DNA of 64,000 bases from Armatimonadota bacterium (lineage in GTDB: Bacteria > Armatimonadota > SYMT01), in contig JAWLHY010000006.1 in assembly GCA_041690135.1 (NCBI GenBank), positions 294,337 through 358,336 on the forward strand, read 5' to 3'. Numbering within the stretch: position 1 is the stretch's first letter; each line of letters opens with the position of its first letter. The notes beneath the pieces were generated by a model. It was not told the DNA's origin. It made no database searches and saw only the letters and a list, made by a program, of their open reading frames with translations. The translations under genes were made by a program, and so were the position numbers. Below, in pieces: positions 1 to 64,000 of this stretch.

Positions 1-855
<855 letters not shown>

Positions 856-874
856 CCAAACCTATCGTCTGCTC

Positions 875-904
875 AGTCTATCACGGCGATGGGGTGCATG
901 CGAA
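875..904 (-). promoter_or_regulatory. Putative sigma-70 promoter of the pyr operon
   Basis: TTCGCA-18 bp-TAGACT, about 20 nt upstream of the PyrR binding loop. Confidence 0.4.
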
Positions 905-2113
905 GGGTTCGTGCTGCAATTGCGTGCCTTGATTTCGACACAGAGGGGCACAGAGGAGGCCGAGAAGGAACACAGAATTCGGAACCGGGATGGACACGGA
1001 GGACACGGATCGGACGGATGGGCACGGACGACTGCGGTTGGGGTGGTCTCTCGCAAATCCATCACCCGCACACGGGTACCCGACCCGAACCGGGGGCGCA
1101 AAGATACCCAAAGGACTATAAAGGGAGCGAAGGGTGCGGACCTGGTTTAGGAACAGCTTGCAGGGGTTTCATGGTGCGCGTGGGAGCCGGTTTGGGAATC
1201 TCGCAGAACACGGAACGGGAGGAAAAGGTAGCACAGGGCCTCGTGCCCGTTGGTTACGGTACGCACAGACGATAGTGGTGGTGCCGCCTAATGACGGGGA
1301 GCCCGTGATGGTTGCGGAGGACGCCTGACGGGTAGCGGTGCTCTATCCGGCGGCGGAGCACACCCAGTTGCGCGGTGGATTGGGGAACGCAGAGGGCGCA
1401 GAGAGTGTGAAGCGCGCAAAGGGGGACAAGGACGGGATGGGTGCGGGAGTGGAGGGGAGTTCGTTTCGCAACTTCTGTGTTGCATACCTTCCGCCGAAAT
1501 CCGCCGATCTTTCCCGGCACCCGCGCCGCGAGGGTGAGTTCGTTTCGCAGCTATCGAGTACGGAAGGCTGTAGGGGAGCGGTCGCTGTCCCTTCCCCAGA
1601 GCGTGTTCACGCACCCGTCGTCCAACCGTGAGGGAGGGTCGGCCACCCCGCGGCTGACGAAAAGTCCGCTGACTGGGTAAGGGCTTCCGCCCTTTCGGCC
1701 CCCTCCCCCAATCCTGGGGGTGACTGCACCCCACGACGCTGGCCGCTCCACCCGAAGCCGGACGGGAATCCGGACGAGCTTTCCGGTTTGCCCGCGGCGC
1801 ATGCGTCCGTATGGAAACACGCGGAATGGCGCGGAAGAAGGAAGGAACGTGAAGATTGGCCCACTCCGTGTGTGGGGAAAGTTCCGCCACCCCGCGGGTG
1901 GCAAAAGTTCCGGCTTCCGGGTTCCGCCACTTCGCAGGAGGCAAAACCTTCGAGGCTCGACTGCCCACTGCCCACTGCCCACTGCCTTCTGGGATTGCCC
2001 GGTAACCAGTTTACCAGGAGATCGAAGGCAATACAAATACATGTTTGATATTCTTTGGTGGGCGGGCCGGGCGGCGAGGGTTGGATGGTGCGGGTTCGCG
2101 AAGTACGGACGGT

Positions 2114-2250
2114 GGCGCGCTGGAGAGCCGGGATACGCTGAACAGCGAGAAGAGGCCGACGACGCTTACCGTCCCCCTTACCCGCAGAGCGCATTTCCGG
2201 ACGCTGAGAGAGGTGGTAGGAAATGTACCCACTGGTAGCTACGAATTCTC
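2114..2250 (+). pseudogene. Degenerate partial duplicate of the 5' end of the beta-helix gene at 4043
   Basis: 2114-2146 matches 4103-4135 at 31/33 nt (ESRDTLNS). It is followed by PTTLTVP...AHFRTLRE, versus PTLTVSP...AQFRTLGD in the intact gene. Confidence 0.7.
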
Positions 2251-2330
2251 CCGTCTATGACCCCAGGCAGCCGCAACTTTGGGCGCCATACCCCGTTAGG
2301 CAAGCAGAGTAGAGCCCTGGGGGAGGCGCC

Positions 2331-3581
2331 ATGCGAGCAACCGGCTACACAGGATTCGTCGCCATCGCCCTCGTGTTGACGGCGGCTGCCGCTCCGGCCC
2401 AGGAGAGATCCAGGACAGAGCCTCGGTCATCGGTCTACCGGCAGCTCTTCCCTCGTCCCACCGGCAAGAACGGCTATGAGGAGTTGATCCTGGCAGGCGA
2501 GACCGCCCGTGCGAGTAAGCTCTACCTCCGGGCCGAGGGTGCCTTGCCCACGGATCCGGAAGGGCGGAGCCTCGCCTTCAAGCGTCGAGTGCTGAAGGAC
2601 CCCCCGGTAGTGAAAGCGCTCGCGCTGATCCGACAAGGATTGGCGAAATCGATCTTCCCATCGCGAAGGACGGCAGGCTCGGATACCGGCATCCAGCAGA
2701 TGCGCCCACTGCACACCGTGCGGCGGCTGCTGGCCCTACAGCAGTACGTGCTGCTGGCGGACGGGCACGTCTCGGAGGCGATTCTCGTGGCGCGGCAGGG
2801 ACTGCGTATCGGGCAGGTCCTCTACACGGACCCGCAGATCACGGGACTGCTGGGAATCAACATCGCCACGGGTTCTCTTCGCACCCTCGCCAGCCACCTG
2901 GACCAGCTCTCCGCACGGGATTGCGAACAGCTCTTCCAGGTCTGTGTGGAGTGGCTCCGGCAACCAGATCCACAAGTCGGCGAGATGGCCGAAGCACGGC
3001 GGTTCCAGCGGACCTATGTAATGTCAGTCCGCGAGAAGCTCACCCAAGGGGGCCTGGCAGCGCTCAATGAACTCCAGGTGTACGACGAGGAGATTCCGGA
3101 CGAGGTGGAAAGCGCCCTGGCAGGTTCCCCGCGGGTGTTGGATGAGTTGTACCGGCAGGTAGAGCAGCGTCTCGACCAGATCTACGCTCACAACCTGGCG
3201 CAGTTCAGCAAACCGCCCTGGGAACGAAACTGGGATTTCCCCCCGGACGATGGTAGTCCTGCAGCGCAACTCGTTGCCCTGATCCATTCACCCTACGAGG
3301 AGTTATCCGACGCCTACACCCGGGGCAGTGCCTCCATCCAATTGTTCGCCTGTCACTGCGCCGTCCTCCGCCATCGCTGGGAGCACCACCGGGTTCCAGC
3401 CAGTCTTACAGAGTTGCAACTGGGGAGGTTAACCGTTGATCCGTTCACGGGAGAGCCCTTCCCCTATGAGACCCAAGGCAGGAGCTATCGTCTCACGAGC
3501 GCCGGACCTACCGCCGACGAAGATGACCCCAAGGCGGTAAATGGTCGCGTTCCATTCACCATCGTGCCTGGAGACTCATGA
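2331..3581 (+). CDS. Secreted alpha-helical hypothetical protein with GspG-like C-terminal motif
   Basis: GGAGG RBS and signal peptide (AAAPA). The C-terminus PASLTEL...DPFTGEPFPY...YRLTSAGP resembles pseudopilin GspG C-terminal segments. Confidence 0.75.
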   Translation: MRATGYTGFVAIALVLTAAAAPAQERSRTEPRSSVYRQLFPRPTGKNGYEELILAGETARASKLYLRAEGALPTDPEGRSLAFKRRVLKDPPVVKALALIRQGLAKSIFPSRRTAGSDTGIQQMRPLHTVRRLLALQQYVLLADGHVSEAILVARQGLRIGQVLYTDPQITGLLGINIATGSLRTLASHLDQLSARDCEQLFQVCVEWLRQPDPQVGEMAEARRFQRTYVMSVREKLTQGGLAALNELQVYDEEIPDEVESALAGSPRVLDELYRQVEQRLDQIYAHNLAQFSKPPWERNWDFPPDDGSPAAQLVALIHSPYEELSDAYTRGSASIQLFACHCAVLRHRWEHHRVPASLTELQLGRLTVDPFTGEPFPYETQGRSYRLTSAGPTADEDDPKAVNGRVPFTIVPGDS

Positions 3582-3937
3582 AATTGCGAAGGCATGAGCT
3601 GCGAGTCACTCATGCGCTGCTTCAGAGGGTTACCCGACGCCCCGCTCACGGGTCCGGCGCACCATGCTTTTGGACGCTCCGACCGACCATTGAGGAGCCG
3701 CGGACCTATCCGTGCGGTCAGTACCTCCAGTGGCTTCTGCAAGCCCGAGCGGCGCTCCGTCGGCCTTGGTGACAGGTGCAGGGAAGGATGGATGATGGCA
3801 AAAGGATGAAGGATGAATTACAAAGCCCGCTGTGGAGGTGAGGCTGATACGCCGGAGTACCAGCGTGCTCCGCATCGGCGGTGCGCTAGAGGTGGTGCTT
3901 GACGGCTAGGGGTCTGCCAAGCAATCACCGCTACAGT

Positions 3938-3992
3938 TGGGCGAGTGAACTCGCGGCTACATAAGGCGAAGCCGACCTACGTCGGCTGGGAA
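3938..3992 (-). repeat. REP-like double-hairpin element (GTAG-type), copy 1
   Basis: Reverse complement is 53/55 identical to 15344-15398. Contains GTAG followed by the palindrome GCGAGTTCACTCGC, plus AGCCGACGTAGGTCGGCT. Confidence 0.8.
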
Positions 3993-4042
3993 CGATATAG
4001 CGGTTATTCCTTGGCGTTTCCAAAGTGATTTGAGGAGTGGCG

Positions 4043-5923
4043 ATGAGGGGTCTTCCAATCCTGGCCGCGATGGCGGTGCTGTTCCTGGCCGGTGCCTCCG
4101 CGGGCGCGCCGGAAAGCCGGGATACGCTGAACAGCATCCGCGGGAAGAAGAAGCCGCCGGCGATACCCGCCGCGAAGGGGGCTCGTCCTCGTCCGACCGC
4201 CCAGGCGCCGGTCCGGAAGCCGGCGCCGGCGCCGGTCCGCCGCGCCACGACGCCGAAGAAGGCGACACCCAAGCCGCCACCCACGCTCACCGTCTCCCCT
4301 CTCGGGGGCGCGCAGTTCCGGACGCTGGGCGATGCGCTGAAGAAGGCGCCCGCCGGAGCCCGGATCGTGGTGCGCGGGGGGCTGTACCGGGAGAGCCTGG
4401 TCCTGGCGCGGCCGGTGGAGATCCTGCCTGCGGGAGCCACGGAGGAGATCATCGTGGAGAGCGCCGGGCGGCCCTGCCTGACGATGCAGACAGACCAGGC
4501 GCGCGTGCGGGGGCTTACCCTCCGGTTGAAAGCGGGAGACGAGACGACGGAGTACGCAGTCGAAATCCCGAAGGGGCGGCTGATAATGGAGGCGTGTGAG
4601 GTCGCCTCCGGGTTGAAGGCGGCCGTGCACGTCCATGGTCAGGGGGCGGACCCCTTCCTTCGCAAGTGCCGGATCCGGCAGAGCGGGCAGGACGGTGTGC
4701 TGGTGACGGACGGCGCGCGGGTGACGCTGGACGAGTGCGAGATCTTCGGCAACGGCGGGCACGGGGTGTCCGCGCTCCGGGGCGCGAAGCCTTCGCTGCG
4801 GGGCTGCAAGGTGCGGGAGAACCGGGGCGACGGACTGCGGTTCGCGGAAAGGTCCGAGGGCGCGGCGGAAGATTGCAAGGTGTTCGGCAACGGCGCGGAG
4901 GGAATCTCCCTCCTGCAGGGCAGCAACCCGATTTTGCGGAGGGTCCAGGCTTACCGCAACCGCGGGACCGGTGTGTTCGTAGGTGGGGACAGCCAGGGCA
5001 CGCTGGAGCGGTGCGACCTGCGGGAAAACGGCAACTGGGGATTGGCGGTCAATGGCGGCCGGCCGGTGGTGTTCCGCACCCGCATCCACCACAACCCCAA
5101 TGGCGCCCTGTTCTCCCAAAAGAGCCGCGGCAGCATGGATCACTGCGAGTTGGATGCGAACGGCGCGGTCGGCGTGCGGGTGGAGCAGGAGAGTGACCCC
5201 ATCCTCCGCAACTGCCGGGTCCGGGAGACCCGGGGCGGCGGGATCACCTTCCAGGGGAAAGGGACCCGGGGCACCCTGATCGACTGCGAGGTAGCGGGCA
5301 GCGAGGAATGGGAATGCGTGGGCGCCGGCACCGGCAGTGCTCCCGTGCTCCGGCGCTGCCGGATCCGCGGCGGCAAGAAGCACGGGGTGGTGGTCGCCCA
5401 CGGCGCGAACGCCACGCTGGAAGAGTGCGACGTCCACGACAACGCCGGCTCCAACGTCCACCTGGCAAAGGAAGGACAGGCCACCCTGCTGCGCTGCAAG
5501 CTGTACCGCGCGGGCGAGGCCGGCCTGTGGATGATCGACGGCGCCACCGCCCTGGTGGATGGCTGCAGCCTGTATGAAAACGCAGCCGCCGGGATGGTGA
5601 TCCGGCGCCAGGCACGGCCCGTGGTCCGCAACAGCCGCATTTACCAGAACCCGGGCGACGGCCTCCACTTCAGCGAGAACGGAATGGGGACCGTGGAAGG
5701 GTGCGAGGTCTACGCCAACGGTACGTCCGGCGTGGGGATCGTCCGGGGCTCCAACCCCACCCTCCGGAAGTGCCGGATCTACGAGGGCCGCAAAGACGGG
5801 CTGGCGGTGGCGCAGAACGGTCGCGGATTGCTCGAGGAGTGCGAGATCTTCGGCAACGCCGGCCGGAACGTGAACACGTGGGACGGGGGGCAGCCGAAGC
5901 TGGTCAGGTGCCAGGTCGAGTGA
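4043..5923 (+). CDS. Secreted right-handed parallel beta-helix repeat protein (NosD/CASH-like)
   Basis: GAGGAG RBS, signal peptide and Pro/Lys/Ala linker. FRTLGDAL...GLYRE start, then many 23-aa repeats (ECEIFGNGGHGV..., PILRRCRI..G). Confidence 0.9.
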   Translation: MRGLPILAAMAVLFLAGASAGAPESRDTLNSIRGKKKPPAIPAAKGARPRPTAQAPVRKPAPAPVRRATTPKKATPKPPPTLTVSPLGGAQFRTLGDALKKAPAGARIVVRGGLYRESLVLARPVEILPAGATEEIIVESAGRPCLTMQTDQARVRGLTLRLKAGDETTEYAVEIPKGRLIMEACEVASGLKAAVHVHGQGADPFLRKCRIRQSGQDGVLVTDGARVTLDECEIFGNGGHGVSALRGAKPSLRGCKVRENRGDGLRFAERSEGAAEDCKVFGNGAEGISLLQGSNPILRRVQAYRNRGTGVFVGGDSQGTLERCDLRENGNWGLAVNGGRPVVFRTRIHHNPNGALFSQKSRGSMDHCELDANGAVGVRVEQESDPILRNCRVRETRGGGITFQGKGTRGTLIDCEVAGSEEWECVGAGTGSAPVLRRCRIRGGKKHGVVVAHGANATLEECDVHDNAGSNVHLAKEGQATLLRCKLYRAGEAGLWMIDGATALVDGCSLYENAAAGMVIRRQARPVVRNSRIYQNPGDGLHFSENGMGTVEGCEVYANGTSGVGIVRGSNPTLRKCRIYEGRKDGLAVAQNGRGLLEECEIFGNAGRNVNTWDGGQPKLVRCQVE

Positions 5924-6038
5924 GTTGAAAGTTGAAGGTTGGAAGCCCCCCGCGGGGGCCAGGGGTTGGAAGCCCCCCGCGGGGGCCAGGGGTTGGAAGC
6001 CCCCCGCGGGGGCCAGGGGTTGAAAGTTGAAGGTTGGG
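5923..6038 (+). repeat. 3x 27-bp tandem repeat with CCCCCGCGGGGG palindrome, flanked by GTTGAA(A/G) heptamers
   Basis: GGTTGGAAGCCCCCCGCGGGGGCCAGG x3. Related sequence occurs at 30951-31042 and 48580-48939. Confidence 0.9.
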
Positions 6039-6384
6039 GCGAGGTTCCGGATAGCGTCCGCCCTGGGGGCACCCGGCTCTGGCTGCTTCCGGAAGCAGGC
6101 CAGTTGGACCCGCCGGACCTCCTGCGCTTCCGCACTCGCAGACTCCCCAAGCGGCCCTGGGCCAACGGATCGAAGCCCGCTTCGTGCGGCAGGAGGAAGC
6201 GGAAAAAAGCGGAAGCCGCCCGACCCGTACAGCACCCCCGACATCGCTGCTCGTCATTTCGAGATCGCCGGTCCGTGGTCGAAGCGAACCTTCCGGCTCC
6301 AACGGCCCACCAATCGCCTGACGGGAAACAACGGGTTCAGTCGGCGCTCCAAAGTCGGAGCGCCGCCCGCTTGGGAGGTGAGAA

Positions 6385-7581
6385 ATGGTGCAGCCAAGAG
6401 GTCGCCTGGGGGTCCTGATCGCCGGACTGCTCCCCCTCCTATCAGCAGCCGCGACGTCGGAAGCCGCCAGCAAAGGGTCGGGGGGTCCTCACGCGGTGTC
6501 GATTGCCCGACGCCCTCCGCGGGAGGCGCCCCGGACTGCCTGGGAGCAGGAGTTTCCCGGCGCCTCGCGGGTGCGTCTCGTCGCCGCCAGGGGAGGTCGG
6601 GTGCTCCTGCAATCCGGCTACCCCTCCGGACCGGAAGGCGACCAATGGACGTGGCGACTCCACAGCGTGGAACTGGAGAGCGGTAAAGAGCACTGGCGCC
6701 GCGAGGCTTCGGCATGGTTTGCCCCCTTAGTTGATGCGGGGCGTCTCTACCTCCTTCAAACGAGCGCGCTCCTAGCGCTGGATTGGGGGACGGGCCGGAA
6801 GCTGTGGAGCACGCCGGCCAAAGGTGACCTGAGTCACCCGCTCCTGGCCCGGAACGGCCGCGTCTTCTATCGGGAGCGCGGCGGTGCGGTGGTGGCGGCC
6901 GACGGTGCCGGCGGACATCAACTTTGGGGTCTCGCGCCGCCCCGGGAGTTTGCCCGCTTCCATCCACTGGCGATCGCTTCCGACTGCCTCTACCTCCAGA
7001 GGACCGGGGCCGAAGGACACTACCTGGCGGCTCTCGACCCGGCGACCGGAACGGCGGTGCAGGAAGTCCGTCTGGAGCGAGGGGAAGACCTGGATTACGT
7101 CGTTACCGCTCTCCACTGGGCTCCAGAGCAGCGTCGGTTCTTCCTGCAGGAAGTGAAGACCGGCGCGGGCATCGACTTCCGCAGCCTCCGTGCGCTGCGG
7201 CCGGACCTGACGGAGGTGTGGCGGCGGGAGCACCTCGGCAGATTCGCCCTCGCCGAGGGGGTTCTGGTCTGCGAGGCCTGGAAAAACGTCCATAACGAGC
7301 GGCAGGGGCTCATGGCTTTGGACGCGGGCAACGGGCGCGTTCTGTGGGAACGTACGGAGAAGGGGCAGGAGGGGCATAGCGTCATCGGCACTCTGGGAAA
7401 TACCGTCGTAATCGCACAGGAGCACGGAAAGCTGCGCGGTCTTCAGCCCCGAACCGGCCGCGAAGTCTGGTCGCTGTCCGTCCCGTTCACCCACGTCCGG
7501 GCTGCCGGAGATACCCTTCTCGTCTTTTCGGACGGCGAGGCGGGGAAACTCGCCCGCGTTTCCGCCCTTACCAGGCCCTAA
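6385..7581 (+). CDS. PQQ-binding-like beta-propeller repeat protein (BamB-like)
   Basis: Signal peptide and repeated ALDxxTGxxLW motifs (LLALDWGTGRKLWS, MALDAGNGRVLWE). Confidence 0.85.
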   Translation: MVQPRGRLGVLIAGLLPLLSAAATSEAASKGSGGPHAVSIARRPPREAPRTAWEQEFPGASRVRLVAARGGRVLLQSGYPSGPEGDQWTWRLHSVELESGKEHWRREASAWFAPLVDAGRLYLLQTSALLALDWGTGRKLWSTPAKGDLSHPLLARNGRVFYRERGGAVVAADGAGGHQLWGLAPPREFARFHPLAIASDCLYLQRTGAEGHYLAALDPATGTAVQEVRLERGEDLDYVVTALHWAPEQRRFFLQEVKTGAGIDFRSLRALRPDLTEVWRREHLGRFALAEGVLVCEAWKNVHNERQGLMALDAGNGRVLWERTEKGQEGHSVIGTLGNTVVIAQEHGKLRGLQPRTGREVWSLSVPFTHVRAAGDTLLVFSDGEAGKLARVSALTRP

Positions 7582-7779
7582 TGGTGACCTCAGTTCCCTT
7601 GCCCGCGCGTTGCGAACGAGATTGGGAGGCCGCGCATCGCCGTATCCGAACGGACGGGATGCGATCACACCGCCGCCGCGCATGCCGGACTTCCCGGTCC
7701 TGCCGTCCCCCCAATTGACGGGTTCGGCCGGGGTGGGATCCCTCATACGGATCACTCGGTTTCCCACTTACCAACACGC

Positions 7780-7808
7780 TTGACGAGCAGGCTAACCCGA
7801 TATAGGCT
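7780..7808 (+). promoter_or_regulatory. Putative sigma-70 promoter
   Basis: TTGACG-17 bp-TAGGCT, about 45 nt upstream of ATG 7855. Confidence 0.55.
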
Positions 7809-7854
7809 GTACGTACTCTGTCGTTCACCTTCTATCTCCAACCGAGGTTACGCA

Positions 7855-9117
7855 ATGGATCGGCGCTCGTTCCTTCACTCCCCGCATGCCGGGTTGGCAC
7901 CCGCCCTGCTGGTCTCAAGCCTGGGCGCTGTGCCTGCGCAGGCCAGGGAAACACCCGAATCCGTGTTCAGCGTCAAGAACCATGGCGCCAAAGGAACTGG
8001 AAGCGCAGATGACACGGCTGCCATCCAGGCGGCCATCGACGCCGCGAGTGCGGCGGGCGGGGGAATCGTTTTCTTTCCCAAGGGCGCGTACAAAACAACG
8101 GCCGGTCTCCGCTGCTCCGCCCATCACGTTTCGCTGGTGGGGGTGGGGCACGCATCCGCACTCCACCCCACCGGGAATTTTGACACGATCCGTTTTGCCG
8201 GCAAAGGGCACCTGTACGGAAACCGAGTGGAGGATCTGCTGCTTCAGGAGTCTGGAAAAACCGGCGGGCACGGCCTGGTGGGGGACCACGTGGCGCAATT
8301 CCACGCCATGCGCGTCTACGCCGGAACAGGCTGGAATGGCTGGCACTTCCATAACTTCAACAACGTCACCCTGGACCACTGCCGCTTCGAGAACTATCGC
8401 GGTGAATACTACGGTCGCGCCACCGGCGGAGGAGCAGGACCCGGCAAGGGGCGTAGCGACGTGCTCCGCCTGTTCAGCATCGTCTGCGGGGGTGCGCGTA
8501 AAGCCGGGATGATCGGGATCGACATCGACGGCTTCGTGCATACGGTCAACGGCTGGGGAGTGCACTTCGTGAGTATTGGGGCACAAGCTCTCCTGGCGCG
8601 GAACAGCCTGGGTGCCGAAAACCCACCCGCTTTCTTCACGTTCGACGATCTGGAGTGCGATTACCCAGGGATGGAGTGCATCCGCCTGGAAGACGGGATC
8701 CGCTTCTTCTTCAACAACGTGCAGGTGCACGGATCGCAGGGGGCCGCAAACATCTTTGTGGGCAGGAAAGCGCGCAGCGTCTCCTTTACGGGCGGCTTCT
8801 CCACCGGCGCCTGGGATGCCGGAATCTCTATTGGCGGCCATGACGTGGCCCTATCCGCCATGCACTTCAACACCAACAGCGCCGGCGCCCATAGCCGCCA
8901 CCCGGGGATCTTCGTGCGACAGTACGCGCGCGAAGTAACGATTACGGGATGTCGCTCCGGGGGCGAGGCTTCCGCGGGATGGCAGGCGGCAGGATGCCTG
9001 ATCGAGCAGGGTGCAGATGGTTTCGTCGTCACCGGGAATAACTTCCGGCATAATGTACGCGGCATTATCAACGGCGCGGGTTTCGGCCCCAGCCGGGTGG
9101 TGGCCAACAACGTCTGA
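7855..9117 (+). CDS. Tat-exported pectate lyase 3 / GH28-like beta-helix protein
   Basis: MDRRSFL Tat motif and FSVKNHGAKGTGSADDTAAIQAAIDAA...GGIVFFPKGAY, the Pectate_lyase_3 N-terminal signature. Confidence 0.85.
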   Translation: MDRRSFLHSPHAGLAPALLVSSLGAVPAQARETPESVFSVKNHGAKGTGSADDTAAIQAAIDAASAAGGGIVFFPKGAYKTTAGLRCSAHHVSLVGVGHASALHPTGNFDTIRFAGKGHLYGNRVEDLLLQESGKTGGHGLVGDHVAQFHAMRVYAGTGWNGWHFHNFNNVTLDHCRFENYRGEYYGRATGGGAGPGKGRSDVLRLFSIVCGGARKAGMIGIDIDGFVHTVNGWGVHFVSIGAQALLARNSLGAENPPAFFTFDDLECDYPGMECIRLEDGIRFFFNNVQVHGSQGAANIFVGRKARSVSFTGGFSTGAWDAGISIGGHDVALSAMHFNTNSAGAHSRHPGIFVRQYAREVTITGCRSGGEASAGWQAAGCLIEQGADGFVVTGNNFRHNVRGIINGAGFGPSRVVANNV

Positions 9118-9230
9118 GCCTGCCCGCACCAGCGCCCGACGCGGCATTGTTGAACCCAAGGGGCAGTGTAACGGCCCGTGTCCGAAACCCACCTGCAAGA
9201 ACTCTACCAATTTCTGAAAGAGATCGCTCC

Positions 9231-10928
9231 ATGCCGGCAGAGTTGAACGGCGTCATGTTCCAGGGGTTCCACTGGTTCCTGCAGCCCCAGCCGGCGGGCT
9301 TTCCCGGCAGCCAGGGGCGACGCCTCTGGGAGTTCCTGCGGGACGAAGCGGACCATTACCGCCGCATCGGCATCGACGCCGTCTGGATCCCGCCTCCCTA
9401 CAAGCCCGCGGGGAACCGCAGCAACACGGTGGGTTACGATGTCCTGGACCACTACGATCTCGGGGAGTTCACCGTCCACGGCGACCCCGGCCCCGCGACC
9501 AAGTACGGCACGAAGGACCAGCTCCACCAGGCGGTCCGCGCCCTCCACGGGGAGCACCGTGGCCGGCGGATTCAGGTCTACGCGGATGTCGTCCTGAACC
9601 ATAAGACAGGCGGCGCCCTGGACGATTACTGGCACGCCGTCCGCGTGGAGAAGGGAAACCGCAACCACGAACGTCGGGGCACCGGGTTCGAGGAGGGCGA
9701 GATCGAGATCCGCGCCTGGACCCGTTTCGATCACCCGGAACGCGGCGGCGCCCACTCCCGCTTCCAGTGGCGGGCGCGCCATTTCGACAGCGTGGATGCC
9801 GTCGACCGCATTCGCCAGCACGGGGCCGAGTTCAACGACCCGCACGACCGCTACATCTACCGGCTCCTCTTCAACGAGGCGGGTTATGTGCCCCAGGAGA
9901 AGCGGTTTGAGGACTGGACCTCCCTGGAGAAGGGCAATTACGACTACCTGACCGGCTGCGATTTCGACTACCGCCGCCACGACGTGCGGGAGGAGATGAA
10001 GGCCTGGGGCAGTTGGTTGGTCCGGGAGCTGGACCTGGACGGGGTGCGTCTCGATGCGGTGAAGCACATCAGCGCGGACTACCTCCGGGAGTGGCTGGGT
10101 CACGTCCGCTGGACTTCCGGCCGGCCCCTCTTCGCGGTGGCCGAGTACATCGCCGGCGGTACCGAAGAGCTCCACGGTTACCACAGCCGCGTCTCGGCCC
10201 ATGGCGAACACCCGCAGCCGGTCACCCTGTTCGATTTTCCGCTCCGGTTCAAGTTCGGGGACGCGAGCCGGCTGGGCGACCGCTACGACCTGCGAGAGCT
10301 GGACCGCGGCACGCTGATGGCGGAACAGCCGGCCCTGGCGGTCACCTTCGTGGAGAATCACGACTACGAGCATGGTCGAGAGAAGGACCCGCCCACCCAC
10401 GTCCGCGAGTGGTTCAAACCGCTCGCCTACGCCTACATCCTGCTGCGCCGGAACGGCTACCCCTGCGTCTTCTTCCCCGATTATTACGGCTCGGAGGACT
10501 GGGTCGAGCCGGACGGCGAGCTCTGGCACCGCGCGCAGAGGCCCGGCCGGGAGTACCTGGACCTCCTGCTCAAACTCCGCCGCCAGTTCGCCCTCGGCGA
10601 AGAGCGCTACTACGCGGACCGGAATGCCGCGGGATGGGTGCGGATGGGCTTCGTCCCCGGCGCGAAGAGCGCGATGTCCGTGGTGATCAACACCGCGCAC
10701 GATGCGGTGAAGTCGATACACATGAACACCGGCCGTTTCCACAAGCGCTTCTACCACCTCGCCACTATCCGCTGGACAGAGGGCGGCTTCCTGGTCGTCC
10801 GCAACCGCTACGACCGGTACGGGGACAAAGCGGAAGGTCTCACCACGGACGGAAACGGCTGGGCCGAATTCCCGGCCGACGGCGGCAGCGCGGCCATCTG
10901 GATCGAGGAGGGTGTCGGCCTGGACTGA
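9231..10928 (+). CDS. Alpha-amylase, GH13 (liquefying AmyS-like, no signal peptide)
   Basis: NGVMFQGFHW, AVWIPPPYK, GYDVLDHYDLGEF, TKYGTK, YADVVLNH, DGVRLDAVKHI, VAEY, TFVENHD and GYPCVF motifs. Confidence 0.93.
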   Translation: MPAELNGVMFQGFHWFLQPQPAGFPGSQGRRLWEFLRDEADHYRRIGIDAVWIPPPYKPAGNRSNTVGYDVLDHYDLGEFTVHGDPGPATKYGTKDQLHQAVRALHGEHRGRRIQVYADVVLNHKTGGALDDYWHAVRVEKGNRNHERRGTGFEEGEIEIRAWTRFDHPERGGAHSRFQWRARHFDSVDAVDRIRQHGAEFNDPHDRYIYRLLFNEAGYVPQEKRFEDWTSLEKGNYDYLTGCDFDYRRHDVREEMKAWGSWLVRELDLDGVRLDAVKHISADYLREWLGHVRWTSGRPLFAVAEYIAGGTEELHGYHSRVSAHGEHPQPVTLFDFPLRFKFGDASRLGDRYDLRELDRGTLMAEQPALAVTFVENHDYEHGREKDPPTHVREWFKPLAYAYILLRRNGYPCVFFPDYYGSEDWVEPDGELWHRAQRPGREYLDLLLKLRRQFALGEERYYADRNAAGWVRMGFVPGAKSAMSVVINTAHDAVKSIHMNTGRFHKRFYHLATIRWTEGGFLVVRNRYDRYGDKAEGLTTDGNGWAEFPADGGSAAIWIEEGVGLD

Positions 10929-11082
10929 CCGGCAATCACCAGAAAGTTGGACGCACGGGAGAGGAACCGGGCAGCGGCGCTTCTTCTCTCCGTGCTCTCT
11001 GTGGTCGCCGTGGCGCCGCAGTCGACCTACGGCACCGTTGCTACCCTCCGGGACAAAGGGTGAGACGCAACCAGGGCCGGTG

Positions 11083-12213
11083 TTAATCCGGCTTTGGATC
11101 GGCGCGGTAGACCGCGAATCGGCCGTCTGCCAGGTAGGCCCCGAAAGCGACCTGCCCACCGTTGTTGAACGCCTCGCGTCCCGCGAATACCAGGTCCACC
11201 ACGGTGGAGCCATCCAGAGGATCTCCGGTGCGAATCACCGGGGTCAACACCTCACCCGTAGCCACGAAGATACTCTCCGAAAGTGCCTCCCCGTCCGGAT
11301 CGAGGCCGGCTAGAAAGGCGACCTGGCCACTGTCGTTGATCGCGGGTGGTTCGAACGTATCCAGCGGACCGGTATCGTCGGCCACGCGGCGCAGGCCCTT
11401 CTCGTCCCCCGCGAAGAGGACTTCGTTATCCGGAGCGCTGTCGAGCAACGCGACAAAGGCCACTTCCCCATTTTCGTTCAATGCAACCTCTCCGGAGACG
11501 CCCAGTCCGCCCGAGGCGCCGGGATACTCCGCGATCTGCGTAAATGCCCCGTCCTGCCAGCGGAACACCGCCTCGCTGCCTTTGCCGTACCACGCGGCGA
11601 ATGCCACCTGCCCCCGGTCGTTGATGGCGGGCTTGGGGTTACCGTTGATCAGGCCCTGCGACGCCCGGTATACCGTCGTGATTGCTCGCCCCTTCCCGAC
11701 GAAGAGGCCTTCGTCACCATTATCCAGATCCGCGCCAAAGGCGACCTGCCCCTGGGTGTTCACCTGGAGACCGAAAGTAAAGAACTCGAATGGATTACGC
11801 CGTGTGGAGGCCACTCGGGTGAGCCCACCGCCGCGGCCCCGCAAAATTTCCTCGTAATTCCCCAGCGAGGCCGGGAACGCCACGTCGCCACGATCATTGA
11901 TCGATAGGTCCCCAATTCCGTTGGGGAAGACTCTTCGCGCGATCACCCTTCGCCTGACACCGTCCGTCCGGACAATGGTGGTCAGCGTACGGACCCTCCC
12001 ATTTCCAAGCTCGCGTGTGGTCGTCAGGTAGGTGGCAGCCTGGCCCTGGTTATTCAGTACGGGATAACCGATGGACACATTTTCCGTTTCGCTCTGGGCA
12101 AGCCTGACAAACGTATAAGTCGGAGCTTCTCCCGTCTTGGCCGGACGTACGGACCCCACCATGGCAAGGGCCATGGGAAACACCAAGAATGTCGCTCGAC
12201 GGACCAGGATCAT
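11083..12213 (-). CDS. Secreted NxxGxVAF tandem-repeat (choice-of-anchor type) beta-propeller protein
   Basis: Signal peptide and seven repeats such as INDRGDVAF, VNTQGQVAF, LNENGEVAF, INDSGQVAF. Confidence 0.85.
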   Translation of the reverse strand: MILVRRATFLVFPMALAMVGSVRPAKTGEAPTYTFVRLAQSETENVSIGYPVLNNQGQAATYLTTTRELGNGRVRTLTTIVRTDGVRRRVIARRVFPNGIGDLSINDRGDVAFPASLGNYEEILRGRGGGLTRVASTRRNPFEFFTFGLQVNTQGQVAFGADLDNGDEGLFVGKGRAITTVYRASQGLINGNPKPAINDRGQVAFAAWYGKGSEAVFRWQDGAFTQIAEYPGASGGLGVSGEVALNENGEVAFVALLDSAPDNEVLFAGDEKGLRRVADDTGPLDTFEPPAINDSGQVAFLAGLDPDGEALSESIFVATGEVLTPVIRTGDPLDGSTVVDLVFAGREAFNNGGQVAFGAYLADGRFAVYRADPKPD

Positions 12214-12627
12214 GGCTGCCTCTCTCCGTAACAGGTGCATGGATACAGGCACGATTAGTTCAGCAAAGCGCACTCTCCTGTGTGATTGTGCGGTTTGACT
12301 GCCCCGGGAACCCACGTGCGGAGCGGTGAGCGCAACACCTCTGTCAAGGGGGAGGCAGCCCTGGCATCCGGCCGTACAAAGCGTGTCCTGGACCCGGCTC
12401 CGTTGTAAGCGGATAGCGTACCACCGACGACCAGCAGCTCCACCTCCAGCCGCCCGACCCGAAGCAGGCGGTGGTCGTCACCGCTCCGAATTAAGAGGAA
12501 ACCGGCTCGGATCCAATCGGGGATCGGACAGGATAGGTCCGCTCCCCCGCCGAAGCTGGGACTTTGGGCCCAGGATGACGAAGTACCGGGCCGTTTATAA
12601 CAGTTAGCGTCAGGAGGGACCCCACGG

Positions 12628-13464
12628 GTGGCAAGGCAGAACCGAGAAGAGATCCTGGCCCGGCTCCGGGACAAGGCGGCGAGCGGTGAGGTGATCGTCG
12701 GCGGCGGCGCGGGCACCGGCATCAGCGCCAAGTGCGAGGAAGCGGGCGGCATCGACCTCATCGTCATCTACAACTCCGGCCGGTACCGCATGGCTGGCCG
12801 GGGCTCCCTCACGGGCATGATGCCCTACGGGAACGCCAACCAGATCGTGAAAGAGATGGCCTATGAGGTACTCACGGCGGTGAAGCACACCCCCGTGCTG
12901 GCCGGGGTCTGCGCCACGGACCCGTTCATGATCCAGGACAAATTCCTGCGGGACCTCCGGGAGATGGGCTTCGCGGGCATCCAGAACTTCCCCACGGTCG
13001 GCCTGATCGACGGCACCTTCCGCGCGAACCTGGAGGAGACCGGCATGGGCTATGCCCTGGAGGTAGAGTGCATCGCCGCGGCCCGGCGCCTGGACCTGCT
13101 CACCACCCCCTACGTCTTCGATCCCCAGCAAGCCCGCGACATGACAGAGGCCGGCGCGGACATCCTGGTGGCCCACATGGGTCTCACCACTTCGGGAAGC
13201 ATCGGCGCGCAGACGGCAAAGACGCTGGATGAGTGCGTGGTCGCCATCAACGAAATCGAGGCTGCGGCCCGGAGCGTGCGGCGCGACATCCTGGTGCTGT
13301 GCCACGGCGGCCCCATCGCCGAGCCGGAGGACGCCGCCTACGTGCTGGAGCGGTGCCCGGGGGTGTGCGGATTCTACGGCGCCAGTTCCATGGAACGCCT
13401 GCCGGCGGAACGGGCCATCACCGAACAGACCCGCAGCTTCACCCGGATCCGGCGTGGCAAGTAG
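12628..13464 (+). CDS. Phosphoenolpyruvate hydrolase-like / TIM-barrel signal transduction protein
   Basis: [37 protein letters not shown] and [11 protein letters not shown] family signatures. GTG start with GGAGG RBS. Confidence 0.92.
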
Positions 13465-13494
13465 CCGTGTGAGGCGCGAGGGAGAAGAACGGAA

Positions 13495-14712
13495 ATGCCG
13501 AAGACCATCGCATTGATCGGCGCCCTGGACACCAAGGGGGCGGAGTACCGGTTCGTCCGGGACTGCATCGAGGCCCGCGGGCATCGCACGCTGCTCATCG
13601 ACGTCGGCGTTCTGGAACAGACGGACCTGGCCCCCGACGTCTCCCGTGAAGAAGTGGCCCAGGCCGCGGGCGCGGATCTCGCCGCCCTGGCTGAGAATCG
13701 GGACCGCGGCGAGGCCGTGGCGGCCATGAGCCGGGGAGCGGCGGTGGTGCTCCCGCGGCTGTACGCCGAGGGACACTTCGACGGCATCCTCGCGCTAGGC
13801 GGCTCCGGCGGCACCTCGGTGGCCTGTGCCGGTATGCGCTCGCTGCCGCTCGGCGTGCCCAAGGTCATGGTCTCCACCGTGGCCGGCGGCGACGTCTCCG
13901 GGTACGTCGGCGTCCAGGATATCGTCATGATCCCGGCGATCGTGGATGTGGCGGGGCTCAACCGGATCAGCCGCGGCGTTTTCGCTCGCGCCGCGGGAGC
14001 CGTCTGCGGGATGGTGGAAACGGACGTCCCCACGGCGCAGGACCGCCCACTCATCGCCGCCTCGATGTTCGGCAACACCACGCCGGCCGTGGAGCGAGCC
14101 CGCGCCCTCCTGGAAGAGAACGGGTACGAGGTGCTCGTCTTCCACTGCACCGGAACCGGGGGCCGGACCATGGAAGCGCTTATCGACTCCGGGCAGATCG
14201 CGGGCGTTCTCGATCTCACCACTACCGAATGGGCCGACGAGCTGGTGGGCGGCGTCTTTTCGGCGGGACCGTCCCGCCTCGAGGCGGCGGCGCGGCGCGG
14301 CGTGCCGGCGGTGGTTGCGCCGGGCTGCCTCGACATGGTCAACTTCTGGGCGCCGGATACGGTCCCCGCGAGGTTCACGGGCCGGACCTTCTACCCGCAC
14401 AACCCCAACGTGACCCTGATGCGGACCGACGTGGAAGAGAACCGCCGGCTGGGCGAGATCCTGGCCGGAAAGCTGAATGCCGGCTCCGGCCCCACCACCG
14501 TGCTCCTCCCCACTCGCGGCCTCAGTATGATCGATGCTCCCGGTGGGCCCTTCTGGTACCCCGAGGCGGATGGAGCCCTCTTCGAGAGCCTGAAATCCCA
14601 CCTGGAGCCCCACGTCTCCGTCATTGAGCTGGACTGCAACATCAACGATCCCCTCTTCGCGGAAACCAGTACGCGTGCTTTGCTGGATCAGATGTCGAAA
14701 GGGAGCGGGTAG
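13495..14712 (+). CDS. Tm-1-like ATP-binding domain protein (UPF0261)
   Basis: LDTKGAE, LGGSGGT, LPLGVPKVMVSTVA, SMFGNTTP, FHCTGTGGRTME and HNPNVTLMRT motifs. Confidence 0.92.
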   Translation: MPKTIALIGALDTKGAEYRFVRDCIEARGHRTLLIDVGVLEQTDLAPDVSREEVAQAAGADLAALAENRDRGEAVAAMSRGAAVVLPRLYAEGHFDGILALGGSGGTSVACAGMRSLPLGVPKVMVSTVAGGDVSGYVGVQDIVMIPAIVDVAGLNRISRGVFARAAGAVCGMVETDVPTAQDRPLIAASMFGNTTPAVERARALLEENGYEVLVFHCTGTGGRTMEALIDSGQIAGVLDLTTTEWADELVGGVFSAGPSRLEAAARRGVPAVVAPGCLDMVNFWAPDTVPARFTGRTFYPHNPNVTLMRTDVEENRRLGEILAGKLNAGSGPTTVLLPTRGLSMIDAPGGPFWYPEADGALFESLKSHLEPHVSVIELDCNINDPLFAETSTRALLDQMSKGSG

Positions 14713-14771
14713 AGGCGACTACTCAGCGGAGGTCACTCTCGACCGCCAGAATTTCCTACCGGAGAAACCCC

Positions 14772-15272
14772 ATGAAACTGAGTCGAAGCATCACCCCCTG
14801 CCTCTGGTTCGATGGCCGCGCCGAGGAAGCCGCCGCGTTCTACACCGGCATCTTCAGCAACTCCCGCATTGTCGCGGTCTCGCGGTTCAGCGAGGTCGGC
14901 AAGGAGTTCCATCAGCAGCCCGCCGGCGCGGTGATGACCGTCGTGTTCGAACTGGACGGGCAAGAGTTCACCGCTCTGAACGGCGGGCCCATGTTCCAGT
15001 TCACCGAGGCGATCTCGTTCCAGGTCCACTGCGACACCCAGGCAGAGCTGGACTACTTCTGGGAGAAGCTCTCCGAGGGCGGAGACCCGCGGGCCCAGCA
15101 ATGCGGCTGGCTCAAGGACCGGTTCGGCGTCTCCTGGCAGATCGTGCCCACGATCGTGGCGGAACTCTTCAAAAACCACGAGTCCGAAGGCTACCAGCGC
15201 GCCGCCGCGGCCATGTTCCAGATGCAAAAACTCGACATCGAGACACTGAAGCGCGCCTACGAAGGCGCTTGA
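14772..15272 (+). CDS. VOC family protein (PhnB / 3-demethylubiquinone-9 3-methyltransferase-like)
   Basis: ITPCLWFD..AEEAA.FY, ALNGGP.FQFTEAISF and CGWLKDRFGVSWQIVP motifs. Confidence 0.93.
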   Translation: MKLSRSITPCLWFDGRAEEAAAFYTGIFSNSRIVAVSRFSEVGKEFHQQPAGAVMTVVFELDGQEFTALNGGPMFQFTEAISFQVHCDTQAELDYFWEKLSEGGDPRAQQCGWLKDRFGVSWQIVPTIVAELFKNHESEGYQRAAAAMFQMQKLDIETLKRAYEGA

Positions 15273-15343
15273 CAAAGATACCTACCGTTCAATTAGGCGC
15301 CTGTTCCGCGAATGTGTTCGACCTGTTGGGTGCGGATGTCGGT

Positions 15344-15398
15344 TTCCCAGCCGACGTAGGTCGGCTTCGCCATTTGTAGCCGCGAGTTCACTCGCCCA
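15344..15398 (+). repeat. REP-like double-hairpin element, copy 2 (inverted relative to 3938-3992)
   Basis: TTCCCAGCCGACGTAGGTCGGCTTCGCCATTTGTAGCCGCGAGTTCACTCGCCCA. Confidence 0.8.
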
Positions 15399-15487
15399 GC
15401 CGCACATGGCCGAGTCCAAAGGTACGTCTCATTCCTCATACCCCATCAACCTGCGGACTTGGGGATCGGCCCAAAGGAAAACTGCTC

Positions 15488-18400
15488 ATGAACCGGCAAT
15501 GGTGCCTGTTGTTCCTGTTCGCGGTGACGTGCGCGGCCTCCGCGGAGGCCGCGGTCCCGCCGCCCCGGCGCGACCTGGCGGAGGTCCGAGCCGTACTGGC
15601 CCGGGCCCCGCGGGTCCCGGTTCCGTCCGAGCTGCGCCCGCTCCGCGTGCTCCTGGTGGCCAACCGGAAGGACCACGGTCCGCACGAGCACGATTACCCC
15701 CGCTGGATGGAGCGGTGGAAAGTTTTGCTGGGAGGTGCGGGGAGCGGCAAGGGAACCGGAACCACGCCGGTGACCCTCTACGGCCCCACCTCCGACCTGT
15801 CGCGAAGTCCGCGACCGGGGGCCGCCCGGGTGACCGTGGAAACGGCGCGGGATTGGCCTACCGCCGAGCAACTCCGGCGCGCGGACCTCGTCGTCGCGTT
15901 CATGGGCACCGGCGGCATCTGGAACGAAGTCAAGCTCCGGGACCTGAAGGCGCTGCTCGACCGCGGCGCCGGGTTCGTCGCCCTCCACGCCGCCGTCATC
16001 GCGGAGAAGCCGCACGCCCGGCCGCTGGCGGAGCTGCTGGGCCTCGCCTGGGAGGGCGGCACCACCTTCTTCCGCCACGGCGCGCTGGACCTGAAGATTG
16101 CCGCGCCGGACCATCCCATCACGCGTGGGCTGCCCGAGCGGATCTACTTCGAGGACGAAAGCTACTGGCCGCTGGTGGGCGACGCCACGCGCGTCAACGT
16201 CCTGGCCACGGCCGAGGAGACGGCTCCGGGGACCGGACGGCTCCAGCCACAGCCGATGTTCTGGACCCATACGGTCGGCAAGGGGCGCGTCTTCAATTCC
16301 ATCCTGGGACATTACTCGTGGACCTTCGATGATCCGTACTTCCGGATTCTGGTCCTGCGGGGAATGGCCTGGGCCGCCGGGGAGTCCCCCTACCGCTTCG
16401 ACCCACTGGTACTCTCGGGGGCACGCACCACGGAAAAGAAACCCGTCGCAACCGAGGAGAAGCCGGCGACGGCGGCCCCCCTCGCGCCCGACGCCGCGGA
16501 CCCGAACCTTCTGCTCTGGCTCGATGCCTCGGACCGGGTCACGATGACCACCGGACCCAACGGCCGGGTCTCCGCCTGGAAGAGCAAGGCCACTCGCGTG
16601 CGGGCCACCCTCTCCACGGAAGGGCAGCACCAACCCCTCGCCGTGCCCCAGGCGTTGGGCGGCCGGCCCACCGTGCGGTTCGATGGTGTGGATGACGTGC
16701 TCCGTGAGAAGGCGTTCCGGCAGGCCGCCGGGGAGTGGACCGTCGCGCTGGTGGTCACCCCCCAATCTAACGCGGGAACTTTCCGGGCGCTGCTGGCGGC
16801 CAACCAGCCGGGGAAGGACGACTTCCAGACCGGTTTCAACATTGACTTCGGTGCCGGCGGCACCGGCGCTTTCAACACCCTCAACCTGGAGGGAATCAAG
16901 GGCGGAGGCGCCACCAATCTCCGTACGGATTCGGCACCGTTCGGGAGCGGCCACGTCCTGGTGCTCAGCACGGGCAGCGGCGGGAGCCGGCTTTGGGTGA
17001 ACGGTCACCAGGAGGAAGGCCGGGGCGCGTCGGATGCCGTTACGGTGATGGAGGAGTTGCGCCTGGGCGGACGGTTCTACTTCGGCCGGGAGACGGGCTA
17101 TTTCCACGGCGATGTCTCGGAGGTACTGATCTACCGGACACAGCTCACGGACGCCCAGCGCTCCGGACTCACCGCGCACCTGATGCAGAAGTACGGGCCG
17201 GATATCCGTCCGCCAGCCGTGGTTTCCCTGGATCCATGGGATTACCTGCCGACCTACGATTGGGGGTCCACCCGTCGTCCTCTGGCCCCCATTGACGAGG
17301 CCATCGCCCGGGTCCAGAAGGACTCGCGCACCCGCAAGGCGTTGGAGGCCCGACTGCTGGAAGTGTTGGCTGACCCCGCCAACACGGCGGCTTCCCGCGA
17401 CTTCGCGTGTAGGCGCCTGGCGATCATCGGGTCACCCGCGAGCGTACCGGTTCTGGCCGCCCTGCTCGGAGATCCCACGCTCGCCACGATGGCCTGCTTC
17501 GCCCTGGAGCGGATTCCCGGCGATAAAGCGGAACGGGTGCTGGTGGAGGCGTTGCCCCGCATGCCGGCGCGCCACCGGATCGAAGTGATCCAGGTCCTGG
17601 CGAACCGCCGGAGTCGGCGAGCCGTCCCGCACCTGGCCCGAGTTCTGCAACACCCCGATGCCGGCGTCCGCGGCGCCGCCGTCGCCGCGCTGGGGAATAT
17701 CGGAGGCACAGCGGCACTCACGGCTCTCACCACCGCGTTCGAGCAAGGAGCGTCGGCCGACCGGACGGTTCTGGCTGGCGCCCTGCTGCTGTGCGCGGAG
17801 CGATCCCAGGCGGAAGGACGCCAGGCGGAGGCCGACGCTCTCTATGAGCGCCTCCGGAAGGCGGACCTACCTCCCCACCTTCGCCGCTCGGCGGCTCGAG
17901 CATTGATCCTACTCCGGGGCGCCGAGGCGGCCCCGCTCCTGGTGGAGCAACTCCGAAGCGGCGACGAGCCCACGCGGACCGCCGCCCTGCTCCTGGTTCG
18001 GGAGGCGGGCGGGTCCTCCGGCACGCGCGGGGGCTGGATCGTCCCCGCGGTGGCTTCAGCTCTCGCCGGTCTTCCGCCGGAGGTCCAGGTCCCGACTCTC
18101 GGCGCCCTGGCCGACCGGGGCGATCCGGACGCAGCGCCTGCGGTCCGGACAGCTCTGCGGAGCAGCGTACCTGAAGTCCGTCTTGCGGCCCTGCGGGCTC
18201 TTGGGCGACTGGGAGATGTCTCGGACATTCCGGTACTGCTGGCTACGGCTGCCGCGGATATTCGGGATCAGACCGCCGCGGCCCGTGCCAGCCTGGCCGC
18301 CCTGTCGGGAAACGGGGTCGATGCGGCACTTCTCCGTGCGCTCGAGCAGGGAGAGCTAGCCGTCCGGGCTGCTGCCATCGAAGCACTCGGACGCCGCGGC

Positions 18401-19219
18401 CATGCCCCGGCCGCCCGGGTCCTGGTGCGTATCGCCCGGGGCACCGAACCCGCACTGCGGCAGGCCGCCATCCCGGCCCTCGGGGAAACGGCCACCGCCG
18501 CCGAGATTCCGGCACTGGTGGAAATACTGTCCCAGTCGCGCGACCCGGGCGAAATGCAGGCGGTGGAAAAGACGCTGACGACGGTCTATCAGCGGACCTC
18601 GGATAAGGAACAGTGGGTTGAAGCACTCCTGACGCGTCTCGGCGAAACGTCCGGGGAAGCAAAGTTGGCCCTCCTCCGCACCCTGAGCCTGCACGGCGGT
18701 CCGAAAGCGCTTCAGGCTCTCCGGATTGCCCTCCGCGACACCGACACCGATGTGCAGGAAGAGGCCCTGGATTTGCTGGCCGGCTGGGAAACCCCTGACG
18801 CCGCCGCGGATCTCCTCGAGGTGGTGCGGACCTCCACCAACCGGGTCCACCGCACGCTCGCCCTGCGAGCCTATATTCGGATGGCCGGGATGACTACACT
18901 GACCCCGGCGCAGCGGCTGGCCATGGGCCGAGAAGGACTGCGACAGGCCCAGCGAGATGACGAGCGCCGCCTCGCGCTGGCGACACTGGCGGGCATCCCC
19001 ACGGCAGACGCCCTGCAAACGGTTCTTCCGTTTATCGAGCAGGAGGGCCTGTCGGAAGAGGCGGGTGCGGCAGCCGTGGCCATCGCGCAGAAGCTGCTTC
19101 CGGGCCAACCGGCGGCGGTCCGCGAAGCCATGGACCGGGTCCGCCGGCACCTGAAAAACGTGGAGCTCCTCCGCCAGGCGGCGGAGCTCCACACGCGGGC
19201 CGAGCAGGCGGGGAGATGA
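15488..19219 (+). CDS. Secreted multidomain protein: ThuA-like + LamG-like + HEAT (PBS-lyase) repeats
   Basis: ThuA motifs (KDHGPHEHDYP, HPITRGLP..DESYW, GRVFNSILGH), LamG (LLWLDAS...PTVRFDGVDD...FHGDVSEVLIY) and HEAT repeats (VRLAALRALGRLG). Confidence 0.85.
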   Translation: MNRQWCLLFLFAVTCAASAEAAVPPPRRDLAEVRAVLARAPRVPVPSELRPLRVLLVANRKDHGPHEHDYPRWMERWKVLLGGAGSGKGTGTTPVTLYGPTSDLSRSPRPGAARVTVETARDWPTAEQLRRADLVVAFMGTGGIWNEVKLRDLKALLDRGAGFVALHAAVIAEKPHARPLAELLGLAWEGGTTFFRHGALDLKIAAPDHPITRGLPERIYFEDESYWPLVGDATRVNVLATAEETAPGTGRLQPQPMFWTHTVGKGRVFNSILGHYSWTFDDPYFRILVLRGMAWAAGESPYRFDPLVLSGARTTEKKPVATEEKPATAAPLAPDAADPNLLLWLDASDRVTMTTGPNGRVSAWKSKATRVRATLSTEGQHQPLAVPQALGGRPTVRFDGVDDVLREKAFRQAAGEWTVALVVTPQSNAGTFRALLAANQPGKDDFQTGFNIDFGAGGTGAFNTLNLEGIKGGGATNLRTDSAPFGSGHVLVLSTGSGGSRLWVNGHQEEGRGASDAVTVMEELRLGGRFYFGRETGYFHGDVSEVLIYRTQLTDAQRSGLTAHLMQKYGPDIRPPAVVSLDPWDYLPTYDWGSTRRPLAPIDEAIARVQKDSRTRKALEARLLEVLADPANTAASRDFACRRLAIIGSPASVPVLAALLGDPTLATMACFALERIPGDKAERVLVEALPRMPARHRIEVIQVLANRRSRRAVPHLARVLQHPDAGVRGAAVAALGNIGGTAALTALTTAFEQGASADRTVLAGALLLCAERSQAEGRQAEADALYERLRKADLPPHLRRSAARALILLRGAEAAPLLVEQLRSGDEPTRTAALLLVREAGGSSGTRGGWIVPAVASALAGLPPEVQVPTLGALADRGDPDAAPAVRTALRSSVPEVRLAALRALGRLGDVSDIPVLLATAAADIRDQTAAARASLAALSGNGVDAALLRALEQGELAVRAAAIEALGRRGHAPAARVLVRIARGTEPALRQAAIPALGETATAAEIPALVEILSQSRDPGEMQAVEKTLTTVYQRTSDKEQWVEALLTRLGETSGEAKLALLRTLSLHGGPKALQALRIALRDTDTDVQEEALDLLAGWETPDAAADLLEVVRTSTNRVHRTLALRAYIRMAGMTTLTPAQRLAMGREGLRQAQRDDERRLALATLAGIPTADALQTVLPFIEQEGLSEEAGAAAVAIAQKLLPGQPAAVREAMDRVRRHLKNVELLRQAAELHTRAEQAGR

Positions 19220-20550
19220 CCATGGGAGAAAAGGCTATCACCACCCGGAGAGGGTTTCTCACGCAGGCCTGTGGGGCCGGAGCCGCGCTGGCGATCCCCA
19301 CCATCATCCCGGCGCGCGCGCTGGGCCGGGACGGGCACACAGCCCCCAGTAACCGGATCAACATGGCGGCCCTGGGCCTGGGGTTTGCCTGGCAGATGTT
19401 CCTGCGAGAGGACGTGCAATACGTGGCCGTTTGCGACGTCCAGAAGGGACGTCGGGACGCCGCGAAGGCCCACGTGGAAGAGAAGCAGGGCCAGGGCAGT
19501 TGCACGGCTGTCAACGACTTCCGGGAAGCGCTCTCCCGCCCGGACGTGGACGCCGTCTATATCGCCACTCCGGACCACTGGCACGCCGCCATGATCGGCG
19601 CGGCGGCGCGGGCCGGCAAGCACGTCTATTGCCAGAAGCCACTCACCCGGACCATCGCCGAAGGCCAGGCCGCGGTCGAGGCCGTCCGGCGCCACGGCAT
19701 CGTCTTCCAACACGGCACGCAGCAGCGCCACGACGAGCGCATGCTCTTCGGCTGCGAACTGGTGCGCAATGGGTACATCGGCAAACTCCGGCACGTCAAG
19801 ATCGGCAGCCCGTCCGGCGCGACCTGCCCGCCGCAGTCCCCGCAGCCGGTACCGGCCGGCCTCGACTGGGATATGTGGCTCGGTCCTGCCCCCTGGGCGC
19901 CGTTCACCCCGCTGCGCATCGCCTCCCACCCCTGGTACCACATCTCCGATTACAGCCTGGGCTACATCGCCGGCTGGGGCGTGCACCACTGCGACAGCGC
20001 CATGCAGGGCTCCGGCCTCGACGACTACACCGGGACCGTGGAAGTGGATGCGAAGGGGATCTTCCCCGCGGACGGGCTCTTCGACAATCCCCATCGCTGG
20101 CAGATGCACTTCCGTTTCCCCGGCGGCCTCACCTGGCACTGGACCGACTGTCCCGGAGACGGCTTCGGCTCCCGGGCGGAGGGCGACTGGCCGCAGCACC
20201 GCATGGGCGTCACTTTCGAGGGGACGGAGGGCCGGGTGTTTATCTGGCGCAACCAGGTCGAGGCGGAACCGGCAAACCTCCTCCAGGTCCGCATTGGGCC
20301 TCAGGACCGGGTCCGCCTACGGGAAAACCTGCCTGGCGACTTCATCGACTGCATCCGCCAGGGGCGCCGGACGTGCGCCCCCGTGGAAGTGGCGCACCGC
20401 TCCACCACGCTTTGCGCCATTGCCGCCATCGGGATGCAGCTTCGTCGCAAGGTCACCTGGGACGGAAAACGCGAGCAGTTCGTGGGTGACGAAGAGGCCA
20501 ACCGCCTCCGCGCCCGCCATGCGCGCAATTCATGGAGCAGCAAAGGCTAA
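19216..20550 (+). CDS. Tat-exported Gfo/Idh/MocA family oxidoreductase
   Basis: TRRGFL, APSNRI, DAVYIATPDHWH, GKHVYCQKP and LDWDMWLGPAP motifs. ATGA overlap with the upstream gene. Confidence 0.92.
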   Translation: MTMGEKAITTRRGFLTQACGAGAALAIPTIIPARALGRDGHTAPSNRINMAALGLGFAWQMFLREDVQYVAVCDVQKGRRDAAKAHVEEKQGQGSCTAVNDFREALSRPDVDAVYIATPDHWHAAMIGAAARAGKHVYCQKPLTRTIAEGQAAVEAVRRHGIVFQHGTQQRHDERMLFGCELVRNGYIGKLRHVKIGSPSGATCPPQSPQPVPAGLDWDMWLGPAPWAPFTPLRIASHPWYHISDYSLGYIAGWGVHHCDSAMQGSGLDDYTGTVEVDAKGIFPADGLFDNPHRWQMHFRFPGGLTWHWTDCPGDGFGSRAEGDWPQHRMGVTFEGTEGRVFIWRNQVEAEPANLLQVRIGPQDRVRLRENLPGDFIDCIRQGRRTCAPVEVAHRSTTLCAIAAIGMQLRRKVTWDGKREQFVGDEEANRLRARHARNSWSSKG

Positions 20551-20585
20551 GCGCCGGCTTCGCTTCTGGTGACGGTACCCCGCGG

Positions 20586-21461
20586 CTACCGGAGGGTGAC
20601 CGGGCACTGCACGCGAGCGCCCACCGCACGGCCGATCAACTTGCCCGTGCAGAGGTAGAACACCACGGCCCCAAAAGACAGGAAGCCGAGCGGCACCCCG
20701 ATCACCAGGATCACGAAACCCACGCCCAAACCGAGCCAGGACCCGGTGTCCTCGTCCGCATCGAACGCCGCCACAAGGAGCCCCGTGAGCACCCCCATAG
20801 CGCTGTGGAAGAGCGTGGTCAACACGGCAAGGACCGCAAACGCAATGATCGCGTGCGCCACCCGTGTGGCGAACAATGAGAGCAGGACTGCCCCAATCAA
20901 TGACAAAGCCGTCCACCACAGGCTGTAGACGAAACCCCAGCCAATACCGCGAAGAAACCGCCGTCCCACGGTGGGCGCGCCGTAAGCCTCGGGTACTGAA
21001 CTACGACCCGGCTGCCGGACCGCTGCCGAACGGGGAGCCGTGGTGTGAGCGGATATCGCGGCGGCTCCCTGCGCGGGCGCTGCTGCGGCTGCCGCGGACG
21101 AGCGCTGCATGTAAGACAGCAGGCTTTTCGCGTCTTCGTGGTCGGGTTCGGCCTCGAGTATTCGCCCCAGGCGCCACCGGGCCTGGTCCAGTCGCCCGAC
21201 CTGGAACAGCGCGCAGGCGAGATTGTATTCCACCGCCGGATCACGCGGGCTCAGGACGGCCGCAGTCTCCAGTGACTTCACCGCTGCATCCAGGTTACCT
21301 TGCTGGGCGTGGCAGATTCCGACCAGCGCGTGCACCTGCCCATCCGACGGCATTCGCTGGATGAGCGAGCGCAGGATCGCGAGGGCGTCGTCAAACTGCC
21401 CGGCTTCGATGTGGGCCATCGCGTCCGCTGTCGAGCCGTTCGGGATTGAAATAGCTTCCAT
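20586..21461 (-). CDS. TPR-repeat protein with C-terminal multi-pass membrane domain
   Basis: TPR helices (GQVHALVGICHAQQGNLDAA, VEYNLACALFQVG), an Ala-rich linker and about 4 TM segments. Start uncertain (21461 or 21482). Confidence 0.75.
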   Translation of the reverse strand: MEAISIPNGSTADAMAHIEAGQFDDALAILRSLIQRMPSDGQVHALVGICHAQQGNLDAAVKSLETAAVLSPRDPAVEYNLACALFQVGRLDQARWRLGRILEAEPDHEDAKSLLSYMQRSSAAAAAAPAQGAAAISAHTTAPRSAAVRQPGRSSVPEAYGAPTVGRRFLRGIGWGFVYSLWWTALSLIGAVLLSLFATRVAHAIIAFAVLAVLTTLFHSAMGVLTGLLVAAFDADEDTGSWLGLGVGFVILVIGVPLGFLSFGAVVFYLCTGKLIGRAVGARVQCPVTLR

Positions 21462-21639
21462 GGTTTTATAGCCAAATGGCATGCCGGTGCTCCCCTGAGT
21501 ATCGGCCAGGTTAGCTACCCAGCCCATCATCCGAATGGATGATCGACCGCGGAGCCGGAGCCGCAAGCGGTACAATGGCGAAGGGGTTTGCCGGCGCTGC
21601 GGCCTCTCCATGCGGGGAATGATCGTAGGAGGACTTCTG

Positions 21640-22320
21640 TTGAACCGAATCACACTTCTGGTCGCCGCCGCCGTAGTCTGTGCCGCAGGCGCCCCGATCA
21701 CGACCGGGGCGCAGGGCGGCGACCTCGTCCCACTGCCCCACACGTTGCCCAAGCCGGCGTTCGCGGGCACACCCTCCGAGGCGCCGGTCGGCACAAATGT
21801 GGAAAAGCCGCTCGGACGACCTCGTCCCGTGCCGCTTGTTCCCAAGGGGACCACCAATCTGGCCCTGAAGAAGAAGGCGACGTCCGGGCGGCCACCCTTT
21901 GCCGGTTCGCTGGACCTGATTACGGACGGCAACAAGGAGGCCACGGACGGCACCACCGTGGAGTTGAAGCCGCGGACCCAGTGGGTGCAGATCGACCTGG
22001 GGGCGCCCTCCCGGCTCTTCTACATCCTCTTCTGGCACTTCCATAATGAGCCGGTGGTCTTCCGCGACGTGATCGTGCAGGTGTCCAACGATCCGGATTT
22101 CCTGGACGGGGTGACCACCCTATTCAACAACGACGTGGACAATTCTTCCGGCCTGGGTCTCGGTAAGGACCGCGAATATTTCGAGACCCGGGAAGGTAAG
22201 CTCGTGGACGCGAAAGGAGCCACGGCCCGCTACGTGCGCCTCTACAGCAACGGCAGCACCTACCGTGATCCTCTGAACCGGTACACCGAGGTCGAAGTCT
22301 ACGGCCTTCCGGCCAGGTAG
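21640..22320 (+). CDS. Secreted discoidin (F5/8 type C)-like domain protein
   Basis: AGGAGG RBS before TTG 21640. NLALKKKATS, ITDG, QWVQIDLG and ARYVRLYSNG...TEVEVYG motifs. Confidence 0.8.
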   Translation: MNRITLLVAAAVVCAAGAPITTGAQGGDLVPLPHTLPKPAFAGTPSEAPVGTNVEKPLGRPRPVPLVPKGTTNLALKKKATSGRPPFAGSLDLITDGNKEATDGTTVELKPRTQWVQIDLGAPSRLFYILFWHFHNEPVVFRDVIVQVSNDPDFLDGVTTLFNNDVDNSSGLGLGKDREYFETREGKLVDAKGATARYVRLYSNGSTYRDPLNRYTEVEVYGLPAR

Positions 22321-23936
22321 TGTTGAAGGGCTCGATGCGACCCGAGGCGGCCGGCATCGCTACCACGCTCCTCATCCTGGCGGTGGCGCTGGTTTTGCGG
22401 CTTCCGCACCTGGGCGACCGCCCGTTCCACGGGGACGAGGCGGTCCACGCGGTCAAGTTCCGGGAACTCTGGGAACGGGGCCGCTATGAGTACGACCCGA
22501 ACGAACACCACGGCCCGACGATCTACTACGCCGCCTTGCCGTTGGTGGCGGCAACAGGCCGCGCGTCGTTCGCGGAGACCCAAGAGGCCGATTTTCGCCT
22601 CGCCGTCGCACTGATGGGCGCCGCCATGGTGCTGCTCTTCCCCCTGCTCCGGGAGGGGCTAGGCGCTCGCGGGGCATTCTGGGCGGCCCTCTTCCTGACG
22701 GTCTCCGCTCCGTTCGTCTTCTACAGCCGCTACTTCATCCAGGAGATGGCGCTGGTCGCCTTCACGCTGGCGCTCATCGCTGGCGGGTGGCGCTACCACA
22801 TCTCCGGGCGGATCGTGTGGCTAATGGGCGCGGCGGTTGCGGCGGGGCTGGTCCTCGCCACCAAGGAGACCTCCGTCCTCACCCTTGCGGCCCTGGTGCT
22901 CGCCTGGAGGGCGTCACGATCGACACGCTCGGATGGATGCCAGGATAACCCCGCCGACGGTACGCGGGACGTTGCACTAAGGCCCAGGCGGCTCCACCTC
23001 GGCCTGGCCCTTCTCCTCGCCCTGTCCGTCGCGTATCTGCTCCTCTCCGGATTCCTCTCCCATCCTCTCGGGCCGCTGGGCTACTTCGAAACCTACACCC
23101 CATGGCTGCACCGGGCGACTGGAACCGAGCTCCACCGCCACCCCTGGCACTACTATCTTTCGCTCCTCGCGTGGCAGCAGCCGAAAGGCGGGCCCGTCTG
23201 GACTGAGTTGTTCGTCTTCGTACTCGCGACTGTAGGTCTCGTGGCGGCGTTCTCTCCAAAGGTCGGGAAACGGGCCGGCGCGCATCCCGGTTTCACTCGG
23301 TTCGTGCTGGTGTACACCCTGGCCTTGACGGTCGCTTACAGTCTCATCCCATATAAGACGCCCTGGAATCTGCTCAGCTTCTACCTGGGCTTCCTGCTCC
23401 TCGCCGGGCTCGGCGCCGGCATTCTGCAATCGTGGGTCCAACCCGGGGCGCCCCGGACCGCGGTGACGGTCCTGCTGCTCGCGGGCGTAGGCCAGCTAGC
23501 ATGGCAATCCCAACGGGCCACGTTCGACTACCGCGACGACCGGACCGGACCCTACGCCTACGCGCAACCCCTCCGCGGGGTGCGCGAGATCGAGCAGCGC
23601 GTCAACGAGCTGGCGGAGTTCAGCCCCCAGAAGGACAAGACGGTGGCCCAGGTCGTCTTCACCGACGACTACCACTGGCCGCTCCCCTGGTATCTGCGCC
23701 GCTTGAGGCACGTGGGCTACTGGACTGGTAAGGTGCCGGCGGAAGCCGAAGCACACCTGACCGGCACACCCATCGTCCTCTCTTCCGCCGAATACGACGC
23801 GGAGTTGACCACACGGCTCCAGGCCAGCCACTTCATGATCGGCTTCCACAGTCTCCGTCCTGGTGTGCTGGTCCAGATGTGGGTGAAGAACGAGCTCTGG
23901 GAACCATACATCCTGAGCCGGTCGCGGCCCCGTTAA
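22320..23936 (+). CDS. TIGR03663 / Agl23-like GT-C (PMT family) membrane glycosyltransferase
   Basis: RPFHGDEAVH, YDPNEHHGP, FYSRYFIQE, ATKETS, IPYKTPW and WPLPWYLR motifs with many TM helices. Start may be ATG 22335. Confidence 0.85.
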   Translation: MLKGSMRPEAAGIATTLLILAVALVLRLPHLGDRPFHGDEAVHAVKFRELWERGRYEYDPNEHHGPTIYYAALPLVAATGRASFAETQEADFRLAVALMGAAMVLLFPLLREGLGARGAFWAALFLTVSAPFVFYSRYFIQEMALVAFTLALIAGGWRYHISGRIVWLMGAAVAAGLVLATKETSVLTLAALVLAWRASRSTRSDGCQDNPADGTRDVALRPRRLHLGLALLLALSVAYLLLSGFLSHPLGPLGYFETYTPWLHRATGTELHRHPWHYYLSLLAWQQPKGGPVWTELFVFVLATVGLVAAFSPKVGKRAGAHPGFTRFVLVYTLALTVAYSLIPYKTPWNLLSFYLGFLLLAGLGAGILQSWVQPGAPRTAVTVLLLAGVGQLAWQSQRATFDYRDDRTGPYAYAQPLRGVREIEQRVNELAEFSPQKDKTVAQVVFTDDYHWPLPWYLRRLRHVGYWTGKVPAEAEAHLTGTPIVLSSAEYDAELTTRLQASHFMIGFHSLRPGVLVQMWVKNELWEPYILSRSRPR

Positions 23937-24063
23937 AGGAAAGTCTGCGAGCCCTCGAAAAGATCCCCTACCGGCAGCCTTTAGAAGCAGACCCCCGGCA
24001 CCGATAACTGTGGGGCACCGGACTGCAACGGCTCCGGGCGATCATTGGAGAAGGACGGTTCAA

Positions 24064-24633
24064 ATGCGTTCGAGGATAGCGGTGGGGATGCTCTGTTTCC
24101 TGTTGACTGCGGGAGCCGACCCTACGCACGCCGGTACAAGCGAAAAGCCCGTCGGCGAGGCATCCAAGGCTGGCGCACAGCCAGCGGAGAAGGGGTTTGT
24201 CTCGAAGGCCGGCCGGTTTTCTGTTGCCGCAACCGGCACACCTCGGTTCACCAAAGAATCGGTGCCCACCGCCGCAGGCCCGATCACCATGAACACGTAT
24301 ATGTTCCAGGCAGGCGCCTGCGTACAGGGCGCCATCTATGCGGACTATCCGCCTGCCGTATTACAGAAGGCGTCGAAGTCCGCCATGCTGGACGGTGCGC
24401 GAGATGGGGCGGTCCGAAATGTGAATGGGACCCTGGTGAACGAACGAGAGATCGCCTATCTGAAGCACCCCGGGCGGGAGCTGCGCATCGACATCGGGAA
24501 CAGACTCTGGCTTCTGGGGCGGATTTTCCTGGTCGGAAACCGGCTCTACCAGGTGACGGTCATCGGACCCAAGGATCAGTTTCCGGAAGAAGAGGCGAAG
24601 AAGTTTCTTCAGTCGTTTGCGCTGGTCAAATAG
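24064..24633 (+). CDS. Secreted hypothetical protein (PsbP/DcrB-like fold)
   Basis: Signal peptide, FVSKAGRFSV...YADYP...LDGARDG...HPGREL...LVGNRLYQV...FLQSF pattern. Confidence 0.75.
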   Translation: MRSRIAVGMLCFLLTAGADPTHAGTSEKPVGEASKAGAQPAEKGFVSKAGRFSVAATGTPRFTKESVPTAAGPITMNTYMFQAGACVQGAIYADYPPAVLQKASKSAMLDGARDGAVRNVNGTLVNEREIAYLKHPGRELRIDIGNRLWLLGRIFLVGNRLYQVTVIGPKDQFPEEEAKKFLQSFALVK

Positions 24634-24764
24634 ACGCGGACGTCGAGAGGACCGGCACGGGGACGGGAAACCGGGAACTCATCGGAAGGCCGCGGGTCCG
24701 TATGATATCGTGAAGGTAGTCCCGCTTGCTGCCGGATCCCTTCTAACCGTTGCGCGCTTTCCCC

Positions 24765-25523
24765 ATGAACCTTCGACCTATTGTCGCCCTTGCTTGCGGT
24801 CTCGCCTGCCTCGCTCCTCTTGGGGGCTCCACCGCCGATCGTCCGCCCGTGCCCGAAGAGCCGATCGGCCGGAAGAAGGAGCTCCTCTTCGCGGACGACT
24901 TCGAGGCTGACCAGCCCGCCGCCGCCTGGCACCAGGTGGTCCCGACTTTCGATTTTACAGAGGGGGCGCTCAAGGGCACCCAAACCCGCGACAAGAATAT
25001 TCCCGCGATGGACGGCAAGCGGGAGATCCGGGCCCACGCAGCGGTGCACGGTCTTAACATCCCCACGCGGGACAGCATCGTGGAGACGAAGATCCGGTTC
25101 GCCGGCGCGACCATGATCGACGTCGAGTTCGACGACCGCGCCTACAAGGGGTCGCACTACGGCCACATTTGCCGCGCCCAGGTCCGCCTCAACGGGGTGA
25201 CCCTCATCGACGAGCGCGATGGCAACATGCGCAGCGATATCTACGCGATGAAGAAGGACCCGGCGCGCAAGGCCGAGGTCGCGAAACTGCTGGTGGGGCG
25301 GCAGGTCACCTATCCCGCCAGCCTGGAGGCCAACAGGTGGTACACGCTCGTCGTCGAGACCATCGGCGACGAGATGCGGGTCACGCTCGACGGCCGACCC
25401 GCGGGCTATCTCAAGTCTTCCGGCATCGCCCACCCCACCAAGTCGAAAATCGAACTGGGAGTCGCGGGCAAAGATGGCTACTTCGACGACATTAAAGTGT
25501 GGAACGCCGAGCCCGCGAAGTAG
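24765..25523 (+). CDS. Secreted hypothetical protein, probable concanavalin/LamG-like beta-sandwich
   Basis: Signal peptide, LLFADDFE start, WYTLVVE..GDEMRVTLDG and FDDIKVW end. Confidence 0.7.
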   Translation: MNLRPIVALACGLACLAPLGGSTADRPPVPEEPIGRKKELLFADDFEADQPAAAWHQVVPTFDFTEGALKGTQTRDKNIPAMDGKREIRAHAAVHGLNIPTRDSIVETKIRFAGATMIDVEFDDRAYKGSHYGHICRAQVRLNGVTLIDERDGNMRSDIYAMKKDPARKAEVAKLLVGRQVTYPASLEANRWYTLVVETIGDEMRVTLDGRPAGYLKSSGIAHPTKSKIELGVAGKDGYFDDIKVWNAEPAK

Positions 25524-25632
25524 CTTCGACATGGCCGGGCTCATCCCATCGCAAGTAAGGGCCGGCCACACCCACATCGAACTATGCATCCTGGGAGTTG
25601 TCCCCGGTGAACGTTCTAGAGGTTAAGGAACC

Positions 25633-26499
25633 ATGTCTCGTCATCACCTGACTCGAAGGTCGGTGCTGCTCATGTCGGGCGCAGCCGCCCTGGGCAGTGC
25701 ACTCCCCGGCTGGGCGGCCCCGAAATCTCGCCGCGTGGCCGTAGGGCTGGAACTCTACTCCGTCCGCGACGAACTGCAGAAGGACCTTATGGGCACCGTC
25801 CGCGCCGTCGCCAAGATGGGTTACGAGGTGGTGGAGTTCTACTCCCCCTACCTCCAGTGGACTCCCGAGTACGCGAAGGAAGTCCGCAAGCTCATGGATG
25901 ATCTGAACATCCGCTGCCTCTCCACCCACAACGGGCGCAATGGCCTGGAGGGTGACGGCCTCAAGAAGGCGATCGAGCTGAACCAGATCCTGGGCTCCAA
26001 GAGCATCGTCATGGCCAGCGCCGGCCGGGCGACGACCCAGGACGACTGGAAGAAGGTCGCGGAGATCCTCACGCAGGCATCGGATACGCTGAAGCCGCTG
26101 AAGATGCGCTCCGGCTTTCACAACCACCAGGTGGAATTCCAGGACAAGGGTGGCTTCCGGCCGATGGAGATCCTGGCGGCCAATACGCCGAAGAGGGTCA
26201 CGCTCCAGTTCGACATCGGCACCTGCGTGGACGCGGGGTACGATCCGGTGGCATGGATCAAGGCCAACCCCGGCCGTATCCGCTCCCTGCACCTGAAGGA
26301 CTGGGGCGCCGGCGCCGACCGCGGTTACCGCGTCCTGTTCGGGGAAGGCGATACCCCCTGGAAAGAGGTGCTGGACGCAGCGGAGAAGTATGGCGGCGCG
26401 GAGTGCTACCTGATCGAGCAGGAAGGCAGCCGCTTGCCGTCCCTCGAAACCGCGGCGAAGTGCCTGGAGAACTTCCGCAAGCTCCGTCCCAAGGCATAA
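25633..26499 (+). CDS. Tat-exported sugar phosphate isomerase/epimerase (xylose isomerase-like TIM barrel)
   Basis: TRRSVL, VGLELYSVRD, GFHNH, QFDIG, SLHLKD and LIEQE motifs. Confidence 0.9.
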   Translation: MSRHHLTRRSVLLMSGAAALGSALPGWAAPKSRRVAVGLELYSVRDELQKDLMGTVRAVAKMGYEVVEFYSPYLQWTPEYAKEVRKLMDDLNIRCLSTHNGRNGLEGDGLKKAIELNQILGSKSIVMASAGRATTQDDWKKVAEILTQASDTLKPLKMRSGFHNHQVEFQDKGGFRPMEILAANTPKRVTLQFDIGTCVDAGYDPVAWIKANPGRIRSLHLKDWGAGADRGYRVLFGEGDTPWKEVLDAAEKYGGAECYLIEQEGSRLPSLETAAKCLENFRKLRPKA

Positions 26500-26535
26500 C
26501 CCCTCAGGGTGCCCGAAGTTCCGGGGATTTACATC

Positions 26536-26582
26536 AAAAGGCACCGGCCCGACGTTTGGAAACGTCGGGCCGGTGCCTTTTC
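26536..26582. terminator. Bidirectional rho-independent terminator
   Basis: Perfect inverted repeat AAAAGGCACCGGCCCGACGTTT-GG-AAACGTCGGGCCGGTGCCTTTT between convergent genes. Confidence 0.85.
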
Positions 26583-26692
26583 GTAATCACGCCTCTAGGG
26601 GTGCGGTCGCCTGGAAAACGAATGACGGCTTGGAATCACATTCGTCGCCCGCTGCTTGATGCTGATCGCAGCCGCTCTCTATCCTTATCTCG

Positions 26693-28081
26693 TCACTTCT
26701 TATCTACCTCCGGCCGGTGCCGGGGAAGCTGGTCCTTGAAGTTGCCGAGGCTGCGCCAGTAGGTGCGGCGGTCGAGATCCACCTCCGCGATGGCCAGTGT
26801 TCCCCACTCCTTCGCCTGGGCCAGGGTCGCACCCGTGTGGTCATAAACCGCTGTCTTCATCCAGTTAGTAGAGAGGTCCTCGTAAGTACTACTGACCAGG
26901 TAGACGTGATTCTCGGCCGCTCGCGCCACCGCCAGCTCCGGGTTGCAGCCCCACACCGGCCAGGCGATTACCTCGGCGCCCCGGTTGGTCAGCTCGCGAG
27001 CCACTTCCGGGAAGAAGCCGTCGTAGCAGACCATCATCCCCAGGGTTCCGAAACGCGTCTTGAACACCGGGTACTCGCGGCCTGGGGCGATCCCTGCGGC
27101 GACCTCACTGCGGGGCAGGCAGACCTTCCGGTACTTCCCGGCCAGTTTCCCGTCCGGACCCAGCAGCACGGCCACGTTATAGATGAGGTGCCCGGCTCGC
27201 TCCACCAGGCCCGCCACGAGGTAGAGGTTGTGGCGTTTCGCCAACGCTCCGAAGTACTCCGTGGAAGGACCGGGCACCGGCTCCGCGACCTGCTCAAACT
27301 TCAGGCCGGTGCGGTAGTAGGTCAGCGTCTCCGGGAGTACCACCAGGTCGGCGTTCTGCCGCGCCGCCTCTTCGATGAGCGGAATGAACTGCGCCCGCTT
27401 TTCCTCCGGTGTGTTTCCCTGGCTGGGGCGAAGGTGCACGGCGGCCAGCCGAACCTTCCGGCCACGGGGAGGCTCGATCTCGTCCAGCGAGACGGCGCTC
27501 CACTCCACGCGACCCGTCGGAGCCCACTGCAGATGTAGTTCCACCTTCGCCTGCACCGCGGCCTTCGGTGCACGGTACAGGCCGGAGACCTCCGTCCAAC
27601 CCCGCAGGTCGGTCGGGCCGTCGGACGGATACTCCGGCTCGGCCGGGGCAGGAGAACTGCTGCGGAGGTATTGCTCCGGAACCGGTTCGTCGCTGGGCAC
27701 CGGGCGTCCCTGAGCATCCTGCCACAGCAGCCGGACGAAGACGTTCTGTCGCGGGACGGGGAGATTGTCGCTCTTGCGGAGGACCCGGAACCGATAGTGC
27801 CTCCCACCTTCCACCCCCAGCGTGCGGGTCCACCAACCCTGGAGGCCCTCCCGGCGATCCGCACGGATGATCCAGGAGCCGCGCCCGTCCGGTCCCCCGG
27901 CAGGCTGGAACTCAAACTCCGGCCGGATCTCATCCCGAGGAGAGACGGCTTCCCAGCCCTCCGGAACCTGCGCAACCGGCGCAGCGACGGCCTCGGCCCC
28001 CGGATGCCCGGCTGCCCAGATAGCGACAGCCCCAAGCAACACCGCGCCGACTTTCACCCACCACCCAGCATCCATTCTCAC
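26693..28081 (-). CDS. Secreted carbon-nitrogen hydrolase (nitrilase superfamily) with N-terminal CBM-like domain
   Basis: Catalytic E-K-C context: [23 protein letters not shown]. Signal peptide and N-terminal beta-sandwich. Confidence 0.88.
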
Positions 28082-28287
28082 CCTCCGACTCCGCTATCCT
28101 CAAGGTGACATTCCTGGGGAGGGTGCTCGTTTCCTGCATCCGCACTCCGCCAAAATACAGCACCAGCGGCTGCGGTGCCCGCAAGAAGCCTGCAACATCC
28201 AGGGTTCATTTCGCATCGTTTAGCGAGAGAGCGCGGTGCGCGTCCCCCGTTCTCCACGTACCTGCAAGAGGAGCTGCCGTTACGAAC

Positions 28288-29214
28288 ATGTGGATTGGCC
28301 TCCTGTTCCTTCAGATTCTCCTCCCACTGATCCTGGTCCGGGACCTGGGGCGAGGAAACTACACGAAACCCCGTGACTGGTTCCTCAACCTGATACCGGC
28401 AGTTGTCTGCGTGCTCTTCATCACGCAGGTTTCCCCCTGGGGACACCTGCCTTACGCACTGCGGATCCTCTGGCCGCTGGTTTTGCTCTTCACAGGTATT
28501 TACAGCTGGCGTCGGCTGCGGCGAGAGGAACCGGATACTCCCCCAGCGGAGGAGTATCCGGCACCCGCACCCAGAAGGCGATCTTCGATGCTCTGGGCGG
28601 TGGTACCGGTAATTCTCTTCGCGGCGCCCATCTACCACAGCTTTGCGGCACGCCGGGTGCCCGAGCCGCCTCTGGATCTGGATTTCCCCCTCCGGAACGG
28701 CATCTATCTCGTGGGGCACGGGGGCAGCCACAAGACGCTCAACTACCACAACGTGAATGAAAGCCAGCGGTATGCGCTGGACATTGGGAAGCTCAATTGG
28801 CTGACCATGCGGGCCACTGGCCTTCAATCCAAGCAATTGAGGGCCTACGCCATCTGGGGGGATACCCTCTACAGCCCGTGTGACGCCCGGGTGAACTCCC
28901 TGGAGAACCGTCTTCCGGACTACACCCCGCCACAGGGGGATCCGCATAATCCCGCCGGCAATCACGTGGAGTTGGAAACCGACGACGGCGTACGGATCTT
29001 CCTGGCCCACATGCAGAAGGGCTCCGTCCGGGTCAAGATCGGCGACCGGGTCCGGCGCGGCGATCCGCTCGGCAAGGTCGGCAATTCCGGCAATACCAGC
29101 GAGCCGCACCTTCACATCCACGCCGTGCGGGGTGGAAGGGGCCTCTTTGAAGGCAAAGGGGTTCCGCTCACCTTCCGCGGCCGGTTCCTGGTGCGGAACG
29201 ACCTGATTTGGTAA
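28288..29214 (+). CDS. Membrane-anchored M23 family metallopeptidase
   Basis: N-terminal TM segments, YALDI, GNHV, LAHMQKGS and GKVGNSGNTSEPHLHIH motifs. Confidence 0.9.
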   Translation: MWIGLLFLQILLPLILVRDLGRGNYTKPRDWFLNLIPAVVCVLFITQVSPWGHLPYALRILWPLVLLFTGIYSWRRLRREEPDTPPAEEYPAPAPRRRSSMLWAVVPVILFAAPIYHSFAARRVPEPPLDLDFPLRNGIYLVGHGGSHKTLNYHNVNESQRYALDIGKLNWLTMRATGLQSKQLRAYAIWGDTLYSPCDARVNSLENRLPDYTPPQGDPHNPAGNHVELETDDGVRIFLAHMQKGSVRVKIGDRVRRGDPLGKVGNSGNTSEPHLHIHAVRGGRGLFEGKGVPLTFRGRFLVRNDLIW

Positions 29215-29294
29215 CCTGCCTCTGGCAGCGAGGCCGAACGGATACAATCTACTGTCGAAGCGCTTGGCTGTGCCGGAAAGGCAAGGGAACAAGA

Positions 29295-29708
29295 ATGACC
29301 CTCCTCAACGACTTCAAGCAATTCATCCTGCGTGGGAACGTCGTTGACCTGGCCGTGGGCGTGGTCATCGGGGCGGCATTCGGCAGCGTGGTGAACGCAC
29401 TCGTGGCGGATATCATCACCCCGATCATCTCCATTCCGGGCAAGGTGAACTTCCCCGATTTGAGCCTGACGATCGGCGGCGGCGTCATCAAATACGGGTA
29501 CTTCCTCAACGTGCTCATCAGCTTCCTGTTGACAGCCGGGGCCATTTTCTTCTTTGTCATCCGGCCGGTCAACTGGCTGATGAACCTGCGAAAGCCCGCT
29601 CCCCCCGCGGAAGCGACGACCCGGGAGTGTCCCTACTGCATCAGCAGCATCCCAAGGAAGGCGACCCGCTGCGCGTTTTGTACGGCGGAGGTTCCCGCCG
29701 CGGAGTGA
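29295..29708 (+). CDS. mscL: Large-conductance mechanosensitive channel MscL with C-terminal Zn-ribbon
   Basis: FKQFILRGNVVDLAVGVVIGAAFGSVVNALVADII and YGYFLN motifs. C-terminal CPYC...CAFC. Confidence 0.95.
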   Translation: MTLLNDFKQFILRGNVVDLAVGVVIGAAFGSVVNALVADIITPIISIPGKVNFPDLSLTIGGGVIKYGYFLNVLISFLLTAGAIFFFVIRPVNWLMNLRKPAPPAEATTRECPYCISSIPRKATRCAFCTAEVPAAE

Positions 29709-29738
29709 GCTTTAAGAACGGGCGACCGCCGCAGAAGC

Positions 29739-30272
29739 TCACTCGAAGGCCCCGGCGTCGTAACCGTCGGCCGAAACCACCCGCCACTCTTCTCCAGGGA
29801 AGACGAAAAAGTAGTGGACGCGCTCCTTGCGCACGCCGAGGGTCAGCGTCATCTGCGAAGCCGGCATGGATGCGGCCGCGGACTCGGCGCCGGTTGGTTG
29901 GGAACCACCGGGGGTAAGGATCGCCAGCGGGAAAGTGACCGTGCCGGTGGCGCCATCCGGGGCGATGTACACCTGAACGCGTTCGCTGGGGATCACGACA
30001 TCGAGGTTGCTCCGCCGCGAGAGATACTCGCGGATCTGATACTTCAAGCTCGAGTCGGACATCCCCAGGCCGTCGCGGTAATCCTCGGAAAGGAACTTGT
30101 TGACCCCCGCGGCGTTGCGCTGCTCCGCGGCTCGCTCACCTTCGTAGAGCATCCGCCGCAGCTGCTCTTCATCCGATCCCTGGGGCCGCTGCGCGTCGAC
30201 CGCTCGCTTCACCCAGAGTCCTCCGCCAAGCACAAACAGCACCACCGATCCGGCAATTAAAGCGTTCCGCAT
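29739..30272 (-). CDS. Membrane-anchored hypothetical protein (NTF2-like)
   Basis: GGAGGGAGG RBS, N-terminal TM segment, EQRNAAGVNKFLSEDY and EEWRVVSA pattern typical of NTF2-like folds. Confidence 0.7.
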   Translation of the reverse strand: MRNALIAGSVVLFVLGGGLWVKRAVDAQRPQGSDEEQLRRMLYEGERAAEQRNAAGVNKFLSEDYRDGLGMSDSSLKYQIREYLSRRSNLDVVIPSERVQVYIAPDGATGTVTFPLAILTPGGSQPTGAESAAASMPASQMTLTLGVRKERVHYFFVFPGEEWRVVSADGYDAGAFE

Positions 30273-30330
30273 CGTGTCCCTCCCCTCCGACACTCCCACA
30301 ACCAACACCCAATCCGGTAGAATGGCGTCG

Positions 30331-30912
30331 ATGACGAGAAAATCTCCAACGAAGCCTAACCCGGAACGCCGCAGACGGCGGCGCATCTTTGCCCTGATCG
30401 GAATCCTGGTGGGCGGTTCGGCGGCCTTCGCCACCCTGGGCCTCGCCAGCAGTCCGCACGCCTGGCGTCCCCTGGGCGGCGATCACGGTCGCATCCGCTG
30501 GGCGGAGACCCGCACCGATTATGCTGTGGAACCACCGCTCGCGCCGGAATGGATCCGGGACCTCCGCAAGCGCGGCGTGCCGTGGCCCACGGACCAACCT
30601 CTCGAACCGCCCGGGGCCTCCTTCGCGGCCGATGGAGCGGAGCATACCGTTGCCTGGTACGTCGTGCAGTCGTCCCGATCCACCAACGAGCTATGGCACG
30701 TGCAGAAGGATTCCGTCCGCGTGACGGACGCCCAGGGTCAGGAAGTCTACTGGCCCGGCGGCACGGGCGCCGTGCTTATCGATCCCGACCGCAATCTGCA
30801 GTATCTCTACCTGGGCGTGCCCCGGCAACTCTCCGGCACCGAAGCGCGCATCCGTTTCCGCCTCTCCCGGTTTGATGGCCCGACCACACCGGAGATCATT
30901 CTCCCCTTCTGA
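30331..30912 (+). CDS. Membrane-anchored hypothetical protein
   Basis: Basic N-terminus followed by a TM segment, with high-GC3 codon usage. TAGAAT lies 7 nt before ATG 30331, so the transcript may be leaderless. Confidence 0.65.
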   Translation: MTRKSPTKPNPERRRRRRIFALIGILVGGSAAFATLGLASSPHAWRPLGGDHGRIRWAETRTDYAVEPPLAPEWIRDLRKRGVPWPTDQPLEPPGASFAADGAEHTVAWYVVQSSRSTNELWHVQKDSVRVTDAQGQEVYWPGGTGAVLIDPDRNLQYLYLGVPRQLSGTEARIRFRLSRFDGPTTPEIILPF

Positions 30913-30950
30913 CGCCGCTATCCTATAAATGCACCGTGTGGGGTCGTCGA

Positions 30951-31042
30951 CGGGTACGGATTGGCGGAGATGGATCTGAGTTGCAGCCCCCTCGGGGGCT
31001 AAAGGTTGGAAGCCCCCTCAGGGGCCAGGGGTTGGAAAGTTT
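30951..31042 (+). repeat. Palindromic intergenic repeat family member (CCCCC-N2-GGGGG with GGTTGGAAG)
   Basis: GGATCTGAGTTGCAGCCCCCTCGGGGGCTAAAGGTTGGAAGCCCCCTCAGGGGCCAGGGGTTGGAAAG shares blocks with 5923-6038 and 48580-48939. Confidence 0.75.
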
Positions 31043-32026
31043 CTAATCCTGCCCGTCGGAGTCGGTGACGAACCGGTAGACTTTTCGGCTTAGGCGAGCA
31101 ATGGCTGCATTGGCGCGACCTTCCGGGCCGGAGTCGGTGATCAGCACCGCCAGGGCATAGCGGGGACCCTCCGCCGGCTCCACCAGAGCCACGTCGTGGA
31201 CAATTCCGCGGAGGGTGCCGGTTTTGTTCCCAACCGTGGCACCCTCCGGAATGCCGGCGGGAATTCGCTGACGCCGCGTTTGCGCTTGCAAGATCTCTCG
31301 CATCTCCCGGCTCGCCTCCGGGCTCACCAGTTCGCCCCGCCCAATCCGCAGCAGCAAATCCGTCATTTCCGCGGCGGTCACCTGGTTCCGGGCAGCCTTA
31401 CGCCGGTCGAAAATCTTATGGTGCAGCCGGGTACGCGGATAACCGTGGGAGTCGAGCCACTGGTTCGCCTGCGAGAAGCCCACCCGTTCCATCAAGGCAT
31501 CGGCGGAGGGGTTGTCGCTGTGGGTGATCATCTTCCGTACCCGTTCCATGTCGTTCGCCGATCGTTCCCAGGCGCCGGAAGCCCACCGGTCAAAGACGAT
31601 GGCCATGAGAGGCAGCTTGATCACGCTGGCGGCCGGCGCCGGGAGATCGGCATTCACCCCAGCCACCGCCTCTCCGGGAGGTCCCATGTCGGGAACGTCC
31701 ACGCGCACATGTACCCGTGCCTTGCCCGGAAGACGGCGCGCCTCGGCTTCGACCAGAACTCGCAATGCCGCCTGGTCGATCTCCAAGGGCGAAGACGTGG
31801 ACCCAGGTTCGACCACGCCCGGTTCGCGGCCCGGGTCCAGGGTGGCGCGACCGGCACCTGGGCCGGTTGTCTCCGCGTGCACGCCACTAGGGGTGGGAGT
31901 GGCTGCCAATGGTGGGGGTGTGCGGGTGGGAATCACTTTCGCACCGATGAGGCCCAGGGCCACGACCGCAGTCGCAGTCCCCACCGCAATGCTACCTACC
32001 GCAATCCAGCGACTGTTCCCACGCAC
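31043..32026 (-). CDS. Serine hydrolase, class A beta-lactamase-like (PBP-A type)
   Basis: AASVIK (SxxK), HSDN and NKTG motifs with an N-terminal TM anchor. No evident omega-loop Glu166. Confidence 0.88.
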   Translation of the reverse strand: MRGNSRWIAVGSIAVGTATAVVALGLIGAKVIPTRTPPPLAATPTPSGVHAETTGPGAGRATLDPGREPGVVEPGSTSSPLEIDQAALRVLVEAEARRLPGKARVHVRVDVPDMGPPGEAVAGVNADLPAPAASVIKLPLMAIVFDRWASGAWERSANDMERVRKMITHSDNPSADALMERVGFSQANQWLDSHGYPRTRLHHKIFDRRKAARNQVTAAEMTDLLLRIGRGELVSPEASREMREILQAQTRRQRIPAGIPEGATVGNKTGTLRGIVHDVALVEPAEGPRYALAVLITDSGPEGRANAAIARLSRKVYRFVTDSDGQD

Positions 32027-32087
32027 CCCGTCCCCCTTGGCCCTTCCGGATTCGTCTGCACCCCCTCAGTCATACCCAGGTGGGCAC

Positions 32088-33155
32088 TCAAGCCCTCCGC
32101 GCCGCGGCGCACCAGTTGAAATAGAGGCGCCAGTGACGGTCGTAGGTCACCCAGGCCCACGGAACACCGTCCCGCTCTTCCCGGATCGAAAAGCCGCGCC
32201 GTTCCATGGCAGAGCGAACCGCCTCGCGTGGATCCCCGGGAGGCGCCTCCCCTTCCGGAAAGAAGAAAGGATCGGAGAGCAGGAGCCACCCCCCGCTCCG
32301 CACCACACGCGCGGCATCGTCGAGGGGAGCGTCGATCCCGGCGATATCAATGATGTTACTGCTCGTGACGGTGTCGAAGAGGCCCGATGCAAAGGGCATC
32401 CGGCAGCAGTCTCCCACCACGAACTCCACATTACGAGCCGGCGGGAGGGTCAGCGGCCGCAGCGTCTGTTGTCCGCGCCGTGTAGTGAGATAGTATGTCC
32501 GCTCCGGCTCCGGGCGATGCAGCACGGCGCGCCGGGCAAGCAATATGGCCAGGAACGACCGGTCCACCCCGAAAACCAGGGGGTAGTGCCGCGCCAGGCG
32601 GGCGACCAGACCGCCACCTCCGCAACCGGCATCCAGCGCAAGGTTCCGCTGCGCGGGCAGCCGGCCGGACCACTCGGCCAGAACGTTGTAGGGATTCACG
32701 CCCCGCAGGCGTTCCAGCCAACCGGCGAACTCACCGTAGATGGCTTCCGGCTGGTCGGTCATTGCCAGGGCCACGTCCCAGGGATCCTCAAACTGCTGGG
32801 AGAATCGGAAATCGGCGCCGTAGTCTTCCTGGCCCGGCCGTCCGCCGCGCCGGCTCAACCAGTTCCGACCCGCCGCGGAAAGCCAGCCGTGTCGCCCCAG
32901 GTCCCGCTGCATAGCCCCGTAATACTTCCGGACGTAATCTTCCGGCCCGGGTACCAGGATCGCCACCCCGGCCAGGATGGGATACTCCGCCCCGCAACGC
33001 GCGCAGGCGAGGCCGCCTTCCAGAATCTCACCGGCATCTCCGTCAACCGTGCGCTGGGGTAATCCCGCCAGGGGTGCGAGCGCCAGGCTTCCGGAGCAAC
33101 TGTCGGAGGATCCGATAGCCGGGCATGCAAGTAAGGGAACGATGGAGGTTTGCAT
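32088..33155 (-). CDS. Class I SAM-dependent methyltransferase with N-terminal Trm112-like Zn module
   Basis: LLACP...ILEGGLACARCGAEYPILAGV, LDAGCGGG, GVDRS and FVVGDCCRMPFASGLFD motifs. Confidence 0.85.
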   Translation of the reverse strand: MQTSIVPLLACPAIGSSDSCSGSLALAPLAGLPQRTVDGDAGEILEGGLACARCGAEYPILAGVAILVPGPEDYVRKYYGAMQRDLGRHGWLSAAGRNWLSRRGGRPGQEDYGADFRFSQQFEDPWDVALAMTDQPEAIYGEFAGWLERLRGVNPYNVLAEWSGRLPAQRNLALDAGCGGGGLVARLARHYPLVFGVDRSFLAILLARRAVLHRPEPERTYYLTTRRGQQTLRPLTLPPARNVEFVVGDCCRMPFASGLFDTVTSSNIIDIAGIDAPLDDAARVVRSGGWLLLSDPFFFPEGEAPPGDPREAVRSAMERRGFSIREERDGVPWAWVTYDRHWRLYFNWCAAARRA

Positions 33156-33177
33156 CGTTCTGGAGTATATCATCAGG

Positions 33178-33206
33178 TTGACGCGCGGCTTGAGGAAGGA
33201 TAAGAT
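33178..33206 (+). promoter_or_regulatory. Putative sigma-70 promoter for the small ORF and GNAT gene
   Basis: TTGACG-17 bp-TAAGAT. A divergent TATACT at 33164-33169 lies 8 nt before the methyltransferase ATG. Confidence 0.55.
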
Positions 33207-33274
33207 GGCCTCGCGCGCAAACGAGGAGTTGCGGCTCCGCGCAGTCTCCCCGCACTCCGCCGTAGTGAGAAACC

Positions 33275-33439
33275 ATGGACCAGCAGGGAAACAAGGGTAT
33301 CTGGAGCATTCTTCGCAAGAAGAACCGGAAAGAGTTGGACAAGGTCCAGCGCGACCTGGTGATGGGCCGCCATGAGCAGCGGGAGTACGCCGGCGATCCT
33401 CGGCAGCCCCAGCACCAGTGGGTGAAACTCAAGAAGTAA
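33275..33439 (+). CDS. Small basic hypothetical protein (54 aa), absent from the ORF track
   Basis: MDQQGNKGIWSILRKKNRKELDKVQRDLVMGRHEQREYAGDPRQPQHQWVKLKK*. High GC3 and a promoter-like motif upstream. Confidence 0.6.
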   Translation: MDQQGNKGIWSILRKKNRKELDKVQRDLVMGRHEQREYAGDPRQPQHQWVKLKK

Positions 33440-33498
33440 CCCTTTCAACCCTTTCCATCCATCCGGAACATTGCCCGACCGGAACAGAGGAACGCCGC

Positions 33499-33978
33499 GT
33501 GGAGGAGATCCGCTTTCGCCCCGCCACCTCGCACGAGGACCGAAGCTTCTTCCGGGAAATGGAATTCCTCACCACCTGGGAGAGCCTCGATCCGGTGGAT
33601 CGCGAGCGCCTGACGCGAGCAGAAGTGCGGGAGGCACTCGACCTCACCCACGAGATCTTGTTGGAGCGCCCCGGCAACCGGATCGTCATTGCTGAAAACG
33701 CGGCGGGCGAGCGAGTGGGCCTCCTCTGGTTCGGAATCAATCGCAACGTGATTTCGGGCGAGGAAGAGGCCTGGGTGTACAACGTGAGCGTTGTTCCGGG
33801 GCAGCAGGGCCGCGGAATCGGCCGGATGCTCATGGCTCATGCAGAGGAGCTGGCCCGGAGCGGTGGATTCCGCTCCGTGGGGCTTATGGTCTCCAACCAC
33901 AACTCTCCCGCCATTGGTCTCTATCAGAAGCTCGCCTTCCGCACCACGAACCTCGTGATGCGGAAAACGCTACCCTGA
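33499..33978 (+). CDS. GNAT family N-acetyltransferase
   Basis: VYNVSVVPGQQGRGIGRMLM and NSPAIGLYQKLAF motifs. GTG start with GAGGA RBS. Confidence 0.9.
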   Translation: MEEIRFRPATSHEDRSFFREMEFLTTWESLDPVDRERLTRAEVREALDLTHEILLERPGNRIVIAENAAGERVGLLWFGINRNVISGEEEAWVYNVSVVPGQQGRGIGRMLMAHAEELARSGGFRSVGLMVSNHNSPAIGLYQKLAFRTTNLVMRKTLP

Positions 33979-35382
33979 CGAAAGCTCCCCGGCGAAACGG
34001 AATTCCCGGTCTCCGAAGCGGACCGTGTCTCCCACCTGCAGCTCGCGGTGCTGCTTGATGCGGCGCCCGTTCACATAGGTACCGTTCCGGCTTCCTTCGT
34101 CCACCAGCAGGTAAACCCCGGCGCCCGCTTCGATCCGGGCATGCACGCGGGACACCTGTCCGCTGTCCAGCACCAGGTCGCATTCTTCGCCCCTTCCCAC
34201 GCGGGTGCAGCCTTCCTTCACCCACAACGGCAGCAGGTCCAGGCGTGGGTTCGAGTCCTGAATGGGGAGTTGGCGTCCACGCTGTCCGAGCCAGATGAAG
34301 AGCACCGCCCCGCCCAACCCCAGCCCCACAATTACCAGGAGCACACCGCCGATGACCCGCGGGTCCTGGCTCCGGGTCCCGGCAGTGGACCCGCTTACCG
34401 CAGGCGCTTCCGGGTTATTGGGCACCGTGACCAGCAGGCTCCCCTGCCCCGGAGCCTGGTACCAGGTTTCCCCCACCAGCGGAGTGCCGGCGAGTGCCAC
34501 GCTCACATTGCGCCGGGTCGCGTCCGCGGTGGGAACGGGCGTTCGGAACCGGATGCGATATTCGCGGCGGAGTTCCTGCGCCAGGGCAACGTAGAGGCGC
34601 TGCAGGTCAGCGGGGCCGGGAGCGCGCAGGTAGAGGCCGCCCGTTTCCTGCGCCAGGTGTTCCAGGCCGGCCGTGGCCGCATCCTCTCCCAGGGCTACGG
34701 TGCACAGCGCCACGCCTTGCGAGCGCGCATAGCGGATCACCTGGGCCGCGGAGATTCGGCTGCCGTTATCATTGCCGTCGGTCAGGGCCAGAACGATACG
34801 CCGAGAGTCGGGACGCGCGGGCCCGGCAGCCAACACGCTCCCGCCGCGAGTCTCCCGGAGGGAAACCTGTGTCACGGCCCAGTAGAGGGAGTCGAGGAAC
34901 GCGGTCGTCTCACCGCGGGTCGCCGTGCGGTCCACTGCCTGGAAGAGCGCCTGCTTTTGCTGCGTGAGCGGCTGTTCCAGCGTGCTCCGGTCCGAAAAAC
35001 TCACCAGCGCCGCCCGATCATCCGGAGCCAGTTGCTGGAGGAAATCACGCGCCGCCAGCCGTGCAAAGTCCAGCTTATTCTGCGCCAACATGCTGGGACT
35101 ACAGTCGATCACCAGGCAGACGTCAAGGGTCCCCCCTTCCCCGTCCACCTCGAGGACGCGGGCGGGCTGGCCGTTCTCCGTTACCCGGAACGACCCCGCA
35201 TGGAGCCCCCCCATCAGCAGTCCGCGGTCGTCGGTCGGGTACGCGTAGAGCACGACCTCGGGGAAGCGCGCGGCATTCGGCTGCCCCAGGCGCACCCCCG
35301 CTCCCGACGACAACTGCGCCCGCGCCGGCGCCGCCGCACACAGCACAGCGCCCAGAAGCCAACCCAGGAATGCACGGTTCAT
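33970..35382 (-). CDS. VWA domain protein with TM segment and C-terminal FHA domain
   Basis: MIDAS motif DCSPSM, LTDGND, TM helix, and FHA RVGRGEECDL...VSRVHA...GSRNGTYVNG. Confidence 0.9.
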   Translation of the reverse strand: MNRAFLGWLLGAVLCAAAPARAQLSSGAGVRLGQPNAARFPEVVLYAYPTDDRGLLMGGLHAGSFRVTENGQPARVLEVDGEGGTLDVCLVIDCSPSMLAQNKLDFARLAARDFLQQLAPDDRAALVSFSDRSTLEQPLTQQKQALFQAVDRTATRGETTAFLDSLYWAVTQVSLRETRGGSVLAAGPARPDSRRIVLALTDGNDNGSRISAAQVIRYARSQGVALCTVALGEDAATAGLEHLAQETGGLYLRAPGPADLQRLYVALAQELRREYRIRFRTPVPTADATRRNVSVALAGTPLVGETWYQAPGQGSLLVTVPNNPEAPAVSGSTAGTRSQDPRVIGGVLLVIVGLGLGGAVLFIWLGQRGRQLPIQDSNPRLDLLPLWVKEGCTRVGRGEECDLVLDSGQVSRVHARIEAGAGVYLLVDEGSRNGTYVNGRRIKQHRELQVGDTVRFGDREFRFAGELSSG

Positions 35383-35588
35383 CGCTTATTAGTCGGTTCA
35401 GTTCGCCCAACAGTTCCGGTTGCCCAGTGAGCTGTTTCACATGGGGGGCGTCTCCTAAACCACTGCGGGCAAGGCAGGCTTATTGCTATCGTTAGGCAAG
35501 CCTGCAGAGCGGGGGCCCTTCCACCAATCCTCTGGACGGAGAGCCACCTGCTTGCAGTGCGAAACTCCGCCGGTTCGAGGAAACGACC

Positions 35589-36437
35589 ATGCCAACACTC
35601 ACCGCAGCCACCTATCCCAGCCCCGCGGCGGTCCGCCTTCAGACCCCTGAAGTCCCGCTGGCGGACAAGCGGTTCCTGCGCCGCGCGGAGGAGGCCGAAC
35701 TGATCCGCCGCGCCAAGCAGGGAGATCGACGGGCGCAGGAGCGCCTCATCGACGCCAACCTCCGCCTGATCTACCGGATCGCCCGCCGCTACCGCTGCCG
35801 CAGTTACTCCCAGGAGGACCTGGTGCAGGAGGGGGTGGTCGGTTTGATGCTGGCCATGGAACGATGGGATGCGGACCGCGGCTGTCGCCTCAGCACGTAC
35901 GCGGTGCACTGGATCCGGCAGGCGATTGCCCGGGCCGTGGAGCAGAATGACCGCCTGATCCATGTTCCGCTCCAGGCTTCCGTCGACCTGCGGCGCCTCC
36001 TGCGCCTGCGGGATGAACTGGAGCGGAGCCTCGGCAGGACCCCCACCGAAGAACAGTTGGCGGAGGCGACCGGACTTTCGGAAGATCGCGTGCGCCAACT
36101 GCTGGCGACCGCCGAAGACGCCATCAGCCTGGAAGCCGCCGTCGGCTGCGATGAAGATACTTCGCTGATGGAATTGGCGGAAGACCCGGATGCGATCAAC
36201 CCCGAACAAGATGCTTTGCTGGGGGAATACCGCTCCCAGCTCCGGCAACTGGTCGGCACGCTCCGCCCCCGCGAACGACAGGTGGTGGTGGAACGCTTCG
36301 GCTTCGACGGGCGGCATCCACAAACGTTGGAAGAGATCAGCCGGCAGCTTCAAGTTTCGCGCGAACGGGTCCGGCAAATCGAAGCGCGGGCGATCCAAAA
36401 GCTGCGGCACGCGCTCAAGGCACAACAGTGGGATTGA
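35589..36437 (+). CDS. Sigma-70 family RNA polymerase sigma factor (RpoD-like alternative, lacks region 1.1)
   Basis: ANLRLI..IARRY, DLVQEG..GLM.A.ERWD, STYAVHWIRQAI and TLEEI...VSRERVRQIEARA motifs. Confidence 0.93.
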   Translation: MPTLTAATYPSPAAVRLQTPEVPLADKRFLRRAEEAELIRRAKQGDRRAQERLIDANLRLIYRIARRYRCRSYSQEDLVQEGVVGLMLAMERWDADRGCRLSTYAVHWIRQAIARAVEQNDRLIHVPLQASVDLRRLLRLRDELERSLGRTPTEEQLAEATGLSEDRVRQLLATAEDAISLEAAVGCDEDTSLMELAEDPDAINPEQDALLGEYRSQLRQLVGTLRPRERQVVVERFGFDGRHPQTLEEISRQLQVSRERVRQIEARAIQKLRHALKAQQWD

Positions 36438-38670
36438 TCTCGCGCCGCCAACCACTGTGCAGGCTCACCAGGTCGTCGATGGTCGGAATGACGGTCGGTT
36501 CCAGGATGATGACGCTGCTCTGATAGACCCCCTTCTGGCGACGGCCTTGCTTGAAAGGCGCGATGGGGATGTCCTTGAGAAGGTCTTTGATCAGCGGTGT
36601 CTTACGGAGAATCGGGATCCCGCCGGTCGACTCGTAGTAGCTGATATTGCTCGCCAGCGTGGAAAGCACCATCGGCTCATAGGCCAGCACGGTGACCGTG
36701 GCATTGTTGATGCTGTGGTTGGTGACGCGGTCGGCGATCTTGCTCGATTCCGGCTGCAAGGTCTGGTTGGCGGTAAGCGTCAACGACACCGTACTGGCGT
36801 CGAAGCCGATCGTCGGATTCGCCGAGAGATTGATCCCGGCCTGGACGGGCACCGCCTGCCCACCGGCCAACAGCGCCTTGATGATCGCCTCGCCGCCGAT
36901 TCCGTACTGTTGCTGCAGCATCTGGAACGTATTCGCCGCCTGCCCGGCCTGCTGCACCCGCTCCAGGAGGCTCAGGTTGGAGGGCAGCTTCGCCTGGACC
37001 TGCGCGGAGACCGAGTTGGTGGTTCCCGGGGCGAACTGCAGGCTGACACTGTTGGACACGAACACGTTCACACCCGTGTCCGCCAGCAGGAGGTCCCGGG
37101 CGATATCCGCCACATCGTCAATGCCCGTCGCGGAGAGGATATCCCGGCTGGAAGTCTTCCCGAGTTGCTTGTTGGCCAGGAGTCGCAACTGGTCCACATA
37201 ACGATTGTAGAACTGCTGCTCCAGCGCTCGTGCCAGAGCCTCGCTGGCCCGGCGCAGCCACAGGTTCAGGTTCGCCTCAAGGGCTTGTAGCTTCTCGTAG
37301 TTGACCTCGGGCGGCGGCTCCGTTCCCTTCACCAGCAGCAAGCGGTCAACTTTCAAACGCTCCTCGTTGTACTCGCGGAACATGTCGATCAACTGTTCCG
37401 GCGTGGGAGCCGAATCGTCAGCCGCGGCCACCACCGCTTCGAACAACGCCAGGGGCAAGGGCACCAACTCGTCCGCAAGGGATTTGAGCGCCAGCAACTG
37501 TTGGCCGACATAACTTTCCGGAAGCTTTCGCTTCTTTCCCTTGTCGCGCTCCGCGAGACCCCGGGCCAATGCCGCCTCGAGCTGTTCCGCCCGCTGGAGA
37601 GCCTGTCGGAAGCGGCGATCCAATTCCCGCAAGCTCTCTTCCATGTGTTTGCGGATCAGGTTGGGGTACAGGCGTTCGGTCAGATGCAGGGAGCGTCGTA
37701 GCCGCAACCGAATCCAGGAAGGGAGTGGGCAGTCCGGAAGCTCCAGAGCTTCCAGGAATCCGCCTACGGCGATCCCGTTCTCGCGATCCAGCTCGCGGGC
37801 GTAGTGAGCACACCAATCACTGGCCCGCGCAACGGCCGCCTTCCAGGTCTCCAGTTCCTCCGCGATCTCATCCACGATCGCCGCGTCGTCCTGGAGCGGA
37901 TCGCGAACCGACTCCCCCAGCACTTTCGGAAGCGCCAGGAGCGCGGCTTCCGTCTCGGATCCTGACCCCGCCGTCCCCTCGCCGGCCGGCGGGGGCAATG
38001 CCGGCGAGGACTGGTCCAGCATCAACAGAAGCAGAATCTCGGGAACGGTCAGCGGTCGGTCACCCGCCGCGAGCGAAGGCAGCAGGCGACGAACTTCCTG
38101 ATAGACCGCGAGTTGGGGGCCCTCGCGCTGCCGGAGTCGCTCCGTGAGGTAAGCTTCGAGATCGGCAAACGCGCGAACGACTTGTGCCCGCTGGGTATTG
38201 ACTAGGGTCCGCACCGCTTCCGTCATCTGGATCACATCGGCATTGGCGGGACCGGTGAGCTGCACTACGCGGAGATTAAGTTGCAGATGCGCGCGTGGAC
38301 GTTCAAACAGGAACGCCATCAACTGGATGTTGCCGATCTCCTCGTCCACCCACTCCCGGTCCCCCACGACCAGCAGGTGATTACCCCCAAGGAGAAAGGA
38401 GATTTCATCATACCGCGGCTGCTTCGGGTCTCCACCCGGCAACTGGAATCGGAAGAGCCCTCCGGACTTCAGCGAGTCGAGGTGGGATTTGAACTGCGCG
38501 ACCGACTGCGGATCCTTCATCACGACCCGGCGCACTACCGAACGGGGACGAGCGGCTGCGGTGGCTTCCGGAGACTGGGCTCCCGCCGGCAAGCAGAGCA
38601 GCGCCCCAAGGACCAACAGCCATCCGATCAGGGCCGGACGGCCCGGTTGAACGGGCGGAATGAGCGACAT
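36415..38670 (-). CDS. Atypical secretin-like outer-membrane protein with large helical insertion
   Basis: Signal peptide and N3-like NHLLVVGD...ERPRAHLQLNLRVVQL. The C-terminus GIPILRKTPLIKDLL...SSVIILEPTVI resembles the secretin C-terminal motif. Confidence 0.6.
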   Translation of the reverse strand: MSLIPPVQPGRPALIGWLLVLGALLCLPAGAQSPEATAAARPRSVVRRVVMKDPQSVAQFKSHLDSLKSGGLFRFQLPGGDPKQPRYDEISFLLGGNHLLVVGDREWVDEEIGNIQLMAFLFERPRAHLQLNLRVVQLTGPANADVIQMTEAVRTLVNTQRAQVVRAFADLEAYLTERLRQREGPQLAVYQEVRRLLPSLAAGDRPLTVPEILLLLMLDQSSPALPPPAGEGTAGSGSETEAALLALPKVLGESVRDPLQDDAAIVDEIAEELETWKAAVARASDWCAHYARELDRENGIAVGGFLEALELPDCPLPSWIRLRLRRSLHLTERLYPNLIRKHMEESLRELDRRFRQALQRAEQLEAALARGLAERDKGKKRKLPESYVGQQLLALKSLADELVPLPLALFEAVVAAADDSAPTPEQLIDMFREYNEERLKVDRLLLVKGTEPPPEVNYEKLQALEANLNLWLRRASEALARALEQQFYNRYVDQLRLLANKQLGKTSSRDILSATGIDDVADIARDLLLADTGVNVFVSNSVSLQFAPGTTNSVSAQVQAKLPSNLSLLERVQQAGQAANTFQMLQQQYGIGGEAIIKALLAGGQAVPVQAGINLSANPTIGFDASTVSLTLTANQTLQPESSKIADRVTNHSINNATVTVLAYEPMVLSTLASNISYYESTGGIPILRKTPLIKDLLKDIPIAPFKQGRRQKGVYQSSVIILEPTVIPTIDDLVSLHSGWRREINPTVVP

Positions 38671-39106
38671 GACAGACGTGGGACCCTTCAAGACCCACAC
38701 ATTTGTCCCCAGAACCGCCGGTACTTATGATTACTAGATGCAGAGTTTCCGTTGAGCGCTCGCACCAGGAGTGGCCGGAAAGCAAGCCGGGATGCGCTTC
38801 CACCCGCGGAAAGTACCTTTCGCACCGTATGGGCACGTCCGAATGGGCAAATTGCTGCTTGTTTGTTGGCTGTGAGACGGCAAGCGGTGGTCCCAACTGC
38901 TAAGCTGGGGAAGGGATACCGTAGTCAGCCATTGGTAGACCGGGTATCCTGCCGTGGAATGATTACGGGGGAATAGACCTGTGCCGGAAGAAGGATACAG
39001 GCGACCAGCCGGCCGACTATGCGTACTGAGGGAAGAACCTGTCCCTCGGATGAGGCACAAGCGACCCAATGGCCGGCGGCCCCGCCAACTATGGGAGTAT
39101 GGAACA

Positions 39107-39934
39107 ATGCGGCGTGGATTTACATTGCTCGAACTATTGGTGGTGATCGGCATCATCGCCGTCCTCGCCGCCCTTCTGTTCCCCGTGTTCGCCTCCGCCC
39201 GGGAGCATGCGCGACGATCGACCTGCCTGTCAAACCTGAAGCAGGTGGGCACTGCCGTCCAGATGTACACGATGGACGCGGACGACGTGTTGCCCGTTCC
39301 GATGGTCCGTGCGCCGCGTTCGTCCTGGGCGGGACAACTCCAGCCTTACATGAAGAGCTGGTCGCTCCTCCGGTGCCCGAACATGGTCGACGCCACCATC
39401 GCAGGCCAGAGCATCTGGTCCGGGGCCTACGCCACCACCCAGAACCTCAGTGTCTGGCCCGGTTATGGATGGAATGCGGATTACCTTGCGCCTTCGCTGC
39501 CGGATTGCTCCGACTTCGACAAGCAGGTTCCGGGCGCCGGCCTCCCGGTAAACGACGCCCAGATCAAAAACAGTGCCGGCACGGTGATGTGCGTCGGCAT
39601 CAGCCTCGCACCCGGCCCGGGTTCTTTCGCAAATCGCAATTCGCTCTACCCGGAACGCGGTGGCTACTATTACGCTCCCGCCCCCGCCACTCTCGGCTCG
39701 AAGGACGGCTGCACCTATCCCTATAGCGGTTGGGGAGTCGGCTCTTTTCTCGGACCTTACGGCGGCTTCGACGGCACCCGACACGGCGGTAAGGGATGTG
39801 TGCTTTTCGTAGATGGACACGCGAAAATCATGTCTCCGCAGCAGTTGGCCGCCGGAACGGATTGGTCGTCCCTTCAGCCCAATAATCAGATCAAGGTCAC
39901 CAATCGGTCTCTCTACCTGTGGGATCTAGAATGA
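39107..39934 (+). CDS. Prepilin-type N-terminal cleavage/methylation protein (DUF1559, H-X9-DG)
   Basis: [43 protein letters not shown] and C-terminal [14 protein letters not shown]. Confidence 0.93.
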
Positions 39935-40567
39935 CTTCCGCTCCAGAAGGCGTTCGACTTCGCCCACGGCCAGGGAATCCATGACCGTGTCCGGCTGCAC
40001 GTAGGCCAGGCGGGTCTGGCGGTCCAGGAGGTAGGCGCGCGGCTTCCAGCGAGCGTTCAGCGTCTCGGCCAGGGCTCCATCCGCGTCGAGCACCAGGCGC
40101 ACCTTGCCCGCCTTCTTGCTACACATCTCCGCCACCGGCCCCTCGGCACGCGTGGCCACGCCCACCACTTGTAGATCGGGGTGCTTCTCCTTCAGGGTCA
40201 CCCAGGTGGAAAGCAGGCTCTTGACGGAGCAACTCGTCGCGTCACCCACGAAGAGCAGCACGGTCGGCTTGCCCGGGCGGATCGCCTTCGCGGGTCGGCC
40301 TTCCAGGTCGCGGAGCGGTACGGACGGCAACTCCATGCCGGGGACCGGATCCTTTTCGGCCAGCGCCACGGCCCGGCGCCATTCCACCATGCGGCGCTGC
40401 GGATTGATCGAGGGGCCTTCCCAGCCGCGCTCGGCAAACCACGGGGCAGTACGCAGCCCCACGTAAAAGACCACCTGCAGCGCCAGTACGCTCGCCAGCA
40501 CCGGCACCAGTTTGCCCGGCGCGGCGGGCGCTACTACTTCTCGACTGTTCTCTTGCATGAATGCCAC
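39926..40567 (-). CDS. Membrane-anchored thioredoxin-fold (TlpA/redoxin-like) protein lacking CxxC
   Basis: TM anchor, [27 protein letters not shown] and [23 protein letters not shown] (cis-Pro context). Confidence 0.75.
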
Positions 40568-40599
40568 TGACTGGGTCCCTCCAGATTGCTTGCTTTGGG

Positions 40600-41181
40600 T
40601 TACTTCGAGGTGTAGAACGGTTCTTGCGGGTAGACGTGAACGAAGGTGGAGCGCTCCGTGTTCGGCACCGGCACCTGGCGTACCTGCTCTTCGGGCACAC
40701 GCTGAACTGCCCCACTGGCGCGCAGGACCAATCGGAACGGATAACGCGGAGCGGCGCCCGGACCGGACTGTAGGCGCTCCGAGTACTCCTTCTCCTGATG
40801 ATGCTTACAGACGATCAGCACCAGGTTGGGATCGAGATCGTTCGTTTCCCAGTACGGCTTGAAAGCCGGCGGTACGACCGTGCGGAAGGCATAGGATGAG
40901 GCCGCCTTCTCCGGGTGCGGGTCTTCCGGGCACCGAAGCAGCCGGCGGTCCTGTACCGACTTCACAAAGTGGAGAGGGTTGGGATACTGGCCGTAATCCG
41001 AGGCATACATGCTCAGCGCCATGCCGAGCTGGCGGAGGTGCCCGCGGCAACTCGCCATGCGGGCCTGTTTACGCGCCTGCGCAAACACGGGAAGCAGGAT
41101 CCCCACCAGGACGGTGATGATCGCAATCACGAGCAGGAGCTCGATCAACGTGAAGCCAGTGCGTTTCGAATGTTTCTTCAT
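40600..41181 (-). CDS. Prepilin-type N-terminal cleavage/methylation protein
   Basis: GGAG RBS, RTGFTLIELLLVIAIITVLVGILLPVFAQARKQARMASC..HLRQLG and LRCPED motifs. Confidence 0.9.
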   Translation of the reverse strand: MKKHSKRTGFTLIELLLVIAIITVLVGILLPVFAQARKQARMASCRGHLRQLGMALSMYASDYGQYPNPLHFVKSVQDRRLLRCPEDPHPEKAASSYAFRTVVPPAFKPYWETNDLDPNLVLIVCKHHQEKEYSERLQSGPGAAPRYPFRLVLRASGAVQRVPEEQVRQVPVPNTERSTFVHVYPQEPFYTSK

Positions 41182-41190
41182 CGGTTTACT

Positions 41191-41226
41191 CCGGGGCGGG
41201 GCGGTGTGGAACCGCTCCGCCCCCGG
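41191..41226 (-). terminator. Intra-operon GC-rich stem-loop after the Cys-rich peptide gene
   Basis: CCGGGGCGGGGCGGT-GTGGA-ACCGCTCCGCCCCCGG with no long U-tract, so an attenuating or stabilising hairpin. Confidence 0.55.
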
Positions 41227-41232
41227 CAAGTC

Positions 41233-41523
41233 TTACTGGCAGTAGGCGCCCGGGCTGTGGCACTCGAAGCCCTCTCCCAGCGCTTCCGTCATACTCCAAC
41301 CTTCGATGCACCAGAACATCTCGCGCTTGCACGTCCACAGGCGCATGCCGGACTGGTCGAGTTGCTTGCAGCAACTCTCGTCGACGACCGTGTCGGTGTA
41401 CACACAGTCCATGCTGTTGAAATCCGGGCAATAGTTGCCGCCACTGGCCGTAGCCACTCCGCCCGCGAACACTACACCTGCGGCGACGGAAGCCAGAACC
41501 AGGTTCCGAATCCTCTTTCTCAT
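41233..41523 (-). CDS. Secreted 8-cysteine miniprotein (96 aa precursor)
   Basis: AGGAG RBS upstream and Sec signal ending ATA|S. Mature 70 aa with spacing C-x7-C-x10-CC-x12-C-x6-C-x15-C-x6-C. Confidence 0.8.
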   Translation of the reverse strand: MRKRIRNLVLASVAAGVVFAGGVATASGGNYCPDFNSMDCVYTDTVVDESCCKQLDQSGMRLWTCKREMFWCIEGWSMTEALGEGFECHSPGAYCQ

Positions 41524-41575
41524 TTCTTGTTCTCTCCTGACCAAGGGCGGGGAACAGTTTCCCCAGAGTTCCAGC

Positions 41576-43024
41576 TCATTCCGAATATCCCACTAAGGAT
41601 TTGGGAAGCTGGAAATCCGTTTCTTTGACCGCTGGGTTGTAGTCCCAGTTGTCAAGCACCACGTACAAAGCCGTGTCCCAGCCCGTAACGAGGTGGATAT
41701 CAATGACGTACTCGATCTTTCTGATCCGGCGCGTGCCAGGTTCTTGGTAGATCGTCCAACGTCGAACACGGCTGTTCTCTCGCTGGACCACTTGGAACAC
41801 CACATCCGAAGCCCCCCTATCCGGCGAGGGCTGAACAGTCACCGTAACGTTGGGCTCCTTGAGGGCTCGTTCCAGAGGGCTACGAGCGGAAAAGAAATCA
41901 AAAGGTGCAAAGTCCTCCTGGCCTTGCTCGGGAGGCCCGCTGGGAACCCGCACAACCTGACGCCCGACCCAATGACGACGCTGGATCCTGGAACCCTCTA
42001 AAATCAAGATTTCGGAAGGCGTCTTGGGGCCACGCTCAAACGGTACCAAGTCCTGTCGGAGGCTCGCGGGGGCCTGGTAGGTGTAAGTTGCGACCAGACG
42101 GGCGACTTCGTTCGCTACTGTGCTGTGCGTGGCTCGCATATACGTTCCCTGTGCCCGAACGGCATCCACGGTACGCAGTTGCCCGAGCAGCGTGCGCAAC
42201 TCCCGCTTGGCCGGCGGCCCCTGGCTTTCGCGCCAGAGGAGCCCGCCACCCACCAACAGGGCTAGAGCCCCCGCACCCCCAATCACGGCGCGGCGATCCA
42301 ACAGCAGGCGAGGCGCGTCACTGCCGGGCGCTTCCGCACGACCGCTCCCGCGCACCCGATCCATACCGGCAGGAGAGCCCTCTCCCTGGGGCAGGGCCTC
42401 CGGCGAGAGCCGCCGCAGTTCCTCCAGGATCCGGGCGGATACCGCGGCGGGCGTGGTCACATTTCCCCAGTGCGGCAGTTCCGAATCGAGGACCGACAGC
42501 GGCACCAGCGCGCCCATGTAGGGGGAGCGAGGATCGTCACTCAATAGTTTCCGCAGTCGCTTGATGGCCTCATGCACCTGGTACTGCACGGTGCCCTGCG
42601 GCAGCCCCAACACTGCGGCTGCTTCCTTATGCGTCATGCCTTCCGCCTTGACCAGGATCAAAGCCTGGTAAAGGGCTTCCGGGAGGGCGGCGAGACCGGA
42701 ATCCAGCCACAGTCGAACTAACTGGTTGCTCCGCGGATCTTCGCTTCCGCCTTCGGTTTCCAGGTCTTTGAGGGACTCCATACTGTTTGCCCGTTTTTGC
42801 CGGCGTTTGAGCCGGATATTGAGTGCGATGCGGTAGAGCCACGTCCGAACCGTTGCTTCCCCCTTGTAGCCCTCCAATCCCTGAAGGGCCCGCACCCAGG
42901 TCTCCTGCGCGAGGTCCTGCGCGTCGGCCTCATTGCCGTAGCACAAGCGAACGCAGTAACGGTAGACAGCATCCCCGTGCGCGGCGTAGAGCTCTTCGAT
43001 TGTGGGCTTCTGGTTCGGTCGCAT
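41576..43024 (-). CDS. ECF sigma factor fused to a TM helix and extracytoplasmic LolA/RseB-like domain
   Basis: Sigma2 (AQDLAQETWVRAL...VRTWLYRIALN) and sigma4 (EGMTHKEAAAVLGLPQGTV). Then TM AVIGGAGALALLVGGGLLW and a beta-rich C-terminus ending WDYNPAVKETDFQLP. Confidence 0.85.
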   Translation of the reverse strand: MRPNQKPTIEELYAAHGDAVYRYCVRLCYGNEADAQDLAQETWVRALQGLEGYKGEATVRTWLYRIALNIRLKRRQKRANSMESLKDLETEGGSEDPRSNQLVRLWLDSGLAALPEALYQALILVKAEGMTHKEAAAVLGLPQGTVQYQVHEAIKRLRKLLSDDPRSPYMGALVPLSVLDSELPHWGNVTTPAAVSARILEELRRLSPEALPQGEGSPAGMDRVRGSGRAEAPGSDAPRLLLDRRAVIGGAGALALLVGGGLLWRESQGPPAKRELRTLLGQLRTVDAVRAQGTYMRATHSTVANEVARLVATYTYQAPASLRQDLVPFERGPKTPSEILILEGSRIQRRHWVGRQVVRVPSGPPEQGQEDFAPFDFFSARSPLERALKEPNVTVTVQPSPDRGASDVVFQVVQRENSRVRRWTIYQEPGTRRIRKIEYVIDIHLVTGWDTALYVVLDNWDYNPAVKETDFQLPKSLVGYSE

Positions 43025-43049
43025 GCTATCCCTGTCAGTCTTCCGTCCG

Positions 43050-43179
43050 CTTAGATCCCCCATGGGCTCCGTTTTGTTGGGTGGGGAGAAACTTTTTTTT
43101 TCGCGGGTCGGATGGAGCGGCGGGCAGCAAAAAAAATCTCCGCCCGTACCAACAAAACGCGGGGGTCAGGGGATCTAAG
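43050..43179. promoter_or_regulatory. Back-to-back pair of identical ECF-type promoter-like motifs
   Basis: CCAACAAAACG-N9-GGGGATCTAAG on minus (43080-43050) and on plus (43149-43179), each preceded by an A8-9 tract. Confidence 0.7.
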
Positions 43180-43184
43180 GGGGC

Positions 43185-43275
43185 AGAAACCTCTTTGGCG
43201 CCGAGGAATGTGTCCCCTCAGTGCATTGGCCTCCGGATGCGGGCGTCGTCCCGCAGCTGGGGGCCTTTTTCTTTG
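43185..43275 (+). ncRNA. Candidate small RNA with C-rich loop and intrinsic terminator
   Basis: Lies downstream of the plus-strand motif. Hairpin AATGTGT-CCCCTCA-GTGCATT, then terminator GGCCTCCGG-A-TGCGGG/CCCGCA-G-CTGGGGGCC-TTTTTCTTT. Confidence 0.45.
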
Positions 43276-43484
43276 CACCCCACAGGTAGACGAAGCTTGC
43301 CCGGCTGGAGTAGCGGGGTGGCCCGCGCAGCGCGGTGGGGAAACGCCGCTAACGAAGGATCTCCGGCAGCGGCACCCACTGCCCCGGGGAGAAGAATGAT
43401 GGATCCTGCGGACCCGGCCCGCTCACTACCTTCTTACTCCCCGCGGGTTTTCAGCTATCGCGGCAGGCTCGCCGCGGGTGGACT

Positions 43485-46379
43485 TCAGAGTTCCGAAACG
43501 AAGTGGTACTCGCCCGAGCCGAGTTCGAGCACCGCACGCGCTCCGTCCATGCGCAAGAAACGCATGCCTCGAGAGTCCCGCAGATTCTTGCCGCCCTCCA
43601 TGATCCCCCTCCGGGCGGCCGAAGGCAAGTAGAGCGTGGCGGTGGTGTTCGGCGGAATCGTTCCTCTCCACTCGAACCGCTGTCCATTCAGCTTCCAGTG
43701 GGAACGAATCGGTCCGTGAAGCGAGCGATACTCCGCGTGTACCCAATCGATGGGAGCGACCTCCCCCTGGCCGCGACTACCGGAAGGGCCAGGCCGCAAG
43801 ACCAGACGACGGAAGCCGGGACCTTCGGTATCGATACCCGCCAGCGACTGGAACATCCATTCACTCACCGCGCCGAAGGAGTAGTGGCTGAAGGAGTTCA
43901 TCCCGGCGTCTCCGAAGCCCTTTTCCTTGGTATAGCTGTTCCAACGCTCCCAGATCGATGTTGCGCCATTCACGACTTCGTAGCCCCAGGAGGGGAACTG
44001 CCGGCTCTGGAGCAGTTGCAGGGCGAGATCATGCTGGCCCGTGGCGGTGAGCACCGGCAGCAGCGGCCGGGTACCCAGGAAGCCGGTAGCCATGCGGCCC
44101 CCGTTCTTGCGAATCATCTCCGCCAGACGGGCCCCGGCCTGGGCACGCTGGTTCTCCGGAAAGAGCCCTACCCACAGGGCCAGGGCATAGGCCGTCTGGG
44201 TGTCGACCCCCAGGCTGCCGTCGGGACGCAAGTAATCCTGCTGGAACCGGCCGTGAATCCGCTCAAACAGCTTGCCATACTTTTCCGCGTCGGCCGTTTT
44301 GCCCAGAGCCGCCGCGATCTCCGCCATCAGCCGGGCCGAATAGGCGAAGTAGGCGGCATCGACGTATTCGATCGGCGTCTGCTGGCCCAGCGAGAGCCAG
44401 TCGCCCCAATTGTTCCCGGCATTGGTCCCCCGCAGGTCCGGGCTGCGGCGCTGCCGGAACTCGAGGAACCGGACCATGGAGGGATAGTGCCGCTCCAGAA
44501 TTCGCGTATCCCCATAGACCTGGTAGATGGTGTACGGGCAGATGATCCCGGCGTCCGTCCAGGCGGTCCCGTAGCCTTCCGTCCCCCCGTGGTACATCGG
44601 GTAGGGGGCGTAATCCGGGTAGGCGCCGCTCTCCCGCTGGCTCTCTACCAGGTCGTCCATCCACTTGGTGAAGAAGGAGGCGACGTCGGCATGGTAGGTC
44701 GCGGCGCGCACGTAGATCTGCGCGTCGCCCGTCCAACCCAGGCGCTCGTCCCGCTGCGGGCAGTCGGTGGGAATCTCGAAGAAGTTCGCCCGCTGGGTCC
44801 ACACCACGTTCTGGAACAGACGGTTAATGACCGGATCCGAGCACTCGAAGGCGCTGGTTAGCGGGGTATCGGAGTGAAGTACGATCCCCGTTACCGCATC
44901 CGCAGTCGGCTTTCCGGGGAAGCCGGTCAACTCGACGTATTGGAAGCCGTGATAGGTGAACTGCGGCATCCAGGTCTCCCCGGCGGGATCTCCCCGGAGA
45001 ATGTACTCGTCCGTGGCCCGGGCTCTCCGGAGGTTCTCGGTCATCAGGCGACCGTCCGGATGGAGCATCTCGCCGTACCGGATTCGGACGCGGGTGCCGG
45101 CGGGGCCCTTCACCTTCAGCCGAGCCACGCCGGAAAAGTTCTGCCCCAGGTCGAAGATGTGCACGCCCGGCTGCGGCTCGGTCACGCGGACCGTCCGCAC
45201 TTCCCCCACAGCACGCACAGGTACGCCGGGGTAGGCTTGCAATCGCTTCGGCGGTACGAACCCCAACTCCACCTCTCGCTCGCCGGCCCGGTCGAAGAAC
45301 GTGGCCTTGGTGCTACCGTTCTCCGCGGCGAGGATCGCCTGCTCCCAGCCTTCCGCGACGAATCCGGTGCGATCCCAACCCGGTAGCTCCAGGCGGGCGT
45401 CGTAAGATTCGCCCATGAGCATGTCCGCTTCGCGGATCGGCTGGCGATCCGTAACTTTCCAGGTGCGATCGGTGCCGATCACTTCACGACTGCCGTCCGC
45501 GTATTCGATCTCCAGTTGAGCGCGGAAGGCGGGTGTTTTGCCGTAGAAGTAGCGCCCCACCCGGTTGGGACCATAGCCCACCAGCAGACCGTATCCGACG
45601 TACCCGCTGTACCACCCCTCCGCCACCACAGCGCCCAGGACGTTGGCGCCCGCCAGGATATCGTTAGTCACGTCGTGGGTGTGGTAATAGGCCCGCTCCC
45701 GGTAGTCCGACCAGCCGGGTGTGAAGCGCGCGTCCCCCACCCGCCGGCCGTTCAGCCGCAGCTCGTAGAGACCCAGGGCCGTAGCGTACACGGTGGCGCG
45801 GCGCACCGGCCTGGCCGCCTGGAACTCCCGGCGGTAGATGCGGGGAGCGGGAAGATACAGGTCCTTCCGGCTGGTGTGCAGCGGCGCCGTATCGCGATAA
45901 CTGATCCACTCCGCCCGCCAGTCCTCGGCTCGCAGGAGTCCCATTCCCCACTCCGCCGGCCCACTCCATGTGCCGGCTTTGCCTTTCTCGTCCCAGGCGC
46001 GCACCTTCCAGTAGCTGCGCATCCGGGAAGCAAGCGGCCGGCCCCGGTAAGCGATACCGGAACTCTGGTCGCCGGACACCCGGCCCGTATCCCACAGGTC
46101 CCCCTTTTCGTCCGCCAGCTTCTCGGGGCTCGAAGCAACGAGCACCCGGTAGGCCGTCTGTCGCCGCGCCCGCCCGTTGCCTTCCAACCGCCAGCTTAGC
46201 CGGGGCAGTGTCTCCTCGATCCCGGCCGGGTTTACCAGGTATTCGCAGCGCAGGTCTACGGGAATCAGGGCCTTACCTCCGGACGACGCCCGCCCCGCGG
46301 CCTCCCCCGGCATCCCGGCGAAAAGCGTGGCGGCACAGGCGCCGAGTGAAAACAACAGGGATGAAAAATACAGGCGCAT
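43485..46379 (-). CDS. Alpha-L-rhamnosidase, GH78
   Basis: LRCEYLVNP.GI...PRLSW, FDLGQNFSG, PQFTYHGFQY, IPTDCPQRDERLGWTGDA and GATSIWERWNS...MNSFSHY motifs. Confidence 0.95.
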   Translation of the reverse strand: MRLYFSSLLFSLGACAATLFAGMPGEAAGRASSGGKALIPVDLRCEYLVNPAGIEETLPRLSWRLEGNGRARRQTAYRVLVASSPEKLADEKGDLWDTGRVSGDQSSGIAYRGRPLASRMRSYWKVRAWDEKGKAGTWSGPAEWGMGLLRAEDWRAEWISYRDTAPLHTSRKDLYLPAPRIYRREFQAARPVRRATVYATALGLYELRLNGRRVGDARFTPGWSDYRERAYYHTHDVTNDILAGANVLGAVVAEGWYSGYVGYGLLVGYGPNRVGRYFYGKTPAFRAQLEIEYADGSREVIGTDRTWKVTDRQPIREADMLMGESYDARLELPGWDRTGFVAEGWEQAILAAENGSTKATFFDRAGEREVELGFVPPKRLQAYPGVPVRAVGEVRTVRVTEPQPGVHIFDLGQNFSGVARLKVKGPAGTRVRIRYGEMLHPDGRLMTENLRRARATDEYILRGDPAGETWMPQFTYHGFQYVELTGFPGKPTADAVTGIVLHSDTPLTSAFECSDPVINRLFQNVVWTQRANFFEIPTDCPQRDERLGWTGDAQIYVRAATYHADVASFFTKWMDDLVESQRESGAYPDYAPYPMYHGGTEGYGTAWTDAGIICPYTIYQVYGDTRILERHYPSMVRFLEFRQRRSPDLRGTNAGNNWGDWLSLGQQTPIEYVDAAYFAYSARLMAEIAAALGKTADAEKYGKLFERIHGRFQQDYLRPDGSLGVDTQTAYALALWVGLFPENQRAQAGARLAEMIRKNGGRMATGFLGTRPLLPVLTATGQHDLALQLLQSRQFPSWGYEVVNGATSIWERWNSYTKEKGFGDAGMNSFSHYSFGAVSEWMFQSLAGIDTEGPGFRRLVLRPGPSGSRGQGEVAPIDWVHAEYRSLHGPIRSHWKLNGQRFEWRGTIPPNTTATLYLPSAARRGIMEGGKNLRDSRGMRFLRMDGARAVLELGSGEYHFVSEL

Positions 46380-46756
46380 CATTACACTGGATCCGTGGAG
46401 CGTTGCGGGCAGAACGTGTTGCGTATTACGTGTTGCGTATTGCGTATTGTTGCGTGCGAGGTGGGTGCGGTGGCACGGGCTCTACCTGGGGCTGTTATGT
46501 GCAACGTGAGATGGGAGATATGAAACGTGAAATGTGAGGCATTCGTGCAAGGTTAGTATGGAGGCGAGAGGTTAGGCCTCGGGCAGGCGAGGGCCGCGTA
46601 CTGCGTGAAACTTGAGACGTGAAACATGGAGCTATGGTCGTGGGGTATGGCACGGCCGGGGCGCAGGACGCGACCTACCTGTTCTACGGTTCGACCTTCG
46701 TGTCGTGAGTCCTCGTATCAAGCAGCTAGCGCCCTCACCTTTATACGGGAAACGCA

Positions 46757-46791
46757 GTGAGGCCCGCAGGCGGGTTGCCTGCGGGCCTCAC
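46757..46791 (-). terminator. Hairpin terminator after the amidase gene
   Basis: Perfect inverted repeat GTGAGGCCCGCAGGC-GGGTT-GCCTGCGGGCCTCAC. Confidence 0.65.
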
Positions 46792-46816
46792 CATGGATTC
46801 CAGCGACCGGATGAGG

Positions 46817-48361
46817 CTACTCGCCCTGCGTTTTGAAGTAGTCCAGCACCCCCAGGGTAAGCGACTGGGCCAACTGCCCGTGGAAGTCCCCCGAGGAGAG
46901 CAGGAGCTCATCGTTCGTGTTGTTGATGTAGGCGATCTCCAGCAGCACGCTCGGCATGGTGGTCTCGCGGATCACAGCGAAGCTGCGGTTCCGGATTCCG
47001 CCGTCCCGCCGGCCCACCGTCGCTACCAGGCGCCGGTGCATCGCCACGGCCAACCGGTAGCTCTGCGGAGTGCGCCAGTACGTCTCGCTGCCGTTCGCCG
47101 AGTTGCGGCGGGGCGTGGAGTTGCAGTGGATGCTGATGAAGATATCCGCGTTGCGGGAGTTCGCGAATTTGCAGCGGTCGTCGAGGCTTACGAACACATC
47201 CGAGGTCCGCGTCATGAGCACCGTGGCCCCGCGGGCCTCCAGCGCCTGCTGGAACTGGAGAGCCATCTTGAGACAGAGGTCCTTCTCCAGGTGGTTGAGA
47301 CCCTTGGCCCCCGAATGGCGGCCACCGTGCCCCGCGTCGACACAAATGACCTTGCCCGCCAGGGTGCCGTCCACCACACTGGGAAGATCGATGCGCGGCA
47401 GGATCTCGATAGGCCCCTGCGGAAACGGCACGGGCACCGAGCCGTCCAGCCCGCCCGGCAGGACGCTGCTGCGTGAGGCCGTGCGTAGCGCCTGCGCGCG
47501 CCGGGTCCGGATGGCCGCCAGGAGACGGTCGGCCTCGGGCTCCACTTCCGCCTGACGCACCTGCGCACCACTTCCTACCGCCGCGACGATTTCCTGCGAA
47601 GTCACCTTCACCTGGGTCAGCCTTACGGCGCCGGAAGTCACCGCCAGCACCAGGCGGGCCGTCGTGGGGGTGAACTGCCCCGTCCGCGCCTCTTTCACTG
47701 TGCCCAATCCCGCTGGGACCTGCACTCCGGGAGCCCACTTCGCATTTTCGAAGTCGAGCACGATTCGATCGGGCTTGGTCAACGTCAACCAGGTCGGCGT
47801 GACAGGCAGGGCTGCCATCACCCGCACCACGATCCGGCCGCCTTCCTGCTCCAGGGAGACCCCGGTCAACTGCGTAAGTGGCGGCGCTTCGACATCCGCT
47901 CCAGCGACGGCCTTCTGCTTCTCCGGGTCGGGAACCAGGGCCATCAGGTTATTGCCCTTGTCCCACCGGATATCCAGGCCCAGCATCTGCGCGAGCCGCT
48001 TGACCGGCACGAAGCTGTTGCCGCCCATGACCAGCACGCAGGGGTGCTCGCCCGTCTCGGGGACGTCATCCCGGGAGGTGACGATCGGCCACTCCGCGAT
48101 CTTCTGCCCACCGCGATAGAAGAGGTAGTCGTCGCCCTTGCGCTGCGCCACGATTCCCAGCCGCTTCAACCCCGGGAGGATGGGTGCGTACAACTCCGGC
48201 TCATCCGCATGCCCATAGGTCATGTAGAAACGCGGAGCGCCTCCGGGAAGCGCGAGCCGGGTTCCGCTCGCCCCGATCTCCGCTTGCACCTGGGGGGCGA
48301 GGCCGACCAAGGCCAGAGCGAGACCGGCAAGAAACAGTGGGGGGATTACTCGGCGACGCAT
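46817..48361 (-). CDS. N-acetylmuramoyl-L-alanine amidase (AMIN + Amidase_3)
   Basis: PDRIVLDF (AMIN), VDAGHGG..GA, EKD, FISIHCNS and PSVLLEIAYINN motifs with a signal peptide. Confidence 0.93.
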   Translation of the reverse strand: MRRRVIPPLFLAGLALALVGLAPQVQAEIGASGTRLALPGGAPRFYMTYGHADEPELYAPILPGLKRLGIVAQRKGDDYLFYRGGQKIAEWPIVTSRDDVPETGEHPCVLVMGGNSFVPVKRLAQMLGLDIRWDKGNNLMALVPDPEKQKAVAGADVEAPPLTQLTGVSLEQEGGRIVVRVMAALPVTPTWLTLTKPDRIVLDFENAKWAPGVQVPAGLGTVKEARTGQFTPTTARLVLAVTSGAVRLTQVKVTSQEIVAAVGSGAQVRQAEVEPEADRLLAAIRTRRAQALRTASRSSVLPGGLDGSVPVPFPQGPIEILPRIDLPSVVDGTLAGKVICVDAGHGGRHSGAKGLNHLEKDLCLKMALQFQQALEARGATVLMTRTSDVFVSLDDRCKFANSRNADIFISIHCNSTPRRNSANGSETYWRTPQSYRLAVAMHRRLVATVGRRDGGIRNRSFAVIRETTMPSVLLEIAYINNTNDELLLSSGDFHGQLAQSLTLGVLDYFKTQGE

Positions 48362-48579
48362 AGGCTTGCTCCTCTCTCACAACCACTCGATCGGACGCCC
48401 GCGCGGGACGACGGCAAGAAGGCGGCTCCGGCACGACGGACCGGAGTACCTCGATTCTCGGCACGGGGTGGACGGCTCTCCAACCGAAGATGCCTTCCCG
48501 GCGCCGGCGAGCAGAAGCCTGCCCGTGCTCCCCCGTTCGGCCTCCCGCCTTCCGAGTCCTCCCTTTGGGGCGGGATGTG

Positions 48580-48939
48580 GGTACGGTTTGGCGGGGTTGG
48601 GGATCTGAGTTGCAAGTTGGAAGGTTGCAAGTTGAAGGTTAGGGACCGTGGGGTTTGCTACCGGTACGGCCCCCCGCGGGGGCTAAAGTTTGGCAGGACA
48701 GGTTCTGCGTGTACAGGTTGGAAGGTGGAAGGTGGGAGGTTGAAGGTTGGGGACCGTGGAGTCCGCTACGGGTGCGGCCCCCCGCGGGGGCTAAAGTTTG
48801 GCAGGACAGGTTCTGTGTTTACAGGTTGGAAGGTGGAAGGTTGGGAACCCCGGGGGTTCCGGGCAAGTGCGGTTTGGCACTACCGGGATCGGAGTTGCAA
48901 ATTGGAAGGTTGGAGGTTGAAGCCCCTCTGAGGCCAGGG
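48580..48939 (+). repeat. Composite repeat: 2x ~108-bp direct repeat with CCCCCCGCGGGGG palindrome and GGTTGGAAG runs
   Basis: Units start at 48643 and 48751 (GGACCGTGG...GGCCCCCCGCGGGGGCTAAAGTTTGGCAGGACAGGTTCTG). Same family as 5923 and 30951. Confidence 0.85.
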
Positions 48940-49046
48940 ATCGAGGCCCGGTTGATTCCGAGGGCCGGGAGATCGGCTGAGGGTACAGGGGTGGACCACT
49001 TGCCACGCAAGTACCGATTGATCTAGCCCGGTTTGCGTGGCGAGAA

Positions 49047-49290
49047 GGAGGTTCCCGGTAAGCGAAACATGTCCTGTCCTTGCACCCGCAAAAGTAGGGC
49101 GGAGGCTCCATCCCCGCCGGGTCTTGGTCTTGCACCCGTAGTGCCGTGTGGCCCCACTTACTACGGCATAGGGGAGCCCGCCAGACCAATGACCCACTCG
49201 GCTGTGTCTTCTTGAACGGAAGCCTGGCCGTATGGCTGAAGGATCCCGTGGCGACCACCGCACTCACGACCCGTCCCGAACACATGTCCG
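49047..49290 (+). mobile_element. Structured non-coding element, copy A (IS110 non-coding end / bridge-RNA-like, no transposase)
   Basis: 49047-49148 is about 78% identical (80/102, ungapped, by hand) to 61637-61738, with covarying stems. The IS110 assignment is from recalled architecture only. Confidence 0.5.
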
Positions 49291-49404
49291 GGTGGTAAAC
49301 CCAGTGGGCGTCGGGACCTCCCTCCGGTAGCTCGCAACCCGGGTGGTCGCGTCCCGCCCTGGCAGGCGCACTCCGGGGATGGATTCGTTCCCCCACGGAC
49401 TACG

Positions 49405-49914
49405 TCACCCGTAGTGCGGCAACCCCTGGAGCTTGTCCAGAAAACCCCGAGGATCCGTTACAAACCGTACGGCGTCTGACTGCTGGATCTCCTGAACGAG
49501 CAGTTCCAGCCGGGGTTCGATCAACATCAGGTCCGAGGTCAACAGGAGACAGTCGCCCTGTGCCGCGATGCGGCACACCGTTTCCGCCAGAGCGGGATTC
49601 CATTGCCGAAGGTCGAAGCGAACGCTGAAGTCCTCAATGGTCCTCGCGCCGTCTCCGCCCTCTTCCTCATATGCCACCTCGACGATGTCCCCATCGTATC
49701 CGCCCCACGCACGGCTGTTCTTCGACCAGTGGTCTTCTATCCGCGGCAGGACCTCGTCCAGGAGGTTCACGACGTCGTCCGACAGGGTGTGACCGCCCCA
49801 CCACTCGGTATCGGACCACCAGGTCTCCTCGTCCAGGCGCAGCGGCACTCCGCCGAGTTGCGCAAGCAGCACCCCGCGCGGAATCAGATGCAAGGAAAAC
49901 TGCCAGATCGCCAT
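49405..49914 (-). CDS. Hypothetical protein (immunity-protein-like)
   Basis: 169-aa acidic, Trp-rich ORF with ATG start and coding-like codon usage. No recognised family. Confidence 0.65.
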   Translation of the reverse strand: MAIWQFSLHLIPRGVLLAQLGGVPLRLDEETWWSDTEWWGGHTLSDDVVNLLDEVLPRIEDHWSKNSRAWGGYDGDIVEVAYEEEGGDGARTIEDFSVRFDLRQWNPALAETVCRIAAQGDCLLLTSDLMLIEPRLELLVQEIQQSDAVRFVTDPRGFLDKLQGLPHYG

Positions 49915-50135
49915 ACTTACCGTCCCGCCCGACCGATCATCAACGTCAGGGCGCCGTAGAGATGGGAGTTGGACCCCCTTGCCCTAAGCACAAAATCCAC
50001 ACAATACACAAAATCCCGGTTGCTTGTTACACAAAACCACACATAATTCGGCCAAGTCGCGCGTCATCCACGGCATCGACGCGAGCCGGCGCTACTTCAC
50101 CCCACACGGATTGGCTTTCTTCTCCAGCAAACCGG

Positions 50136-50354
50136 CTAACGCTCCCCACCAGCCAACTTTTGTTCCGCCTCCGCCAGGGCTTCTTTCAACTCCGCGAGAT
50201 CGCAAGTAGGCGGCGTCTCCGCTGATTTCGGGTAGACGGTGAGCACCAGACCCCCTTCGGCGCGCCTTCGAACGTCGCCCCAGTGGGTCCCGCCGTTCCA
50301 GATTTCCGCGACCGCCGTTTCCTCATCCACGCCCAGGAATACCGTGACTTCCAT
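50136..50354 (-). CDS. Small hypothetical protein (72 aa)
   Basis: GGAGGGG RBS before ATG and beta-beta-beta-alpha pattern (VAEIWNGGTHWGDV...LAELKEALAEAEQKL). Confidence 0.65.
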   Translation of the reverse strand: MEVTVFLGVDEETAVAEIWNGGTHWGDVRRRAEGGLVLTVYPKSAETPPTCDLAELKEALAEAEQKLAGGER

Positions 50355-50597
50355 ACCCCTCCGCCCCTTCCTGCCGCGCTACGCTTCCCCTGCCGGCACG
50401 GACGAGACGCCCGGCTGCCGGTGGGCCGCGTCGAGGGATGCAGCCATTTTCTGAAAGTAGCCGAGAACGAAGGTCCGGTTCACCCAAACCGTTTCACGCC
50501 GGAGCTCCTCCGCCGGCCGCTCCCCCCGCTGCGCGCTCTCCAGGGTCCGAAGGACGGCGCGGGCCAGGCGAGCGGACCGCGCATCAGCCTCATCATC

Positions 50598-51581
50598 TCA
50601 AAATTGGAACGCCACGAACCGCTGCCAGCCCGGCAGGACTGCGCTCACCGCCTCGGCCAACGGCGTCTCCAGTAACGGGCCCCGGATCACCTGAACTCCA
50701 GCGGGCGTGCCCGTCACCACCCGGCCCGCGAACAGCGACAGCAGCACCTCGGTGTGGATCCGATTAACTCCCGCATCGAGGAACGTTACCACGCGCGTGA
50801 AGTACGCTTCCACGCTCAGTTCCTGGCGGAACGCCTCAACCCAGTCGAAGGTGGAGGCCACCACCCACCACCCTTCCAGGTCCCCCACCAGCACTGGCGC
50901 GTCACTGGCGACCTGCAGGTCCGCCAGCAACTGCCGGACCAGCACCGGGCCACTGACTTCCCCGGTCCCCAGAAACAGTTCCGGGCGATGGCGGAGGACA
51001 GCGAGGGCTATGTCCGGCTTACGCTCGCCGGCGAACGGTGTGGCCGGGCTCGACTTTCCCTCCTGGGCAGAAGACACGACTACGATCCGTCCATCCTCGC
51101 GCGCAACCGCGCCCAACGCACCCGGGTCGAACCCTTCGGGCCAGAGGGTCGTCCGATCGTAACTGGCTCCCGCCAGAAAGGCGCGCTCCACGCCCACGCC
51201 ACGCAGGTCGGCGCCCTCGAGACGAGCGTTCTCCAGATGCACCCGATCCAGGCGCGCTCCGGCACAGGAGGCCTCCCGCAGGTCCGCTCCGTTGAACTGC
51301 GCGCCGCTCAGCCAACCCGCGTCGAAGCGCGCGCCCACACACCGGGCCAAGCGCGCATCAGCCCCAACCAGGTTGGCGCCTGTAAAGTCGGCTTCCGAGA
51401 GATCGGAACCGGTGAGGAAGGCGCCGCGCGCGTTGGCGTTTCGGAACCGGGCACGGCGGAGGTCCGCGAACTCCAGCCGCGCGCGGTGGAGCTCCTGGCC
51501 GCTCAAGTCAATCCCGACCAGCGAGTCGCCCGGCACATCCAGCCACTCGCCCAGTTCAGGGGCACGCCGGATGCGGATCAT
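50598..51581 (-). CDS. Pentapeptide repeat protein fused to an unknown C-terminal domain
   Basis: A(D/N)Lxx repeats (ADLRRARFRNANARGAFLTGSDLSEADF), YDRTTLWPEGFDP cap, then an ~150-aa globular domain. Confidence 0.85.
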   Translation of the reverse strand: MIRIRRAPELGEWLDVPGDSLVGIDLSGQELHRARLEFADLRRARFRNANARGAFLTGSDLSEADFTGANLVGADARLARCVGARFDAGWLSGAQFNGADLREASCAGARLDRVHLENARLEGADLRGVGVERAFLAGASYDRTTLWPEGFDPGALGAVAREDGRIVVVSSAQEGKSSPATPFAGERKPDIALAVLRHRPELFLGTGEVSGPVLVRQLLADLQVASDAPVLVGDLEGWWVVASTFDWVEAFRQELSVEAYFTRVVTFLDAGVNRIHTEVLLSLFAGRVVTGTPAGVQVIRGPLLETPLAEAVSAVLPGWQRFVAFQF

Positions 51582-51615
51582 TCCGGTGTCTCGATTCCCG
51601 CTATCATCGGAAGAG

Positions 51616-51895
51616 CTAGATTCCCTCTATCGGGATCCCGAAGTACTCCGCCACCCGTTTGCGGCCGCGTGCGCCGGAAGCGCACTCCACCATCTGGCCG
51701 TCCTTCCAAACCCCGACCATCGGCGAGTGGTACACCGTTTGCACATCCATGCCGGGAATGTACCGGTCCAGGTGCTCCTGCGATTGCCATGCGTCGTCGA
51801 CAGAAAAGTACTCGACGACGTGGTGCTCCTGTGGACCGATTCTGGGGAAGCAGTCGGGCCAGGAACAGGGTAATATTCGGAAGTCGTTCCATCAT
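51616..51895 (-). pseudogene. Probable frameshifted or truncated small gene
   Basis: A 91-codon frame with no start codon at its 5' end ends ...HVVEYFSVDDAWQSQEHLDRYIPGMDVQTVYHSPMVGVWKDGQMVECASGARGRKRVAEYFGIPIEGI*. ATG 51895 is in the adjacent frame. Confidence 0.45.
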
Positions 51896-52014
51896 CCGAC
51901 ATGCCTTACAATCGCGGTGACCGAATCACCTTCACGAACTGCGCACTATGCCGATAATGGACGTGGTCCGAGATGTACGTTCGCTCACGACGCCCGCCTG
52001 AGAACCGGAACCTG

Positions 52015-53643
52015 ATGAAAAAGCTCCCCCAGCACTGGCCCGCCGCTCTCGTCCTGCTCCTCCTGGGGCTGGCGCTCTGGGGACTGACCGCCGAGTCGCG
52101 CGGCCAGAACGAGGGGCACCTGGCTTATGCCCTCGACGACCCCTACATCCACATGGCGCTGGCGAAGAACCTCGCCCGGCACGGCGTGTGGGGGGTGAGC
52201 CCGTTCGAGTTCAGCTCTTCTTCGTCGTCGCTGCTCTGGACGGGCCTGGTCGCGCTGGGCTACGTCGTACGCGTGGACGAAGCGCTGCCGTTCGTCTTGA
52301 ACCTGTTGGCCGCGGTCGGCTTGATCGGCGTTGGGCACTGGATCCTGCTGCGGCGGAGGGTGCCGCCCCTCTACGCGTGCGTGGCGCTCCTGATCACGGC
52401 GTTCGCTACCCCCGTCCCGGCGCTCGTCTTCACCGGCCTGGAGCACCTGCTCCACGCCGTCCTCGTCCTGCTGTTCGCCTTCCTGGTGGAAGAGGCGCTG
52501 GTGGCGCCGGAGGAACGGCTGGCCGGCCGGGGCGGGGTGCCACTCTGCGTCACGGCCGCCTTGCTGGTAATGTCCCGCTTTGAGGGGATGTTCCTGGTGT
52601 TCGTCGCCTGCGTGCTGCTGGTCGCGAGGGGACGGCGGATGCACGCCTATGCCATCGCCGGATGTGGGTTGCTGCCGGTCATCGCTTACGGAGCGGTCTC
52701 GGCGGCGCAGGGCTGGTACTGGCTCCCGAACTCCGTTATCCTGAAGGGGCAGTTGCCGGACCTCGGCACGACGGAGGGGCTGGTGGAGTTCCTGGGATAC
52801 GCGGCCTACCGGCGCCTGATCGAGGCGCCGCACCTGCTCTTCCTGGTGGTTGCCGCCGTGGCGGCGCTCGTACACACGGGGGGGCGCGGCGGCAGTTCCG
52901 GACGCGCCTGGCAGCCGGGCTCCCTCGGCCTGGGGCTCTTCCTGGCGACCGCGCTCCTGCACCTGCAGTTCGCCCGCACCGGCTGGTTCTACCGGTACGA
53001 GGCCTACCTGGTCGCGTTTGGACTGATCGCCCTCACCGTCGCTCTCTTCGGTCGTTCGCACGCGGCAGAGGAACAGGAGACGAAAGCGTCCGGAAAGTGG
53101 CAGCGCGGTGTGGCGGGCGGGCTCCTCGGGATCCTGCTCCTGGTTCCGCTCGGCGAGCGCGCCTCCCGCTCGGCGGCGCTGACTCCGGACGCCACCCGCA
53201 ACGTCTACGAGCAGCAGTACCAGATGGGCCGGTTCCTGCGGGAGTACTACCGCGGGCAGGCCGTGGCGGCGAACGACATCGGCGCCGTCACCTTTCTGGG
53301 CGACGTGCGGATCCTCGACCTGGTGGGGCTGGCCAGTATGGACGTCGCGGAGCGGGTACGGGCCGGGGAGTACACGGGCGACCACATCGACGCCTTCGCC
53401 CGCAAGCGCGGGGTGAAGGTCGCGGTGGTCTACGACCCCATGTACCAGCGCGACGGCCAGAGTTCCCTACCGCGGCACTGGGTGCGGGTGGGCCAGTGGA
53501 AGATCCAGCGCCGCGTGATGGCCGCCTACGACACGGTGTCGTTCTACGCGGCGGATCCTGCGGAGGCGGAGCGCCTCGCGGCCTGCCTCCGCGAGTTCGC
53601 GCCGCGCCTGCCCAAGACGGTACTCCAGCGCGTGGGCGAGTAA
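52015..53643 (+). CDS. GT-C fold membrane glycosyltransferase (AftB/arabinofuranosyltransferase-like)
   Basis: LDDPYIH..LAKNL..HG, SSSLLW, TGLE, SRFEG, WLPNS..LK, RYEAY and DIGA...ILDLVGL motifs with more than 10 TM segments. Confidence 0.8.
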   Translation: MKKLPQHWPAALVLLLLGLALWGLTAESRGQNEGHLAYALDDPYIHMALAKNLARHGVWGVSPFEFSSSSSSLLWTGLVALGYVVRVDEALPFVLNLLAAVGLIGVGHWILLRRRVPPLYACVALLITAFATPVPALVFTGLEHLLHAVLVLLFAFLVEEALVAPEERLAGRGGVPLCVTAALLVMSRFEGMFLVFVACVLLVARGRRMHAYAIAGCGLLPVIAYGAVSAAQGWYWLPNSVILKGQLPDLGTTEGLVEFLGYAAYRRLIEAPHLLFLVVAAVAALVHTGGRGGSSGRAWQPGSLGLGLFLATALLHLQFARTGWFYRYEAYLVAFGLIALTVALFGRSHAAEEQETKASGKWQRGVAGGLLGILLLVPLGERASRSAALTPDATRNVYEQQYQMGRFLREYYRGQAVAANDIGAVTFLGDVRILDLVGLASMDVAERVRAGEYTGDHIDAFARKRGVKVAVVYDPMYQRDGQSSLPRHWVRVGQWKIQRRVMAAYDTVSFYAADPAEAERLAACLREFAPRLPKTVLQRVGE

Positions 53644-54075
53644 GGGGTTCGTGCTAGTAATTGGGCAGTTACCATTTACCAAAGTACGGCCGCGCAAGCG
53701 CCGTCACTCCGGCAAGCCTCGCGGACCTGAGTGGAGAAACAGGTTCGTGCCGAGTGTCCAGAAACTGTTCAGATACTTCGCCCAATCTCGTAGTGTACGG
53801 GTCGGGATCCGGCACGGAAAGGGGTCGATCGGCAATCTGGGATACGGGGACAAGGGCGCAAGGAGCCGGACTATCGTCCGGACTCCCCTCCCGCCCCAAG
53901 ATTCGGCTGCACGTCAATAGGTTGGAGCACGCAGAAGTCGCAAACCCTGGGGACACCCAGGCCCAACTCCCAATCCGTTTCCATCCGTTCGATCCGTGTC
54001 CTCCGTATCAAGAAGGGGATCAGGTCTACACGAAGCGTGTCCCGCTTTCCAGCCTCTTCATCCTCATCTTAATCA

Positions 54076-55251
54076 TCATCCTGATCGGCCGAAGGCAGCC
54101 CGGCCCTTGACCCACGTCGCCCGGCAACGGGAGTCCGGCCCCAGGAGGATCACGTCGGCGTCCTTACCGGCTTCCAGGGAACCTTTGCGCTCGGCGCACC
54201 CGGCGATCCGGGCGGGGATCAGGCTCGCCATGCGGACCGCGTCCACGCGGCTCACGCCGCCGAACGCCATCGCGTTCCCGATCGCCCGGTCCATCGTGAG
54301 AATGCTGCCGGCGATGGTGCCGTCTTCCAGCACGCAGACGTTCCCCTCCACCCGCACCTTGTGTGGGCCGAGGGTGTGCGTGCCCTCTGGGAGCCCGGTC
54401 GCGGAGAAGGCATCGGTGATCAGGGCGGCGCGGTCCGGGCCCTTGGTCTGGAGGCAGAGGCGGACGATGTGGGGATGGAGGTGGACACCGTCCGGGATCA
54501 CCTCCGCCAATACCGAAGGCTCATTCAGGCAGGCGGTGATGACGCCGGGGTCGCGGTGGTGGATCGGGCGCATCGCGTTGAAGAGGTGGGTGGCATGCGT
54601 GGCGCCCGCCGCAATCCCCTCCAGGGCCTGGTCGTAGGTTGCGTCCGTGTGCCCGATGGAGGCGATGATCCCCTCCGCCACCAGCAGGCGGATCAGCTCC
54701 AGCCCGCCGGGCAACTCCGGCGCGAGGGTCATCACCCGCATCAGCCCCTGCGAGGCCAGGAGGAGTTCCCGCACCTCGTCGAAGTCCGGGTCGCGGACCC
54801 CTTCCGCGGGCTGGGCTCCCTTCCGCTTCATGTTGATGTAGGGGCCCTCGACGTGCAGGCCCACGATCTCCGCACCGTCGGTGGGGTTCTGCTGGGCGGC
54901 CACGCAACCCTCGATCGCCGCCATCAAATCCGAGTGGCGAGCCGAAATGGTGCTGGGCAGCCAGGCCGTGGTGCCGTACTGGGGAAAGCGCGCGGAGATC
55001 CGGCGGACTCCCTCCGCCCCATGCAGCATCACGTCATCGCCGTGGGTGCCGTGGACATGGGTATCGATCAGGCCCGGCAGAACGAACAGGCCGGTCGCGT
55101 CGACCTGCGTGGCCCCTTCGGGGATATCGGCGCCGGAGCGGGGACCCGCATAGGCAATCCGGTCCCCTTCCAGCAGCACCAGCGCGTCGGGCACCTCCCG
55201 GTCCGGAAAAACCGCGGTCCCGTTCACAATAGCGGTAACATCTTGAGGCAT
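54076..55251 (-). CDS. nagA: N-acetylglucosamine-6-phosphate deacetylase
   Basis: PGLIDTHVHG, GLHVEGPY, TLAPE, SIGHTDA, ATHLFNAM, DGVHLHP, ITDA and IAGSILTM motifs. Confidence 0.96.
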   Translation of the reverse strand: MPQDVTAIVNGTAVFPDREVPDALVLLEGDRIAYAGPRSGADIPEGATQVDATGLFVLPGLIDTHVHGTHGDDVMLHGAEGVRRISARFPQYGTTAWLPSTISARHSDLMAAIEGCVAAQQNPTDGAEIVGLHVEGPYINMKRKGAQPAEGVRDPDFDEVRELLLASQGLMRVMTLAPELPGGLELIRLLVAEGIIASIGHTDATYDQALEGIAAGATHATHLFNAMRPIHHRDPGVITACLNEPSVLAEVIPDGVHLHPHIVRLCLQTKGPDRAALITDAFSATGLPEGTHTLGPHKVRVEGNVCVLEDGTIAGSILTMDRAIGNAMAFGGVSRVDAVRMASLIPARIAGCAERKGSLEAGKDADVILLGPDSRCRATWVKGRAAFGRSG

Positions 55252-55563
55252 GGGCGGAATAACGGTGAGAAGTCCAGGCTAGCGCCCGGGAATGAGTCCG
55301 CCCTCATTATAGAACACCGCTCCGCGCCCCGGTGGTTGCCCTTACTGGATCAGGAGGTAGTCCCAGATGAATGCGGGTACAGGGCTTCACGGCAGGATCT
55401 CAACTACGGATTTGCCTGCGCTCATCAACTCCACGCCGAGGGCAAGCACGGCGGCTGCCCCTACATTTTCATCTTTCCATGCTGAAGTCGGCTACCCGTC
55501 CGATAACGAAACGGGGTTCACAATCCCGACTTCGGCATCCTGATCCCAATCGTAATTCCTATC

Positions 55564-57774
55564 CTAGTCCGTCAGACCGGAGTATTCGCTGATGATTTTT
55601 TCCAGCCGCCGCCGCGCCTCGTCCATGCCCGTGGCCATCTCCTCGCTCAACTCGGCGCGACGGCTATCCCCTCGCCTCCCGTACTCCTGGGCGAGCTGTC
55701 TCCATAGGAACTCCTCCTCGCTCCGAAGGTCGCGCTCCGTCTGGGCGGACCACGGCGCTCCGAACATGTAGGAGACGGGGTTGTCGTCGTGGAGCCGGCG
55801 GCGCTCGGCCAGCAGACAGGCGGCCCGGCGGCGGTGCTCGAAGGCCTCGTCCGCGCGCCCCTCGCGCTCGGCCACGTTGGCCAGGGTGACCCGCGCCCGG
55901 GCGAAGCGGTATTCCCGGACCTCACCCAGGGCGCGAACCTGTCCGGCGGGAGAATCTTCCACTTCCACGATCTTGCGATAGGCGGCGAGGGCGCGATCCC
56001 GCTCCCCCTGCCGCTGCAGCAGCTCCGCCACGCTGTAGAGGAGATGGACATTCCGCGGCGTGTGACGCAGCGCCTCGCGATAGGTCTCCAGCGCCATGTC
56101 CGGGCGCTCCTGGTAGTTCCGCAGCACTGCCAGGAAGTCGTAGCCCGCCGCGCGGTCGGGCGCGAACCGCACGGCACTCAGGCCCGCGACGATCGCCTTG
56201 TCCCACTGGCCCAGGGCGGTGTAGGCCCGGCGCTGCTCGTCGGCGACCCGGTGGTCCAGAGGCAGCAGCGTGGCCGCGGTGCTCAAGGCTTCGACCGCCT
56301 CCGTGGGGTTCCGCTGCGCCAGCTCGTGCCGGCCCACGGCGAGCAAGGCGCACCCAAACGCCTGGCTTCCCGTGAGGAGCAGTCCGACCGCCGCCAGCGC
56401 GGTCCCGATCGTGCGTCCCAGATCCCGCGTGGACCCAACGGCTGCCGGAGAAGTCGCTTCCGTCCCCCGCTTCGCCCCTTTGCCACGGGGCTTAGCAGCG
56501 GGCCGATCGCTTTCCCCTGCGGTTTCGGAGGCGGAATCCGGAGTCGCCACCCGAAGAGGAGGCGGCGCCAGGGTGAGGCCCAGGAGGCACCACGTCAGGA
56601 GCGCGATGGCGGGGACATACAGCAGCGAGTCGAAGACGTTGTGCACCCCGGCTGCCACCACCGCCGCGCCGGCGCCCGGCAGCCAGGTCCAGCCCAGTTC
56701 ACGAGGCAGACGCACCGTATTGATGACCGCCCAGAGGCCGAGGAGCGCCAGGACGACCGGCGCGACGTATCCCTGTTCCGCCAGCAGTTGCAGGTACGAG
56801 CTGTGGGCGTGGCGGGTGTAACTCGCAATGGCATGCGGCTCGAAGGAAGTCTCGAAGGCCCCCGCCCCCCAGCCCGTGACGGGCCGCTTCTGGCCCATCG
56901 CCAGCGCTCCCTTCCAGGTGAGGATGCGGAACTGGCTCGACTCGGCCGAGGCCGCCATGCGCGTCTCGGGGCAGAGCTCCGGCGGGAGCAGCGTGTACGA
57001 GCCGCCGGTTTGCCGGCCGCGAATCGCTCCGGAGGTCGCCAGGGAGATGGCGGCCAGCACCACGAGCAGCACCCCCAGCCGCGCCCAGGCACTGCGGTCG
57101 CGCCCCAGGCCCCGCAGCGCGGCGAACAGGACGAGCGCGACCAGACCCACCCCGAAGGAGAGCAGCCCGCCTCGTGAGCCCGTGGCCAACAGCGCCCCTC
57201 CGATGGCGGCGGTCACAAACCCGAGGGCGAGTGTCCACATCCACGGCTTGAAATCCCGGGGCAGGAAGAACGCGCACCCGAGCACCAGGAGGAGCGAAGG
57301 CGCCAGGAAGCCCGCGAAGAAGTTCGGATTGGCGAACTGCCCGAAGGCGCGCCAGCCCAGGTCCCCCTGCCGCACGCTGAAGAGGTACTCGCGCAGGCCG
57401 AGCGCCCCCGCGAGGAACGCCCCCACCAGGATGGCGGTCACAAGGCGACCACCCCCGCCGCGCGCGGCACTATCGGCCGCCAGCCACCAGAGGCAGGCGT
57501 ACGAAAGGTAGAGGACGACCTGCAGCACCGTCGCACCCCGGTTCGCCGAGCCCGGCGCGGAAACCAGGGCAAGGACCAGGAACACACCCACCAGCCAGGC
57601 CCCGCGCGGAATCCGCAGCGGGGGAAGACCGGGGAGAAGACACCGGAAAAGGAGTGCGACCCACGCCAGGCAGGAGAGCCAGAGACCGGGACCCGGGTCG
57701 AGGTTCCCGGCGGTAAAGGGGGCGATAACCAGAGCCAGCCAGAGTGGAGCTTCCACCAACCACGCGGGGGTCAC
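55564..57774 (-). CDS. O-antigen ligase (Wzy_C) family protein with C-terminal TPR repeats
   Basis: FANPNFFAGFL, TGSRGG, RILTWKGA...PVTGWGAG and HAHSSYLQLLAEQG motifs, then TPRs. GTG start overlaps the upstream TGA. Confidence 0.88.
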   Translation of the reverse strand: MTPAWLVEAPLWLALVIAPFTAGNLDPGPGLWLSCLAWVALLFRCLLPGLPPLRIPRGAWLVGVFLVLALVSAPGSANRGATVLQVVLYLSYACLWWLAADSAARGGGGRLVTAILVGAFLAGALGLREYLFSVRQGDLGWRAFGQFANPNFFAGFLAPSLLLVLGCAFFLPRDFKPWMWTLALGFVTAAIGGALLATGSRGGLLSFGVGLVALVLFAALRGLGRDRSAWARLGVLLVVLAAISLATSGAIRGRQTGGSYTLLPPELCPETRMAASAESSQFRILTWKGALAMGQKRPVTGWGAGAFETSFEPHAIASYTRHAHSSYLQLLAEQGYVAPVVLALLGLWAVINTVRLPRELGWTWLPGAGAAVVAAGVHNVFDSLLYVPAIALLTWCLLGLTLAPPPLRVATPDSASETAGESDRPAAKPRGKGAKRGTEATSPAAVGSTRDLGRTIGTALAAVGLLLTGSQAFGCALLAVGRHELAQRNPTEAVEALSTAATLLPLDHRVADEQRRAYTALGQWDKAIVAGLSAVRFAPDRAAGYDFLAVLRNYQERPDMALETYREALRHTPRNVHLLYSVAELLQRQGERDRALAAYRKIVEVEDSPAGQVRALGEVREYRFARARVTLANVAEREGRADEAFEHRRRAACLLAERRRLHDDNPVSYMFGAPWSAQTERDLRSEEEFLWRQLAQEYGRRGDSRRAELSEEMATGMDEARRRLEKIISEYSGLTD

Positions 57775-58808
57775 TGATCTTCCTCTTTCCCTTGCGGCTT
57801 TCCGCCCGGACCTTTGCCCATCCACCGATTCAGCGCGATGCGGCCTCGAGCCTGCGCCCGGATCACTTCATTTCGAAGCAGCGTCAAACCCGCGCGCGCG
57901 GCCAATCCGCCGCCCAACAGAACCCGGCCGTAATGCTTATGGCCGAGGGCGGTGTACCGGCAGAAATAGATGTAGGCGCTCTCGTGATGCATCAGGATCA
58001 TCCGCTTCGGACGCCGGTCGCTGCTCCGGCCGATCTCGTGGATCACCTCCGGCTCGGGAATGTAGTGGACTTCCCATCCGGCCTGATGCGCGCGCATGGC
58101 CCAATCGACGTCCTCGAAGTACATGAAGTAGCTCTCGTCCAGGCCCCCGATCTCGCCGACCATCTCCCGCCGTGCCATCAGGCAAGCTCCGGAGAGCCAG
58201 TCTACCTGCCGCGGCTCCGCGTGGTCCCACTCCTTCATCAGGTAGTCCTGGGTGAACCGGTTGCGGGGCGCCAGCCACTCGAACGGCGTGTTCCGGAAGA
58301 CCCCGGCGCCGAAGGAAGGGAACCGGCGGCAAGAATACTGGAGAGACCCGTCCGGGTTCAAGAGTTTGGGCGCGATCAGGCCGGCGCGAGGATGCGCGTC
58401 CGCGTAGGCGACCAATTGATCGAGCCACCCCGCCCGCACCACCGTGTCGGAGTTCAGCAGCAGGAAGTACCGGCCGGCGGCGTGCCGGTAGGCAATGTTG
58501 TTCCCCCCGGCAAAACCGACGTTCGGCGTCTGGCGCACCAGGCGGGCCTGCGGGAACTCCGCTTCCGTCATCTCCGCGCTGCCGTCGAGCGACTGCTGGT
58601 CGACGACGATCACCTCCCAGGAAACCCGGTCCGGCGTGAAGTCCGTAAGCGGTTGACCCGCCCGTTCCCAGGCAGCGAGCACTTCCGGATCCCGGGGCTG
58701 ATAGAGCGAGGCCAGGCACCGTCGCAGATAGCCGCGTGCGTTCCAACTGACGATCGCAATGCTGACGTCCGGAACCACTGCAGGCGGATGCTGCACTTCA
58801 GTCATCAC
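57771..58808 (-). CDS. Glycosyltransferase family 2 (WbbL-like)
   Basis: VSIAIVSWN, NVGFAGGNN, LLLNSD, VDWLSGACL and DESYFMYFEDVDW motifs. Confidence 0.93.
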   Translation of the reverse strand: MMTEVQHPPAVVPDVSIAIVSWNARGYLRRCLASLYQPRDPEVLAAWERAGQPLTDFTPDRVSWEVIVVDQQSLDGSAEMTEAEFPQARLVRQTPNVGFAGGNNIAYRHAAGRYFLLLNSDTVVRAGWLDQLVAYADAHPRAGLIAPKLLNPDGSLQYSCRRFPSFGAGVFRNTPFEWLAPRNRFTQDYLMKEWDHAEPRQVDWLSGACLMARREMVGEIGGLDESYFMYFEDVDWAMRAHQAGWEVHYIPEPEVIHEIGRSSDRRPKRMILMHHESAYIYFCRYTALGHKHYGRVLLGGGLAARAGLTLLRNEVIRAQARGRIALNRWMGKGPGGKPQGKEEDQ

Positions 58809-59202
58809 CGGCCGCCTTTAACCATGGGCCCCAGATAGCCGTTGGGCCTGATCCGGTCAATCGCCCCCCTCCGGGCAATTCTCCCGCATCACGAATGACG
58901 TCCCTGCCCGAAAGCCGCATTCTTGCCTTCCCACCGCCCAGTAGTGCGTCCCTTATGCATCACGCATCAGCAACGACCCCAACCAAACTTTAGCCCCCAC
59001 GGACACCGACCCGACCTGTGCCGCAGACCTCACGTTTCACGTTTTCCTCATCTGTCCGCGGCCGGATCTCCCGCCATCGCACCCGCCCCGCACGAAAGAT
59101 ACGCATCCCGCCTCACTCAGCATCCTTTACGGACGGCCGCCGTTAAGATAACAGGAAAGCGTTGAGCCTGGCTCGGCCGGGTAAGCAGAAACCGGATACG
59201 GA

Positions 59203-60777
59203 ATGAGCGGAGACATGATGCGACAAGCTGTCAAACCGGGTACCGTCCTGCGGGCGCTGGTGCCACATATCCTCTTACTGGTCGTGGCGTTCCTATGCCT
59301 CCCGGCTGGGGCCGTCACCGTCGAGGAAGTGGAGCGTTCCCTGGAGCGAAACCGGCGCGTCTACGATTTCGCGGGAGTGCTTCCCCAGCAGGACAACCAG
59401 CGCATCCGCGAGCAACTGGCCCGGCTGGAGCAAGAGGGCCTGGCGGAGGGCGCCGTCGTCATCGTGGACCGGCTCGAGAACGGCACCATCGAGGAGTACG
59501 CGCTGCGGATCGGCGAAGCGTGGAAAATCGGACGCCGTGACGTCGATAACGGATTCGTGATCGTCGTCTCCATGCAGGACCGCAAGTGGCGGGCGGAGAT
59601 CGGCCGCGACCTCCAGGGGACGCTCCCGGACGTGACGGTCAACCAGATCATGCGGAACGAATTGGTTCCCGCGCTGCGCCAGGGGCGTTACGGGGAGGGG
59701 TTCACCGGCGTGCTGGAAGCTTTCCGCACGCGACTGGAGCGAGCCGGAGGCGTCGAGGCACTGCCGGTGCGCTCACCGGAGCGCGGCCCCTCCCCTATCC
59801 TCGGGTTCGTCACCTTCCTGCTGGGAACGGGCACCGTGGTGCTGGCGTTCCGCGCCTGGCCGCGCGGCTCCACGCCCGGCACGGACGGCACCCGCCTTCC
59901 GGCCATCCTGATGGGCTTCGCCGCCCTGGGAACCGCCGTGCTGGCGGCCAGCCAGGGACGTGGTGGATTGACGGCAATGGTCGTCTTCGCTTTGCTTCCG
60001 GGTACTTACGCGGCATTCCGCACGCTGGAAGGCGCGTGGACTCCGGTCCACCTGGACGATGTCCAGGCGGTGCAGAAGCGGTTCACCGGGACGTACTGGA
60101 TCGCACTCGTGGTGGGCACGCTCGTCCTCCTGGTTGGTTTTGGCTCCGCCTGGGCGTTAGGGTTCCTGGTTCTCGGGGTCCCGCTGGGCTTTGCCCTCCG
60201 CAGGTACTTCCAGCGCGTGCCGCGGAAGTGCCCCGAGTGCGGCGGCGCCCTACGCTGGCTGCCGGAAAATGAAGAAGCGCAGTTCCTCCGGGAAGAAGAA
60301 AACCTGGAACAACGGCTGGGGAGCGTGGACTACGATATCTGGCGCTGCGCGTCTTGCAACCGGAGCGCGGTATTCGGACATCACCAGGCGGCCACCCAGT
60401 ACACCAACTGTCCGCGGTGCCACCGGCACACGCTCACCCGGCGCTCCGTGGTCGAGCAGCAACCGAACGCGTGGACGGCGGGCACCATCAGTGATATTAC
60501 CGAGTGCCGGAACCCGGCCTGCGGCTACCAGGATGTCCAGCGGCGAGACCTCCCGCCCCGTGGCGGAGGTGGGTATCGTGACTACGATGACGGCTTCGAC
60601 CGAGGGCCCGGCATCATCATCCTTCCCCCGATCTTTGGCGGCGGCTGGGGCGGCGGACATCACGGCGGACACTCCTCCGGCGACGCGGGAGGCGGGTTCG
60701 ACGTGGGCGGCATTGATGTGGGAGACTTCGGGGGCGGCGGCGGCTTCGATGGCGGCGGCGCTTCGGGCGACTGGTAG
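59203..60777 (+). CDS. TPM domain protein with TM helices, Zn-ribbons and Gly-rich tail
   Basis: VYDFAGVL, WKIGRRDVDNG..IVVS..DRKWR.EIG (TPM). CPEC, CASC, CPRC and CRNPAC pairs, then GGGGGFDGGGASGDW. Confidence 0.9.
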   Translation: MSGDMMRQAVKPGTVLRALVPHILLLVVAFLCLPAGAVTVEEVERSLERNRRVYDFAGVLPQQDNQRIREQLARLEQEGLAEGAVVIVDRLENGTIEEYALRIGEAWKIGRRDVDNGFVIVVSMQDRKWRAEIGRDLQGTLPDVTVNQIMRNELVPALRQGRYGEGFTGVLEAFRTRLERAGGVEALPVRSPERGPSPILGFVTFLLGTGTVVLAFRAWPRGSTPGTDGTRLPAILMGFAALGTAVLAASQGRGGLTAMVVFALLPGTYAAFRTLEGAWTPVHLDDVQAVQKRFTGTYWIALVVGTLVLLVGFGSAWALGFLVLGVPLGFALRRYFQRVPRKCPECGGALRWLPENEEAQFLREEENLEQRLGSVDYDIWRCASCNRSAVFGHHQAATQYTNCPRCHRHTLTRRSVVEQQPNAWTAGTISDITECRNPACGYQDVQRRDLPPRGGGGYRDYDDGFDRGPGIIILPPIFGGGWGGGHHGGHSSGDAGGGFDVGGIDVGDFGGGGGFDGGGASGDW

Positions 60778-60798
60778 GGACAACCGAAAAGAGCGGAA

Positions 60799-61578
60799 AT
60801 GCAGCAGAGACTGGAAAACGAGAACCTGGAGAGCAGCGGCTACACGCCGGAGGAGTACCGGGAAGTCGTGCGCCGGGCGCAAAAGATCCGGGCGGAGCAA
60901 GAGGGAAGGCTCACCCACGAGCAGTTGGCGGAGAGCGCCGCGGAGGTCGGCATCCGGGAGGAGGACCTCCGCGAGGCCGCCCGGCAACTGCGCGAGGAGA
61001 AACGGCAGCAGGAGTTAGCGCAGCGGGAGCAGGTCGAACGCCGGAAGAAGCAGGGCCTCATTTCCGCCGCCGTCGCCGGGTTCCTCGGCCTTTCCATGCT
61101 CTTTACGTACAACGGACTGAACGCCGAGTACCACGACGCCCGCCAGGCCCGTGCCAACCTCCAGAGCGCCCTGCAGCGGCGCGCGGACGTGGTTCCCCAG
61201 ATCGCCCGCGCCGTCCGCGAAGGAGCCGCCCAGGAGAAGGCGCTGGTCGACCGCCTCACCCAGGCCCAGAATAAGCTGCAGTCCGGAGATGTGGCCGCGC
61301 AGATGGAGGCCAGCCGGGAGCTAAGCGAGATCGGTTCGCAGGTCGGCAGCAATCCGCAGCTTCGCGGTTCATCGCTCTATCAGGACCTCACGGCGAGCCT
61401 GGAAGGCAGCGAGAACCGCATCAACGTGGCCCGCTCCCGCTACAACGAGCAGGCCGCCGAGTACAACGAGGCCGTTTCCGGTTTCCCCGGCAGCCTGGTG
61501 CGGCCCCTCACCGGCCTGCCCGCGGAAGTGCCTCTCTTCGAGGCCTCGGCCGAAGCCACCGCTCCACCCAAGCTCTAA
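60799..61578 (+). CDS. LemA family protein with N-terminal helical extension
   Basis: YNGL...LQRRADVVP and NPQLRGS..YQDL..SLEGSENRINVARSRYNEQA..YN....FP motifs. Confidence 0.88.
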   Translation: MQQRLENENLESSGYTPEEYREVVRRAQKIRAEQEGRLTHEQLAESAAEVGIREEDLREAARQLREEKRQQELAQREQVERRKKQGLISAAVAGFLGLSMLFTYNGLNAEYHDARQARANLQSALQRRADVVPQIARAVREGAAQEKALVDRLTQAQNKLQSGDVAAQMEASRELSEIGSQVGSNPQLRGSSLYQDLTASLEGSENRINVARSRYNEQAAEYNEAVSGFPGSLVRPLTGLPAEVPLFEASAEATAPPKL

Positions 61579-61596
61579 CGGGACAACTCGCCGCGC

Positions 61597-61912
61597 ATGT
61601 TCCGCTTACCAGGAGTCCACTCGGCACAGCGGCAGGGGAGGCTCCTGGTAAGCGGGACGTATTCTGTCCTTGCACCCGCAAAAGCAGGGCGGAATCTCCG
61701 TGCCCGCCTGGCTCTGGCCTTGTACTGGTGCTGCCGTGAGGGACGCCACTGGCGCCGATGAAGGCGAACCCGGCAGGCAACTGCGAGCCAGGGCTGGGCA
61801 CTCACGGACTGCCAAACAAGGGGTTGCACTGCGGAGCAAGGGGGCTCTTGTCGTCGCGGGTCACCGGGATCGCCAGTTCCGGATGCAAGTCGGGAGCGGC
61901 GCAGTGCAACCC
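61597..61912 (+). mobile_element. Structured non-coding element, copy B (IS110 bridge-RNA-like, no transposase)
   Basis: Homologous to 49047-49148. Long stems TCCGCTTACCAGGAGTC/GGCTCCTGGTAAGCGGG and GGGTTGCACTGCG/CGCAGTGCAACCC. Confidence 0.5.
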
Positions 61913-61942
61913 GTACGGGCGTATGCCTGCGCACGAATTATT

Positions 61943-61967
61943 TCGGCTGCAGTCCAACTGCAGCCGA
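61943..61967. terminator. Hairpin between convergent lemA and mraZ-like genes
   Basis: TCGGCTGCAG-TCCAA-CTGCAGCCGA. Confidence 0.5.
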
Positions 61968-61997
61968 TCAGTGCGGGTGCCCAAAGGGGCTGCGGAG

Positions 61998-62049
61998 CAC
62001 CCGAACACCCGAACACCCGAACACCCGAACACCCGAACACCCGAACACC
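61998..62049 (+). repeat. 8-bp tandem repeat (CACCCGAA)x6
   Basis: Six perfect copies read directly from the sequence. Confidence 0.95.
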
Positions 62050-62053
62050 TACC

Positions 62054-62857
62054 TCACGCCTCGGCAGGTTCTTCCGGACGGCGAACCCGCCGTTTGCCCT
62101 TGGGGCGGAGCTCTTCCAGCCGCCAGAAGACGTCTTCCAGGCTCCGGAACTGCTGGATTCCGTCGTCGATCGGCAAGTCGGATTCCCCGATCACCCAAAC
62201 GGGAATGTTCCGTTCCAGGCGCTGGCTGCGGGTCAGCGTTTGCAGGAGACCCATGGCCGGCTCGGTTTCGCCGGTGTCCCGCACGTCCAGCACAATCACC
62301 GGCGGCGCCTCATCCATCAGTTTGAGGACGGTGTTCGTCAGGCGGCGGACCGCCCGCCCCTGCATGCGACCCCGGCACTGGACCACCGGTAACCCCATGG
62401 GACGCCGGGTCTTCTGCGTGTAGGGCTGGGTCTCCGTCAGCTTCGGTACGTCGAGATCCAGGTCGAGCTGCCCCAGGCTGGGGAAGTCTCCCGCCTTCAG
62501 GTGCTGCTCCCAGCGGTCTCGCTTGGCTACCTGGACGGCGCGCCCGATACCGCTGATGGTGACCTCGTCCATCGGCCGCAGCTCGGCGTAATCCCGCAGC
62601 ACATGGGGAATCAGGAAACGGCCGGTCGTTTCGTCCACCGGGCACTCCACGGCGGCCGAAAGATAGTATCCGCGGAAGAGGACGCTGTGTTCGTAACGCT
62701 GAACCAGAGCTTCCCACTGCGGTGCGGACAGCGCCAGGAGGCACTGGCCGGGTGCGCGCGTCAATACGAACGGTGCGCCAAGCTGCGTGCGGAACTGCGC
62801 AGGCATCACCACCCGACCCTTGCGGTCCATACCGTAAATGTAGGTACCGGACAACAA
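62054..62857 (-). CDS. MraZ-like transcriptional regulator fused to a C-terminal STAS-like domain
   Basis: SGTYIYGMDRKGRVVMPAQFR and VDETTGRFLIPHVLRDYAEL...SGIG (two SpoVT/AbrB repeats). C-terminal VVQCRGRM...VIVLDVRD...IQQFRSLEDV. TTG start with GAGG RBS. Confidence 0.8.
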   Translation of the reverse strand: MLSGTYIYGMDRKGRVVMPAQFRTQLGAPFVLTRAPGQCLLALSAPQWEALVQRYEHSVLFRGYYLSAAVECPVDETTGRFLIPHVLRDYAELRPMDEVTISGIGRAVQVAKRDRWEQHLKAGDFPSLGQLDLDLDVPKLTETQPYTQKTRRPMGLPVVQCRGRMQGRAVRRLTNTVLKLMDEAPPVIVLDVRDTGETEPAMGLLQTLTRSQRLERNIPVWVIGESDLPIDDGIQQFRSLEDVFWRLEELRPKGKRRVRRPEEPAEA

Positions 62858-63280
62858 CGCTTTTGCCCTCGCTTGCTTTGATCGATGCAGGGTCGCCCAC
62901 CGGGGCCGGCGCACTTCGCCGGGCCGCCGGCCTACCGACCGCCTTCAAGAGTCACATGTCGGTTGGTCCCCGGACCGGCAGAGAGTCGCCGATTCGATTC
63001 TACCTCAACTCCTCGTCCTGTATAAGCCCAAGGGCCTACCGGATGGCCGTCCGGGCCTTTGACACGATCAGACACCGGATTCCCCAGGCTGACCCGGCAT
63101 CCATCGCGGATTCCGAACCAGGTGGGTGTATCCCTGGCCGGACCCGCGACTTGCGCTGGAAATCCATGACGCCGGCGCGAATCCTGCGTATACCATGCGG
63201 GCGCGCTTCTGAGCCAGCCCGAGGAGGAGCCCACAACCTCCCGGCAGAATTCACTCACAGCGTTCAGGAAAGGATTGAAC

Positions 63281-64000
63281 ATGAATCGAAGGGAATTTGC
63301 GCTGTCCATGGTCGGCGGCGCGCTCGTATCCACCGGGATCCTCAACCGCTCCGAGGCCGCCGGCAAAAAGAAGGTGATTGCCATCACCCATGCCGGGGGC
63401 TTCAAACACAGCTCCCGTCCGGTCGCCGCGGAGACGGTCCGGACCCTGGGGGCGAAGACCGGGCAGTGGGAAGTGGTTGATGTGCTCGACACGCAGGAGA
63501 AGGTCGCAGCCGGCATCACCGCCGACACTCTGAAGAACATCGACATGGTCTTCTTCGCCAACACCACGGGCGACATCGGGATCACCCCGGAAGGCAAGAC
63601 TGCCTTCTATAGCTGGATCCGCGGCGGCGGGGCCTACGCGGGTGTCCACAGCGCGGGGGACACCTACCACGGCGACGCGGACTACCTGGACCTGGTGCGC
63701 GGCGAGTTCCAGACCCACGGACCGCAGAAGACGGTCGAAATCTTCGTGCAGGACCCCAAGCACCCGGCCTGCCAGGAACTTCCCGCCTCGTTCACCATCC
63801 ACGACGAGATCTACGAATTCAAGAATTGGGAACGGGCGCGCGTCCACGTGCTCCTCAGCATGCACAAGCACCCGCAGAAGGACGAGCAGGGCGACTTCCC
63901 CGTGGCGTGGACCAACCGGGTCGGCAAGGGACGGATGTTCTACACCTCGTTGGGGCACCGCGAGGACGTGTACCAGAACGAGCTCTACCTCAAGCACCTG
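63281..64000 (+). CDS. Tat-exported ThuA-like domain protein (runs off window edge)
   Basis: Manual translation: MNRREFALS..., GFKHSS, FANTTGD, GVHSAGDT, HDEIY.F, PVAW...GKGRMFYTSLGH. Confidence 0.9.
   Translation, partial: MNRREFALSMVGGALVSTGILNRSEAAGKKKVIAITHAGGFKHSSRPVAAETVRTLGAKTGQWEVVDVLDTQEKVAAGITADTLKNIDMVFFANTTGDIGITPEGKTAFYSWIRGGGAYAGVHSAGDTYHGDADYLDLVRGEFQTHGPQKTVEIFVQDPKHPACQELPASFTIHDEIYEFKNWERARVHVLLSMHKHPQKDEQGDFPVAWTNRVGKGRMFYTSLGHREDVYQNELYLKHL

What the first reader, a model, noticed from the sequence alone, without database searches (positions are those of the whole stretch)
49047..49290. Transposase-less structured element resembling an IS110 bridge-RNA end (copy A)
Seen: 49047-49148 aligns without gaps to 61637-61738 at about 78%. 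Hairpin CTGTCCT-TGCACCCGCAAAAG(T/C)-AGGGCGG is kept in both. A second stem covaries (CCGTAGT/ACTACGG versus TGGTGCT/GGCGCCG), flanked by variable N7-CT-TG(C/T)AC on the 5' side and NNN-AG on the 3' side. Known: IS110 bridge-RNA loops have guide-CT-TG...stem...guide-AG architecture, and IS621 targets REPs. This copy lies about 110 bp from a palindromic repeat cluster. No recombinase ORF is adjacent, so it may be a relic, a non-autonomous element or a trans-acting guide RNA with a different specificity per copy (inference).
Basis: partly seen in the sequence, partly recalled or inferred. Interest (0 to 1): 0.7.

Follow-up and report, generated by a model that had tools for sequence, protein, structure and literature searches.

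The report
Old transposase-less repeat after stop codons
The two look-alike stretches are members of a family of more than a hundred copies of a roughly 215-base mobile-element relic with inverted-repeat ends that often sits directly behind the stop codon of a gene; it is not linked to an IS110 bridge RNA.

Summary
But these are not two copies. They are two of about 125 copies in this 9.1 Mb genome (nhmmer), or 109 by a covariance model of the core.

The full unit is about 215 nt: copy A about 48988-49200, copy B about 61579-61792. It has imperfect 13-17-nt terminal inverted repeats, and each is bordered by C-T-R-G.

No IS110 recombinase domain occurs anywhere in the genome, and no Rfam family matches.

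Of the 125 copies, 108 are intergenic, mostly at gene 3' ends. In 22 of 50 copies with an intact 5' end, a stop triplet abuts the element. Sixteen close long ORFs of unrelated genes. None of 46 intact 3' ends does so.

Only one hairpin (H3) shows clear compensatory change.

Best reading: an old, lineage-specific, non-autonomous DNA transposon (MITE), probably targeting TA within CTAG. It was kept where it rebuilt a stop codon and is read in sense.

It is a new member of a known kind and of modest interest. The strand bias and the well-kept core remain unexplained.

The parts
48988..49200 (+). Copy A, whole element (about 213 nt) including the C-T-R-G-type tetranucleotide positions at both ends
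   Evidence: nhmmer hit C6:343317-343542, model 5-234. Boundaries come from the 38-copy alignment with flanks and the end matrices. Window = C6:294337-358336.
48992..49004 (+). Copy A, 5' terminal inverted repeat
   Evidence: Sequence. The end-to-end complementarity is 59.7% of cells against 31-41% when slid.
48998..49012 (+). Copy A, 5'-proximal hairpin (6-bp stem, 3-nt loop), called Pa
   Evidence: Sequence. In the family, 57-70% of cells pair in the five central pairs, against 23-35% when slid. The copy-specific test is weak (z -1.46, 21 of 300).
49068..49156 (+). Copy A, conserved core (module 1, hairpin H3, module 2)
   Evidence: Covariance model R1 match at 81.7 bits. The core is the best-kept part of the element.
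49071..49088 (+). Internal direct repeat, first arm.
   Evidence: the repeat finder family D4: 18 nt, 83% identical to 49121-49138.
49121..49138 (+). Internal direct repeat, second arm
49074..49102 (+). Its 3' arm overlaps H3.
   Evidence: In the family it is 84.2% paired with no compensatory change beyond shuffles.
49098..49118 (+). Hairpin H3, the G+C-rich central hairpin and the only helix with clear compensatory change
   Evidence: RNAalifold. On 55 distinct copies it is 87.2% paired, against 33-64% when slid. One pair is GC in 33 copies and AU in 15, and 0 of 500 shuffles reach the observed values. The alignment-free test gives z -4.5. The minus strand reads as terminator-like.
49136..49166 (+).
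   Evidence: The family test is marginal.
49184..49196 (+). Copy A, 3' terminal inverted repeat
61579..61792 (+). Copy B, whole element
   Evidence: nhmmer hit C6:355912-356120, model 12-220. Sequence. The R1 core match is at 61658-61748.
60799..61578 (+). LemA-family gene. Its TAA stop codon (61576-61578) lies directly before copy B.
   Evidence: Pfam LemA, E 1.8e-26, reaching residue 258 of 259. Junction shown (one base from the projected element start).

Best explanation
[quoted passage not shown] This is a non-coding DNA transposon of about 215 bp that carries no transposase gene of its own.

Shown:
- There are more than 100 dispersed copies.
- The element has 13-17-nt imperfect terminal inverted repeats, each bordered by C-T-R-G.
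- Copies are nearly all intergenic and avoid divergent (promoter) spacers.
- Copies are old: median pairwise identity is 57% over full copies.
- No partner transposase is recognisable.

Inferred:
- The element was moved in trans by a cut-and-paste DDE transposase that inserts at TA inside CTAG, as IS630 does, or that duplicates CTAG, as IS5-type elements do.
- CTAG is eight-fold depleted in this 65% G+C genome, and about one tolerated CTAG in six is an amber stop codon preceded by C. Many insertions therefore landed exactly on stop codons. The duplicated TA plus the element's first G rebuilt a stop there, so those insertions were harmless and survived.
- The outer CTAG then drifted to CTGG or CCAG, except where it serves as a stop. 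There it was held as TAG, TAA or TGA.
- Copies are co-transcribed with the upstream gene. Selection on that 3' untranslated region is the likeliest cause of two features: the sense-strand bias, and the roughly 100-nt core being better kept than the ends.
For: Copy number:
- 43 BLAST matches.
- 126 and 125 nhmmer hits.
- 109 matches to covariance model R1.

Ends:
- Both end matrices read C-T-R-G followed by the same 10-13 nt in inverted orientation (n = 50 and n = 47).
- The commonest tetranucleotide is CTAG at the 5' end (7 of 50), and CTGG (11 of 47) on the reverse complement of the 3' end.
- End-to-end complementarity is 59.7% against 31-41% for slid controls. Mismatches split G-U 35 against A-C 44, and there is no copy-specific compensation (z +0.9). 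This is what a DNA inverted repeat gives, not an RNA helix.

Placement:
- 108 of 125 copies are intergenic: 47 in convergent spacers, 51 in tandem spacers, and only 10 in divergent spacers.

Stop codons:
- 22 of 50 intact 5' ends have a stop triplet flush with the element, and 2 more are one base away.
- 16 of these close ORFs of 114-714 codons.
- 14 of the 18 upstream proteins tested carry unrelated Pfam families that run to within a few residues of the C-terminus.
- The gamma-glutamyltranspeptidase (GGT) gene stops at exactly the same residue as its orthologues in two related genera.

CTAG:
- 3531 CTAG seen against 29385 expected.
- 376 lie at called stop codons and 1800 are intergenic.

Literature:
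- IS630-family elements insert at TA with a 2-bp duplication. A paper title in a reference list gives the preference for TA within 5'-CTAG-3' (PMC2170065, passages and reference list).

Age:
- Median pairwise identity is 0.57 over 23 full copies.
Against: - No autonomous element with these ends was found. None of the 4 DDE_3, 3 DDE_Tnp_1 or 9 Y1_Tnp loci has matching termini. Pairs of end motifs 0.35-6 kb apart are at chance level.
- A target-site duplication is not demonstrated. C-T-R-G could simply be part of the inverted repeat.
- No related genome carries the family. It was absent from 40 relatives by BLAST, from 6 same-family genomes by covariance model, and from two pattern scans. The 12 hits of a looser pattern were chance, with no nhmmer match. 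No empty site could therefore be examined.
- A palindromic target and symmetric ends predict both orientations at stop codons. The data show 16 at the 5' end and 0 of 46 at the 3' end (Fisher p 8.9e-6).
- In the same 23 full copies the ends are the worst-kept part (pairwise identity 0.47-0.53) and the core the best (0.67-0.73). That is the reverse of a typical MITE.
- The second orthologue comparison (prolyl oligopeptidase) is ambiguous. Our protein is 7-17 residues shorter than its orthologues.
- The gene calls come from my own crude ORF and GC3 caller, which covers 74.5% of the genome.
Confidence: 0.6

Rival explanations
1. An exapted 3'-UTR RNA module. Whatever spread it, the roughly 100-nt core (two direct repeats around hairpin H3) now works in the sense transcript just behind the stop codon of about a hundred unrelated genes. 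It could act as a 3'-end stabiliser or terminator, or as a shared binding site for one protein or small RNA. This overlaps with the best explanation rather than excluding it.
For: - Sense bias in tandem spacers: 36 against 15 (p 0.0046).
- Stop-codon contact only at the 5' end: 16 of 50 against 0 of 46.
- The core is better conserved than the ends in the same copies: 0.67-0.73 against 0.47-0.53.
- H3 is kept in 87% of cells, with a GC/AU swap (33 against 15).
- Stem 2 shows copy-specific complementarity (z -2.46, 4 of 300).
- Published precedent: ERIC, Correia and SMAG repeats are co-transcribed at gene 3' ends and alter mRNA stability (PMC3184786, passages).
Against: - RNAalifold finds almost no shared fold: -9.2 kcal/mol over 251 columns, 10 pairs.
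- Single-copy folds are not better than shuffles: z -1.1 and +0.3.
- The covariation in H3 is essentially one or two subfamily events.
- There is no U-tract after H3 on the sense strand. The terminator-like tail is on the other strand.
- 15 tandem-spacer copies are antisense and 10 copies lie in divergent spacers.
- No expression data could be had.
Confidence: 0.2
2. A composite REP/REPIN-like unit moved as single-stranded DNA by a Y1 (HUH, RAYT or IS200-type) transposase.
For: - There are 9 Y1_Tnp matches in the genome.
- TAG-tagged termini supplying stop codons are described for GTAG REPs (PMC3733652).
- Internal hairpins show compensatory change.
- The element strand correlates with local GC skew: 78 against 42, p 0.0013. 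A strand-specific, replication-linked mechanism would produce this.
Against: - The nearest copy to any Y1 gene is 5.5 kb away.
- No similarity to the element and no REP-like flanks occur within 1.2 kb of the 9 genes.
- The unit is 215 nt with ends in inverted orientation 190 nt apart, whereas REPs are 20-40 nt.
- The 5' tag is mostly CTAG, not GTAG.
Confidence: 0.12
3. A relic or orphan copy of an IS110-family bridge RNA, or a trans-acting guide RNA with a different specificity per copy.
For: - Two tandem modules each carry a short conserved motif followed by a stem.
- Orphan copies of an IS110-associated small RNA exist in Pseudomonas putida (abstract of PMC12288879, seen only in the listing).
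Against: - 0 matches to PF01548 and PF02371 in the whole genome, with controls positive.
- No TnpB-type domain either.
- The element has terminal inverted repeats, more than 100 copies, and a stop-codon location.
- The 'guide' segments are conserved repeat arms.
- No Rfam match.
Confidence: 0.02

Closest known systems
IS630-family-derived bacterial MITEs, e.g. RUP of Streptococcus pneumoniae (Delihas 2008, PMC2229807, passages read; IS630/ISY100 target data in PMC2170065)
   Same: - Small, non-coding, and present in about 100 intergenic copies.
- Has terminal inverted repeats and carries no transposase.
- Its ends are compatible with insertion at TA, here within CTAG.
   Different: - RUP's inverted repeats match a resident IS630-Spn1. 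Here no resident IS has matching ends.
- RUP copies are highly similar, whereas these are about 57% identical.
- Here the core is better kept than the ends, and there is a strand bias relative to the upstream gene.
GTAG-tagged REP repeats (Di Nocera, De Gregorio and Rocco 2013, PMC3733652, abstract and passages read)
   Same: - Lies mostly between convergent and tandem ORFs, downstream of coding regions.
- The terminal TAG often provides the stop codon of the flanking ORF.
   Different: - REPs are 20-40-nt single palindromes tagged GTAG and linked to RAYT genes.
- This unit is 215 nt with inverted ends and is tagged mostly CTAG.
- It has no link to the 9 Y1 genes.
ERIC, Correia (NEMIS) and SMAG repeats acting in mRNA 3' ends (Delihas 2011, PMC3184786, passages read)
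   Same: Located at gene 3' ends, with probable co-transcription. In those families the effect on mRNA stability depends on orientation.
   Different: No expression or stability data exist here. There is no sequence similarity, and no Rfam match.
IS110/IS621 bridge RNA (Durrant et al. 2024, PMC11208160, abstract and passages read)
   Same: Only a loose resemblance: a non-coding stretch of about 200 nt with two tandem stem-containing modules.
   Different: - A bridge RNA lies in the non-coding end of an element that encodes a DEDD recombinase and typically lacks inverted repeats. Its loops pair with the element's own ends and with the target.
- Here there is no recombinase in the genome, the ends are inverted repeats, and there are more than 100 copies.

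Membership tests
IS110 bridge RNA | Encoded in the non-coding left or right end of an IS110/IS1111 element, next to a DEDD (RuvC-like) plus Tnp-domain recombinase gene | tested here: not met
   PF01548: 0 matches. PF02371: 0 matches in the whole 97%-complete genome, with controls positive in 6 of 14 genomes. Neighbours of both window copies are an amidase, LemA, a TPM-domain protein, an MraZ-like protein and unknown ORFs.
IS110 bridge RNA | The host element typically lacks terminal inverted repeats and inserts site-specifically (PMC11208160) | tested here: not met
   Inverted ends of 13-17 nt are seen in the matrices of 50 and 47 copies.
IS110 bridge RNA | Two internal loops whose two sides pair with target DNA and with the element's own ends | not testable with these tools
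   There is no donor element to compare against. The supposed guide segments are arms of a conserved 18-nt direct repeat.
IS110 bridge RNA | Match to a bridge-RNA covariance model | tested here: inconclusive
   No Rfam 15 family matches at gathering score over the whole window, or at E up to 10 around copy A. I did not check whether Rfam 15 holds a bridge-RNA model.
MITE | Short, non-coding, many dispersed copies | tested here: met
   About 215 nt, with 125 nhmmer hits and 109 covariance-model hits. Indels of 1 and 4 nt between copies break any frame. Conservation by codon phase is 0.72, 0.72 and 0.68.
MITE | Terminal inverted repeats | tested here: met
MITE | Target-site duplication | tested here: inconclusive
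   Both ends are bordered by C-T-R-G. This fits a TA duplication within CTAG, a 4-bp CTAG duplication, or simply a longer inverted repeat. No empty site was available.
MITE | An autonomous IS with the same ends | tested here: not met
   None found in the genome. The family was not found outside it.
REP / REPIN (RAYT-mobilised) | A 20-40-nt palindromic unit with a GTAG or CGTC tag, and a RAYT gene flanked by such units | tested here: not met
   The unit is 215 nt. The tag is CTAG in 7 copies and GTAG in 4 of 50. The 9 Y1_Tnp loci have no such flanks and no nearby copy.

The most novel reading that the evidence does not exclude
The roughly 100-nt core of this repeat is no longer junk. It has become a shared RNA module placed directly behind the stop codon, in the sense strand, of about a hundred unrelated genes. 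This would give the cell one handle, whether a protein, a small RNA or a ribosome-linked event at termination, on the 3' ends of all those messages. It would explain three things together: why only the 5' end of a symmetric element ever touches a stop codon, why sense copies outnumber antisense ones, and why the core is better preserved than the ends that transposition would need.
Probability: 0.2. Interest if true: 0.6.

Novelty: new member of a known kind. Interest (0 to 1): 0.33.

Why it matters
For annotation: about 125 intergenic stretches of this genome can be labelled as one repeat family rather than as candidate guide RNAs, and the bridge-RNA lead can be closed.

For biology: the family is a clean example of how a transposon aimed at a rare palindrome (CTAG) in a G+C-rich genome ends up exactly on amber stop codons and then becomes part of many 3' untranslated regions.

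Two features are not explained by simple decay: the one-sided contact with stop codons, and a core that is better kept than the ends. If they reflect function, the family would be a natural experiment in the birth of a post-transcriptional regulon. Neither feature has been shown to be functional.

Tried and rejected
- **Rfam:** gathering score over the whole window, and E up to 10 on 48900-49300. Nothing but one chance lncRNA hit at E 2.7.
- **BLAST of the full unit** against 40 relatives: 0 matches.
- **Covariance model R1** against 6 same-family genomes: 0 matches.
- **Pattern scans:** Genome contigs 0; metagenome contigs 0. A looser pattern gave 12 single hits in unrelated phyla, none matched by the family HMM, so they are chance.
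- **Earlier notes of this scan, searched by sequence:** nothing.
- **RNA evidence:** no RNA holder was listed for window 47800-50300.
- **Global RNA fold:**
  - Voting over base-pair probabilities of 21-24 copies gave only H3.
  - A column-pair helix scan was swamped by G-U-rich chance helices.
  - A long-range helix (called P4) and a 5'-segment/GGCAGG pairing look complementary in the consensus but show no copy-specific compensation.
- **Autonomous partner:**
  - A motif search at 2 or fewer mismatches was too noisy.
  - Motif pairs 0.35-6 kb apart were at chance level.
  - Flanks of Y1, DDE_3 and DDE_Tnp_1 genes showed no match.
- **Coding reading:** the consensus is open in the frame of the stop codon, but indels of 1 and 4 nt and a flat codon-phase profile speak against it.
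- **Integron attC reading:** considered and dropped. The copies are dispersed and mixed in orientation, and the ends do not resemble the attC core sites as I recall them. This was not tested with a model.
- **DNA alignment to the genome search:** giving it a DNA alignment was not accepted, so I built the covariance model instead.

Full report
**Observation**

The pair is the visible tip of a family.
- A BLAST of 151 nt of copy A against the window's own genome gave 43 matches. That genome is 9.1 Mb in 25 contigs, 65% G+C, 97% complete.
- nhmmer gave 50 hits with the single sequence, then 118 and 126 hits after two rounds of profile building.
- An extended profile gave 125 hits.
- A covariance model of the 92-nt core gave 109 hits.
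- Only two copies lie in the window.

**Anatomy**

The unit is about 215 nt: copy A about 48988-49200, copy B about 61579-61792.

Its two ends are inverted repeats of 13 nt. Position matrices from 50 intact 5' ends and 47 intact 3' ends show that each is preceded on the outside by C-T-R-G. CTAG is the commonest tetranucleotide at the 5' end, and CTGG is commonest on the reverse complement of the 3' end.

Inside the element lie these features:
- A small 5'-proximal hairpin.
- An 18-nt direct repeat in two arms 50 nt apart.
- A G+C-rich hairpin (H3) between the two arms.

Some copies elsewhere carry nested palindromic insertions at two fixed places.

**Is it a structured RNA?**

The evidence is weak.
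- RNAalifold on 23 full copies finds 10 pairs and -9.2 kcal/mol over 251 columns, essentially only H3.
- The two window copies fold no better than shuffles: z -1.1 and +0.3.
- On 55 distinct copies H3 is 87.2% paired, against 33-64% when slid. One pair is GC in 33 copies and AU in 15. None of 500 shuffles reaches the observed values.
- I ran an alignment-free test of duplex energy between the two arms of the same copy against arms taken from different copies:

| Helix | z | Permutations reaching the observed value |
|---|---|---|
| H3 | -4.5 | 0 of 300 |
| Stem 2 | -2.46 | 4 of 300 |
| 5' hairpin | -1.46 | 21 of 300 |
| Terminal pairing | about 0 or positive | not significant |
| Hairpin 1 | about 0 or positive | not significant |
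| Long-range helix P4 | about 0 or positive | not significant |

- In the terminal pairing, G-U cells (35) do not outnumber A-C cells (44). This is what a decaying DNA inverted repeat gives and not what an RNA helix gives.

**IS110 link**

There is none.
- PF01548 and PF02371 have no match in the whole genome, while each hits 6 of 14 control genomes.
- The TnpB-type domain PF07282 is absent too.
- No Rfam family matches.
- According to Durrant et al. 2024 (PMC11208160, abstract and passages), a bridge RNA lies in the non-coding end of an element that encodes the recombinase and typically lacks inverted repeats. Neither condition holds here.

**Genomic placement**

I used a crude ORF and GC3 gene caller of my own (5779 calls, 74.5% of the genome).
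- 108 of 125 copies are intergenic. The other 17 overlaps are mostly over-extended ORF starts.
- Of the 108, 47 lie between convergent genes and only 10 between divergent genes.
- 36 lie in tandem spacers in sense and 15 in tandem spacers in antisense (binomial p 0.0046).

**Stop codons**

This is the striking feature.
- Of 50 copies with an intact 5' end, 22 have TAG, TGA or TAA immediately before the first base of the inverted repeat, and 2 more have it one base away. The genome-wide frequency of such triplets is 1.8% per position.
- Sixteen of these close ORFs of 114-714 codons.
- 14 of the 18 upstream proteins tested carry unrelated Pfam families: enolase-type, MFS, LemA, ParE, VKOR, PIN, histidine kinase, gamma-glutamyltranspeptidase (GGT), phosphoesterase, pentapeptide, CBS, prolyl oligopeptidase, LexA-like and LPG synthase. 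The domain matches run to within a few residues of the C-terminus.
- The GGT gene ends at exactly the residue where its orthologues in two related genera end. The oligopeptidase is 7-17 residues shorter than its orthologues, so that case is ambiguous.
- About eight further copies carry the triplet, mostly TAG, without closing a real ORF. The TAG therefore belongs to the element or its target, not only to the genes.
- At the other end, 0 of 46 intact 3' ends lie within 18 nt of a converging gene's stop (Fisher p 8.9e-6).

**Mechanism proposed**

- The ends read as C-TA-G, then the element, then C-TA-G. This is the footprint expected of an IS630-type insertion into TA within CTAG. IS630-family elements insert at TA with a 2-bp duplication, and a reference title gives the CTAG preference (PMC2170065, passages and reference list). 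It is equally the footprint of a 4-bp CTAG duplication, which I recall as a feature of IS5-type elements.
- CTAG is eight-fold under-represented here: 3531 seen against 29385 expected. CTGG and CCAG are in excess.
- Of the CTAGs outside called coding sequence, 376 of 2176 are stop codons. A CTAG-seeking element would therefore often land on an amber codon.
- The duplication rebuilds a stop there, so such insertions are harmless.
- The outer tetranucleotide then drifts to CTGG or CCAG unless it serves as a stop codon. This fits the difference between the two end matrices.
- That repeat termini supply TAG to flanking ORFs is already described for GTAG REPs (PMC3733652, passage).

**What this does not explain**

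- A palindromic target and symmetric ends should give both orientations at stop codons, yet only the 5' end is found there.
- In the same 23 full copies the ends are the least conserved part (pairwise identity 0.47-0.53) and the core the most conserved (0.67-0.73) (profile).
- Element strand also correlates with the sign of local GC skew (78 against 42, p 0.0013), although genes do not.
- The first two points suggest selection on the sense transcript. ERIC, Correia and SMAG repeats show such effects (PMC3184786, passages). I could not test it.

**Partner and spread**

- No transposase gene in the genome has matching ends. I checked 9 Y1_Tnp, 4 DDE_3 and 3 DDE_Tnp_1 loci.
- End-motif pairs 0.35-6 kb apart are at chance level.
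- The family was not found in any of these searches:
  - 40 relatives by BLAST.
  - 6 same-family genomes by covariance model.
  - Pattern scans of the genome and metagenome collections.
  - A looser pattern, which gave 12 chance hits.
- Median identity between full copies is 57%, so the burst is old.
- One full-text search combining Armatimonadetes/Armatimonadota with MITE, REP and interspersed-repeat terms listed no paper describing such a family in that phylum.

**Verdict**

The family is a new, lineage-specific member of the known class of bacterial MITE-like intergenic repeats, not an IS110 bridge-RNA relic. Its contact with stop codons has a simple target-site explanation with published parallels. 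The strict strand asymmetry and the well-kept core are the only parts that might hide something more.

Noticed in passing
window 48609-48847 (and 48715-48751, 48885-48922): 2.2 copies of a 108-nt tandem repeat containing a G+C palindrome, with G-rich heptad repeats around it, lie between an amidase gene and copy A. The palindrome resembles one of the small insertions nested in other copies of the element.
   Followed up: partly
window 61998-62049: A perfect 8-nt tandem repeat, 6.5 copies, lies just downstream of copy B and next to an MraZ-like ORF.
   Followed up: no
G000 genome-wide, e.g. C12:192396-192633, C4:194931-195194, C14:186624-186856: Some copies of the element carry nested palindromic insertions of about 20-45 nt at two fixed places, just before H3 and inside its loop. 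A 12-nt word from one of them occurs 36 times in the genome. This looks like a second small repeat family.
   Followed up: partly
G000 genome-wide: CTAG is eight-fold under-represented (3531 seen, 29385 expected), while CTGG and CCAG are in excess. From memory, this is the pattern ascribed to very-short-patch repair in E. coli.
   Followed up: partly
G000 genome-wide: Element strand correlates with the sign of local GC skew (78 against 42, p 0.0013), while gene strand does not (337/330 and 234/228). This is unexplained.
   Followed up: no
window 49098-49118, minus strand: On the minus strand, hairpin H3 of copy A is followed by a T-rich tail and scores as terminator-like. It could stop transcription coming from the converging side.
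   Followed up: no
G000: C11:209659-210000, C1:627841-628185, C2:54557-54895 and six weaker loci: There are nine Y1_Tnp (IS200/RAYT-like) matches, three of them strong, none next to a copy of the element. The genome also has 4 DDE_3 and 3 DDE_Tnp_1 matches, but no IS110 or TnpB.
   Followed up: partly
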